Positions 1 through 49,962 of a DNA stretch of 49,962 bases are shown here, piece after piece (position 1 is the stretch's first letter; every line of letters begins with the position of its first letter). The notes beneath the pieces are model-generated. The model did not search any database, was not told the origin of the DNA, and saw only the letters and a list, made by a program, of their open reading frames with translations. The DNA is from Patescibacteria group bacterium (lineage in GTDB: Bacteria > Patescibacteriota > JACPGU01). A program made the position numbers and the translations under genes. The stretch covers positions 378,283 through 428,244 of the forward strand of contig JBAYUK010000001.1 of the NCBI GenBank assembly GCA_041675145.1, written 5' to 3'.

Positions 1-609
1 ATCACCTCAAACTGTGGTGTTGGCACATACTTTTGCGCTATCAACCCAAAGGGTGAATTCAGAATGTGCAATCAGTCGCAGTTGGTTTTTGGGAAACTTC
101 CAGAGGAGCCTATCGAGGCAATCTGGAACAAGCCATCACTGGATATCTTCCGCGACCTCAACTGGGTCGATGAACCCTGCAAGTCCTGTGAACTCCTGTT
201 GGACTGCACAGGAGGCTGCAAAGTAGATTCGAACTGCTCAAATAAGTTCTGCATTGACTATGCGGTTCGTGGCCTCTCTAAACCAGTCTCAGAACTGGTC
301 GCCAAGGTCTCCCATCGCAAGCCTGAAGAGTCCTACCCCGAGCACCTTCGATCCTTTGCGCCTAACCGCTACATGAAACTCACCACCCGGTACACGGAAA
401 ATTTTCTGGTGACCCGGTACCAAACCGTCAAACTCAATAACCTGGCTCTCGAAATGGCTCGCGCTATTCTCGACCACAAAACCAATAACGAGCAAGGGCT
501 CATTCAGTTGTTTGGACAATGGGTCGAAGAACATGATGTGCGAACCTTTGTGAGCCAGATGCTGCAAGTCAACGCGCTTGATCTTGTGGAGGACGGCCAT
601 GCCGCCTAA
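1..609 (+). CDS. Radical SAM/SPASM-domain protein, C-terminal part (5'-truncated by window), with C-terminal PqqD/RRE-like domain
   Basis: Frame 1 is open from base 1: ITSNCGVGTYFCAINPKGEFRMCNQS (SPASM Cx-G...I.P.G....C), then CKSCELLLDCTGGC (CxxCx5Cx3C). The last ~75 aa have a 3-strand/3-helix pattern ending HDVRTFVSQMLQVNAL, like PqqD/RRE. Confidence 0.85.
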   Translation: MTSNCGVGTYFCAINPKGEFRMCNQSQLVFGKLPEEPIEAIWNKPSLDIFRDLNWVDEPCKSCELLLDCTGGCKVDSNCSNKFCIDYAVRGLSKPVSELVAKVSHRKPEESYPEHLRSFAPNRYMKLTTRYTENFLVTRYQTVKLNNLALEMARAILDHKTNNEQGLIQLFGQWVEEHDVRTFVSQMLQVNALDLVEDGHAA

Positions 610-1186
610 TGCCGCAAAAGAAATTGCGACCCTTCAACAGCTCTATCATACACTCGACGAACTGTATCGGGGCATCGAACACGATTGCGCAGCCTGCAAA
701 GATCCAGACTGCATGGGGTATATTTGGCTCATGAAACAAGAAGTCGAACCCATGTACGAAGCTGGAATTCCACTCGTGCAACTCAACAAAGGCCCCGTCT
801 TTATTCATTCATTTCCACAGAACGAAGACGGAACTCTTAAGCTCTCTGCACGCTATCCAGTCTGCAGCCAACAGTGCACAACGAGTCGCCGTTGCACAAT
901 TCACGAGAATCGCCCACTTGTGTGCCGTCTCTACCCAATAGGGCTTGAAACCACACAGGAGGGGATGATAACATGGGCACTCCACCGAGATTGCCTGTTT
1001 GCAAGAAACATCGAGAAAAACAATCAGCTAGCTGTGTTCACGCACAAAGCAAACGCCATTCTCGAACACCTCTCACCAAAGTTGCTTGGGGAAATCCTGG
1101 AAATGTACCGCGAGGTTGACGCGATAACACATTATCCATTTGGTGAGAACAACTACTACCCCCTCAAGGAGATCTGCCGTGTCTAA
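599..1186 (+). CDS. YkgJ/UPF0153-like cysteine-cluster (Zn/Fe-chelating) protein
   Basis: CAACKDPDCMG ... CSQQC ... CTIHENRPLVCRLYP motif. ATG at 599 follows GGAGG and overlaps the end of the rSAM gene, so it is preferred over the ORF-track start at 578. Confidence 0.8.
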   Translation: MPPNAAKEIATLQQLYHTLDELYRGIEHDCAACKDPDCMGYIWLMKQEVEPMYEAGIPLVQLNKGPVFIHSFPQNEDGTLKLSARYPVCSQQCTTSRRCTIHENRPLVCRLYPIGLETTQEGMITWALHRDCLFARNIEKNNQLAVFTHKANAILEHLSPKLLGEILEMYREVDAITHYPFGENNYYPLKEICRV

Positions 1187-1331
1187 GTGCAAGCCTTTGC
1201 TGGACAGTGACAAAATCACTGATATCAGCGTTAGGCAAAAACCGCTCGCCATCTCCTCGGCCCACATTCAGCCTGAGCCCAGCCCAGACAACAATGTGCA
1301 AGCCGTGAATTCAACGCCCCCACCCGCATAA
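1179..1331 (+). CDS. Small 50-aa peptide, candidate RiPP precursor
   Basis: GTG at 1179 overlaps the ykgJ-like stop, with AAGGAG at 1166-1171. Product (M)SKCKPLLDSDKITDISVRQKPLAISSAHIQPEPSPDNNVQAVNSTPPPA. A terminator follows 20 nt after the stop. Confidence 0.5.
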   Translation: MSKCKPLLDSDKITDISVRQKPLAISSAHIQPEPSPDNNVQAVNSTPPPA

Positions 1332-1350
1332 CATGCGTCACGGGGCACAC

Positions 1351-1380
1351 AAAAGGGCGACGCTGATGCGTCGCCCTTTT
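1351..1380 (+). terminator. Intrinsic terminator (bidirectional geometry)
   Basis: AAAAGGGCGACGC-tgat-GCGTCGCCCTTTT, 13-bp perfect arms between convergent genes. Confidence 0.85.
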
Positions 1381-1427
1381 CCTTTTATCAATTTCCTGAC
1401 CGTACAAGAAATAACGGTAAATAGTTC

Positions 1428-2609
1428 CTACTGAGAAAACTTTACCGGTGGAATAGTGGCGCTCACCGTAGAAGAGAATGCACTCCACTTATTAAACACA
1501 TTTCTGTACCTAACCTTAAAGTAGTGAGTTTTGCCTTCCTGTAGCCCGAAGTTAGTTCCACGCTCCGCCTGGTAGCTATCACTCAAAAGAAGTTCGTGAT
1601 TAAACGAATCCTGCATTACCATCGTTCGCCCTTCAGGGAAGTCTGGACTATCGGATATAGCTAATTCGTAAATGATGTACCCCTGGTTTGGTGCTCCAGC
1701 AATAGTCGTTCGCCCTTCAGCATAGTTCCAAGCAACTGATGCAGGGTAACTCTCATTACCCGTTACCGTAAGCCCAGTTGGAGGCTGTGGGGTAAATGAC
1801 GGATCCTGAACTAAAATTTCAACATACGGTGCAGCAGTAGTCTGTCCAAGCTTACAGGTAATAGTATATTTCTTATTACTTGTTATCACGGGAGTAGTAT
1901 AGCTTCCAATAAGCTGGACGGCTCCTATGCCATTATCTAAAGAACATGACTCATACCCTGTTGCGTCCCAGTTTAGCTGCGCTGTCTCTCCAGAAACGAC
2001 AGAAACCTTATTTGAGTCAAGACTGAACAAGGGAACATGGATATTAATATTAAGGCCATCTTCAGTGCTACTACTTTGATTTTCAGAACTTAGATTATTT
2101 ACCTTTATGTCCCAGTATAAGCCAATATCCTTGAGCCATTCTTTTCCATCCACTACTGGCTGGAAGTATTTACGGTATGATCCAGTAGTAGTATTTGGCG
2201 CCGTGACATAGAAACCAAATGAAGCTACTTCCCCTGGTCTAACTGAGACTTGATCCATGCGAATCCTGTTCGCATGCACACCAACCCAGTTCGGTCCATA
2301 CCCGATCGACTTAGTACCTTCAACATGTTGGTAACATTTGTAGTCTAAGTCGCATTTCGTACTTGGGATAAAATCAAATGGACGATCCTTATCATGCGAG
2401 GTTCCTAGACGAAAATCGTTTTGTGACCATGTTGCCGTTCCAGTGTTCTTAATCTTTACCCATAAGATAGTGGACTCACCTACTTTTAGAGTAGGGTAAG
2501 AAGACTGCTCAACATAGGAATAGTCGTAAGCCTTGGTAGCTGCCTCACTCTTTTGAAATGGCGCTAAAATCAACGTGAGAACAAATAGGATCGATAAAAT
2601 CTTTTTCAT
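1428..2609 (-). CDS. Secreted protein with NBR1-Ig-like and fibronectin type III-like domains
   Basis: Signal peptide MKKILSILFVLTLILAP...SEA (ATG 2609). LKVGESTILWVKIKNTGTATW matches the NBR1-Ig-like pattern; PPTGLTVTG...HYFKVRYRN matches FN3. Confidence 0.7.
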   Translation of the reverse strand: MKKILSILFVLTLILAPFQKSEAATKAYDYSYVEQSSYPTLKVGESTILWVKIKNTGTATWSQNDFRLGTSHDKDRPFDFIPSTKCDLDYKCYQHVEGTKSIGYGPNWVGVHANRIRMDQVSVRPGEVASFGFYVTAPNTTTGSYRKYFQPVVDGKEWLKDIGLYWDIKVNNLSSENQSSSTEDGLNINIHVPLFSLDSNKVSVVSGETAQLNWDATGYESCSLDNGIGAVQLIGSYTTPVITSNKKYTITCKLGQTTAAPYVEILVQDPSFTPQPPTGLTVTGNESYPASVAWNYAEGRTTIAGAPNQGYIIYELAISDSPDFPEGRTMVMQDSFNHELLLSDSYQAERGTNFGLQEGKTHYFKVRYRNVFNKWSAFSSTVSATIPPVKFSQ

Positions 2610-2628
2610 AATAATGTTAGTGTTTGTA

Positions 2629-3777
2629 TTACTTTGCTGGCACTGTACTGGTAGGCTTATTCTTGAGCCTTCCCATAAAGAAGAAAATACCCGATACAGT
2701 AACAGCGAGCACAATGAGAAGTGCCCAAATGTTATGCAAGACCATCGCAATAAGAATTGTCACCGCTGAAAGAATGAGGGATGCAAGAAGCGTGATACCA
2801 GAAATAAGGCCGCGACTTATTGAGCCGAAAATAGGCAGAACATCCAGTAATACACTAATAGGTCCAAGAATCGACATAAGCCCGAGCCACATCATGAGAA
2901 ACCCAATTCCGCGGAATAGCCAGATCATCATAGTATACTCACCATGCAAAGTAACAATCGCCTGGTCTCTACCTCCTATAAATAGTCTATAAAGCTTATT
3001 ATTCTTTGCGTCAAAGAACGGTGAGAACCCAGTACCATTGAGCTTCCCAAAGAGCGTAACATCTGTCTCTGGATAGAGCGCGTCATAACTAACACGCACA
3101 TCACCCACCTGAGGTGTCTCTAATGTAGCGCCAACATTTTTCGTTACAAACATATAGCGCGCTGAAGCAATGATTGCGCCTTCTTGTGGGGTCACGTTTT
3201 GTGTCGTCAAAGACACGGGGGTTGTTATAGGAAGATCCATACTATCAAGCGTTATTGGATATACTCCAATCATAGCCTTTTTTGATACAAGAGTAGTGTC
3301 ACTTAGTGTTTTAACTGGGTTAAGGTGACCTTCTGGATACTTAAAGTTCGCAGAGCTCTCAGGGCTACTCTGCCATGTCTTCACATAGTTATATGTCTTG
3401 GTTGTTGTCTCCGATCCGCCTACGTTTTTAGTTGAGCTAGACTCTTCTTGTTCTTCCCAGGCATACATCTCGGTATGACGAGAAAGCGCGACGAATGGGG
3501 CAGGCTTTACATACAAACCATCACCGATTTGATCGGAAACTTTTATTACTCCTGAAGTCGAGACTAGTTTTCCGTTTAAGCTTGGGTCTGCGTTTTGTAC
3601 TGAACTTATTTCAGGAGCTGTTTTGGCAATATTTGAGAGATCAAGTCGCCCTTCGTTCCAATAGAGAACGCCAAATGAGGCAACAAATAAGATAATACCT
3701 ATTACAATACCGGAAAACGAACTCATAATCCTACTGCCATACCCAACAGTAGTTGTTGTGCTAAATTGGTCTGCCAT
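2629..3777 (-). CDS. TMEM43 (DUF1625/LUMA)-family membrane protein
   Basis: N-terminal TM ending LYWNEGR, large soluble domain (RHTEMYAWEE, PQVGDVRVSY), three C-terminal TMs. Confidence 0.85.
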   Translation of the reverse strand: MADQFSTTTTVGYGSRIMSSFSGIVIGIILFVASFGVLYWNEGRLDLSNIAKTAPEISSVQNADPSLNGKLVSTSGVIKVSDQIGDGLYVKPAPFVALSRHTEMYAWEEQEESSSTKNVGGSETTTKTYNYVKTWQSSPESSANFKYPEGHLNPVKTLSDTTLVSKKAMIGVYPITLDSMDLPITTPVSLTTQNVTPQEGAIIASARYMFVTKNVGATLETPQVGDVRVSYDALYPETDVTLFGKLNGTGFSPFFDAKNNKLYRLFIGGRDQAIVTLHGEYTMMIWLFRGIGFLMMWLGLMSILGPISVLLDVLPIFGSISRGLISGITLLASLILSAVTILIAMVLHNIWALLIVLAVTVSGIFFFMGRLKNKPTSTVPAK

Positions 3778-3871
3778 GATGTGTTTTTATTATAAAATTA
3801 CCTTTATTATGGATAAATTAGAATTAATTACAATAACATAAAATAACCCCCCCCCGCTTGTCATTATAATT

Positions 3872-3908
3872 CTTAATAAAACAGCGGCTATACCGCTGTT
3901 TTATTAAG
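3872..3908 (-). terminator. Long perfect hairpin/terminator containing the trhO stop codon
   Basis: CTTAATAAAACAGCGG-ctata-CCGCTGTTTTATTAAG, 16-bp arms. One arm is the last trhO codons. Confidence 0.7.
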
Positions 3909-4943
3909 TACTTCTTTAAGGTTCGGTCTAAGCCTACTCTTATACACTGCCTTGTTGTCATCTTGTATATGGTAGCCACGACGCAATACCATCTGTTCTT
4001 CAATGGGTAGCGCACAGATCTTTTGACACTCTGGCGTGCAACATCCTTCATATTTCTCAGCACACGCATCACACTGAATAAACAGAAGGTGACACGCTTC
4101 ATTCTTGCAGTTCGTGTGGGTGTCGCACAGTACGTCACACTGGTGACATAACGAGATAATATCCTCGGTTGCTCGTTCTCCTACTCGTCCATCAAAAACA
4201 AAGTTCTTGCCCTTAAACTTTGGTTCAAGGTTCTGTTCACGCACTTCCTGCATGTAGTGAATAATGCCGCCATTAAGCTGGTAGACATGTTCAAATCCCT
4301 GCGCCTTCAGGTAGGCAGAAATGGGTTCACAACGAACACCACCCGTACAATACATCATGATTTTCTTGTCTTTTTTATCTTTGAGCATGAGATCCACCTG
4401 CTCCACTTCTTCTTTGAAGGTGTCTGCATCAGGCGTAATAGCCCCAACAAACCGTCCCACCTCTGACTCGTAGTGGTTACGCATATCCAGCACTAACGCA
4501 TCAGGATCCTCCATGAGCTTGTTCCACTTTTCTGCAGACAGGTGCTTTCCGGTATTGGTGATGTTGTACTGCTTCGGGCTTAACCCATGCGCTACTATTT
4601 TCTCTTTAACCTTAATAGTGAGTTTCCAAAAAGAAATATCTGGCTCTTCGAGGGCAAACTTAAACAACATCTTCTTAAACTCTTTAAAGCTATCTAAATG
4701 CGCTACAAAAAAATCCCAGACTGGTTCTGGCACAGAGATCTGCGCGTTAATTCCTTCACGTGCAACATACACGCGACCCAGTACCCCTAATGCTTTCCAC
4801 GCGATGTAGAGTTCGTCGCGCATAGCTTGTGGGTTTTTAATTCCCACATACCTATAAAACGAGACGGTGCGACGCGAAAAAGACTCGCTTTGTACCTGCG
4901 AGATTGCTTCTTCTTTGCTATATATATTCCGTAACTTACTCAT
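3888..4943 (-). CDS. trhO: tRNA uridine(34) hydroxylase, rhodanese-domain (YceA/TrhO family)
   Basis: SFYRY, GRVYVAREGINAQIS, DMRNHYESEVGRF, MYCTGGVRCE, YQLNGGII and a C-terminal Cys cluster. Confidence 0.9.
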   Translation of the reverse strand: MSKLRNIYSKEEAISQVQSESFSRRTVSFYRYVGIKNPQAMRDELYIAWKALGVLGRVYVAREGINAQISVPEPVWDFFVAHLDSFKEFKKMLFKFALEEPDISFWKLTIKVKEKIVAHGLSPKQYNITNTGKHLSAEKWNKLMEDPDALVLDMRNHYESEVGRFVGAITPDADTFKEEVEQVDLMLKDKKDKKIMMYCTGGVRCEPISAYLKAQGFEHVYQLNGGIIHYMQEVREQNLEPKFKGKNFVFDGRVGERATEDIISLCHQCDVLCDTHTNCKNEACHLLFIQCDACAEKYEGCCTPECQKICALPIEEQMVLRRGYHIQDDNKAVYKSRLRPNLKEVLNKTAV

Positions 4944-4997
4944 GTTGATCCTCCAGTATTACACGCGCTGGGGGATCAAACTTTTTTGTATTATACC

Positions 4998-5915
4998 CTA
5001 GTTCGCCTCATCACGGAAGACCACCTCTACAGGAGCATGATCTGAGTCCACTGTGGGAAGCATAAGAATCTCAAGATCGACATGGTTTCTCAGTTCTTTG
5101 TTATAGATTGTCACCTGTTCAATGTCTGCGTACAGGTTACGAGTTACCAGGACATGATCTAACTGCTCCTGATTCCTGTTGTTCGAAAGAAAGGTATAAC
5201 GATCTGAGGGTTCAGTGTAGTTGGTGGCTCGTTCCAGATATCCGGGTACTTCTAGTAATTCCCATGATCCCTGAATACAGGAAATGGCTGGCCCTCTATC
5301 ATTAAAGTCTCCTGCGACAATCACTTGTGCATGAGGGTCTTCTGCTACAATTTCGTCAATCTTCTTCCGCAGGGCTTGAGCTTCTCCGAGGCGGTTAACA
5401 AGAGCTCGTATGGTTGCCTCACCACCACCAAAATGGGTAGTGTACGGCACTTCTACTTCTCCGTCTAGAATCGGCATACCAAAACCACTTTTTAAGTGGA
5501 TTCCGAAGATATGTAACGCTTTTCCAGTAAATATACTTCTTGCATACACAAAGGAGCGATTCACAGACAAATGTTTGCCAATAGCATCAACCTCACCCAC
5601 TTGGAAAACAGGAAATGGAAGATCTCTCATAAGGAGCGACTCACATTGGGTAGTAGTATCCTTATACAGCATGGCATTAGCTATACCTCGCTTCGAGGGA
5701 GTCGCCATAAATACCTGGTAGGCAATACCAGACCGTTTCACTACTTCTTCCAGAGCAGGCAGTGACCCTACTTCTTGAAGAACGATATAGTCTGCATCAA
5801 GTCGTGCAATACGCTGGGCAAGCCAGTTGAGCTTATCTTCAAACAACTGCGTAAGCTCTGGGGTTACTTCACGAGATGGATACAAATTTTTTACATTAAA
5901 CGTTGCAAATTTCAT
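4998..5915 (-). CDS. Endonuclease/exonuclease/phosphatase family protein
   Basis: ATFNVKNL, LQEV, HLKS, AGDFND, LDHVLV and SDHAPV motifs. Confidence 0.9.
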   Translation of the reverse strand: MKFATFNVKNLYPSREVTPELTQLFEDKLNWLAQRIARLDADYIVLQEVGSLPALEEVVKRSGIAYQVFMATPSKRGIANAMLYKDTTTQCESLLMRDLPFPVFQVGEVDAIGKHLSVNRSFVYARSIFTGKALHIFGIHLKSGFGMPILDGEVEVPYTTHFGGGEATIRALVNRLGEAQALRKKIDEIVAEDPHAQVIVAGDFNDRGPAISCIQGSWELLEVPGYLERATNYTEPSDRYTFLSNNRNQEQLDHVLVTRNLYADIEQVTIYNKELRNHVDLEILMLPTVDSDHAPVEVVFRDEAN

Positions 5916-5923
5916 AGGAGTGA

Positions 5924-6397
5924 TTACGAGTTTTTTATTACCATAAAATCTTTGAGCACTTCGTTGCCATGACCAGCAGCCTTAACGGGGTCGTATACCT
6001 TTACAATTACTCCGTCAGGGTTAATAAGATACGAAACCCGGTAGATACCGGTATATACCCGACCCATGAATTTCTTTTCTCCCCACACTTCGTAGGCTTC
6101 TACTACTTCCTTGGTCTCGTCTGAAAGAAGCGGGAAGTTGAGCTGGTATTTGTCTGCAAACTTCACATGCTTTGCAACTGGATCTACACTCACACCCAAT
6201 ACCACCAGCCCAGCCTCAAGAAACGAAGTCATGTTATCTCGCATCGAACACGCTTCGGCCGTACAACCTGGAGTATCGTCTTTGGGGTAAAAATAGAGCA
6301 AGACCCATTTTCCGCGGTACCCAGATAGCTCATGGGTATTGCCGTCCTGATCTGGCAGCATGAAGTCTGGTGCCCGTTCTCCAGTAGCAAGTGACAT
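5924..6397 (-). CDS. bcp: Thioredoxin-dependent thiol peroxidase (Bcp/PrxQ)
   Basis: YFYPKDDTPGCTAEACSMRD peroxidatic motif. Confidence 0.93.
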   Translation of the reverse strand: MSLATGERAPDFMLPDQDGNTHELSGYRGKWVLLYFYPKDDTPGCTAEACSMRDNMTSFLEAGLVVLGVSVDPVAKHVKFADKYQLNFPLLSDETKEVVEAYEVWGEKKFMGRVYTGIYRVSYLINPDGVIVKVYDPVKAAGHGNEVLKDFMVIKNS

Positions 6398-6444
6398 AAT
6401 GGCGTATTCGTAATAATATAGAGGTATTATATCACACTACTCGT

Positions 6445-6990
6445 ATGCTCTACACCCGAAACGGCGATGACGGAACTAGCAACCTCTACCACCAGCGCGG
6501 TCGCACCTCAAAAAGCGACCCTATTTTTGATGCGCTAGGGACGCTAGACGAACTCAACTGCTGGTGCGGAATTGTCAAAACACACACAGAAGCTACCCTT
6601 ATCTCATACCAAGATCAGAGTCTACCTCAGATAGTCCACGATATTCAAGAAAACCTCTTCATTATCCAGGCAGGACTCGCTGGTGCAGACAAAGAGATAT
6701 CTGGAGAGAAAATACAAAAAATGGAAGAGACAATAAATAATATAGAGAAAGCACTCCCACCCATCACGACCTTTTTTGTACCAGGTGGCACCTCCCTTTC
6801 CTCACACTTAGACATGGCGCGCGCCATAACCCGCAGAGCTGAACGCACCATGGTCACAGCCAAAGAATCAGAAATAGAAATAAATGAGCTCAACCTCCAA
6901 TATATAAACCGCCTATCCAGCCTTTTTTACGCTCTCGTCCGCATCACCAACCATCATTTCGAACAAGCAGAAGAAAAACCGCACTACTAA
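6445..6990 (+). CDS. pduO: PduO-type ATP:cob(I)alamin adenosyltransferase
   Basis: LYTRNGDDGTS, GTLDELN, RRAER, YINRLSSLFY motifs. Confidence 0.88.
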   Translation: MLYTRNGDDGTSNLYHQRGRTSKSDPIFDALGTLDELNCWCGIVKTHTEATLISYQDQSLPQIVHDIQENLFIIQAGLAGADKEISGEKIQKMEETINNIEKALPPITTFFVPGGTSLSSHLDMARAITRRAERTMVTAKESEIEINELNLQYINRLSSLFYALVRITNHHFEQAEEKPHY

Positions 6991-7000
6991 GCTACTTTCA

Positions 7001-7029
7001 TTGACATAAACCCCAACGCCTGATATACT
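7001..7029 (+). promoter_or_regulatory. Sigma70 promoter
   Basis: TTGACA(7001)-17 nt-TATACT(7024) with extended -10 TG. Confidence 0.75.
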
Positions 7030-7082
7030 AATCAGGCGTTCTTAAACGCCCTTTCCTAATCCAAACACCCGTACAGACATCC

Positions 7083-7859
7083 GTGTCCAAAGGAGGACTA
7101 TTCGTGAACCCAACTACAACCCCCAGCAAAAAAGCACCCGCACCTCATCTCGAGATCGTTCTTTTAAGAGGTCCCTCACCCCGGACGACCTCAGAATCCG
7201 AATTAGACTCTTTTGGCGCTGCCACAATAAAGGCAGCATTTGCAACCAGAGGAAGAGAGAAAAGAACCATCAACGGACTCTTCTATGAAGGGAGGTTGCC
7301 GATGATGTTGTGCGCGGGATACTGCGTGGCAGCCTCTGGAAACGACCCACTCTCAGGAATCGAGTACCTGGAAAAACACCCAGTTAAACCCGACAATCGA
7401 CTGGGGTGTGAGATCGAAAAATACACCAAGCACTGCCGAGCACTCGGAGGCACCGGAAACGGTGCCTGGGTCCATAACTGGACCAAACAAAAACAACTAA
7501 ACCTCGCTCCAGAAAAGGTGCTCACTGGCGATGAGGCTGTCACCCAATTCTCTCAGTTTCTGATGAACGAGTGGCAGGAAAAAGCCGAAAAGCGCAAGAT
7601 GCCATCTGAGGTGGTTGCCATTACCGCCGGTCCACTGCTGGCGGCGTTTGTGATCAAGCTCCAAGAAAAAATCAAGGAGCAAATCATCCCAGCCACACCC
7701 AGTCGAACCAACCGCCTATTCCCAGACATTTTCGGTCCGTCCGAACGGATCGGTCTCACCTGGGAACACAAAGACCTCCCCTACCTGACGCTATCCTACC
7801 GAAAACGGGCATTTAAGGTATATAGCCTCCATCTCCGCCAGTTAGCCAAAATGGACTGA
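7083..7859 (+). CDS. Hypothetical protein, possibly degenerate histidine-phosphatase fold
   Basis: 258-aa ORF with its own promoter and terminator. LEIVLLRGP and VVAITAGPLL resemble the RHG and SHG motifs with both His lost. The start codon is uncertain. Confidence 0.6.
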   Translation: MSKGGLFVNPTTTPSKKAPAPHLEIVLLRGPSPRTTSESELDSFGAATIKAAFATRGREKRTINGLFYEGRLPMMLCAGYCVAASGNDPLSGIEYLEKHPVKPDNRLGCEIEKYTKHCRALGGTGNGAWVHNWTKQKQLNLAPEKVLTGDEAVTQFSQFLMNEWQEKAEKRKMPSEVVAITAGPLLAAFVIKLQEKIKEQIIPATPSRTNRLFPDIFGPSERIGLTWEHKDLPYLTLSYRKRAFKVYSLHLRQLAKMD

Positions 7860-7881
7860 CGGCTCACCTTTTCGAAAGGTC

Positions 7882-7918
7882 ATGCTCCCGCTGTGCACAC
7901 GCACTCGGGAGCATTTTT
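7882..7918 (+). terminator. Intrinsic terminator
   Basis: ATGCTCCCG...CGGGAGCAT followed by TTTT. Confidence 0.7.
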
Positions 7919-7954
7919 GTTTCCTATACGATATATGTGATAAAATACTATTCT

Positions 7955-9124
7955 ATGGAAACACCCTCAAAAAAACTTCGTATTGGTATAGATGCTCGCT
8001 ATTACACCCTCCCAGGAGGGATAGGGACTTATTTGCGTGAGCTGATTAGTAACCTAGAAAAGCTAGATACTAGCGACTTTGAATTCGTGATTTTTATCGA
8101 AAAAGCAGCTGTTGGTGTCTACAAACCAACAAAACCAAACTTCAGAACAGTTGTTGCCGATGTTCCTTGGTATACCTTTACTGAACAGCTCAAAATGCCA
8201 GCCATTTGGGGCAAGGAGCATGTTGATCTCATGCACTACACCCACTTCAATAAGTCTATCTTCTTCCGCTCAAAACCATATGTCGTCACCATACACGACC
8301 TTACCTATTCTTTGCAAAAAGAAAAGAAGGTACGCATTTCAAAACTGATGCCAGGTATTTATGAATTTAAATATATGGCATACAAGTTTGCTATTTGGGA
8401 CACCATCAAGCGAGCACGCCAGATTATTGTCCCAACTCATATGGTAAAAAAAGACATCATGAAGGCGTACGCACTCCCAGACACTGCGGTCACTGTCACC
8501 TACGAAGGTGCCAACGAAGGATTTTCACCAAGTAAGAAAATCAGTGGCGAAGAGCTTGCGAAGCGTTGGGGTATTACTCGCCCATACTTTGTGTGTGTGA
8601 GTAATGGCTCACCACACAAGAATCTGAAGCGCTTAACTGAAGCGTTTCAGCTATTTTCTAAGGAGAACCCTGGCTACCAGCTGGTTCTGGGTGGGAGGCG
8701 AAATAAGTTTTACGACGAACTACTTGCGTGGATCGAAACAGAACCGACCTTGAAAGAATCGGTAATCTATACCGGAGAGCTCAAAGACGAGGAATTGAAA
8801 GAACTGGTTGCCAGCTCATTTAGCTCAGTTTTCGTCTCACTTGCAGAAGGCTTTGGAATTCCACTTCTTGAAGGAATGGCTAGTGGCGTCCCGATGATCA
8901 CCAGCAATACCTCGTGTTTGCCTGAAATTGGCGGAGATGCAGCACTCTATTGCGATCCATACAGCCCAGAAGATATTGCTCGAGCAATGACGCAGCTTAC
9001 CGGAGATACCGATCTCCAACACAAGCTAATTACTCAGGGCTTTACCCAGCTGAAAAAGTTCTCATGGCGCACCATGGCAGAGAACACGCTGGCAGTATAT
9101 AAAAATGCTCTGGAAAAAAAGTAA
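7955..9124 (+). CDS. Glycosyltransferase family 4 (GT-B)
   Basis: IGIDARY, GGIGTYLREL, VVTIHDL, PHKNLKRL, EGFGIPLLEGMASG motifs. ATG 7955 is preferred as start. Confidence 0.92.
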   Translation: METPSKKLRIGIDARYYTLPGGIGTYLRELISNLEKLDTSDFEFVIFIEKAAVGVYKPTKPNFRTVVADVPWYTFTEQLKMPAIWGKEHVDLMHYTHFNKSIFFRSKPYVVTIHDLTYSLQKEKKVRISKLMPGIYEFKYMAYKFAIWDTIKRARQIIVPTHMVKKDIMKAYALPDTAVTVTYEGANEGFSPSKKISGEELAKRWGITRPYFVCVSNGSPHKNLKRLTEAFQLFSKENPGYQLVLGGRRNKFYDELLAWIETEPTLKESVIYTGELKDEELKELVASSFSSVFVSLAEGFGIPLLEGMASGVPMITSNTSCLPEIGGDAALYCDPYSPEDIARAMTQLTGDTDLQHKLITQGFTQLKKFSWRTMAENTLAVYKNALEKK

Positions 9125-9133
9125 GCATATAAT

Positions 9134-9760
9134 ATGGTAACTCCAGAAGACATCGAGCGTGAGCTGGGTACATTTGAAGAACGAGATCAAAAGGCTCAAG
9201 TACTTGCCCAAAATCTCTATGAAATCTTGGAACAACTAGGCTATACTCCCTACAGTCCGGTATTTACCGGCACTACTCCAATGGAAAAAATCCAGAGTAT
9301 GGCAGATAACGAAGCGATTATAGAGTACAGGGCAAAAACTATAGACTCTATTCAGAAAAAACATGAACGGAGTGGCGATACTATAAACGAAATACTCGAT
9401 ACCCTTGGACTACTCGTTGTTGTTTCAACAATTAAGAAGGCCGAACAGTGTGCGCTCCATATTCACAATAACCTCTGGGATCACCCAACGAAAGAACAAA
9501 TGACCCTTAGAAATGGGTCACTTATCTTTGCGCCGTACCGTGACTACCGTAAACGAGACTGGGAGGGAGTAAGTCCCCTAACTGATCCTGACTACCGAGA
9601 TGTTATCAATATAAATCGAAGTGTTGATGGTAGGGTCATTGAAGTGCGAATCATGAGCCATGACATGTTTCTTCGTTACAACGGTGAAGGAAGAGTGGGA
9701 CATAGGGCATTTAAAAAACGCCAAGAAGAACTTTTGAGACAAAAAAAGGCGGCCGAGTAG
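9134..9760 (+). CDS. Stand-alone RelA/SpoT-type nucleotidyltransferase (small alarmone synthetase-like)
   Basis: RAKTIDSIQKKHER (RxKxxxSxxxKxxR), DTLGLL (DxxGxR-like), RDY...DYRDVI, EVRIMS (EIQIRT-like), GHRAFK (AHxxYK-like). Confidence 0.75.
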   Translation: MVTPEDIERELGTFEERDQKAQVLAQNLYEILEQLGYTPYSPVFTGTTPMEKIQSMADNEAIIEYRAKTIDSIQKKHERSGDTINEILDTLGLLVVVSTIKKAEQCALHIHNNLWDHPTKEQMTLRNGSLIFAPYRDYRKRDWEGVSPLTDPDYRDVININRSVDGRVIEVRIMSHDMFLRYNGEGRVGHRAFKKRQEELLRQKKAAE

Positions 9761-9769
9761 GCCGCCTTT
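9745..9769. terminator. Hairpin terminator between convergent SAS-like and SAH-like genes
   Basis: AAAGGCGGCC-gagta-GGCCGCCTTT. It contains the SAS stop codon; the A7 run at 9741-9747 gives a U-tract on the minus strand. Confidence 0.7.
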
Positions 9770-9788
9770 GACGATTTCGCTAGAGAAT

Positions 9789-10475
9789 CTAGGCAGTGGG
9801 AGCTGCCTTAATGAGTTCGAGCGCTGCGTGCTCGAAATCCCGAATTGCATTTTCAAAGAGTCCCGCTTTTTTCCAAGCTGAGTTGTAGACCTGAATTTGA
9901 AACACCGCCAGCTCTAGCCGGCGCTTTGGCTCAACTTGCTTAGAGTTGAGATTGTCCATGCGGTCGTGAAATTTGATCCACTGAAGAATCGGATGAGGTG
10001 CGATGCGCGCAAATTTCCTCTCCAGCACATCCGGCCAAAGCTCATCCTCCGGTGGTGGCATATCAGTCAAAAGGGTCGTCAAATGAGCTAACTCCTCCCC
10101 GATATGAGCAACAACCTCTTCGAAAGTAGCCGTGGTCTCCTCGAAGATGTCGTGAAACAGAGCGATTAATACCGCCTCCCTAGTCCGGTAGGAGCGGTTG
10201 CCACCACTCTTTCCGTAGCTAGAGCGATCATGCCAGCGAGCAGTCTCACAGGCCACTCGAAGTGAGTGGTTGAAGTACAGCTCGTTTGCTTCTCGGCGCC
10301 TGTTGGTAGTTTTAGAACGGAGGTAGTGAGCCCCGTACGCAAACCCGAAAGCAAGATGAAACTGGTACCTAAGGTCTTCGGTCTCCATGTCAAGTAGAAC
10401 CTCAAGATCATCCAGTATTTCGTTAGCGAAATCTCGTTCAGACGATGAAATAGTACTGGGAAATAAGTCTCCCAT
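9789..10475 (-). CDS. Stand-alone HD-domain (p)ppGpp hydrolase-like protein (small alarmone hydrolase/Mesh1-like)
   Basis: AYGAH...RRREANELYFNHSLRVA, ALFHDIFEET, FEEVVAHIGEELAHL...LTD, IKFHDRMDNL match SpoT HD motifs. ATG 10475 has AAGGAGG upstream. Confidence 0.8.
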   Translation of the reverse strand: MGDLFPSTISSSERDFANEILDDLEVLLDMETEDLRYQFHLAFGFAYGAHYLRSKTTNRRREANELYFNHSLRVACETARWHDRSSYGKSGGNRSYRTREAVLIALFHDIFEETTATFEEVVAHIGEELAHLTTLLTDMPPPEDELWPDVLERKFARIAPHPILQWIKFHDRMDNLNSKQVEPKRRLELAVFQIQVYNSAWKKAGLFENAIRDFEHAALELIKAAPTA

Positions 10476-10678
10476 AAGATCCTCCTTGTGCGCTATGCGC
10501 GATGTAGTATGTGACTTTCGGTTTGAAATGTACACTATCCCGTAACTACAGGATGAATTGCGAATAATAAGATTATATAACTATTAATGATAAAAGTAAA
10601 TAATATCTTGTAGTTATAGTGGTTTGATTGTATAATTAAATAAACACTCGCACCCGAACAACTAAAAAGGAGTAGGCA

Positions 10679-11062
10679 ATGAGTAATGAACCTAAACCCA
10701 TCATTCTCATTGCTGAGGATGATCCAGATATAGTCGAGCTGATGAAAGCTCAAATAGAAATGGAGGAACTTGCACAATTCGACTTCATTTTCACAGACAC
10801 CATCGCCCACACGGTACTCCAGTTCATGCTAAGCCGTGACCAGATCACCTTTATCGCGCTGGATGGGATCTTAAAGGAACGACTTATTAGAACTTTTGAG
10901 CTTCCGAAGATGTTTCGCTGGTTTGGGTATGAGGGACCAATCGTTGCCATTTCAAATGGGTTTCGTGAGCAACAGATTCTGCATGGATGCGACACTCTGC
11001 CTTCCTGCCCTAAAAAAGAACAACTAATCCAAGTCATTTCAGACTGGGCCAAGAACTTATGA
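10679..11062 (+). CDS. Single-domain response regulator receiver (CheY-like)
   Basis: ILIAEDD, IALDG (phospho-Asp), PIVAIS, PKK motifs; AAAAGGAG SD upstream. Confidence 0.75.
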   Translation: MSNEPKPIILIAEDDPDIVELMKAQIEMEELAQFDFIFTDTIAHTVLQFMLSRDQITFIALDGILKERLIRTFELPKMFRWFGYEGPIVAISNGFREQQILHGCDTLPSCPKKEQLIQVISDWAKNL

Positions 11063-11089
11063 ACCCGCCGACTCTTTCGGCGGGTTTTT
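11062..11089 (+). terminator. Intrinsic terminator
   Basis: AACCCGCCGA-ctctt-TCGGCGGGTT followed by TTT. Confidence 0.8.
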
Positions 11090-11096
11090 CTTCACC

Positions 11097-11125
11097 TTGA
11101 AGATACGCCACCTGTAAGGTATACT
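11097..11125 (+). promoter_or_regulatory. Sigma70 promoter giving a probable leaderless mRNA
   Basis: TTGAAG(11097)-17 nt-TATACT(11120), then 6 nt to ATG 11132. Confidence 0.6.
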
Positions 11126-11131
11126 AGAGGC

Positions 11132-11515
11132 ATGGATTTTCTCAACTTCTTCGAACCAGACCGGGTTATTGAAAACATCGCAAAAATAGTCCATTGCCCG
11201 TTTTGTGCTGGGCATTACCAACCAGACGATATCCATATTATGGCACGACTCGACACCAACTACGTGGCTCATCTGTTATGTACAGAATGCGGGGCAGGTA
11301 TAATGGCAGGATTTTCTCATGCTCCTTCCAGTAGCCCAAAGAAGCCTACCGGGAGACTATCCCGAACTGATGTCAAAATAGACGAAATGATGGAGTTCGT
11401 CACCAAGGGCAGTATCGACACTGAAGACATGCTAAACTTCTACCAGACGCTAGGCTCATTTGATGGAAACTTCAAGAAGCTCTACAAGGTCCGACGCCCC
11501 AAAAACCACAAATAA
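11132..11515 (+). CDS. Hypothetical zinc-ribbon protein
   Basis: CPFC...CTEC pair; C-terminal IDTEDMLNFYQTLGSFDGNF. Confidence 0.7.
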   Translation: MDFLNFFEPDRVIENIAKIVHCPFCAGHYQPDDIHIMARLDTNYVAHLLCTECGAGIMAGFSHAPSSSPKKPTGRLSRTDVKIDEMMEFVTKGSIDTEDMLNFYQTLGSFDGNFKKLYKVRRPKNHK

Positions 11516-11593
11516 GCTGACAATAAGGGCTAACCCTTTACCAGATCACGAAAATACGATATACTAAAGACTAATTACTGATAATTACCTGTT

Positions 11594-12259
11594 ATGACTA
11601 CTTATTCTCTCGCTGCCCGGTTGCGCGATACCGCTAACCAAAATCTCACTACCTTACGCAACGACGCCCAGATTCCTGGAGTTGTGTATGGAAATGATAA
11701 AAAGAATATCAATATCTCAGTAGACAAGAAAGAATTCAACCGAGTTCTCTCTCAAGCTGGTGAAACCAGCATTATTGAGCTTACAGTTGATGGAGAGAAA
11801 ACGCCACGCAATGTTCTCACGCATGACCTCCAGCTCCACCCTATTTCTGACGACACGCTCCATATCGACTTCTTTGAGGTAAACATGACCGAGGAGATCG
11901 AAACAGAAGTACCGTTGAAGTTTGTCGGTGAATCTGCTGCCGTTGAAAACGAGGACGGAACACTTATTACCAACAAGTCAGAGATTACCGTGAAGTGTCT
12001 TCCTGGTAACATCCCTCATGAAATTGAAGTGGACTTGACCAAACTTGCAACATTTGAGGATTCTATTACGGTAGCAGACCTCGTTATGCCAACTGGCGTA
12101 AAGCTTATTACTGACCCTGAAGAAACTATTGCAATCGTAAACCCTCCGCGTTCTGAAGAAGAACTTGCCGGACTCGATGAAAAGGTTGAAGAGAATGTAG
12201 AAGCAGTTGCCGACGCTGTTGAAAAGGATAAGGAAGAGGAAGAACCAGCAGCAGAATAG
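11594..12259 (+). CDS. rplY: 50S ribosomal protein L25/general stress protein Ctc
   Basis: IPGVVYG, LQLHPISDDTLHIDFF, VPLKFVGES, NIPHEIEVDL and an acidic tail. Confidence 0.95.
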   Translation: MTTYSLAARLRDTANQNLTTLRNDAQIPGVVYGNDKKNINISVDKKEFNRVLSQAGETSIIELTVDGEKTPRNVLTHDLQLHPISDDTLHIDFFEVNMTEEIETEVPLKFVGESAAVENEDGTLITNKSEITVKCLPGNIPHEIEVDLTKLATFEDSITVADLVMPTGVKLITDPEETIAIVNPPRSEEELAGLDEKVEENVEAVADAVEKDKEEEEPAAE

Positions 12260-12291
12260 TACCGTACTACCATTACACATAACAAACACAC

Positions 12292-13320
12292 ATGGAAGAA
12301 GAACCACAACAAACCATATCCTACGACATATCCTGGATGAGCATCATCCGGGTTATTGTCGTTTTGTTTGGTGTGTATCTCTTGATCCGTCTATCTGATA
12401 TCTTTCTGATACTGTTTATTGTACTCATTCTCAACGCAGCGCTCTCTCCTGTTGTTGCAAAGATAAAGGCAAAACTCAATATCACAAGAATTCTCGCCAT
12501 CCTTCTTTTGTACCTTGGTATCTTTATTATTCTTGGTATTATTGCCTACCTTATTATCCCGCCAGTCATCGAGCAGATTCAAAGAATTTCAACTGACCTA
12601 CCAGGATATGCCAAGAAAATAGACGGATTGTTTGGACCGTTTATAAATCAAGACACCTTAACGAACCCGACTAACCTGCAGTCTGCCAGCTCTTCTATTA
12701 CGGGATTTGCAGATAGCCTCTTTAAGGCCGGTACCAGTTTCTTTGGCGGCATCGCTACCGCGTTTTATGTCTTGATCTTAACACTCTTCATGCTTCTCGA
12801 AGAAGATGCTATTCGTAAGTTCTTTGTACAACTCATTCCGATCTCACAAAAAGTATATATCCTTGAGATTACCACCAAGATTTCCGAGAAGATGGGACAC
12901 TGGGCACTGGGACAACTGTCGCTTATGGGAATTATTGGACTCTTGTCTGTTATTGGGTACTCCATTATTGGCCTACCGTATGCTCTTACCCTAGGAGTAC
13001 TGGCAGGGCTCCTTGAGCTTATTCCAACCATTGGACCAATTATTGCTGCCATTCCAGCAGTCTTTGTAGGCTTCCTCCAATCTCCTCTCCAGGGAGTTGC
13101 AACCCTGATCTTTGCTATCGCTATCCAGCAAATAGAGAACCAGTTCGTGGTACCAAAAGTGATGCAGAAGGCTATTGGCGTTTCTCCGTTCATTATCTTA
13201 ATTGCGTTCTTAGTAGGGTCTGAACTAGCTGGAATTTTAGGAGCACTACTCGCTGTACCAACGGTTGCTATTATCTCAGTCCTTACCAAAGAGTACCCCA
13301 ATATTCGTAAACGCATCTAA
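12292..13320 (+). CDS. AI-2E family transporter
   Basis: Multi-TM protein with ELIPTIGP, QQIENQFVVPKVM and SPFIILIA motifs. Confidence 0.92.
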   Translation: MEEEPQQTISYDISWMSIIRVIVVLFGVYLLIRLSDIFLILFIVLILNAALSPVVAKIKAKLNITRILAILLLYLGIFIILGIIAYLIIPPVIEQIQRISTDLPGYAKKIDGLFGPFINQDTLTNPTNLQSASSSITGFADSLFKAGTSFFGGIATAFYVLILTLFMLLEEDAIRKFFVQLIPISQKVYILEITTKISEKMGHWALGQLSLMGIIGLLSVIGYSIIGLPYALTLGVLAGLLELIPTIGPIIAAIPAVFVGFLQSPLQGVATLIFAIAIQQIENQFVVPKVMQKAIGVSPFIILIAFLVGSELAGILGALLAVPTVAIISVLTKEYPNIRKRI

Positions 13321-13631
13321 TGGATAAGATCTCGCAAGAAGATGTCGCAGAAGCTATTACCCGCGCGGGTCAAGGCACGGCATATATTCTCGATGTACGC
13401 GAAGACGATGAATGGGCAACCTCACATGCGGTAGGTGCCCATCTTTTTAGTATCAAGAAGATGGAAAAGGGGCAACTCCCCGATGTACCAAAGGATATCC
13501 CAGTATATACCTACTGTGGGTCAGGAGGTCGGGCTGGACGCGCAGCTATCATCTTGCAGAATCATGGATGGGAAGCAAAAAACCTTGGAGGCCTTCGTGA
13601 CTGGATTAAGGCTGGCGGAACAACAACATAA
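13320..13631 (+). CDS. Single-domain rhodanese
   Basis: ILDVREDDEW, YCGSGGRA active-site loop, NLGGLRDW. TAATG coupling to the upstream gene. Confidence 0.9.
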   Translation: MDKISQEDVAEAITRAGQGTAYILDVREDDEWATSHAVGAHLFSIKKMEKGQLPDVPKDIPVYTYCGSGGRAGRAAIILQNHGWEAKNLGGLRDWIKAGGTTT

Positions 13632-13680
13632 TATATTAATAATCGAAAAGGCATAAGCGCTTTTCGAGGAGGAAATTATC

Positions 13681-14109
13681 ATGATTAGTATTATCGTAAA
13701 CTACTGGGCGGTACTTATCGCTGTTGTTGTTACCCAGGCACTCGGAGCTTTTTGGTATTCCAATGTTGCATTTGGAAAAGTATGGAATAAAGACCTGGCA
13801 TTATCTGAAGCACAAGCCAAGCTCGCAAAAAAGAAGATGGGTCCAAGCGCTGCTATCTTTGCAGCTGTCTCACTTCTTTCAGCCTATACCCTTTCGCATA
13901 TTATCCAGTTTTCTATGTATACTCTTGGTGGGTCAGCGATGGTCTCTGGCCTTACCTCTGCACTCTGGATCTGGCTTGGGTTTGTAATGCCAGCCCAAAT
14001 CGGACTTGTGCTCTTTCAGGGTAAGTCGTGGCGCTTTTTTGCCATTAACACCAGCTACTCTCTGCTTGCCTACCTTATCATGGGCGCAATTATTGCGTAT
14101 TGGATCTAG
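13681..14109 (+). CDS. DUF1761-family membrane protein
   Basis: VNYWAVLIA...LGAFWYS...FGKVW, four TMs, FAINTSY. GAGGAGG SD upstream. Confidence 0.85.
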   Translation: MISIIVNYWAVLIAVVVTQALGAFWYSNVAFGKVWNKDLALSEAQAKLAKKKMGPSAAIFAAVSLLSAYTLSHIIQFSMYTLGGSAMVSGLTSALWIWLGFVMPAQIGLVLFQGKSWRFFAINTSYSLLAYLIMGAIIAYWI

Positions 14110-14146
14110 AAAGTACAATTGAACTAAGCTCATATGTAGCACACGA

Positions 14147-14192
14147 ATACATACATAAAAACCCGGGATACCCCGGGTTTTTATGTATGTAT
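14147..14192. terminator. Bidirectional terminator/long palindrome
   Basis: ATACATACATAAAAACCCGGG-atac-CCCGGGTTTTTATGTATGTAT, 21-bp perfect arms between convergent genes. Confidence 0.85.
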
Positions 14193-14196
14193 AAAT

Positions 14197-14544
14197 CTAT
14201 ATCGTTTTTTGGAGCGTCTCCAGCGCCAACAACGCACACTTGAGTCGGTTTGGGCTAAGCGGTATCTTTACGAGATCTAAAATGTCATGAGTAGTAAGCA
14301 TTGCAATCTGCGCTGTGGTCATTTTGTCATGAGCTATTTTCTCAAGCAGCATACTTGCAGAAGCCTGGGAGATAGCGCAACCCGTTCCAGTAAATGAGTA
14401 GTGCCCATTCTTTTCGTACATGCAGATTGTATCCCCGCAGGTAACATTATCTTCACAATGCGTTATCTTCGCACCAGCAAGCTCCCCCTTATGTCGGGGA
14501 TTTTTAAAGTGATCAAGAATTTGTTGCTGGTAGATAAATTCCAT
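14197..14544 (-). CDS. sufU: SufU/IscU-type Fe-S scaffold/sulfur-transfer protein
   Basis: ILDHFKNPRHKG, NVTCGD, GCAISQASAS, RLKCALL motifs. Confidence 0.9.
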   Translation of the reverse strand: MEFIYQQQILDHFKNPRHKGELAGAKITHCEDNVTCGDTICMYEKNGHYSFTGTGCAISQASASMLLEKIAHDKMTTAQIAMLTTHDILDLVKIPLSPNRLKCALLALETLQKTI

Positions 14545-14548
14545 ATTA

Positions 14549-15094
14549 CTAGCTTGCTATATATTCCTCTAAATGCGTACCAACTAACAGTGCATCAGCA
14601 CCAGTCTTCACATCTTCCTTTGTCCTAATATTACTTGCTTGGCACAACCAACCCGGCCATATACTGCGCGCTTGTTCAAAGGTCTCTGTTTTATAGCCTC
14701 CGGTAGTAAGGTCTCGACTATTCCATACCACTTTTGTATTCGCTGGATAGCTCTGCATCTCAGCTACAGTGTACGGCTCAATAAGACACTTCTCTAGGTA
14801 GATTCCAGGAATTCTTCCCACTACCAATACCATATCTGCTCCCGCATCAAGTGCTTCTTGAACATCTTTATCAAGTGCATGGATACCCTTAGCGAGAATA
14901 GGCTTGGAAGTTCGTGATCGTGCCGTACGAATAAGGTCGAGTGAACCACCCCATCTCGAATCTGTATGAATGGAAAGGATATCTCCGTGTTGATTCGCAA
15001 GCTCAAATAGCTCGTCCCATGTCTTACTACTCTTCCAGCCAAAGGGAGAAAGTGTTTTTACTTCCGCAATAAAAAGCGGCCTGTTCTGTATCAT
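14549..15094 (-). CDS. Truncated, divergent indole-3-glycerol-phosphate synthase (TrpC)-like TIM-barrel protein
   Basis: FIAEVKTLSP, SIHTD..WGGS, PILAK, GADMVL, WNSRDL, ASNI, GADALLVG motifs. Only 181 aa; its ATG overlaps the sufS stop. Confidence 0.75.
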   Translation of the reverse strand: MIQNRPLFIAEVKTLSPFGWKSSKTWDELFELANQHGDILSIHTDSRWGGSLDLIRTARSRTSKPILAKGIHALDKDVQEALDAGADMVLVVGRIPGIYLEKCLIEPYTVAEMQSYPANTKVVWNSRDLTTGGYKTETFEQARSIWPGWLCQASNIRTKEDVKTGADALLVGTHLEEYIAS

Positions 15095-16311
15095 ACCCCA
15101 AATACTTCCTCTGCTTTACTAATGCCGGCTACCAGCGCCATCACATCCTCGCGGGTGTTATAAAGCGCGAAACTTGCCCGCACCGTAGCAGGGACATTCA
15201 GTTTATCATGCAAGATCATTGCACAGTGGTGTCCTGCTCGCACACACACTCCCATGTGGTCAGAAAGAATCTGAGCAAGGTCATGTGCATGAACTTCGCT
15301 ATGTACAAATGAGACAATAGTACCTTCAGGGGCAATCATAACTTTGATATGGCTATTCTTACTGAGTTGCTCTATAGCATACGCTGCGAGCTCTTTCTCA
15401 TGTATTAAAACGTCTGCACGGTTTAACGTACTTAAAAAGTCTATGGCAGCTGCCAGGCCTATAACTTCTGCAATAGGTGGTGTTCCAGCTTCAAACTTAT
15501 ATGGCGTATCGTTTGGAGTAAATCCAGTTAAGGTAACGGTCTTAATCATATCTCCGCCACCAAGAAATGGTGGCATAGCGTCTAAGATCCGTTTCTTTCC
15601 CCATAACACCCCAATACCAGTTGGACCGTACATTTTATGCCCTGAAAAAACAAAGAAGTCACACTTAAGATCCAACACGTTAACTGGCGTATGGACAACA
15701 AGCTGAGAGCCATCAATAAGGAGCTTAGCAGCTGGTGCGTGTTTCTTGCGCAAGCTATCGATTTTGCGAATATCGTTTACGGTTCCCAAAACATTTGACA
15801 TACCAGTAATAGCGATCATTTTTGTACGGTCGTTAAGTCTACGAGAAAAGGCGTCGTAATCCAGCTGGCCGTCATCATTAACCGGAACAAAGCGGATTTT
15901 AGCCCCACTCATGCCGGCTACCATCTGCCAGGGTACAATATTAGCGTGGTGCTCCATTTCTGACAAAACAATCTCATCTCCTGATTCCAGGTTCTCCATC
16001 CCCCATGAATAGGCCACAAGGTTAATGGCCTCAGTGGCATTTTTCGTAAAGACAATTTCCGATGCAGATGATGCGCCAATAAATGTTGCTACCTTCTCTC
16101 GAGCCGCTTCATATGCACTCGTGGCTTCTTCCGCAAGTACATGAACACCTCGATGAATATTAGCGTTGGTGTTGGTATAAAAATCGTCCATGGCTTTTAA
16201 AACCACTTCTGGCTTCTGGCTCGTTGCGGCGGTATCCAAATACACCAACGAACGACCGTTGATCTGACGAGAAAGGATCGGGAACTGAGATTTGATATCT
16301 GTACTATGCAT
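15091..16311 (-). CDS. sufS: SufS cysteine desulfurase
   Basis: YLDTAATSQKP, EHHANIVPW, FSGHKMYGPTGIG, FEAGTP, VRAGHHCA motifs. Confidence 0.96.
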   Translation of the reverse strand: MHSTDIKSQFPILSRQINGRSLVYLDTAATSQKPEVVLKAMDDFYTNTNANIHRGVHVLAEEATSAYEAAREKVATFIGASSASEIVFTKNATEAINLVAYSWGMENLESGDEIVLSEMEHHANIVPWQMVAGMSGAKIRFVPVNDDGQLDYDAFSRRLNDRTKMIAITGMSNVLGTVNDIRKIDSLRKKHAPAAKLLIDGSQLVVHTPVNVLDLKCDFFVFSGHKMYGPTGIGVLWGKKRILDAMPPFLGGGDMIKTVTLTGFTPNDTPYKFEAGTPPIAEVIGLAAAIDFLSTLNRADVLIHEKELAAYAIEQLSKNSHIKVMIAPEGTIVSFVHSEVHAHDLAQILSDHMGVCVRAGHHCAMILHDKLNVPATVRASFALYNTREDVMALVAGISKAEEVFGV

Positions 16312-16315
16312 ATAA

Positions 16316-16621
16316 TTAGGTAATGTCGACCATGACTGAGTCGCCTTGTATGGTAACTGGATAAATTTTTATAGGAAGTGTTGCGGGTAAGCCTCTCACA
16401 GCACCGGTGGTAATGTCAAACTTCGAGCCGTGTTCAGGACACTCTACCCAGGTTCCTTCCATATACCCCTGGGATAACGGAATCTTCTGGTGACTACATT
16501 CGTCTTGGGTAGCGTAAAAACGCCCTTCAACATTGTAGATGGCGAGGCGAATACCCTGAACTGTAAACTCCTCTATCTCACCTATTTTCACCTGATTTGT
16601 TTTGCATGCTTCGTATAACAT
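16316..16621 (-). CDS. Rieske [2Fe-2S] ferredoxin
   Basis: CSHQ...CPEHGSKF Rieske motif. Confidence 0.92.
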   Translation of the reverse strand: MLYEACKTNQVKIGEIEEFTVQGIRLAIYNVEGRFYATQDECSHQKIPLSQGYMEGTWVECPEHGSKFDITTGAVRGLPATLPIKIYPVTIQGDSVMVDIT

Positions 16622-16629
16622 AAAAAGAG

Positions 16630-17214
16630 TTAGGTTGTTTTTCCAAGAAAGGTATTCAGCAGTGTTGCTCGCGCTAGCTCCGGGCTCATGCCACGCGCCT
16701 GCATATAGTATACCTGATTATAATCCACATGGCCGACAGAAACGCCGTGACTAGCCTGCACAATGTTTGATTCATGGATTTCTAGGGCAGGAATCGCCAT
16801 GACCTGCGCTGTTCCGGTGTCTTTTAAAAAGTCTGCTCGGTACAGGGTATCAGTACCCGTTGCTCCTGGCTGAATCTGGATTACTCCACGACAGTCAATG
16901 AGCGCTGTACCTGACCCAACACCTCTCATCTCAGCTAAACAGTCGGTGTCTTTCCCGCTGTGGGCAATTATAAGGCGCATCTTGACCACCGAGCTACCCG
17001 TTGCTTCTAGTACACCAGTAAACTCACCGGAACTGCGATCTCCTTGAAAAATTAGGGAGATTTCTTGGTCTACTGACACATCTGGAAGAACACTATATGA
17101 GATAGCAGCACTGGTGTCTGCTTCAAACGTAACTACGATCTTTGGCACATCAAGCGGGAGAACAATTGTTTGCCCCTGCTCTCTCACCGTAATGTTCATT
17201 GCTTGTGTATTCAT
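16630..17214 (-). CDS. sufD: Short SufD-like Fe-S assembly protein
   Basis: AIPALEIHESNIVQASHGVSVG...YYMQARG, typical of the SufD C-terminus; only 194 aa. Confidence 0.8.
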   Translation of the reverse strand: MNTQAMNITVREQGQTIVLPLDVPKIVVTFEADTSAAISYSVLPDVSVDQEISLIFQGDRSSGEFTGVLEATGSSVVKMRLIIAHSGKDTDCLAEMRGVGSGTALIDCRGVIQIQPGATGTDTLYRADFLKDTGTAQVMAIPALEIHESNIVQASHGVSVGHVDYNQVYYMQARGMSPELARATLLNTFLGKTT

Positions 17215-18668
17215 TATCCTAAACTCCCTTCCATTTCAAGCTCCACCAGACGGTTCAGCTCCAAGGCGTACTCCATAGGGAGTTCACGAATAATAGGTTC
17301 AAAGAATCCGTTTACGATCATACCGCGAGCAAGCGCTACATCTACCCCACGAGTCTGGAGATAGAGTAATTGTTCATCAGTAATCTTAGAAACCTGTGCC
17401 TCATGTTCAATAACCGTATCCATCTCTCGGATATCCATAGTGGGATAGGTATTGGAAACCGAACCAGCCGAGTCATCTCCAAGCAACAATGCATCACACT
17501 GCACGCTGGTGCGACACCCGGTCATACCTGGTTCAACGCGCACCAGTCCCCGGTAGGTAGTAACACCGCCGTCTTTTGCAATCGACTTGGCGGTAATAAC
17601 TGAAGTCGTATTGGGCGCTGAGTGAATCATCTTCGCTCCCGTATCCTGCACCCGGCCACTGCCTGCAAACGCGAGGGAGAGTACCTCTCCGTGCGCACCT
17701 TCACCCATCAAGTAGACAGATGGGTACTTCATCGTGAGTTTACTGCCTAAATTACCGTCGATCCATTCCATGCGTGCGTTTTCATAGGCCACTGCTCGTT
17801 TGGTAACGAGGTTATATACATTGCGACTCCAATTTTGAATCGTGGTGTAGCGTACCTTCGCTCCCTTTTTCACCACAATCTCAACGACTGCCGAGTGGAG
17901 CGAGTCGGTGGTGTGAATCGGTGCTGAACACCCCTCAATGTAGTGCACATCCGATCCCTCATCGGCAATAATTAATGTCCTCTCAAACTGCCCGGCATTT
18001 TTTGTGTTAATTCTAAAGTAGGTTTGCAGTGGCATTTCTACCTTAAGACCCTTTGGTATGTAAATAAAAGATCCACCTGACCACACCGCGGTGTTAAGCG
18101 CCGCAAACTTGTTGTCCCTAGCTGAGATTACCGTACCAAAATACTCTTTAAAAATTTCAGGGTATTGCTTGAGTCCCTCATCAGGAGATAAGAAAATAAC
18201 TCCTTGTTTGGACAATTCTTCTTGTAACGAGTGGTACATCACTTCTGACTCATACTGGGCTCCCACTCCAGCTAAAAACTTGCGTTCTGCTTCAGGGATA
18301 CCAAGTTTATCAAAGGTGTTTTTCACATAGTCGGGCACTTCATCCCAGGTAGCCTTGAGGTTACCTGCTTTTTCAGGCCGTATATAATAGTGGATGTTAT
18401 CAAAGTCGATACCAGATAAATCTCCACCCCAGGCAGGCATCGGCTTTTCTAGAAAAATCTCATACGCCTTCAAGCGCTTTTCTAGCATCCATTCTGGCTC
18501 ACCTTTGATGCGTGAGATCGCACGAATCACCTCAGGGTTGAGACCCTTTTCAGAAAGATACTCATAGGCTGCTGCCTCATCTTCAAAACCGTATTGCTCT
18601 TGGTACCGGTCATCGTATGAAGAAAGGGCATCGAGTGCCGCATTGTCTTTGGGAGTAGTCTTATCCAT
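17214..18668 (-). CDS. sufB: Fe-S cluster assembly protein SufB
   Basis: LGIPEAER, GAQYESEV, GQFERTLII, YIEGCSAP, EHEAQVSKI motifs. Confidence 0.97.
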   Translation of the reverse strand: MDKTTPKDNAALDALSSYDDRYQEQYGFEDEAAAYEYLSEKGLNPEVIRAISRIKGEPEWMLEKRLKAYEIFLEKPMPAWGGDLSGIDFDNIHYYIRPEKAGNLKATWDEVPDYVKNTFDKLGIPEAERKFLAGVGAQYESEVMYHSLQEELSKQGVIFLSPDEGLKQYPEIFKEYFGTVISARDNKFAALNTAVWSGGSFIYIPKGLKVEMPLQTYFRINTKNAGQFERTLIIADEGSDVHYIEGCSAPIHTTDSLHSAVVEIVVKKGAKVRYTTIQNWSRNVYNLVTKRAVAYENARMEWIDGNLGSKLTMKYPSVYLMGEGAHGEVLSLAFAGSGRVQDTGAKMIHSAPNTTSVITAKSIAKDGGVTTYRGLVRVEPGMTGCRTSVQCDALLLGDDSAGSVSNTYPTMDIREMDTVIEHEAQVSKITDEQLLYLQTRGVDVALARGMIVNGFFEPIIRELPMEYALELNRLVELEMEGSLG

Positions 18669-19434
18669 TGATACCCTTGTACCCTTCTGTTTCTAAAATC
18701 TGGGCTATTTCTGGACCACCACTAGCAACAATTGAACCATCCATCATGACATGCACCATGGTAGGTGTAATATAGTCGAGTACTTTTTGGTTATGGGTAA
18801 TAATAATCAGTCCCATCGTATCTTTGCGCTGTTCAAATACACGATTCACCGCTGCAAAGACCATCTTGAGCGCATCAACATCCAGCCCTGCATCCAGCTC
18901 GTCAATAATAGCGAGCTTAGGTTCAAGAACTGCTAACTGCAAGACCTCAGTCTTTTTGCGTTCACCACCCGAGAGTTCGTCGTTTACTCCTCTTTGGATC
19001 ATCTCTTCAGGGACGTCTAACCATGTCATGGGTGGAAGCATTCTGGTTCGGTAGAAATCATTTACTGAAAGCTTCTTTTGCTCATCTAAAATATCTCCCT
19101 CTCCGGCTAGCTGTGCGGTATACGCGGTATACAGGAAGTTAAAGAGTGGGAGACCAGGAATAGCCACTGGGTGCTGAAAAGATAAAAACAACCCCGCACG
19201 AGCCCGCTGGTCAGGGGTCGTGTTACCTGCTTCTTTACCGAACAACTCAATACTCCCATCAGTTACCTGATACTGAGTATTACCCACTATAGTTTGGGCA
19301 AGAGTCGACTTACCAGAGCCGTTGGGTCCCATAATCACATGCACTTCTCCTGGAGACACGGCAAAATCTATCCCTTTGAGGATTTCTTGGGTACCGACTG
19401 CTACGCTTAGATTTTCAAGATTAAGTAAAGACAT
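18661..19434 (-). CDS. sufC: Fe-S cluster assembly ATPase SufC
   Basis: GPNGSGKST, FLSFQHP, LSGGERKK, IIDELDAGLDVDAL motifs. Confidence 0.95.
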   Translation of the reverse strand: MSLLNLENLSVAVGTQEILKGIDFAVSPGEVHVIMGPNGSGKSTLAQTIVGNTQYQVTDGSIELFGKEAGNTTPDQRARAGLFLSFQHPVAIPGLPLFNFLYTAYTAQLAGEGDILDEQKKLSVNDFYRTRMLPPMTWLDVPEEMIQRGVNDELSGGERKKTEVLQLAVLEPKLAIIDELDAGLDVDALKMVFAAVNRVFEQRKDTMGLIIITHNQKVLDYITPTMVHVMMDGSIVASGGPEIAQILETEGYKGING

Positions 19435-19515
19435 AGAAATAGTATATTACACACAACATTATTAGGGTCGTATGGTACTTCAAATAGGAAGGATCAGAGG
19501 ATCCTATATGTAAAT

Positions 19516-19563
19516 TTATAAGTTGTTAGCCGCAGTTACGCCAGGGGAGGACCCGAGCGCCAT
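19516..19563 (-). CDS. Possible leaderless 15-aa uORF (MALGSSPGVTAANNL) in the suf leader
   Basis: ATG lies 7 nt after the -10 box, at the predicted +1. TAA at 19518-19516. Confidence 0.3.
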   Translation of the reverse strand: MALGSSPGVTAANNL

Positions 19564-19570
19564 TACACAC

Positions 19571-19599
19571 ATTATATAAGTATTTTTCTATCCTGTAAA
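19571..19599 (-). promoter_or_regulatory. Sigma70 promoter of the suf operon
   Basis: Minus strand TTTACA(19599-19594)-17 nt-TATAAT(19576-19571). Confidence 0.7.
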
Positions 19600-19649
19600 G
19601 AGTATTTTAGACAGATGTATATATCTGAGCCTAATCTGGTGATATATAC

Positions 19650-19678
19650 TTGACTTTAGTGCAAACTTATGCTACACT
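19650..19678 (+). promoter_or_regulatory. Sigma70 promoter
   Basis: TTGACT(19650)-17 nt-TACACT(19673) with extended -10 TG. Confidence 0.65.
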
Positions 19679-19801
19679 ATATACATATCGATAGTACTGG
19701 ATTTCTGGTCATACCAGCGAGTAAAACCAGAGAAAGAACCTTTAAAACCAGCCAGACAAATACTGAACAGAAATAAGGGGCGCCTATACGCGAGGTGAAT
19801 T

Positions 19802-20047
19802 GTGAATAAAAAGCCCATGACAGTGGACAACGCGCTGGAAGACTTCTACAAAAGAAGATTGCCAAACAAGTCTTTTGCCAGGCTCTCCGTTGCAAACCGA
19901 GAAGTCAGGAGAGGGCTCCAAGAAAAAGAAGTCCCGGGGCTAATGATCAGAAATCACGTCGAGGAAGAAGGTTTATTCATCGACGAACATCCGGATTTCG
20001 ATTCGGACAACCCGGATGTTCACTATCCAGACATTTATTGTCCGTGA
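19802..20047 (+). CDS. Hypothetical small protein
   Basis: GTG start after GAGGTG, downstream of a clear promoter; 81 aa with an acidic C-terminus. Confidence 0.5.
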   Translation: MNKKPMTVDNALEDFYKRRLPNKSFARLSVANREVRRGLQEKEVPGLMIRNHVEEEGLFIDEHPDFDSDNPDVHYPDIYCP

Positions 20048-20103
20048 TCGTGAACATAACCACATCGGCCGTCTCGATAAGTCGGGACAAGGAAGGAAAC
20101 GAT

Positions 20104-20652
20104 ATGAAAACGACAACTTGCTCCACCCCAACAACCATCTCCCTTGGGCAGTACCCGAGCGCAGAGGGCTACAAGAAGGCCTTGATTGACTTCCGCGACG
20201 GGACACAGTTCGACCGTCCCCTGACGCTCTGCCCAACGGCCAAAGGCCTGGACTTCGAGGTATCGCAGAACAAAATTGCGCTGCCCATCGTCCAGGTGCG
20301 CCTGGGTGATCTGAGTGAAGGTCCAATAGCGGCCTACCAGATCTTCGAGCGGGCCGAGGAGAAGGGGCTTCAAGAGCTCCCCATCGAAGCGGCCTACGCG
20401 CTTCGAATGGCCATACCGCTCCAAGGATACGACGAACCGATAACGGTCGGAACGTGGGTCAGCAGCCCGGAAATCAGCGGAGACAACTACCTCCTGCGCC
20501 TGGAACGCAGAGGAGATGGCAACCGATGGCTGCATGCCATTCCCCTGCACTACATCCACAAGGGAGGGTTTGAAGACTGGATGGCGGAAAAGAACCCGGA
20601 ACCTTATCCGTTTTGGGATCCAGACTCCGTCTTTCTCTTCACCAAGAAGTAA
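20104..20652 (+). CDS. Hypothetical protein resembling a CPR family with a C-terminal W..D..F.F motif (possible CLec/DGR-target-like)
   Basis: IFERAEEKGLQELPIEAAYALR...YDEP...LLRLERRGDGNRWL...FWDPDSVFLF. ATG 20104 follows AAGGAAGG. Noticeably GC-richer than its flanks. Confidence 0.6.
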   Translation: MKTTTCSTPTTISLGQYPSAEGYKKALIDFRDGTQFDRPLTLCPTAKGLDFEVSQNKIALPIVQVRLGDLSEGPIAAYQIFERAEEKGLQELPIEAAYALRMAIPLQGYDEPITVGTWVSSPEISGDNYLLRLERRGDGNRWLHAIPLHYIHKGGFEDWMAEKNPEPYPFWDPDSVFLFTKK

Positions 20653-20672
20653 GATGCCCCTCCCCACAATTA

Positions 20673-20709
20673 CCCCAACGCAACATCTGTTGCCGCGGGG
20701 TCTTTTTTT
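20673..20709 (+). terminator. Intrinsic terminator
   Basis: ACCCC..GCAAC-atct-GTTGC..GGGGT followed by CTTTTTTT. Confidence 0.6.
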
Positions 20710-20765
20710 ATCTTAAAACAGATCATGATATAATGAACCGTATTGTTTACTATCTAACTTTTTTT

Positions 20766-21278
20766 ATGACTGGTGCCCTTCACTTCATTATCGGTGCAAC
20801 GCTAGGAAAATATATTCCTAGTATCTGGCTGGTTATTCCTGTGAGTTTCTTGTTCCACTTTATCTGTGACCTTCTTCCCCACTGGGACTATGGATACCAT
20901 GTCACAAAAAGACTGCGTTCTTTGGTATTAGCTGCCTGTGATCCACTTCTTGGAATAATTATTGTGGGGATAATTGGCCTTAAGCTCGGATGGGACATGG
21001 ATATGTGGTTGCGGGTCGGTGTCGGTGGCTTTTTTGGTATCTTGCCAGATATCATTGGATTCTTAGGCGGTCTGTTAGGACTACCAGGGCTTAAGCTCTA
21101 CCACCGCTTCCATGCTGCAACCCACTGGTTTCACCGTTTTACCAGCTGGTACACCCATGATACCAAGGTCGGTTCGGACTGGGTCAGTCCTACCGGTATT
21201 AAACCACTGGGTATTGTCTGGGGTGTCGGGCTTCAAATTCCGTTCCTTATTCTCTCTCTATGGTTACTTCTGAAATAA
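20766..21278 (+). CDS. Membrane protein, metal-dependent hydrolase-like (YdjM/DUF457-like)
   Basis: LHFIIG, FHFICDLLPHWD, LPDI, HRFHAATH His motifs among TMs. Start at 20766 or 20733. Confidence 0.65.
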   Translation: MTGALHFIIGATLGKYIPSIWLVIPVSFLFHFICDLLPHWDYGYHVTKRLRSLVLAACDPLLGIIIVGIIGLKLGWDMDMWLRVGVGGFFGILPDIIGFLGGLLGLPGLKLYHRFHAATHWFHRFTSWYTHDTKVGSDWVSPTGIKPLGIVWGVGLQIPFLILSLWLLLK

Positions 21279-21281
21279 TAT

Positions 21282-21722
21282 ATGTCTAAAGTCTTTGCCA
21301 GTAACAAAAAAGCATTTTTTGACTACTCCTTTAAGGAGACCCTTGAGGTAGGCATTCGACTCACCGGGCCTGAAGTTAAATCCGTCAAAGCCAGCTCGGT
21401 TAATATGTCGGGTTCTTTTGTGATGATAGAAAACGGTACGTTAGTTCTCAAGAACATGCATATTGGACCGTATAAGCCCGCCAACCAAGAAGGGTACAAC
21501 CCCACCGGCGACCGAGATCTGCTCGCACACAAGAAAGAAATCCTGCGCCTAGCACTTGCTCGTGAGAAAGAGGGGCTGACTATTGTACCTACAAAAATAT
21601 ACGGCAAGGGCCGTATGGTAAAAGTTGAAATTGCTATTGGTAAAGGAAAGAAGAAGCACGACAAGCGCGAAGATATCAAGAAGAAAGATATCGAGCGAGA
21701 CCTGCGTCGCGGAATTAGTTAA
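21282..21722 (+). CDS. smpB: SsrA-binding protein SmpB
   Basis: NKKAFFDY, GIRLTGPEVKS, LLAHKKEI, GKKKHDKRE motifs. Confidence 0.96.
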   Translation: MSKVFASNKKAFFDYSFKETLEVGIRLTGPEVKSVKASSVNMSGSFVMIENGTLVLKNMHIGPYKPANQEGYNPTGDRDLLAHKKEILRLALAREKEGLTIVPTKIYGKGRMVKVEIAIGKGKKKHDKREDIKKKDIERDLRRGIS

Positions 21723-23064
21723 TGAATTTCTTTTGGTTACGAGTTTTCACTTCTTTGAGTTTCAGAACTGAATCCACAAAGACCTTCCCCCGATGAAACT
21801 CATGGGTAAACAAGTTGAAACTTGCTCCACCTGGAGTAAGAATCACCGTTCCGCCAGCCTTTGTCTCATGCGTTGCCACTACCACTGCTGCCTGCATCGT
21901 CTCAACTGAATAGGTATATTCACTGCGATACTTGTCGCTAAAAAAGAAGATGAGACGATCGGTCAGTGTTCCGGGCAGCAATACTGCGCGGATTTTGTTT
22001 TTCTCAAGAAGCTTGGCCAGTGTTGCAACTTCATCACCAAAGCCTTTATCTACTCCTCCCACAATGGCGGTGATGTGCGAAGCAGGGAGGTCAGCGAGCA
22101 ACCCTTCAAGCGCAAACGAGCTGGCCGCCGGGTGAGTAGCAGTCGTGTCGTTGATATACCGTATCCCACTAATTTCCGCCACAAACTCCTGGCGACCCTC
22201 AAGGTTTTTGAATTCTTCAATCGTTTTATATACCGTCTTATCTGGGATATCTAAGACATCAGCCAGGTTCGAAAGGGCGTTACTTGAAATTCCGCTATAG
22301 GGCAAGATATGCGACTTAACGCCGTCTTGTACCATATCCAGACACTGGGTTGCGGCGATCAAGACATCGCCTTTTTTCTGGAAGCGAGCAATATTCTTCT
22401 TGGCTTCTATATAGTGGTCGAGCGTCCCGTGCCAGTCCAAGTGCTCGTTAAAGATGTTGGTAATAAAGGCAATATGCGGACTTTTTTTCGCGTACCACGA
22501 CTGCTCAAGCATGAACGATGAGAGTTCAACTACCGCAATACTCTTATCATCCGCTTCTTTTAAGAGCTCAAGTACTGAGATACGAATATTTCCTCCCAAC
22601 TGTACCCTATTATACGGTTCGGTTCGGTTAGTAAAATGCTTGGCCAGCAAGTCATATACCAGTTTAGTTAGCGTAGACTTCCCTTTACTTCCCGTAATAC
22701 CCACTATCATGCCGGGGTAGTATTGCATAAAGATTCCAATATCAGTTGCAAACTGCACTCCCTGGGCTTTGAGCTTAATATACAGTTCATTATGTGGACG
22801 AATAGCAGGGTTACGTACTACAAGATCAGCATCGAGAAAGTCCTCTTCATTGTGTCGCCCTAGTACATAAGAAATATTAGGATACTTCTCAAGTTGGGTA
22901 AGAGACTGCGCGAGCTGGTTCTCATCTCGTAAGTCAGTTACGAGCACCTGTGACCCACACCGAGAAAAGAATTTGGCCGCACCAACTCCACCACCGTGGA
23001 GCCCGAGTCCCCAGATAACTACCCGCTTACCACCAAATTGTGTGTTGATCTGTGAAAAATTCAT
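21715..23064 (-). CDS. murD: UDP-N-acetylmuramoyl-L-alanine--D-glutamate ligase
   Basis: GLGLHGGG, GITGSKGKST, VELSSF, HLDWH, YINDTTAT, PGGASF motifs. Confidence 0.93.
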   Translation of the reverse strand: MNFSQINTQFGGKRVVIWGLGLHGGGVGAAKFFSRCGSQVLVTDLRDENQLAQSLTQLEKYPNISYVLGRHNEEDFLDADLVVRNPAIRPHNELYIKLKAQGVQFATDIGIFMQYYPGMIVGITGSKGKSTLTKLVYDLLAKHFTNRTEPYNRVQLGGNIRISVLELLKEADDKSIAVVELSSFMLEQSWYAKKSPHIAFITNIFNEHLDWHGTLDHYIEAKKNIARFQKKGDVLIAATQCLDMVQDGVKSHILPYSGISSNALSNLADVLDIPDKTVYKTIEEFKNLEGRQEFVAEISGIRYINDTTATHPAASSFALEGLLADLPASHITAIVGGVDKGFGDEVATLAKLLEKNKIRAVLLPGTLTDRLIFFFSDKYRSEYTYSVETMQAAVVVATHETKAGGTVILTPGGASFNLFTHEFHRGKVFVDSVLKLKEVKTRNQKKFIN

Positions 23065-23297
23065 TTTATCAAAGATAGTAACTGCTCACGAGTAAGTTCA
23101 GATTGCTTGAGAATACTCAAAATAACAAAGGGTGGTAGGTCAAAACGACTATGGAACGGAACCGTAACACGCAAGTGTAGTCTGAGATTATGACGAAGTT
23201 GTATGTGACTGCCACTTTGATGGTGGATATAAAAATCAGCCCGAAGCAGGGCTTTGACGACCACAGTTGGTTTCAGTACGGGCAGCTTTGGAGCCAT
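23061..23297 (-). CDS. hicA: HicA-family mRNA interferase toxin
   Basis: MAPKLPVLK...HQSGSHIQL...VTVPFH (dsRBD fold, catalytic His in GSH). Its stop overlaps the murD ATG. Confidence 0.9.
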   Translation of the reverse strand: MAPKLPVLKPTVVVKALLRADFYIHHQSGSHIQLRHNLRLHLRVTVPFHSRFDLPPFVILSILKQSELTREQLLSLIK

Positions 23298-23298
23298 A

Positions 23299-23547
23299 TT
23301 ACACTGAAACCATTATCTGTTCGTGGATGAGCCCACTCTCGTGTGGTATTTCTTCATTATCTTTTTTTAAACCCTCTATATAGCACACGATCGCATCTCG
23401 CGCCATTTCCTGGGCCTCTTCAAAGCTTCTGCCGTACGTAACAAGCCCTGGCATTATTGGTACCGTAACCTGAAAACCACCCATTACGACAGGTTCAAAT
23501 ACTGCGGTATACAGATGTTCCGTTGTGCTGATGATTTTCTCTTGCAT
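23299..23547 (-). CDS. hicB: HicB-family antitoxin (short, no DNA-binding domain)
   Basis: GGFQVTVPIMPGLVTYGRSFEEAQEMARDAI motif. ATG 23547. Confidence 0.9.
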   Translation of the reverse strand: MQEKIISTTEHLYTAVFEPVVMGGFQVTVPIMPGLVTYGRSFEEAQEMARDAIVCYIEGLKKDNEEIPHESGLIHEQIMVSV

Positions 23548-23553
23548 ACTATT

Positions 23554-23582
23554 ATTATACCCCGACAACTACTCGGTGTCAA
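23554..23582 (-). promoter_or_regulatory. Consensus sigma70 promoter for hicB-hicA-murD, leaderless start
   Basis: Minus strand TTGACA(23582-23577)-17 nt-TATAAT(23559-23554), then 6 nt to ATG 23547. Confidence 0.8.
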
Positions 23583-23633
23583 AAAAAATCAGATCTATGC
23601 TATACTAGTAACAATACTATTTTTATCTCTCTT

Positions 23634-25394
23634 ATGCGACAATTCCGCATGTTTGCACTTACTTTTGCAGTACTGACGGTTCTCTTACCCCAGGCAACAC
23701 TGGTTGCCCGAGATCCCAATACAGTTACCGACTGGTACTTGGAAGACTTCCACTCAGATATTACAGTTAATACTGACTCGAGTTTAAATATCACAGAGAC
23801 GATTATTGCAAACGCCGGGTTGTTACCCGACAAACACGGTATCTTTCGCGTGCTACCCCGTTACTATGTGCCAGAAGCAAACAAGAAAGTAGATCTTCCC
23901 CTGTCTTTGTTCTCTATCACCGACGAAACCGGACAGGTGCGTCCGTTTAAGACCATTACAGACAGTGCTACCACTACGTGGAAGATCGGTGACCCGGATG
24001 TTACCGTTACTGGTCAAAACATATACAACATCCACTACCGGTACGATAACACGATCCGTTTTGGTAATCCGGAGTTTGACGAGTTCTACTGGAACTTGAA
24101 CGGTTCCTTTTGGGAAATAGACACCGACCACTACACCGCCAGCATTATGTTTCCTGCCGGAATCAGCAAAAGTAACACCAAGCTCTTTGTGTACTCAGGC
24201 GACTTTGGCGCCACAGGAAATGAGCTCGCAACCTGTTTCTGGAAACAAGAACACCTACTTACCTGTGAATCCAAAAGACCACTAGCTCCTGGTGAAGGTA
24301 TCACCGTTTCCGTTACGTTTCCCAAGGGAATTATCTCCCCGTATGTTGCTCCTCCATTTGACTGGGCTGCGTTTCTTATCTCACTGATCCCCCATATTGG
24401 ACTTATCTTCGGCTCTCTTGTTATCTCACTCTACTTCTGGAGTAAATATGGGAAAGACAAGAGGACTGGTCGTCCCATTATTGCTCAGTATGAAGCACCA
24501 GATAACCTTGAGCCAATTATGGCTGGTGCCCTCTGGAATAATGGCACACCTAGTAATGCCCATGTTACCGCTCAGATCATATCCCTGGCTACACGCGGAT
24601 ATATCAAACTTGAGCATATTCCAAAACCAGAAGGTCTCAAGGGACTCCTGAAAAGTGAAGATACAAGGCTGATTAAGACTGAGCCGAAAAAGAAAAGTAC
24701 TCTTTCGACTCTGGACACTACCCTTATACAGGAACTGTTTGGAGATGAACAGGACATCCTCATCTCAAGTCTAAAAAATACATTCTATACCACCCTCGCC
24801 CAGATTCAAGCACAGGCTAAAAAAGATTTATTAGATCAGCAGTTGCTAGATACCCAGGCGAATGCAGCCAAGAATAAACTGGGAGGAATCCTGGCGGTAA
24901 TATTCTTTGGCATGATTATCCTCCAGTTCTTTGGGGTCTCAATGCTCTACTTTATTAGTGGGGTACTTTCAGTGGGCATCCTACTTGTCTTCAACATCCT
25001 CATGCCCAAGCGAACCGCGAAAGGCCAGGAATATTTCGAGCACTTGAAGGGACTAAAGCTATACATCAACACAGCAGAGAAGTACCGCCAGCAGTTCTTC
25101 GAAAAAGAAGGTATCTTCGAGGCAGTCTTGCCCTATGCCATCATGTTTGGACTAACTGGTCTGTGGATTTCTAAGATGCAAGCACTCTACGGAAAAGATT
25201 TTGCAAACCACTTGCCTGCCTGGTATATAGTCGCAAACGGTGGCTCGTTTAACCCTGACACATTCAGCACCCAGCTTTCAAACCTTACTTCAGACATGGC
25301 AACTACCCTTGCCTCATCTCCGAGCAGTTCAGGGTCTGGTGGTTCCGGTGGGTCTGGCGGCGGTGGCGGAGGTGGAGGCGGAGGCGGCTGGTAG
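23634..25394 (+). CDS. DUF2207-family membrane protein
   Basis: Signal peptide, HGIFRVLP, FYWNLNG, LPYAIMFGL and a C-terminal GGSGGGGGGGGGGGW tail. Confidence 0.9.
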   Translation: MRQFRMFALTFAVLTVLLPQATLVARDPNTVTDWYLEDFHSDITVNTDSSLNITETIIANAGLLPDKHGIFRVLPRYYVPEANKKVDLPLSLFSITDETGQVRPFKTITDSATTTWKIGDPDVTVTGQNIYNIHYRYDNTIRFGNPEFDEFYWNLNGSFWEIDTDHYTASIMFPAGISKSNTKLFVYSGDFGATGNELATCFWKQEHLLTCESKRPLAPGEGITVSVTFPKGIISPYVAPPFDWAAFLISLIPHIGLIFGSLVISLYFWSKYGKDKRTGRPIIAQYEAPDNLEPIMAGALWNNGTPSNAHVTAQIISLATRGYIKLEHIPKPEGLKGLLKSEDTRLIKTEPKKKSTLSTLDTTLIQELFGDEQDILISSLKNTFYTTLAQIQAQAKKDLLDQQLLDTQANAAKNKLGGILAVIFFGMIILQFFGVSMLYFISGVLSVGILLVFNILMPKRTAKGQEYFEHLKGLKLYINTAEKYRQQFFEKEGIFEAVLPYAIMFGLTGLWISKMQALYGKDFANHLPAWYIVANGGSFNPDTFSTQLSNLTSDMATTLASSPSSSGSGGSGGSGGGGGGGGGGGW

Positions 25395-25416
25395 AAATTT
25401 CAACTAACCTACATGT

Positions 25417-26436
25417 ATGAAAAGAATTCCCTTAACAGTTTTAACCGGATACTTAGGATCTGGTAAAACTACCCTGTTAAATCATATCTTAACCAACAAC
25501 CAAGGACTTAAGATTGGTGTGGTAGTCAACGACTTTGGGTCGGTCAATATTGATGCGAAGTTAGTCGCTAAAAAGACTGATTCGATGTTGGAGTTATCTA
25601 ACGGCTGTATGTGCTGCTCAATGGACGAGATGGGCCTTGAAGAGGCACTCGGACAGTTTATCTATCCAGATAGCCCTATTAACTATATCGTCATTGAAGC
25701 CAGTGGCCTGGCTGAACCATCTGAGTTACTGGGTAGCTTGTCGGCTGCCAAACGCATGGGGATCAGACTTGATGGTATCGTGGGGGTTATTGATGCTGAA
25801 AATATCGAGAAGAACGCGGCCGAGCACCAGACTGCAATAGACCAGATCGAGTACTCAGACTTTCTCTTGATCAACAAAGTAGATCTTGTTACGCCTGAAA
25901 AGCTTCGTGACATCCATCTATTAATAGACACTATTAAACCCAAGTCGCGCGTCTTTGAGACAATCAACGGGGCAATTGACCTGCGTCTTATTTTAGATCA
26001 AGAAGTGTTTGACGAAGCAGCCTTTGAGAGCCTCAAAGAACATAAGAGTCATGAACACGAAGGACACGACCATGCAGACGAGGGACATACCCACGAACAT
26101 CATCACTTCCAGAAGTTCTCCTTTGAGACAGACAAGCCTCTCGACCCTATCGCTTTCCAAGCGTTTGTAAACGAGAAGCTACCTTTGGCCGTATACCGCT
26201 CAAAGGGGTTTCTCAACTTCGGTAAAAAAGCTCATAACCTCCAAGGAATCTTCCAGCTGGTTGGGTCTCGTATGACTATTACCTGGGATAAATGGGGTGA
26301 GACTCCACCTAAGACTGAGCTCGTTTTCATCGGACAAGATGTAGAGCCTGACCTAATACTAAAAGAAATCGAAAATTGTATCGACTCTGCCCCTGACAGT
26401 ATCGAAGGCATTATGCCACTCCCGAAAGTGGGGTAA
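25417..26436 (+). CDS. COG0523/CobW-family metal-binding GTPase
   Basis: GYLGSGKTT, NDFG, NGCMCC, EASGLA, NKVD, His-rich loop, YRSKG motifs. Confidence 0.93.
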   Translation: MKRIPLTVLTGYLGSGKTTLLNHILTNNQGLKIGVVVNDFGSVNIDAKLVAKKTDSMLELSNGCMCCSMDEMGLEEALGQFIYPDSPINYIVIEASGLAEPSELLGSLSAAKRMGIRLDGIVGVIDAENIEKNAAEHQTAIDQIEYSDFLLINKVDLVTPEKLRDIHLLIDTIKPKSRVFETINGAIDLRLILDQEVFDEAAFESLKEHKSHEHEGHDHADEGHTHEHHHFQKFSFETDKPLDPIAFQAFVNEKLPLAVYRSKGFLNFGKKAHNLQGIFQLVGSRMTITWDKWGETPPKTELVFIGQDVEPDLILKEIENCIDSAPDSIEGIMPLPKVG

Positions 26437-26483
26437 GCTGAAAAGCACCGCACATGAGAAGGCGAAATAAATACTGAAAGTAG

Positions 26484-26520
26484 TAACAAAAAAACCGGGA
26501 TACTCCCGGTTTTTTTGTTA
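26484..26520. terminator. Bidirectional terminator/long palindrome
   Basis: TAACAAAAAAACCGGGA-tac-TCCCGGTTTTTTTGTTA, 17-bp arms. Confidence 0.85.
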
Positions 26521-26531
26521 TCTCTGTATAC

Positions 26532-27845
26532 TTACGGCGTCAAGCGCTTCACTCCACGGTAGACAAACGATGCTTCACGGACATTCTCTAGGTTCATAAG
26601 CTTCATCAGCATTCGGTTTGGACCCATACCATACCCACCGTGTGGAGGACAGCCGTAGCGGAAAAAGTTTGTATAAAACTCAAGGTGCTCGAGATTCATA
26701 CCCTTTTCCTTGGCCTGAGCGATTAAGACATCATAGCGATGTTCCCGCTGGGCTCCTGTAGTTATCTCGAGTCCATTCCACAACAAGTCAAAACTCTTAG
26801 TAAGACCTGGGTTATCTTCATGCCTCATATGGTAGAACGGACGAACAGATATAGGGTAGTCGGTAATAAAAACGAACTCGTTATTATACTTCTCAAGAGC
26901 ATAGGCAGCAATCGCACGCTCTTCTTCAGGAGAAAGATCTCCTTCTTTTTCTGAAGGTACTCCTCGCTCTTTCAGGATGACCTTTGCATCAGCAATAGAG
27001 ATTCTGGGGAATGGAAGGGTCGGCACTACCACTTCTCGGTCACATAGCTCTTTGATCTGCTCACCATACTGTGCTTTCACTTTCTCGACTACATAGGCGA
27101 TAGTCTTTTCTTCCTCAGCCATCACATCCTCGTGTGAATTAATATATGACCATTCCGCATCGTATCCCACAAACTCCGTCGCGTGACGCGTCGTAAAAGA
27201 TGGCTCAGCCCGAAAGACAGGACCTACTTCAAACACCTTCTCAAAGCCAGCGGCATTTGCCATCTGCTTATAAAACTGTGGAGACTGAGCAAGGTAGGCC
27301 TTGCGATCAAAGTACTTTACCTCAAAGACCTCGGCACCAGTTTCGCTGGCAGTACTAATCAGTTTTGGTGAGTGAATTTCAATATACCCATTACTCGTCC
27401 AGTATTCGCGGAACGCCTGTTCCATAGCCGTCCACACTTTAAAAATCAGAGTATTTTTTGGTTTGCGCAGATCAATAAAGCGCCAGTCAAGACGCACCGA
27501 CTGGTCTGCTTCTTCTTGAGATCCTTTCTCAAACAGCGGGATCGGAAGCTCTGGTTCAGCCATTGAAATAACTACAATTTTCTTAGCCTCGATCTCTATG
27601 CCACCCTGTGCTTGAGCAGCTTCTTTCGCCAAACCTGTTACTTCAATAACCGATTCCAAACTCAAGCTCTGTGCAGTTTCTAGAACTGACATATCTTCCT
27701 TGGTTACTACAATCTGAATCAGACCCGAGACATCACGCAGTTGAATAAAAGCGATCTTCCCTTGATCACGAATAACTTGGGCAAACCCATGAACTGCTAC
27801 TTCTTTTCCAATATTGTTCTTCACTTCACTAATATGTATTGCCAT
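26532..27845 (-). CDS. aspS: Aspartate--tRNA ligase, short archaeal-like (non-discriminating-type)
   Basis: 437 aa; RDQGKIAFIQLRD, YLAQSPQFYKQ, VFRAEPSFTTRH, GAQREH, PPHGGYGMG motifs. The upstream T-box specifier is GAC (Asp). Confidence 0.9.
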   Translation of the reverse strand: MAIHISEVKNNIGKEVAVHGFAQVIRDQGKIAFIQLRDVSGLIQIVVTKEDMSVLETAQSLSLESVIEVTGLAKEAAQAQGGIEIEAKKIVVISMAEPELPIPLFEKGSQEEADQSVRLDWRFIDLRKPKNTLIFKVWTAMEQAFREYWTSNGYIEIHSPKLISTASETGAEVFEVKYFDRKAYLAQSPQFYKQMANAAGFEKVFEVGPVFRAEPSFTTRHATEFVGYDAEWSYINSHEDVMAEEEKTIAYVVEKVKAQYGEQIKELCDREVVVPTLPFPRISIADAKVILKERGVPSEKEGDLSPEEERAIAAYALEKYNNEFVFITDYPISVRPFYHMRHEDNPGLTKSFDLLWNGLEITTGAQREHRYDVLIAQAKEKGMNLEHLEFYTNFFRYGCPPHGGYGMGPNRMLMKLMNLENVREASFVYRGVKRLTP

Positions 27846-27861
27846 ACTATTCCCGTTACAT

Positions 27862-28045
27862 AATAAAAGCCCTTACTGATTTACTACATAGGTAATAAAC
27901 CAGTAAGGGCGTTGATTTCCGCGGTACCACCTTACTTTGCCCCACAGGGCCTCATTGTGTGCGATATCGAGCACACCGGAGAGTTCTAGTCGGGTATTCC
28001 CCTTTCTTCTCTCAGCTCAGCCGTGTCAGCGGCGTCATAGCGTTA
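27862..28045 (-). promoter_or_regulatory. T-box riboswitch (Asp specifier) with antiterminator and terminator
   Basis: Minus strand: GCTGAG/AGAGA stem-I motifs; specifier cccGACtagaa (GAC at 27991-27989); antiterminator GTAAGG-TGGTACC-GCG...CGC-CCTTAC; terminator GCCCTTACTG/CAGTAAGGGC followed by TTTTA. Confidence 0.9.
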
Positions 28046-28094
28046 TGAATTGTATTTCCAGTATAAAGAAAACCATACTATTTGTCTATATCGC

Positions 28095-28135
28095 AAAAAA
28101 AGAGCGTCTAGGGGAAAAATAATCCATAGACGCTC
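28095..28135 (-). terminator. Intrinsic terminator after purD
   Basis: GAGCGTCTA...TAGACGCTC followed by a U7 tract on the minus strand. Confidence 0.75.
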
Positions 28136-28152
28136 ACAAACAAGATTCGTTA

Positions 28153-29421
28153 TTAGACTGGGATGTATTGCCCAATGTCACGGCGGAAGTATTTACCGTT
28201 GAAGTGGATACAGTCGACGGCCGCATAGGCAGTGTCGATTGCATCCTGAAGAGTGTCGCCAACGGCCGAGACACCCAACACCCGCCCGCCGTTAGTCACC
28301 AGTTGACCATCCTTCATAGCCGTTCCCGCATGAAAGACCACCACGCCAGGTATCTTCTCGGCCTCGCTAACCCCTTCGATGGGATAGCCTTTTTCGTACT
28401 TATCCGGGTACCCTCCAGAACACATCACGATGTTTGCCGCATACCCAGGGTAGATAAAAGCGTCCACCTTGTCCAGGTTTCCTGTCGCAGTCGCCACAAG
28501 AAGAGCAAGAAAATCCCCCATCATGAGGCGCATTAAGACCTGGGTCTCTGGATCACCGAAACGAGCGTTGAATTCCAAAACCTTAGGGCCATCAGTAGTT
28601 AACATGAGGCCCGGGAATAACAGTCCGGAAAACGGTGCGTGCACCGACTCCATACCGCGCACTGCTCTCGCAATGATAGCGCAGGTAGAACCTTGATCCA
28701 GATCAATTGGACCCACTGTTCCCATACCTCCCGTCATTGGTCCACGGTTCCCGTCCAGGGCATGCTTATGATCCTGAACAAATGGAAACGGAAAGATATC
28801 GGCGCCAGCAACCAAGGCATGAGCCGAGATTTCAGAACCTTCCAAGAGCTCTTCGATAACCACCTGGTTACCCGCGTCTCCATGAACACGTTCAACCATG
28901 ATAGCCTTAAGCGCCGCGCGCTTTTCTTCCAGCGTATGGCAGATGTAGCTTCCTTTACCGAGCGCCAAACCACTTGCTTTAATCACTAGTGGGATGTCTG
29001 AGAGGTCTCCCACTACATGCATCAGGGCTTCGTCGTACTCAGAAAATGTTGAGTAAGCAGCGGTGGGAATCTTTGCCACATCCATCAGCTGTTTTGAAAG
29101 CACCTTGGAACTTTCGATTTGAGCTGCTTTCTTGGTTGGACCAAGAATAAACAACCCTTGTTCGTGAAAGTAGTCCACGATGCCGGCGGCCAGTGGGTCA
29201 TCAGGACCAACAACTGTGAAAGCATTGTGCTCTTTAGCAAATGCCGCGAGCGCCGGAAAGTCCATCACTGGAATATCTATGTTCTTCCCGATTTTTGCAG
29301 TTCCGGCATTGCCGGGTGCAATAAAGAGATCGCCACAAAGTAGCGATTGGTTGATCTTCCAAGCCAACGCGTGTTCGCGACCGCCACCTCCGACGACCAG
29401 GACATTAATTCTCTCTAGCAT
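28153..29421 (-). CDS. purD: Phosphoribosylamine--glycine ligase
   Basis: GGGGREHAL, APGNAG, VIKASGLALGKG, TGGMG, EFNARFGDPETQ, NGGRVL motifs. Confidence 0.95.
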   Translation of the reverse strand: MLERINVLVVGGGGREHALAWKINQSLLCGDLFIAPGNAGTAKIGKNIDIPVMDFPALAAFAKEHNAFTVVGPDDPLAAGIVDYFHEQGLFILGPTKKAAQIESSKVLSKQLMDVAKIPTAAYSTFSEYDEALMHVVGDLSDIPLVIKASGLALGKGSYICHTLEEKRAALKAIMVERVHGDAGNQVVIEELLEGSEISAHALVAGADIFPFPFVQDHKHALDGNRGPMTGGMGTVGPIDLDQGSTCAIIARAVRGMESVHAPFSGLLFPGLMLTTDGPKVLEFNARFGDPETQVLMRLMMGDFLALLVATATGNLDKVDAFIYPGYAANIVMCSGGYPDKYEKGYPIEGVSEAEKIPGVVVFHAGTAMKDGQLVTNGGRVLGVSAVGDTLQDAIDTAYAAVDCIHFNGKYFRRDIGQYIPV

Positions 29422-29474
29422 TGTTCCCCCTTGTTGTGTAAGAACGAAATTAGCTCATTTGAGCCTTTTTTATT

Positions 29475-29735
29475 CTAACACAGGGGAATGTTCTGTTCAA
29501 GGAGTACATCTTTTTGAGCTCGTGACATCTTCTTAATAGTCACCTCTCTCAAGCGGGCAGAAGACATTGAGTCGTGCTCTTCTGTATATACAATCTTTAC
29601 AGGCTTGTTACGCATAGTATATTTAGCACCCTTCCCCGCTTGGTGTAGTGTAAAGCGAGCTGTAACATCCCGTGCGATGCCGGTATAGAGCTTGTCTCCT
29701 TCACACAGTAGGATATATACATACCACGAGTTCAT
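29475..29735 (-). CDS. GIY-YIG nuclease (YhbQ/UPF0213-like)
   Basis: WYVYILLC...LYTGIA...RF..H..GKGAKYT, E..IK motifs. Confidence 0.9.
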   Translation of the reverse strand: MNSWYVYILLCEGDKLYTGIARDVTARFTLHQAGKGAKYTMRNKPVKIVYTEEHDSMSSARLREVTIKKMSRAQKDVLLEQNIPLC

Positions 29736-29744
29736 TCTTGTATG

Positions 29745-30233
29745 TTATTGTGTTGAATTATTCTCGGACTTCGTGGCTATAGTGCTCTGCAATAACCCCT
29801 CAAATATATGTGCGGTAACGGCAACTATAACAGAAACAAACAACACGAAAAGACCAAGCACAACGCCTCCTGCAATATCTTCCGTACTGCGCTGGACTAT
29901 AAAGAAGTAGGCTTCTGCTCCCATAATAAAAGCGATAAGCACTACAGCACAGTACCGTATAGCCCGTAAAGCCCTTACAGATTGTAATGTATAGAGGGTG
30001 TTATCTCGCATGTGTCCAAGCAATGTCCATGCATGGTATAGCGCCACAAAGAATAAGATGGACGCTGTATACACATACGCCAAAAACGGGTCATTGAAAT
30101 ATATTGCAAAGAGCGTAGCATCCACATTTCTACCCTCAAAATGGGGCTCTATTAACAAAAAGGCTGCTACACCAATGCCGACAAGAACAGTAACCACCTG
30201 AAGAAAGAGCGCGCTTCTTTTTATAGTTATCAT
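29745..30233 (-). CDS. DUF2975-like membrane protein
   Basis: Four TMs, ALRAIRYC, C-terminal KSENNST. Start at 30233 or 30260. Confidence 0.75.
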   Translation of the reverse strand: MITIKRSALFLQVVTVLVGIGVAAFLLIEPHFEGRNVDATLFAIYFNDPFLAYVYTASILFFVALYHAWTLLGHMRDNTLYTLQSVRALRAIRYCAVVLIAFIMGAEAYFFIVQRSTEDIAGGVVLGLFVLFVSVIVAVTAHIFEGLLQSTIATKSENNSTQ

Positions 30234-30264
30234 ATTATTACTGAGTGCTATCGTATACAAAAAA

Positions 30265-30617
30265 TGGACCTGGGGAGAGTCGAACTCCCGTGCAAAAAGG
30301 TATCAAACGAGATCTACGCGTGTAGTTTCTATTGGTATTTCAAGAAAGTATTAAAACAGAAACCAAACTACTCTCTCTATCCTTAGTGATCTTGGTAACC
30401 CTACATAGGAATAATCTACGGTCACCCAGCCTGAATGGTTGGCACCGCGTGTATTTCCTCAGGCATGAAATACGGCGATGCTGCCTAAGCGTAAGCTAGG
30501 GCAGGGGCAAAAGAATAATTGCCGAGTGTTTTTGCATCATGTGATAACGCGGTATGATACATCCGCGACGCGCACCCAATTTGATAAGGATCTTCTTGGC
30601 GAAACCGGTACAGGCCC
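30265..30617 (-). ncRNA. ssrA: tmRNA
   Basis: 5' GGGCCTG pairs with 3' CAGGTCC-A (G3:U wobble); T-loop GGGAGTTCGACTCTCCC; tag ORF (A)GNYSFAPALAYA* at 30523-30485. smpB lies in the same window. Confidence 0.93.
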
Positions 30618-30692
30618 GTATAAACTTCACTTATTATACCACGAAACCGTATACTTGCATATATGATGGTATTATGGTATTGTAGTATCACA

Positions 30693-30794
30693 ATGATAAC
30701 AACCCAAAAGAACTCTCATTTGTTTACTCACTTTATCTGGCTCGTTGCGCCGGCTACTTTTGGTTTGTTGTCATTACTTCATGTTAGGGTATAA
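30693..30794 (+). CDS. Small hydrophobic peptide (33 aa), MITTQKNSHLFTHFIWLVAPATFGLLSLLHVRV
   Basis: Below the ORF-track cutoff. A possible TTGCAT-17-TATTGT promoter lies upstream and a terminator directly downstream. Confidence 0.4.
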   Translation: MITTQKNSHLFTHFIWLVAPATFGLLSLLHVRV

Positions 30795-30816
30795 ATAAGT
30801 TTCAACAAGCGAAAGT

Positions 30817-30843
30817 AAACCGGCTCAATTGAGCCGGTTTTTT
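30817..30843 (+). terminator. Intrinsic terminator
   Basis: AAACCGGCTC-aatt-GAGCCGGTTT followed by TTT. Confidence 0.8.
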
Positions 30844-30934
30844 GTTTCCCTAGGCGAGAGTAAATGTATATTTCCTCCCGCGTGAGGAAACACCTCACAT
30901 TAACAACCTGCGTCACAAGCCAAAGGAGGCCACC

Positions 30935-31936
30935 ATGAGCGCAACTACCATCACTAGACAAATCACCACAGAGAACTGGGTGATGAACCTCGGCCGGGAC
31001 ATAACCGTCCCATCATCAACTCTTTTAGAACTTTCAAAGTTCCTGAATGACCGTTGGAAGAAAGCATCCCTTAAGTCCATTCGCATTCCTTGGTATGGCG
31101 CGACTAAGAACCTCGTCCCTAGCCCAATCATCCGAGTAGATATGGCCCCGACTAAAAACAAAGAAGGAGTAGTTGGAGGGATATACGAGACTGAAGTGCG
31201 TCCTGGAGGACTAGGGGTGATGCTTGAGTATGGACCAGTAGAAAAAGAGCTCTGGAAACAGGCCCTATCTTCCTGTCGGGGTTTTGTTGTAGGACCCGAC
31301 ACCCACATCCTAGACGACGAGACTGCTTGCAGAATCTTAGATATCCCCTACTACACACTTGCCGATATGCCACAAGACGACGGTCCTTACTGGATGAGAA
31401 CGGCTATCAACGACCAAGGGCTCGACGATAACTCGTTAGTACCCGTCACTGATGACGGACTAAAAATGGACTTAGTTGCGCTCGGACTAGCAAAAATAGT
31501 AAGGGGTGGAGACGAGATAGATTGGGAGACTCCACAGGTCTTTAAGCCCTTGCAAGGAACATGGTGTCGCGAGGTGAAGGACGGTAAAGTTGGTGGAGAT
31601 ATTGGGGTTGAGGTGTACCTCCCAGACCAACTACACCACCAGATGCCGAGGTTCTTTAGTGAAGAAACTCGCGGTGAAGCACTCAGAGGCTTTGCAAAAA
31701 AGAAAAAGATCGAGCACATGCTAGCCTCCGGATCTAAAATTATCTCACAACCGTTTGTTCCTCCAGAAAGAGTACGTTGTCCCAACGGTAAGCGGCTTGG
31801 ATGGCGTATCTGGCGCCTCTACTACGGATATATAGACGGGAGATATAGATATATTGGTGGGGTATGGGCTTGGCGTACCAACATCAAGGTTCATGGTGCT
31901 TCTGACGCAGTTTTCGGGTTCATTACTGAACAGTAA
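30935..31936 (+). CDS. Hypothetical protein, circularly permuted ATP-grasp-like
   Basis: N-terminal IRVD...IYETEVRPGGLG, later VFKPLQG and SQPFV. AAAGGAGG SD upstream. Confidence 0.55.
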   Translation: MSATTITRQITTENWVMNLGRDITVPSSTLLELSKFLNDRWKKASLKSIRIPWYGATKNLVPSPIIRVDMAPTKNKEGVVGGIYETEVRPGGLGVMLEYGPVEKELWKQALSSCRGFVVGPDTHILDDETACRILDIPYYTLADMPQDDGPYWMRTAINDQGLDDNSLVPVTDDGLKMDLVALGLAKIVRGGDEIDWETPQVFKPLQGTWCREVKDGKVGGDIGVEVYLPDQLHHQMPRFFSEETRGEALRGFAKKKKIEHMLASGSKIISQPFVPPERVRCPNGKRLGWRIWRLYYGYIDGRYRYIGGVWAWRTNIKVHGASDAVFGFITEQ

Positions 31937-31955
31937 TCAGGGATGGACTCTTCTA

Positions 31956-31983
31956 GGGGGCGAAGAAATTCGCCCCCACTTTC
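31956..31983 (+). terminator. Hairpin terminator with GAAA loop
   Basis: GGGGGCGAA-gaaa-TTCGCCCCC followed by ACTTT. Confidence 0.65.
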
Positions 31984-32016
31984 CTAAAATATCAATTTCA
32001 GTTAAAGTATATTCCT

Positions 32017-32793
32017 ATGTGTAGACTACTTGCCGCTTTGCCGGCTTCAAAATCCAGACAAGGAGAGCTTATTGTCCAGTTATCTAACCTGGCTCGTTGT
32101 GGTGTAGTACCACAGGGCGAACCTGAAGGCCACAGTGACAACTGGGGGCTTTGTTCTTACAGCAACCAACAACTTCGCCACTACATAACCATGACAGAGA
32201 GTGCTGATGGAAGTAAGCAGCTTGAAAAGATATCGGGTGAACTAAAACAGTATCCTCAGGAATTAGTAATAGGTCACGTTCGAAAGGCTTCTATAGGAGA
32301 CAGCAGTGTTCTAAACGCTCACCCGTTCATATATAACCAATACTCATTTGCCCACAATGGGACAATCTTTGATATATCTAAAGATATCCTCAGTGAAGAA
32401 TGCCAAAAGATAGTTACAGGAGAAACAGACTCCGAGATATTCTTTGCACGTATTATGCAATATGTAGGCGAAGGCAACACAACCAAAAACGCTCTCCTTA
32501 AGACGATTAAATACATAGATAAAACCTTCGACTACACCGCCTTAAACTGCCTTCTCGCCGACGGGAAGACCCTGTACGCCATACGACACTACAACCCAAA
32601 GAATACCTATGTTAAAACACTTGCTATGGCAGAGTATTACACCCTCTTTGTAGGGTACGAAAAGGAGATTCCTGTAGTTATATGTTCAGAAGCTATTCCA
32701 GATGCTCCCTATATATGGAAACCACTTGGTAATAACGAAATGTTCACCTATGAACTAGAAAGTAATATATGGGATATAAACCAAAGCATATAG
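32017..32793 (+). CDS. Class II glutamine amidotransferase/Ntn-hydrolase (YafJ/EgtC-like)
   Basis: MCRLL (Cys2 nucleophile), HSDNWG, GHVRKAS, NAHPF, FAHNG, TDSE motifs. Confidence 0.9.
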   Translation: MCRLLAALPASKSRQGELIVQLSNLARCGVVPQGEPEGHSDNWGLCSYSNQQLRHYITMTESADGSKQLEKISGELKQYPQELVIGHVRKASIGDSSVLNAHPFIYNQYSFAHNGTIFDISKDILSEECQKIVTGETDSEIFFARIMQYVGEGNTTKNALLKTIKYIDKTFDYTALNCLLADGKTLYAIRHYNPKNTYVKTLAMAEYYTLFVGYEKEIPVVICSEAIPDAPYIWKPLGNNEMFTYELESNIWDINQSI

Positions 32794-32822
32794 AAATCCG
32801 GGCAATGCCCGGATTTCTATAT
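32788..32822. terminator. Bidirectional terminator/long palindrome
   Basis: ATATAGAAATCCGGGC-aat-GCCCGGATTTCTATAT, 16-bp arms. Confidence 0.8.
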
Positions 32823-32843
32823 CTCCTCAATTTTTCATATTTT

Positions 32844-34688
32844 CTAGAACAATTTCAAGAAGAATAGTAGTGAGTTAAATAACAGTAACGGAAGAGAAGT
32901 CACTACATCAGTAGTTGTCAGTGGTGGACTTGGTGGCGGTGGGGTCGTAACAAATCCGAATATGTTCAAGATTGGTGCAAAGAAGGTAGAGAGGAATCCT
33001 CCTGAAATACGCTCTACAATGGCTTCTGCTACCGTCTGGGGAGGAACCTCTACCGGAGTCTGCTCAATCTGCTGAACCTGATTTATAAAATTACGAGTCT
33101 GGGTGCCAAGCTGCCCGTTCTCACCGGTAATGCCGTAAGTTGCCTGGAACTGTGTAAGTGCATTGGCAGTCGACTGATCAAATACCCCTGTTTCGTTACC
33201 TGGTGTATTTGGTGGTGCTAGCGCAAAACCATTAGCGTTTAAGAATTCTTGCAGTGCCTTTACCTCAGGCCCTGTTTGTCCAAGCACAAGGTTAGTATCC
33301 AGTGTTTCTGTCGGTGGAGTCAGTTGCTGTTCATTTGTTACCGGCTCAGCTGGGATTGGAGTTGGAGTTGGTTCGGGTGTTGGAGTTGGCAGCGGTGTCG
33401 GCTCCGGCGTTGGTGTTGGAATAGGAGTAGGGACCGGTGTCGGGGTTGGAGTTGGAGTTGGGACTGGTGTTGGAACAGGGGTTGGCGTAGGCGTAGGAGT
33501 TGGGACTGGAGTAGGTGTTGGCGTTGGTGTCGGTGTAGGGGTTACTGCAGTCTGAAGAGTAATCGTATCGCTGACTGGAGAAGACTCGTTACCTGCTGCA
33601 TCACGGAATTTCGCATATACCGTCTTAATGCCATCGCCACTTACTACATTCCATGTCTTGGTTGTAACATATGGCTCCCATACTGCTCCGTTAAAGACAG
33701 ATGAATTACTGATCTGCATCTGGGTAGCATCTACCGCTTCAAGTTGCAAGCTAATATTCACATTATTCGTAGTAGCTGCTCCCGAATTAATAAGGATACC
33801 GGTATTGCTCGGAGGAGTGGTATCTGAAACCAGCTCGATAGTATCCGAGACTATAGGGCCTGTATTACCAACTGCATCCTTGAAAGTCGCGTACACTGTC
33901 TTAATTCCAAGTCCCGAGGTCAAAGTCCATGATTTTGTTGTATTAAATGTCTCCCAGGCAGCTCCTGTAAGGGCTGAGTCATTACTAATCTTCATCTGGA
34001 GTGGAGTAGATGCGTCTGTCGCAGCTAAAGTAAGCGTGACATTAGTAAGTCCAGTCTGAGGGTCACCGTTATTAACAAGAACTGAAGATCCTGTTGGTGC
34101 AGCAACATCCGGTACTGGAGGTACTGGTGTAGGCGTCGGTGTTGGAGTAGGGGTAGAAGGTCCACCAGATCCTCCTCCACCACCAGGAGCAGCAGTGCGA
34201 ACACTAGCAGGACGCCAGTCGGTTGTAACCATACACTGACCACAGTTGAAGTTAAGCGTTCCAGAAACAGTTCCAACGGCAGAGCCCAGTAACTGTCCGG
34301 TTAAGTTTATCTGTACATTATTAAAATCTATATATCCAAGCTGTTCACTCCACGCATTTCCTGCTAGATCGCCTTCTCCGTTGTTAGTGACCTTGAAGTT
34401 TCCGGTACCACAAGTACCAGTATTACTACAGTTAAGAGAGATCCATCCGTAGTTGTCTGACCACGCATAACCAGTTAACTCAGTATCCGTAATATGTACA
34501 TTCCCAGCAGGGACACCGAAGTTTATCCATCCAATGTTTCCACCCCATGCGTATTTATTGGTCGGATCTATTGTTCCATCTGTGGTTGAAGCGTGGGTGA
34601 TAAGCCCCGACCAAGTCATAGCAAAAACCAAAGCCAAACCGATCACGGCCTTGGGAAAATGCGGGTGTTTTGAGTTGAATATTTTCAT
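32844..34688 (-). CDS. Secreted cell-surface protein: N-terminal YAW/GWI beta-repeats, two Ig-like repeats, Pro-Thr linker, peptidoglycan-binding domain, C-terminal hydrophobic anchor
   Basis: Signal peptide; [13 protein letters not shown] and [15 protein letters not shown] repeats; duplicated ...ISN...AWE...TTK.W...SG.G.KTVYA.F.DA.GN; [12 protein letters not shown]...[13 protein letters not shown]. Confidence 0.8.
33352..33543 (-). repeat. Pro-Thr(-Val/Glu) low-complexity tandem repeat
   Basis: Encodes [63 protein letters not shown]; codons are diversified. Confidence 0.9.
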
Positions 34689-34697
34689 GGATGGATA

Positions 34698-37600
34698 TTA
34701 TTCTTTCTTTTTAATTTCTTTTTGCAACTCTTCTACTTGCTTCTGGAGCTTCTCAATATCTCGGCTGTGTTTGTCCACCTTCTTCTCTACACTATCCAGT
34801 CTACCATCGAGCGCTGCTACTTCGAGTACCTTTTGGTCAAGTGTCGCAATCTGGGCTTTCATGTCTTTGATGTCTCGTGAGGCCGTAACGAGTTTCTTTA
34901 GACCCTCAACATCACCCTGGAGACCAATAATTTCTTTCTGCTGATCCTGAACTGCCTGTACAATCAGTGGCGTGATCTTTCCATAATCTACCGACCACAT
35001 TTTGTCAGAATCAGTATGAGCCGTTACAGCCTCCGGATAAACATCATATAATTCCTGGGCAATATATCCAGTATGAAGGGGGGCATTTGCCACATCTGCA
35101 TTGTAATGGTAGTCACGAACCTGGATCTTCATAAGATCACTAAGTCCTTTGACAGTATCTTGAATGTCGCGTTTCATACGACGATCTGAAGAGGCACTAT
35201 AACTCGTTGTAGTACTTGTAAATGTAATCTCACCTGCGTCGGTACCATCACCATCTTGGAATTGAATCAGGGTTCCATCAGGTCCTGAGGCACCGTCCGG
35301 AGCATCTTCACCGGCTATAATCAAAAGTCCTTTTCGGTTTGCGTTATTGCCGTCGTTAAAGATACGCGCCGCATATGCAGACGAGTTGTCATAGACAACA
35401 TCGAGGCGTGCTGTAGCAGCTCCAGCGGTTCCAATACCAACATCACCGTCACTCTCGATACGCATACGCTCAGCAATGTCTGCTGCGTTAGTGGCAGTAT
35501 AGAATTTCAAATCAGCCGGCACAAATGACGCACCAGAAGCGCCGCTTTGCTGCGCCTTAATGAATGCACCGTTCGCAAAAGCACCTGATGAATTGACTCC
35601 TTTGAAGGTCAGACTACCAAGATTGTCCGTATCAACTGTTTGCGTAATTGTACCGAGTGTTGCATTATCTGATTTCCTGAAAATCATCGATACGTGATCA
35701 CCCGCAGCAGTAGAGTAATTATCCCAATATGTCTGCTGTGTACCCGTTGTAGCAACATGCAGTTTTCCTGCTAGTGTAACTGCCGCTTGTGTTCCGATTC
35801 CTACGAATCCTGCGCTGTCAATACGCAAGCGCTCAGTGAGCGAGGCCGAACCGTCAGCGGTCGTATACAAAGACAAACGACCCGGCATATCACCGTTACC
35901 CGGAGTGCCGTCTGAGAAGGCAAAGATACCTGCGCCACTTTCAAAACTATTACTATCTGCTCCTCTAAAGTAGAGTCCGCCGAGCTGATCTCCTGATGCC
36001 ACCACCGTGAGAGTACCGTCTGTTGTACCACGAGAGCGCTGAAGCTCAAGGAGCGGAGAAGCATTCGCATCTGTCGTGCCTGAATATGAAGTCATCGCCA
36101 TACCGCCATAATTAGCATCTCCTACTGAAACGACTCCTAGTTTCTCGCCAAGACGAATATGGTTAGTTGTCGTAGTCGTTCCAAGAAGAGCAGTTCCACT
36201 TGCATCGATAATGAACGGCGTTGAATCCGTATAAGTACCGTCATCGTTCACGCGGAATGCAAGTGCACCTGTTCCTGTCTGAGCAGTTGTTACATTGAGC
36301 GCAGTACCATCGCCAGCTGCGGCACCGGTTAGACCGACTTTCAGTGCATTACCATCGACATCGGTATCTGCACTACTGTTTTCAAAGATTCCTACGCTTC
36401 CCGTCCATGAAGCTGCCGGATTTCCAGAAAATATAGCAGATATTCCAGTTGCAGAAGTTAACGCCGTAGAAGTAGAGGAAACATTCAATACCTTACCGGT
36501 CGTTATTACATTCGCCGAAACATTGAGTGCGTTTGCGGTAGTTAGTGTGTTGGCATCAATATAGGCCACACTGAGAGTGGTATTAGTATTATTGTTTATA
36601 TCAAATGTTGATGAACCCTGAACTGGGCTTGTACCAAAGTCAACCGTACCACCACCACTAAAGTTAAAACCAGGGTTATTAGAAGCATTACCAAACGTTA
36701 GAGATGGAGCAGAGCTGTCTGCTACAAACAGGGGGTTATTACTGTCATCCTGAATTGTAAATGCCTGAAGCAGTGAAGCGTTAAGTGTAGTAACGACATT
36801 ACTGTTCATTGCGATGTTTCCAGTGTCAGGAGTTGCACTAAGCATAACCGAGTTATCTGCTTTTCTAAGCTCAATGCTTGAACCAGGAGAATCTGAGCCT
36901 ACCTTTAAGATCACCTTACCGGTACCACTTGAGATAAGACTCGCATCCTGATTCGTTCCACCTGCAGTAAACGTAAGTGCACCGGTTCCAGTAATTGAGC
37001 CATTAGTGGTACCAGTACCTCCTTGTGCGACAGTCACAGCAGCGCCAGAGGTAAGGAATGTACCACCGGTTGCAGGGAGAGTGAAAGTCTGATCACCAGT
37101 TAGTTCTGTTTCAGAAATAGTTGCAGTAAAGCTTGCTGCACCGCCAGTAGCCGGCGCAAAAGCTATCTTGTCGTCAGTTGAAGTTGTTGTTTGTAAAATA
37201 GTTTTTCCAGTACCAGTAGTTTTAAGTGTAATCCCCTTGTTTGTACCGCCAGCTGCCATAGTAATAGCTCCACCACCAGCAAGATCTGTATCATACGAGC
37301 TATGAGAAGTAATAGTAAACCAGTCTGTTGGAGTACCGGATCCATTTGGTGCGAGCGCGAGTGCTGAGTCCTTTCCAACAACTGCCACTACTCCAAGGCG
37401 CGCATGGCCTACCTTAGCACCAACAGTTAGCGCTCCACCGACTGGAGAATCATTAGTATCTACAGATAAGACAGTAAAGTCATCAGCTGCATTACGAACC
37501 TTGAATGCAGTTGTAGTGTTCGATCCTGGCTTAACTGCAACATCCCCTGTTGAGGTAACAAGTGGCGTAGAAATTGAGGTAGTAAAAGCAGGCGCAGTAC

Positions 37601-40600
37601 CAAACACGAGAGCACCAGTACCTGTCTCATCAGAGATAACACCCGCTAGCTGGGCAGATGTTGTAGCAGCAAAAGCACCAAGATTACTTGAAGTATACGC
37701 AACCGTACCTCCTGTACCAAAAGCGACTGAACTACTATCAGTACCAGTAAGGGTTAGGGTATTACTAGCAGTGAGTGTCTTACCATCAGCGATAGTAAGT
37801 GTCGATCCGGTGGCAGGAGTAGTAATGGTGAGTTTGTTGACGGTAGTAGCAGTAGCCACTCCAATATTTGGTGTAGTGAGGGTTGGGCTAGTAGCCAGCA
37901 CTATATTACCAGTACCGGTTGTAGCAGTAGCACTCCAAGTTCCTGAGGTAATCGTCGCTATACCAGTCAACGCCGAGCTATTAATACCGGTACCACCGTT
38001 TGCAGCCGCAAGTGATCCAGTTGTTTCAGTAGATAAGTCAACAGCTGATGACGATAGGTTACCCGACCCGTCAGCATGCACCACGCCAGTAGAAAGTGAA
38101 CTAATGTTAAAAGTACCTGTTCCGAGGAAGGTGAAATCAGGATTGGTCGTTGAGTTTCCAAAACCGATGTTCTCACTGCCATTCGTCGTATCTATAAAGA
38201 AGTAATCATCCGAACCCTGGCCAATCTTAAAAGCTGTACCCGAGTTGTCTGCAACCGAAACGAGTGTCAGGGCAGTAAGACTAGTAATGTCTGAGTTCGC
38301 ACCACCAGATGCTTTACCATTAAAAGTATTCCAGTCAGTAGACGAAAGATATCCATCAGTTGAGCCATCAGCTTGGGAAATCGAAATAGCGTTAACCGAT
38401 CGAGATAGTGGCAAGTTAAAGGTAAGTGGGTTTTCAAAATCTGTGCCTCCACTCGCAGCCGAGACAACACCAGCAGTTGCCTTGAGTAGTCCCGAAATAG
38501 CCGTATTAATAGTAGTGGTACCAGTGGCAGTTAAACTTGTAAATGTTCCTGCTGCTGGCGTTGACCCACCAATAGTTGTTCCGTTGATTGTACCACCAGT
38601 AATTGTAACGCTACTTGCGCTCTGAGTGGCTATCGTACCAAGCCCTGAGATATCTGTCGTTGCTAATTGGCCTACTGAAATAGCACCACCGACAGTAGAT
38701 TGCTTAAGAACTTGGCTCGCGCCTCCTGTTGCAGAAAGGTCAGAACCCGTACCGCCACGAGTAACATCAAGGGTTGCGATGGAAGTAAGTGCACCAGTCG
38801 CTCCGTCGTTAACTACAATCTGATCCAGTGCACCAGTAGCAATCTTCGTCCGATCAATACTAGCGTCAGAGGCAATATTAGCATTTTTAATATTCACAAT
38901 ACGCGTACCATCACTTGAAGTTGCAACCGTAGCGTAGCCATCAGTAGTTGAATCAATCTTAATCGCGAGACCCCCTACATTTTCCAAACCACCAGTAGCG
39001 GTTGGTGACACAAGCTGTGAGGTTAGCGCCACAGTACCGGTCGCATCAGGAAAAGTAATGGTACGAGCAGCTGTCACATTTTCGTTGGTTAGTGTAAGTG
39101 TAAATCCAGGAGAGGCACCAAACGGAATAATAGCAATCTTGTCCGAAGCACCACCATTCGTACCATCAATTACCACTGTTCCAGTCGAACCTTTTGGTTT
39201 AAGGTTAATGTTGCTCGTTGTGCCGCCGGCTTGGATATTTATATTCCCTGCAGAATTCATAACCATATCCCCTGATGCCTTACCTTCAATACTCATCAGT
39301 TTTGAGAAGGTTGGAGCTGTTGGATCTGCCTCATCAGGAAGAAGAGCAAGTACCGCATCTTTGCTCGCTGGTGCAATAACACCCAGTCTTGTATGGTCTC
39401 CACCGGCAGTACCTAACACACTAAGACGAACAAGCGCTGAAGCACCAGTATCTATAGTGGCAATATCAGTACCAGCTGCATTTCTAAAACTAATTGCACC
39501 AGCCGCGTCACCACCAGTTCCCGGCTTTAAGACTACTTTTCCTGTAGTACCTGAAGCGATCGTAATATCCTCAGTTGCAGCTGAAGTAAGGTCAGTTGCC
39601 ACACCCGAGAAAGTGAGTCCACCAGTAAGCGTGCCACCTGAGGTAGCTACATAGCTACCAAGATCACTCGCATATACAACTGTTCCACCTGCTCCAAAAG
39701 CTACCGATGAGCCATCAGTACCAGTAAAGGTTAGAGTATTACTACTGGTGAGGGTCTTACCGTCGGCGATAGTAAGAGTTGATCCGGTGGCAGGAGTAGT
39801 AATGGTGAGTTTGTTGACTGTTGTAGCAGTAGCCACTCCAATATTTGGTGTAGTGAGGGTTGGGCTGGTAGCCAATACGAACACACCCGTACCAGTCTCA
39901 TCTGAAAGAACACCAGCTAGCTGTGCTGAGGTAGTAGCCGCAAAAGCACCAAGATTATTAGAAAGTAGGGCAAGAGTACTCGTACCGCCAGGAATGGTAT
40001 GGGTGTTCAATGTAGCCGCTCCAGCAATATCTCCAGTATCTGAAATAGTCACGACTGAATTCTGTAACAGCTTACCAGTCGCGAGATCAAAACGAGCCAC
40101 AGCGTTGTCTGTAGATGAAGCTGGACCAACCACATCACCAGTACCAGCCGTTGCCCAAGTAAGGGTAGAAGTGGCGCCACCAGAACTTGAAAGTACCTGT
40201 CCTGCAGTTGGTGCAGTAGTAGGCAAAGTATAAATGAGGTTGGCTGCCTGGTCTCCTGTTCTAAATCTTGTATAGAGAGACGGTGTAGCTTCGTTTTCTA
40301 AAATACTAAACCCATAAGTAGAGGTAGTGGTATCTACCACGAAAACCCGAGTGACATTGTCTGCTCGGCGGATTTCAAACGCATTCGCACTGTCTGTGCC
40401 TGGCTTAGCAATCACCGCTCCAGTACCAGATGAAGTAATTGAAACATCCTGGTTCGTACCGCCAGCAGACAAAGCGAGTGCTCCTGAACTCGCAACAGAG
40501 GTAGTTGCAGTAAGAGAGGTAATATCCGAGTTAGCGCCCGATACTGCTGCACCTATATCTCCACGAGTTTGAGCAGAAGTTCTATTAACCCACGCAGCTC

Positions 40601-42338
40601 CGTTATATTTCAAAAAGTCACCAGAGGCTAGGCCAGTTAAAGTAACATCAGAAAGAGTGGCCACAGATCCACCACCTCCAGCTGCTACCCACGCCGTGTT
40701 GGTGCCGTCAGTTCCCAGCACCTTTCCGCTATTACCAGTCTGTAAGGGAAGAAGTGCGTTAAGAGCCGCGTTAGCAGTAATCTGTCCAGTTCCACCTTGC
40801 GCTATTGAAAGAGCAGTTGTAAGCCCTGAAAGAGAGGTAATATCTGAGTTAGCACCACTCGCTGCTGCGCCTATTGAGGTTTTGACTTGCGCTGGAGTTT
40901 TGTTTACCCATGCGGTTCCGTTGTATTGTAAGAAGTCATTAGTAGCAAGAGAAGTGAGGGTAACATCGGTAAGAGTAGATACTGACCCACCACCAGCAGC
41001 GGTTGTCCATGAGAGTAAACCTGAACCATCCGTAGTTAGAACCTGTCCTGGTGTTCCGTCATCAACTGGTAAGGTGTAGAGAATATCTGCCGCCTGGTCT
41101 GCACCGACAAATTTTGTATAAAAAGTAGGAGAAACTCCTCCCTCTACGATTCCAAAGGTACCCGCTACTGCTACCTGCCCAGTGCCAGCTGGAGTAAGCG
41201 TAATTGAATTGTTCGAGCCACCGGCAGTAAGCGTCAACGCTCCTGTTGAGGTAAGGGCGGTAACTGCAGTAAGAGATGTAATATCTGCATTTGCACCGTT
41301 TGCTGCTTTTCCAGAAAGAGCAGTGGTAAGATCTGTCTGAGAAGATAAAGTTCCGGTAATTGTTCCCCACGCAGCACCAGCAGCGTTAGTTACCCAGGCA
41401 GTATCCGTGCCGTTAGTTCCTAAAATCTTACCTGAGTTTCCGCCTTGAGATGGCAAGAGGTTGTTGAGCCCTGCGTTAGCAGTTGCTGCTCCCGTACCGC
41501 CTTGCGCAACTGGTAGCGTTCCTGAAATAGATCCGAAGGTAAGCGTAACTGTTCCGGTTTGACCGTTCACTGAAGTAACGGCAGCTGGAGTAGAAAGCAC
41601 TACCCAGTCACCATCTGTTGAACCTGTTAGTGTCTGTAAAATATATGTCGTAGTATTGTCAGTTTGCACTGCCACATCACCAACAACTGCAGATCCTGCA
41701 AGAGCGAGACGCGCTGTCTGGTCAGCCACTACAAAGGTATTATTAATTGGCTGAGAAGAAAGCTGTGAGCTTGGCACCTTACCGCTCGCATTCAGAGACG
41801 CAATACCACTCGCAATTCCTTTCTGGTTGGTAATTTCCGACTGAGTAGCGGTACTAAAGTCTGAGATATTCGTACTGGTCAAAGCAAAATTAGCTTCATT
41901 TACATCAAGCGTATTGCCGGTCAGTTGCAACTTAGATGAAATAGAAAGCTCAGAAAGCGTATTGGCTGCAGATGCATAGAGTAACTTACCCATTGTTATT
42001 GAAGAAAGTCCGGTACCACCCTCAGTAACAGGCAAGGCAGTAGTCAAACCAGTAAGAGAGGTAATATCTGCATTCGCTCCTGACAAAGCGGGAGGAATAA
42101 CCGTACAGTTGGTAGCTCCTGGTGCACATGAAGGAGCAAGCGTTTCACCAGGAAGGTACTGTGATCCTGGAGGAGCAGCAAAGGTGTTGAGTAAAGCTCC
42201 TGATAGAGCCAATACCACGGCGCCGGTTACCATAATCAAAGATACCCGGTGAGCACCAAAAAAAGACACCCCGAAAGTCGGTTGATTACCGCCTTGTTTA
42301 AGTGTCTTGTCTGTGTTGCTTTTGTTTTGCTGTGGCAT
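34698..42338 (-). CDS. Giant (2546 aa) membrane-anchored/secreted fibre-like protein with C-terminal peptidase S74 autocleaving chaperone and coiled coil
   Basis: N-terminal hydrophobic segment; T/G/A/S-rich beta repeats (GAN[AS]DITSL x5, LPV.QGGTG-like repeats); C-terminal SSDRRMKRDI...GYIAQE...VDYGKITPLIVQAVQDQQ followed by heptads. Confidence 0.85.
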   Translation of the reverse strand: MPQQNKSNTDKTLKQGGNQPTFGVSFFGAHRVSLIMVTGAVVLALSGALLNTFAAPPGSQYLPGETLAPSCAPGATNCTVIPPALSGANADITSLTGLTTALPVTEGGTGLSSITMGKLLYASAANTLSELSISSKLQLTGNTLDVNEANFALTSTNISDFSTATQSEITNQKGIASGIASLNASGKVPSSQLSSQPINNTFVVADQTARLALAGSAVVGDVAVQTDNTTTYILQTLTGSTDGDWVVLSTPAAVTSVNGQTGTVTLTFGSISGTLPVAQGGTGAATANAGLNNLLPSQGGNSGKILGTNGTDTAWVTNAAGAAWGTITGTLSSQTDLTTALSGKAANGANADITSLTAVTALTSTGALTLTAGGSNNSITLTPAGTGQVAVAGTFGIVEGGVSPTFYTKFVGADQAADILYTLPVDDGTPGQVLTTDGSGLLSWTTAAGGGSVSTLTDVTLTSLATNDFLQYNGTAWVNKTPAQVKTSIGAAASGANSDITSLSGLTTALSIAQGGTGQITANAALNALLPLQTGNSGKVLGTDGTNTAWVAAGGGGSVATLSDVTLTGLASGDFLKYNGAAWVNRTSAQTRGDIGAAVSGANSDITSLTATTSVASSGALALSAGGTNQDVSITSSGTGAVIAKPGTDSANAFEIRRADNVTRVFVVDTTTSTYGFSILENEATPSLYTRFRTGDQAANLIYTLPTTAPTAGQVLSSSGGATSTLTWATAGTGDVVGPASSTDNAVARFDLATGKLLQNSVVTISDTGDIAGAATLNTHTIPGGTSTLALLSNNLGAFAATTSAQLAGVLSDETGTGVFVLATSPTLTTPNIGVATATTVNKLTITTPATGSTLTIADGKTLTSSNTLTFTGTDGSSVAFGAGGTVVYASDLGSYVATSGGTLTGGLTFSGVATDLTSAATEDITIASGTTGKVVLKPGTGGDAAGAISFRNAAGTDIATIDTGASALVRLSVLGTAGGDHTRLGVIAPASKDAVLALLPDEADPTAPTFSKLMSIEGKASGDMVMNSAGNINIQAGGTTSNINLKPKGSTGTVVIDGTNGGASDKIAIIPFGASPGFTLTLTNENVTAARTITFPDATGTVALTSQLVSPTATGGLENVGGLAIKIDSTTDGYATVATSSDGTRIVNIKNANIASDASIDRTKIATGALDQIVVNDGATGALTSIATLDVTRGGTGSDLSATGGASQVLKQSTVGGAISVGQLATTDISGLGTIATQSASSVTITGGTINGTTIGGSTPAAGTFTSLTATGTTTINTAISGLLKATAGVVSAASGGTDFENPLTFNLPLSRSVNAISISQADGSTDGYLSSTDWNTFNGKASGGANSDITSLTALTLVSVADNSGTAFKIGQGSDDYFFIDTTNGSENIGFGNSTTNPDFTFLGTGTFNISSLSTGVVHADGSGNLSSSAVDLSTETTGSLAAANGGTGINSSALTGIATITSGTWSATATTGTGNIVLATSPTLTTPNIGVATATTVNKLTITTPATGSTLTIADGKTLTASNTLTLTGTDSSSVAFGTGGTVAYTSSNLGAFAATTSAQLAGVISDETGTGALVFGTAPAFTTSISTPLVTSTGDVAVKPGSNTTTAFKVRNAADDFTVLSVDTNDSPVGGALTVGAKVGHARLGVVAVVGKDSALALAPNGSGTPTDWFTITSHSSYDTDLAGGGAITMAAGGTNKGITLKTTGTGKTILQTTTSTDDKIAFAPATGGAASFTATISETELTGDQTFTLPATGGTFLTSGAAVTVAQGGTGTTNGSITGTGALTFTAGGTNQDASLISSGTGKVILKVGSDSPGSSIELRKADNSVMLSATPDTGNIAMNSNVVTTLNASLLQAFTIQDDSNNPLFVADSSAPSLTFGNASNNPGFNFSGGGTVDFGTSPVQGSSTFDINNNTNTTLSVAYIDANTLTTANALNVSANVITTGKVLNVSSTSTALTSATGISAIFSGNPAASWTGSVGIFENSSADTDVDGNALKVGLTGAAAGDGTALNVTTAQTGTGALAFRVNDDGTYTDSTPFIIDASGTALLGTTTTTNHIRLGEKLGVVSVGDANYGGMAMTSYSGTTDANASPLLELQRSRGTTDGTLTVVASGDQLGGLYFRGADSNSFESGAGIFAFSDGTPGNGDMPGRLSLYTTADGSASLTERLRIDSAGFVGIGTQAAVTLAGKLHVATTGTQQTYWDNYSTAAGDHVSMIFRKSDNATLGTITQTVDTDNLGSLTFKGVNSSGAFANGAFIKAQQSGASGASFVPADLKFYTATNAADIAERMRIESDGDVGIGTAGAATARLDVVYDNSSAYAARIFNDGNNANRKGLLIIAGEDAPDGASGPDGTLIQFQDGDGTDAGEITFTSTTTSYSASSDRRMKRDIQDTVKGLSDLMKIQVRDYHYNADVANAPLHTGYIAQELYDVYPEAVTAHTDSDKMWSVDYGKITPLIVQAVQDQQKEIIGLQGDVEGLKKLVTASRDIKDMKAQIATLDQKVLEVAALDGRLDSVEKKVDKHSRDIEKLQKQVEELQKEIKKKE
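37771..37897 (-). repeat. Internal direct repeat copy 2 (pair of 39748-39874)
   Basis: Near-identical DNA encoding LATSPTLTTPNIGVATATTVNKLTITTPATGSTLTIADGKTLT. Confidence 0.85.
39748..39874 (-). repeat. Internal direct repeat copy 1 (pair of 37771-37897)
   Basis: Same peptide; differences are mostly at synonymous positions. Confidence 0.85.
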
Positions 42339-42492
42339 TGTGGAAAACTCTTATTTCTATTTTGGCTAACCTAAGCTAACTTCGCAAAAATACAAACATA
42401 CTCCTCTAATCAAACATGAGAATACTATTATCATACCCTGAAAATACTCCTCTCGTAAAGATAGTTAGGGAGATTTTGTATATCAAAAACAA

Positions 42493-42975
42493 CTACTTTG
42501 TAATCTTGCATGCCTTGGTGTTCACACCTTTAACGCCGTCGGATAACCGTACGCAAAACACAAAGTCGGTTTCACGCCTTTCATAGTACACATCCTTGGT
42601 ATCATCAATATCTAGTACAATAAATCGTAGGTTCTTGGTGTCGGCCAAATCCTTCAGACTCTTGGGAAATTCTTTATTCTCGAAATAATATTCCTGAATA
42701 GCAAGCATTGCGTTACTTGCCTCCTCTAAAATGACTCGGTCATTTTTGAGTACCTCAACATACTTAGTCAGCTCGATAACCCTTGCCTCTGCATCGTTTA
42801 CATCATGAGCAGTAGAGGAAGAATAGGAACGTATAAAACTCCCGAGACTATCAAAGTTTGTGACAACCAAGAGCACGAACAACACCAACGGTACGGTCAC
42901 ACCCCATTTGGGAGGCGTGCCGGTGTTGTTGATAATAATGTTCGGAATAATCTCTTTTTCTTTTTGTGTTTTCAT
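42493..42975 (-). CDS. Single-TM hypothetical protein with a pilin/pseudopilin-like globular region
   Basis: One TM, a helical stalk, then AIQEYYFENKEFPKSLKDL ... YYE...FVFCVRL, resembling the YP..L..L and Y.LC patterns of pilin-like domains. No prepilin cleavage motif is evident. Confidence 0.55.
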   Translation of the reverse strand: MKTQKEKEIIPNIIINNTGTPPKWGVTVPLVLFVLLVVTNFDSLGSFIRSYSSSTAHDVNDAEARVIELTKYVEVLKNDRVILEEASNAMLAIQEYYFENKEFPKSLKDLADTKNLRFIVLDIDDTKDVYYERRETDFVFCVRLSDGVKGVNTKACKITK

Positions 42976-42978
42976 TAC

Positions 42979-45900
42979 TTACTCCCATCGTATCGGAAAC
43001 AGTCTCGTTGGGGAAGGGGTGATCTGAGGCGCCACATACTGGTACACCGGAGCAACTACTCTGGTTTGCTCCAGCTGCGTAACGCGGTCATCGATCGTGC
43101 GAATCTTTTCCTCGAGCCCAAAGACTCTGGCTACCATCTCAGCGTTACTTCGTAAGATATCTGCAATAAAGCCAGTACCGACAACAGAGTCAGGTAATGG
43201 AGTTGCAGGTATGGTAGGGGTAACTGCAGTACCAGTTGTACCACTCCCTGATGATCCGCCCGAACTTCCTGTTACGACCGTACTTACTGTTGCGGTAAAG
43301 CCAAGCTGGGCAGTTGAACTCTGGTTTGACCACCAGACCGTTACTTTAAAGAAATAATTTCCAGCAGTGGGGACAGAAAGACCCAGAGTGGTGATAAAGT
43401 TCGCAGACGGTTGGATGAGTTTAGCAGCAGAGGCATAGGCGGTATCGTCTCCTCCTCCACACACATTGGTTGAGACCGTTACCACACAGTACTCATAGAG
43501 ATATTCAAAGGCTGCCGTTCCTTCATTGGTGATGACGACATTGGCTGCTATGTTTGGCACGGCTGTACTCGCCATACTTGTGATAAGTACCTGAGCAGGA
43601 GACCCCACTATTTGAATCTCACGGGATAGAACACTAGGCATCCCGTTGATACTAGTCTGGAAAATAACACTTACCCGTCTTCCAATCCACGCAGCATCAG
43701 ACGGTATGGCGTAGGTTGCCTCATAGGTAGCGGTAGCTGCCAGTAGTGTCATAGTCGCGTTCGCTACCAGCTCCTGCCAGGTAGCTCCATCCCAAAATCT
43801 CAAACGGTAAATCGGGGTAGTGTCAGCTGTTAATGGCTGGAAAACATTAGCATTATCTCGGGCCAGAGTCTGAATAGTAAAGCGCGCCGTATCCCCGATG
43901 CTATACACTTGGTTCCACCCCACAGCCTGAGTCAGTGAAGCTGCAACTGAGGTATCTACCTCGAAACTACTGGGTGTCGAATAGCTAGACCAGTTGCCGA
44001 AGTTATCTTGGTAACGAACCTTCCAGTAATACTGGTTGTGGTTAGTTAGAGTTGCGGCAGGGACTATATGGCTGGTTTCAGGACCTGCAGTTGTCCCGGT
44101 ATCTAAAACTGGAGTTGCAAAAGATATATCGCTATCCACCAGCCACTGCGATGCCTGATGGGTATGCCCAGCTGTTGGATCAGAAAAAGCTGAGGCTATG
44201 AGGGTTGGGGTCGCAGTACTGATAGTGCTAGCGTTTAAAGGTGAGATTACAGTCGGAGTTGCAATCGCGTTGGTCGTAAAGGTGGTAGGAGTTGAATAAC
44301 TGCTCCAGTTACCATTATTATCTTGGTAGCGTACCCGCCAGTAATAGACAGTAGAGTGAGCCAGAGACGTTTGCCCTGCAAGACTTCCGGCAAAGGTTCC
44401 GTTGCCAGCATTAACAGTGGTGGTTACTTCAGCTGCTCCTGCAGTTCTCGTCCACTCAGGAGTAGTAAAGGTGTTAGCGTCATCCAACTGCCACTGCGTA
44501 TCCGTATGTGTATCGCCAAGATCGGTGTCAGAAAAAGCTGAAGTAACGAGTACTGGATTTAGGATCTGATTCACTGCCGCACTACTCGGAGTAGTGTTGG
44601 TAGGAGTTACCGGTGGGGCGTTTGCTACCGTAAAGGCAATTGAGATATCTGAGAAAACCGGGGAGATGGCAGCGGTGGTACTGGAAAGCCCCACTTCATA
44701 CTGAATATACCGATCTGCATCTACTGCACAGGATGCGCCAGTTAAATCCGTTCCACTAGCAACAACTGCACAGGTACTAAAAGCAGGAGCACCACTCATG
44801 GTGGCCGAGTTACTGGTGCGTACTTTAACTGTAGTCTGTGGGGCAAGGGTCGTAGCGTATGTGAGCGTACCCCAGAAACTTCCGAGAAGATTAGAGTCAA
44901 AGATATTTGAAGTAAGCGTACCGCTCGTGTAGCGTACTTCCTCAGCACCAAAGGTATTAAAGGTGTTGAGTCCTGATTTGTATTCAGCTGCAACGAGAGC
45001 TGAACTGTACGCACTATCCGAGATACGAAATTCATCGATTATACCATTCATATTAAAGGCACCCGTCTTGTATGCCCCGAGTCGCAAATTAGCTGCAGTT
45101 GCAATGGTATTTCCCAGCGATCCCGTCCAGCTCGTTTGCAGAACACCATTCACATACAGATTACCCGTGTCTCCCGTACCATTCTTGACTGCCACAATGT
45201 GGTACCAGGTACCGGCTGTAAACGACATGCTGTTATACAATCTAGTACTCCAGTACCATCCTGTAGCCGAGGCGAACTCTCCTAAAAACGAATCTCCTGA
45301 GTGTGTAGAATCCCAAACCACACCCTGTGCAGTAAAAGCTGCAGCTGTCGGCTTGACCCAGACATCTATCGTATGGGTATTATCCAAGGCAACTGTGTTG
45401 GTGAATCCGTCTGTGATATCTATCCTGTCTGGTGAACCATTGAAGTTTTGCGCACCATCAAACTGGCCAGTTATTGGTGACGGAGTAGTACTCCCAAGCT
45501 TTACTCCATTAAGAGCAGAGGAAGTTGAGTCTGAGATAGCTGTCCCACTCGTCTCACCCAAGTGCATCACCATTTTGTAACTTGAGTTCCAGGTACCATT
45601 CACATTTTGTGCGTCAGTAGCTACCGCATTACCGTAGTACATGTATATATTGTCAGTAGCAGATGAGGCATCAATTTGGGGCACCTTCACCCACACGGTT
45701 GAAGTACCACCAACTGTGTCCCACATCTCTATTTGGTACGAGAGCAGCGTTGTGCCGTCACTGTCGGTAAAGCGCAAGTCTTGCCCTGCACTTTGCAATT
45801 TTGCGTAGTCAATATTACTTCCCGCCACTAACTTTACCATTACTGGGAAGTCAACCAGGTTTTCGGCCTGAGCACTGTTATCAAAGGTTATTTTTTGCCG

Positions 45901-46221
45901 GTAGAGCCACGACTCATTTAGCCACCCAGACCGTACGGATAGCGAAATCTCACCGGCCACCGTATCCTTAATGCTTGTTGCAGCACTGTACTGGGTAGCA
46001 GTTGAAGCCCCTACTCCACCCGACCAGTCAGTCTGGTTCCAAGGAGAACTAGCCGCTCGTGCTGAGTAGATAAAATTGAGCGCGTAGGTTCCTGACAAGA
46101 ACACAAAAAGGACATACCCGATAAGGACAATAAGGGCGAGGCGCAGCAGAGAGCGTTTTTTGGTAGGCTTGTACCCTGGCAACATGAAATCTCCAGGGCT
46201 GTATTGGTATGTGTGTGGCAT
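42979..46221 (-). CDS. Large surface protein with DUF2341, LamG/concanavalin-like and FN3-like domains
   Basis: N-terminal TM; WLYRQKITFDN...DFPVMVKL...DLRFTDSDG...VWVKVP...YMYYGN (DUF2341); FNMNGIIDEFRISD (LamG); repeated YYWRVRYQD...WSSYS. Start at 46221 or 46248. Confidence 0.85.
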   Translation of the reverse strand: MPHTYQYSPGDFMLPGYKPTKKRSLLRLALIVLIGYVLFVFLSGTYALNFIYSARAASSPWNQTDWSGGVGASTATQYSAATSIKDTVAGEISLSVRSGWLNESWLYRQKITFDNSAQAENLVDFPVMVKLVAGSNIDYAKLQSAGQDLRFTDSDGTTLLSYQIEMWDTVGGTSTVWVKVPQIDASSATDNIYMYYGNAVATDAQNVNGTWNSSYKMVMHLGETSGTAISDSTSSALNGVKLGSTTPSPITGQFDGAQNFNGSPDRIDITDGFTNTVALDNTHTIDVWVKPTAAAFTAQGVVWDSTHSGDSFLGEFASATGWYWSTRLYNSMSFTAGTWYHIVAVKNGTGDTGNLYVNGVLQTSWTGSLGNTIATAANLRLGAYKTGAFNMNGIIDEFRISDSAYSSALVAAEYKSGLNTFNTFGAEEVRYTSGTLTSNIFDSNLLGSFWGTLTYATTLAPQTTVKVRTSNSATMSGAPAFSTCAVVASGTDLTGASCAVDADRYIQYEVGLSSTTAAISPVFSDISIAFTVANAPPVTPTNTTPSSAAVNQILNPVLVTSAFSDTDLGDTHTDTQWQLDDANTFTTPEWTRTAGAAEVTTTVNAGNGTFAGSLAGQTSLAHSTVYYWRVRYQDNNGNWSSYSTPTTFTTNAIATPTVISPLNASTISTATPTLIASAFSDPTAGHTHQASQWLVDSDISFATPVLDTGTTAGPETSHIVPAATLTNHNQYYWKVRYQDNFGNWSSYSTPSSFEVDTSVAASLTQAVGWNQVYSIGDTARFTIQTLARDNANVFQPLTADTTPIYRLRFWDGATWQELVANATMTLLAATATYEATYAIPSDAAWIGRRVSVIFQTSINGMPSVLSREIQIVGSPAQVLITSMASTAVPNIAANVVITNEGTAAFEYLYEYCVVTVSTNVCGGGDDTAYASAAKLIQPSANFITTLGLSVPTAGNYFFKVTVWWSNQSSTAQLGFTATVSTVVTGSSGGSSGSGTTGTAVTPTIPATPLPDSVVGTGFIADILRSNAEMVARVFGLEEKIRTIDDRVTQLEQTRVVAPVYQYVAPQITPSPTRLFPIRWE

Positions 46222-46249
46222 GTTACTAACAGTGTACCTAAAATACAAT

Positions 46250-46277
46250 AAAAAAACACCGAGAAAGTCTTTCGGTG
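46250..46277 (-). terminator. Intrinsic terminator after the hic cluster
   Basis: CACCGA...TCGGTG followed by a U tract on the minus strand. Confidence 0.6.
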
Positions 46278-46282
46278 ATTAC

Positions 46283-46519
46283 TTACGATTCTTTAGTGTA
46301 GAAAAAGTCCTTTAGTTCATCGGCACGCTCCGGAACGTATAGACAAGCTCCTTTATATATTCCATGGAGAGTTCCTTTTGAAACAGAACCATCATTCGGA
46401 ACTATAATAGGCCTGACAAAATATGGGCTTTCTATGACCACCTTAATATGGCTACCAGCCTGCGATTTAACCTCAAACCCAAAGCTGACCAATATCTTAA
46501 TAACTTGTAGCCCCGACAA
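46283..46519 (-). CDS. hicA: HicA-family toxin
   Basis: SGLQVIKIL..FGFEVKSQAGSHIK...IIVPND...KGTLHGI. The frame extends upstream as IRKLRN before the TTG, so the start is uncertain. Confidence 0.75.
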   Translation of the reverse strand: MSGLQVIKILVSFGFEVKSQAGSHIKVVIESPYFVRPIIVPNDGSVSKGTLHGIYKGACLYVPERADELKDFFYTKES

Positions 46520-46811
46520 GTTCCTGAGTTTTCGTATGTGTATCTGTTTTTATCTTTGGTGTTTGTCTTTTGTTCTTTACTCTGAAGTTTTCCTGCATTG
46601 AGTCAAAAGGCATAGAAATAGTAACTGAAGGGCTTCGAGTAAAACCAAGTTTTTCGAGGTCCTCGCCGTCTACATACAAAGCAGTTGCTTCAAGAACTCT
46701 ACTGATAGCCTCAGTAAGATCCTTTCCTTGTGTAAAAATAGGATGGTTTGTGCTGCAAGCCGAGAACCACTTGCCATCCTTTTTTATTTCAAAGTGTATT
46801 ACATTTTTCAT
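46497..46811 (-). CDS. hicB: HicB-like antitoxin (short type)
   Basis: IFTQGKDLTEAISRVLEATALY motif; overlaps the downstream hicA. Confidence 0.75.
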   Translation of the reverse strand: MKNVIHFEIKKDGKWFSACSTNHPIFTQGKDLTEAISRVLEATALYVDGEDLEKLGFTRSPSVTISMPFDSMQENFRVKNKRQTPKIKTDTHTKTQELVGATSY

Positions 46812-46888
46812 ATACACATACCATAACCTAGCAACAACCTATTTGTAAATCTCACTGTATTAACTTGATCACGTAAGACCCTCCGTCA

Positions 46889-47143
46889 CTATCTCATAGC
46901 ACTCACTATAGATACATACATATTCTTACCTATTTTGACTATAGCTTGCTCAGGAACAACATCACCATCTTTGACAAGAACCTGTAGATACCCCTCTACC
47001 ATATCCTGAGCCATGTACTGTGCATCCTCAAGAGTATCCCCTTGGGTCACAATACCATTTAGAGCCGGAACTTCAGCAGAATACCCGCCATACGGCTCTT
47101 TCTCGTAAACTACAATATACGAACGAATTACTTGTTTTTTCAT
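46889..47143 (-). CDS. hicB: HicB-family antitoxin, unpaired
   Basis: YEKEPYGGYSAEVPALNGIVTQGDTLEDAQYMAQD motif. Has its own TTGATT-16-TATAAT promoter 6 nt before ATG 47143. Confidence 0.88.
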   Translation of the reverse strand: MKKQVIRSYIVVYEKEPYGGYSAEVPALNGIVTQGDTLEDAQYMAQDMVEGYLQVLVKDGDVVPEQAIVKIGKNMYVSIVSAMR

Positions 47144-47299
47144 ATCTTCATTATACGAGACGACAAAAGACAATCAAGTCGAATACCTATTACGGTACAC
47201 TTGACAACAGATCAATAATATGATACTCTGTAGGTATCAAACCGAAGAAGGGTTTGTGCCCTTTTATAACCTGCGATGTAGCGCGATGAGAGCGATAGA

Positions 47300-47518
47300 T
47301 TACGAGGAAAAGAAGTCATCTCTTTTGATGCCGGCTTCAAAGGCAATATCGATAAGAATAGGTCTCTTAATATCCCTTCCTCCATGGAACGGTACAACAA
47401 CGGTCTTTCTTGTAATGGGGTTATACATAATGTAGTGCGAACCTGTTACCCTATTCACAATAAAACCGACTTTCTCAAGTCGATTGATAACCTCCTTTGC
47501 TTTCATGACCTTCTTCAT
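47300..47518 (-). CDS. hicA: HicA-family toxin
   Basis: KAKEVINRLEKVGFIVNRVTGSHYIM...VVVPFH. ATG 47518 lies directly after the hicB stop. Confidence 0.9.
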   Translation of the reverse strand: MKKVMKAKEVINRLEKVGFIVNRVTGSHYIMYNPITRKTVVVPFHGGRDIKRPILIDIAFEAGIKRDDFFSS

Positions 47519-47519
47519 A

Positions 47520-47765
47520 CTATACCGGTACCGCAACTTGTACTGTTTCCATCAAAACAGGAGATAGTTCAAGAGGAACAACTTCACCATTATCAATAAG
47601 ACAGGCAATATAGCCTTCAATTGCATCCTTAGCCATAAAGATTGCTTCCTGTTCTGTCTCACCTTGAGTGGCGATATTCAAGGTAGGAATACGCACCACA
47701 TAGCCGCCACCTTCGTCTGGCTCAAGAATAATGGTATAGTTTAGTGTTTTGAATTTCTTCTCCAT
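47520..47765 (-). CDS. hicB: HicB-family antitoxin (short type)
   Basis: LEPDEGGGYVVRIPTLNIATQGETEQEAIFMAKDAI motif. ATG 47765. Confidence 0.9.
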   Translation of the reverse strand: MEKKFKTLNYTIILEPDEGGGYVVRIPTLNIATQGETEQEAIFMAKDAIEGYIACLIDNGEVVPLELSPVLMETVQVAVPV

Positions 47766-48057
47766 ATATTCATATAGTATACCACAATAGAGATAAGTCA
47801 ATAATTCTCACCGCGCTACATCAAAAAAACGAAAGGAAGGAGAACCACGATGTGATAGCCATATTACATCTCGGCTCTGCGTGGAAGATTCTACGCAACC
47901 GCCACGGTCCTCCTTCAATACGAGGACCGAATCATGACCTGGGATAACCCAGACATCCACAAGTAAGATACCTATACCTTAAAAGGTAATGAGTATCTCC
48001 TAGTGGAAACTTCCATACTCTGCAAAAGCAGGACGGCTTTCCTGAGGAGGAAATACC

Positions 48058-49962
48058 ATGAAACGCTCTCTGAAAAACCCGCTCCTTACTGGAGCACTGG
48101 GCCTTAGCCTCGCAACCCTTATTGGGTGCGGTGGCGGAGGAACCAGCCCCACTGGGAATCCAGCAGTGGTCACCCCTGCGCCTGTTCCCAGCGGAACAGC
48201 ACAAACCACAGACCCTCAAGGGAACGTGGTCACTGAGCAGACTGTTGGAAGCAGAAACACCAGTTCGTTCTGCGCCACGGGGACTCAAATCTCAGTGGAG
48301 ATTGCAGCGATCGGGTTTGAAGGAACTGAACCAGCCGTCAATGGCTGCGCGACTTTCCAAATTCCTGCTGTTCTACTCAACACTCCCCGTGAAGCTTCTG
48401 AAGTCGGCTTTTTTGCCGGCCTCTGGGATCGCGTCACAGGACGCAGCGCAGCTGCAGCAGGACTGACCGCAACAGTCAAAGGCAAGGACGACTCTGGAGC
48501 AATTGTTGAGACCAAGACGGTCGAACTCCCTCCAACAAAAGCTCCAGAAAAGGTTGCCAACAACCAGGATCCAAAAATCCTGAGCTTTACCAGCAACCAG
48601 AGCAAGATTGAGCTGTCTGGCCCCGCCATGACGGCTACGGTCAAGCTCACCTGGAGCGCCAATGACCCCGACGGGACGCTAAAAGAATACAGCGTTTCCG
48701 ACGGGCAAGGCAACACAGTGGTCACAACTGGCGACACACTGGATGTCACCTTCACCAGCACAGGCAAGAAGAAACTCTTCTTAACTGCGCTGGACACTCA
48801 AGGAGGGTACGACACCCAGGCGCTGACCATCGAGGTCACCAACGCTCCTGAAGCAGGTCCTGCAAAAGGGTCTATTACGACCACCAAGAACCGATTCAAG
48901 TCCGGCGAGGTGATTCAGTTGTCACTGAAAAGAGACCGGAAGACAAACCGATTCCGCTTCAAAAACAGTGGCAACCTGGCTGCAGACGGCTTACCCAACA
49001 CCAATGATGACGGCAGCGTCTTCATATCTGGGATAAACCTGGGATCCGACCTATATGCCGTGAAGTACCCCATTGGCCTTATCCCTGAGACCAGCACTGG
49101 CCTGCAAGGAGAAGCTTTGGAAAAAGAAGTCTTCATTGTGGGTCAATGCCCAGTGCCACAAATCACCCAGCTCCCTGCCCAAGTCACGACCGCAACGGTC
49201 AAACTTACGGGACGAGTCTGGGATGACTGCGAACTGGTGATCAAGAAGAATGGGATCATCATTTCCTCAGGCGCTGTTCGCAACGCCTCGGCTCTTGCCG
49301 ATCCCACTACCGCTGACTACACGGATCTCTCTGTGTCAGTCGCACTTGACCCAGGTCAAAACTCCTTCTCTATTGCTTCAAGCAACGAGAACGGAACAAC
49401 CACGCCAGTGGAGACTTCAACCTCCTACTTCGTGGAAGGTGGCGGCACAGCCGTTGTTCCTTCCTCGAGTATCGAGATCAACACCCCTAAGAATGAAAAC
49501 TTAGGGATTCCGTTCACTGACAAGATGAGTGGCTCGGTCACCATTGGCGTAGCCATTGGCCCTGATTGCCATGACTTGAGTGGTTTTCTGATTGACCAAA
49601 CCACAGGAGGTGGAGCAACAGGATCGATCGGATTTGCCAATATGGGTTCCTGCTTCGGCGGAACCGTCAGTATCCCGACCGGACTAACCCCTGGCCACAC
49701 CTACGCCGTGGTCGTTGTTGCAAACAGCACCACTGGTAGTCAGACGACAACAGGGACAAGCTTCACTGTGGAGAGTGCGGCGAAAAGTGATCCGGACAAT
49801 AAAGTCCAAGTCGACAACGGCTACCCTTCCTCCAACTCAACCCTCACCATCACTCTTCCTGCTATCACAGATGGATCCTGCGCCAGCGCTTTGCCTCTGT
49901 ACTCCAGCGATGGAGACAACAAAGACACCAATGGTTGCGATGAAACTGTGATTACAAAGAAA
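48058..49962 (+). CDS. Lipoprotein with PKD/Ig-like domains (3'-truncated by window; not in ORF track)
   Basis: Translated by hand: frame 1 is open for 635 codons to the window end. GAGGAGG SD; MKRSLKNPLLTGALGLSLATLIG-C-GGGG lipobox; TWSANDPDGTLKEY...LTALDTQGG is PKD-like. Confidence 0.85.
   Translation, partial: MKRSLKNPLLTGALGLSLATLIGCGGGGTSPTGNPAVVTPAPVPSGTAQTTDPQGNVVTEQTVGSRNTSSFCATGTQISVEIAAIGFEGTEPAVNGCATFQIPAVLLNTPREASEVGFFAGLWDRVTGRSAAAAGLTATVKGKDDSGAIVETKTVELPPTKAPEKVANNQDPKILSFTSNQSKIELSGPAMTATVKLTWSANDPDGTLKEYSVSDGQGNTVVTTGDTLDVTFTSTGKKKLFLTALDTQGGYDTQALTIEVTNAPEAGPAKGSITTTKNRFKSGEVIQLSLKRDRKTNRFRFKNSGNLAADGLPNTNDDGSVFISGINLGSDLYAVKYPIGLIPETSTGLQGEALEKEVFIVGQCPVPQITQLPAQVTTATVKLTGRVWDDCELVIKKNGIIISSGAVRNASALADPTTADYTDLSVSVALDPGQNSFSIASSNENGTTTPVETSTSYFVEGGGTAVVPSSSIEINTPKNENLGIPFTDKMSGSVTIGVAIGPDCHDLSGFLIDQTTGGGATGSIGFANMGSCFGGTVSIPTGLTPGHTYAVVVVANSTTGSQTTTGTSFTVESAAKSDPDNKVQVDNGYPSSNSTLTITLPAITDGSCASALPLYSSDGDNKDTNGCDETVITKK

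Follow-up and report, generated by a model that had tools for sequence, protein, structure and literature searches.

The gene between sufS and sufU

The window, by which we mean the whole stretch of 49,962 nucleotides that was analysed, contains a suf operon of seven genes on the minus strand in the order sufC, sufB, sufD-like, Rieske, sufS, an ORF of 181 amino acids and sufU. The features of this locus are listed in the direction of transcription, with their coordinates in the window.

19571–19599, minus strand: promoter-like site 5′ of sufC, TTTACA-17-TATAAT, 11/12 matches (consensus scan only)
18661–19434, minus strand: sufC ABC ATPase (ABC_tran 73.7 bits; 42% identity to a suf-linked relative)
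17214–18668, minus strand: sufB (SUFBD_core 265 bits, together with SufBD_N)
16630–17214, minus strand: short SufD-like protein, 194 aa (SUFBD_core 94 bits)
16316–16621, minus strand: Rieske [2Fe-2S] protein within the suf operon (PF00355 72 bits)
15091–16311, minus strand: sufS cysteine desulfurase (TIGR01979 547.6 bits, above cut-off)
15091–15094, minus strand: ATGA overlap, in which the sufS stop and the start of the 181-aa ORF share bases (direct sequence reading)
14549–15094, minus strand: 181-aa minimal IGPS (TrpC)-like (β/α)8 barrel gene, the probable passenger (ORF; Pfam IGPS 37.5 bits; AlphaFold2 model)
14197–14544, minus strand: sufU sulfur-transfer protein (NifU_N 64.6 bits; TIGR01994 79 bits, below that model's cut-off)
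14147–14192, no strand assigned: perfect 21-nt inverted repeat with a 4-nt loop, just 3′ of sufU (repeat search)

The ATG of sufU lies 4 nt past the TAG of the 181-aa ORF, and both this junction and the ATGA overlap with sufS are precise, without insertion scar; a repeat search of the window also found no insertion scars or flanking repeats around this copy. The original prediction had described the ORF with the same overlap and gap, and its description agreed with the coordinates and the sequence throughout, with the strand (minus) as an item that had not been stated. The GC content of the ORF was 44.7% and that of the suf genes 44–48%, so that composition is uninformative about a foreign origin. 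The 21-nt inverted repeat, which is located between the convergent sufU and a gene for a 142-aa membrane protein (13681–14109), is probably a bidirectional terminator that closes the suf operon. The SufD-like protein of the window is very short, its 194 residues comprising the core domain only, and a Rieske gene is present 5′ of sufS also in a relative of the same family (L104).

The genomic context of the gene was surveyed in 80 homolog loci with up to 8 kb on each side. When all seven suf proteins of the window were used as tblastn queries, no suf gene (sufS, sufU, sufB, sufC or sufD) was found within 8 kb in any of the 80 loci. Upstream and downstream, the immediate neighbours fell into 79 and 64 Pfam families, respectively; no family occurred in more than 3 loci, and the neighbours that recurred in small groups of loci were housekeeping genes (LemA, M48 peptidase, LigA, FtsZ, GatA and DnaX), reflecting local synteny. 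Beyond this synteny, no conserved partner was found by all-against-all clustering of 1189 neighbour ORFs and by searching 66 upstream, 67 downstream and 63 viral neighbours against Pfam. Most copies were located among housekeeping genes without mobile-element genes nearby.

In five relatives (L104 of the same family, L105, L110, L111 and L116), sufS was followed directly by sufU with no barrel gene between them, in line with the normal adjacency of these genes that had been assumed at the outset, indicating that the barrel gene is a lineage-specific insertion into the operon. Two readings of the gene had been proposed in the original prediction, namely a barrel repurposed for Fe–S or sulfur handling and a passenger insertion. 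Since the homologs occur in random contexts, which the prediction itself had named as the finding that would speak against its Fe–S reading, this reading fails, and the check on consistent suf linkage of the homologs gave the same answer (0/80). The second reading is borne out by the relatives' operons and by the lack of any conserved neighbour, and we consider it very probable that the gene is a passenger in the suf operon that is unrelated to suf. An accessory protein of SufS/SufU, which would supply or handle a substrate for sulfur mobilisation, could explain the position of the gene with its ATGA overlap and 4-nt gap, seen in one genome only, and also the two cysteines C103 and C151 that are invariant in the close family; however, both cysteines are conserved at less than 60% across the wider family (106 representatives), and such a suf-linked role was rejected on the 0/80 count and the relatives' operons, leaving it very improbable. 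The result thus removes a tempting, unsupported tie between a TrpC-like barrel and Fe–S assembly at this locus.

A minimal barrel of the indole-3-glycerol-phosphate synthase type

The 181-aa ORF scored 37.5 bits on the Pfam IGPS model (PF00218, cut-off 27) over profile positions 46–239 of 254, and on all 12 NCBIfam TrpC equivalog models it scored far below the cut-offs (best, 41.7 bits versus a cut-off of 258). Its best homologs were matched at E = 1e-77, and its length is shared by more than 1000 matching proteins; by these sequence comparisons the resemblance to the homologs is far above chance. The profile of the family also matched PDB 1i4n (E = 3.6e-21) and the Sulfolobus solfataricus IGPS (E = 5e-18).

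Structure prediction, which had been proposed as one of the checks, gave a confident barrel (AlphaFold2 with 29 homologs, pLDDT 95.5, pTM 0.91). The model consists of eight strands and helices α1, α2, α3, α5, α6 and α8, whereas the α0/α00 lid is missing and α4 and α7 are reduced to loops. By Foldseek and by an all-against-representatives structural search, IGPS structures ranked first (TrpC, EC 4.1.1.48; PDB 1i4n, 1igs, 1vc4 and 6y88; Z 18–21, rmsd 2.1–2.4 Å over 180 residues), confirming that IGPS is the closest fold. One of the top Foldseek matches, all of which were IGPS, was PDB 2c3z (TM 0.79 by query), an N-terminally truncated S. solfataricus IGPS that likewise forms a barrel without the first helix; this protein is an engineered deletion of the canonical enzyme that keeps α4, α7 and E210, whereas the present family is natural and further reduced. 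The next tier consisted of HisF, HisA, 3-hexulose-6-phosphate synthase, KGPDC, PRAI and RPE, which, together with NanE, belong to the same fold class, have 200–230 residues and carry the β7/β8 phosphate site, but are clearly more distant than IGPS (Z 13–15). An H-x-D motif on β2 raised the idea that the protein replaces RPE; this idea was rejected because RPE is separately present in 4/4 carrier genomes.

The catalytic motifs were then compared at the level of individual residues. HMMER aligned AEVK with E51/K53, ILAK with K110, NSRD with N180/R182 and QASNI with A209-E210-S211-G212-I213 of S. solfataricus IGPS, in accordance with the original reading that both catalytic lysines and the NxRD motif are kept and that QASNI stands in place of ESGI. 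The position of E210 is taken by Ala. The N-terminal α0/α00 extension, which covers the active site in IGPS, is absent, as had also been noticed; the protein starts only 6 residues before β1, the alignment begins at around residue 45 of IGPS and the Pfam match at profile position 46. By the family profile, E11, K13, S16/P17, K69 and E106 correspond to E51, K53, S56/P57, K110 and E159, and N125, R127, S154 and G172 correspond to N180, R182, S211 and G233, respectively, while H43, W48, G70, H72 and A153 replace L83, F89, D111, I113 and E210. Among 106 representatives of 50%-identity clusters, the retained residues were almost invariant (E11 99%, K13 98%, K69 99%, E106 97%, N125 98%, R127 98%, S154 97%, G172 100%), and the substituted ones were also fixed to a large extent (Ala at 153 98%, H43 93%, H72 86%), as was Q152 (90%). 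Compared with IGPS, therefore, the family keeps E51, K53, K110, E159, N180, R182, S211 and the β8 Gly of the phosphate site, but is about 70 residues shorter, has Ala at E210, the third residue of the Glu-Lys-Glu triad, and Gly at D111, and has acquired the conserved H43, H72 and Q152. In Mycobacterium tuberculosis IGPS, the E219A mutant, equivalent to a change of E210, had no detectable activity, and Gln at that position was tenfold more active (PMC10591298). The residue conservation together with the E210-to-Ala change indicates that, as far as can be read from the alignments, the family retains the residues of IGPS for acid/base chemistry and for binding the carboxylate and the phosphate, in a pocket that is remodelled and more open.

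A decaying trpC remnant without function would also be about 70 residues shorter than IGPS and would be found where the pathway is gone. This explanation is contradicted by the same length in more than 1000 homologs and by the 97–100% conservation of the catalytic positions across the 106 diverged representatives; in addition, the reading frame is uninterrupted and the predicted fold is of very high confidence, so that we regard decay as extremely improbable. The family thus provides a natural (β/α)8 barrel of 180 residues that has lost two helices and the lid while the IGPS catalytic set is retained, which should make it valuable in research on minimal TIM barrels and in enzyme design, a field in which IGPS is a popular starting scaffold.

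Distribution of the family and signs of transfer

The family comprises more than 1000 proteins of 175–215 aa that are 60–71% identical, and about 150 clusters at 50% identity scored below 1e-30. Close homologs were found in about 3–4 of 400 sampled Patescibacteria species (~1%) and in none of the 5 genomes of the window genome's own family. A search of one genome per prokaryotic species confirmed 125 stretches, which belonged to Paceibacteria-type and Saccharibacteria-labelled MAGs and to Woese-, Pace- and Nanoarchaeota. Bacterial and archaeal copies were 60–66% identical (60–70% across all groups), whereas the SufS of the same-family relative was only 48% identical to that of the window. About a dozen viral contigs in IMG/VR (17–354 kb, 31–65% GC) also carried the gene, and Uroviricota was the commonest labelled phylum in the corresponding ESM Atlas cluster; no match to the family was found in 50,697 GenBank phage records. 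The tree was star-like, with 7 of 8 archaeal copies forming one cluster within the bacterial radiation, the eighth lying elsewhere, and viral copies branching at two or more points. The tree and the distribution are most simply explained by repeated horizontal transfer, and as the tree is unrooted and poorly resolved, we claim no direction of transfer. We found no paper on a family of IGPS-like proteins of about 180 aa in the literature; it is a widespread uncharacterised subfamily that is labelled 'indole-3-glycerol phosphate synthase' or 'hypothetical' in databases.

Signs of mobility were seen at a subset of the loci. In 11 of the 80 loci, a same-strand tRNA gene ended 4–59 nt upstream of the start codon, compared to 0.8 loci expected from the local tRNA density (tRNA-Ser five times, tRNA-Leu twice, and tRNA-His, -Val, -Arg and -Asp); some of these loci are syntenic, so that the independent events are fewer than 11, but they concern no fewer than 8 different tRNA genes. 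On one short contig, a 210-nt direct repeat brackets the gene (L036:283-492 and L036:1102-1311, spacing 819 nt) and holds the 3′ end of a tRNA-Ser, a partial tRNA copy, two hairpins and a promoter-like TTACGA..TATAAT. Judged by its layout, this repeat resembles the trace left when a circle of about 820 nt integrates by a single crossover. No recombinase recurred beside the gene in the Pfam neighbour scans of the homolog loci.

ARAGORN called tRNA-Ser genes with the anticodon ACT at L030:10877-10964, L036:198-287 and L042:2252-2339, and two of these three adjoin the IGPS-like gene. An A at tRNA position 34, as in this anticodon, is unusual for bacteria.

The sporadic distribution combined with tight conservation would fit also an accessory role, for example in host or phage conflict, rather than a metabolic one. 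We therefore considered a conflict gene of phage origin, acting in counter-defence or host manipulation by degrading or converting a signal or metabolite that contains ribose phosphate and picked up repeatedly by ultra-small episymbionts. The copies on phage contigs of IMG/VR, the rank of Uroviricota in the ESM Atlas cluster and the transfer-driven distribution with landing sites next to tRNA genes are consistent with it, as are two viral neighbourhoods: on a 112.7-kb IMG/VR contig the IGPS-like gene follows at 2 nt a homolog of the anti-Pycsar protein Apyc1 (L098:7129-7971, 132.6 bits), and in L097 it overlaps an RNA ligase gene. However, the 63 viral neighbours showed no conservation, neither the PADLOC nor the PHROGs family library gave a match to the family, the GenBank phage records contained none, and the dozen or so viral contigs stand against 125 matches in cellular species genomes, where most copies are surrounded by housekeeping genes and have no mobile-element genes in the vicinity. 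On balance, this explanation appears improbable.

The tryptophan pathway and candidate functions

The original prediction had noted that no other trp gene is present in the window and had proposed to look for the barrel in genomes without tryptophan genes. Searches for TrpA, TrpB, TrpD, TrpE and TrpF found none of them in the window genome (844 kb, 98% complete) nor in the three other carriers, and the same searches matched 13–14 of 14 control genomes. The four carriers (G000, G067, G113 and G317, 90–100% complete) thus hold the TrpC-like barrel outside tryptophan synthesis, as had been supposed, and in this the family differs from IGPS. The database label 'indole-3-glycerol phosphate synthase' would wrongly credit these tiny symbionts with a step of the tryptophan pathway. 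A link to the TrpD-like/BtpA module was rejected, as both genes of the pair were missing from the carriers.

Fusions and partners of the barrel were also searched. Only 4 longer proteins were found among more than 1000, and each was a singleton: one fusion to a shikimate-kinase-like domain, one probable read-through into TsaD and two proteins with unrecognised N-termini. In the first of these (P0271, 343 aa, on a single 3-kb contig), an N-terminal shikimate-kinase-like domain that matches PDB 1via over its full length (E = 1.5e-14) precedes the minimal barrel; the window genome itself has no SKI-like kinase. These searches gave no partner gene and no informative conserved fusion for the family.

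Several of these observations bear on whether the protein is a genuine minimal IGPS, converting CdRP into indole-3-glycerol phosphate on host-derived intermediates or in a tryptophan-related salvage route. The catalytic residues other than E210 (E51, K53, K110, E159 and N180) and the carboxylate-binding R182 are kept, the truncated S. solfataricus IGPS ranks with the best structural matches, the barrel is fused to a shikimate-kinase-like domain in one protein, and the well conserved Q152 lies beside A153, which recalls the tenfold activity of the Glu-to-Gln variant of M. tuberculosis IGPS (PMC10591298). Moreover, the genus of the two carriers G067 and G113 includes two other species (G042 and G091) that lack the minimal form and have canonical TrpC and TrpF, so that the two forms may alternate within this genus. 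On the other hand, the four carriers have neither TrpA/TrpB to use the product nor TrpD, TrpE and TrpF to make the substrate, the TrpD-like/BtpA module is missing as well, the equivalog scores are far below the cut-offs, and HMMER places Ala, not Gln, at E210, a change that inactivates the M. tuberculosis enzyme. A genuine IGPS is accordingly an unlikely explanation.

Taken as a whole, the explanation that we consider probable is that the product of the 181-aa ORF is functional and descends, in shortened form, from indole-3-glycerol-phosphate synthase. Its family of single-domain barrels of about 180 aa is distinct and strongly conserved and moves horizontally. In this lineage alone, the gene would have entered the suf operon as a passenger without a promoter, coming to lie between sufS and sufU, where it would be transcribed with the suf operon and translationally coupled to sufS with no specific role in Fe–S assembly. 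Most likely the protein is an active enzyme on a phosphosugar-amine, with the chemistry read only from the retained residues. It would bind a phosphorylated, ribulose-5-phosphate-like chain at the usual β7/β8 phosphate site, and the set of K69 (K110), E11 (E51), E106 (E159) and K13 (K53) would perform acid–base chemistry in a pocket presumably opened and remodelled by three changes, namely the missing N-terminal lid, the Ala fixed in place of E210 and the new conserved histidines H43 and H72. The substrate would be a CdRP-like N-substituted aminodeoxyribulose phosphate or a related phosphosugar rather than a tryptophan intermediate; we regard action on a CdRP-like phosphoribulosyl-amine as a reasonable but somewhat doubtful candidate. 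In view of the inactivity of E219A in M. tuberculosis IGPS (PMC10591298), the retained residues may also serve a reaction other than the one assumed here.

The nearest conceptual precedent is Plasmodium falciparum AMR1, which, with other apicomplexan 'IGPS-like' proteins, is an IGPS homolog kept by organisms that lack tryptophan biosynthesis, in which its role has nothing to do with tryptophan (PMC6380595). AMR1 differs in having lost key catalytic residues and in carrying large extensions (PMC6380595), whereas the present family is minimal and keeps nearly all catalytic residues.

In a more speculative and, as a whole, rather unlikely form of our explanation, the family would be a new enzyme, the smallest natural TIM barrel derived from IGPS, which the loss of the lid, the E210-to-Ala change and two active-site histidines have retooled for a non-tryptophan phosphoribulosyl-amine or a related ribose-phosphate compound, such as an Amadori adduct of ribose-5-phosphate or a signal derived from a nucleotide. 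On this view, the gene would move between Patescibacteria, DPANN archaea and their phages as a cassette of one gene with no promoter, and its insertion sites would lie either just past tRNA genes or within operons. Its transfer between bacterial, archaeal and phage genomes suggests that the function is portable and benefits cells that depend on a host.

In the two species with canonical TrpC (G042 and G091), no TrpA was found, and the 280-aa TrpC (216 bits) is encoded between genes for a ROK kinase and a 2H-phosphoesterase, while the separate TrpF gene adjoins uvrC (loci L012/L122, G042:C1:505000-514000, and L120, G042:C1:703500-709500).
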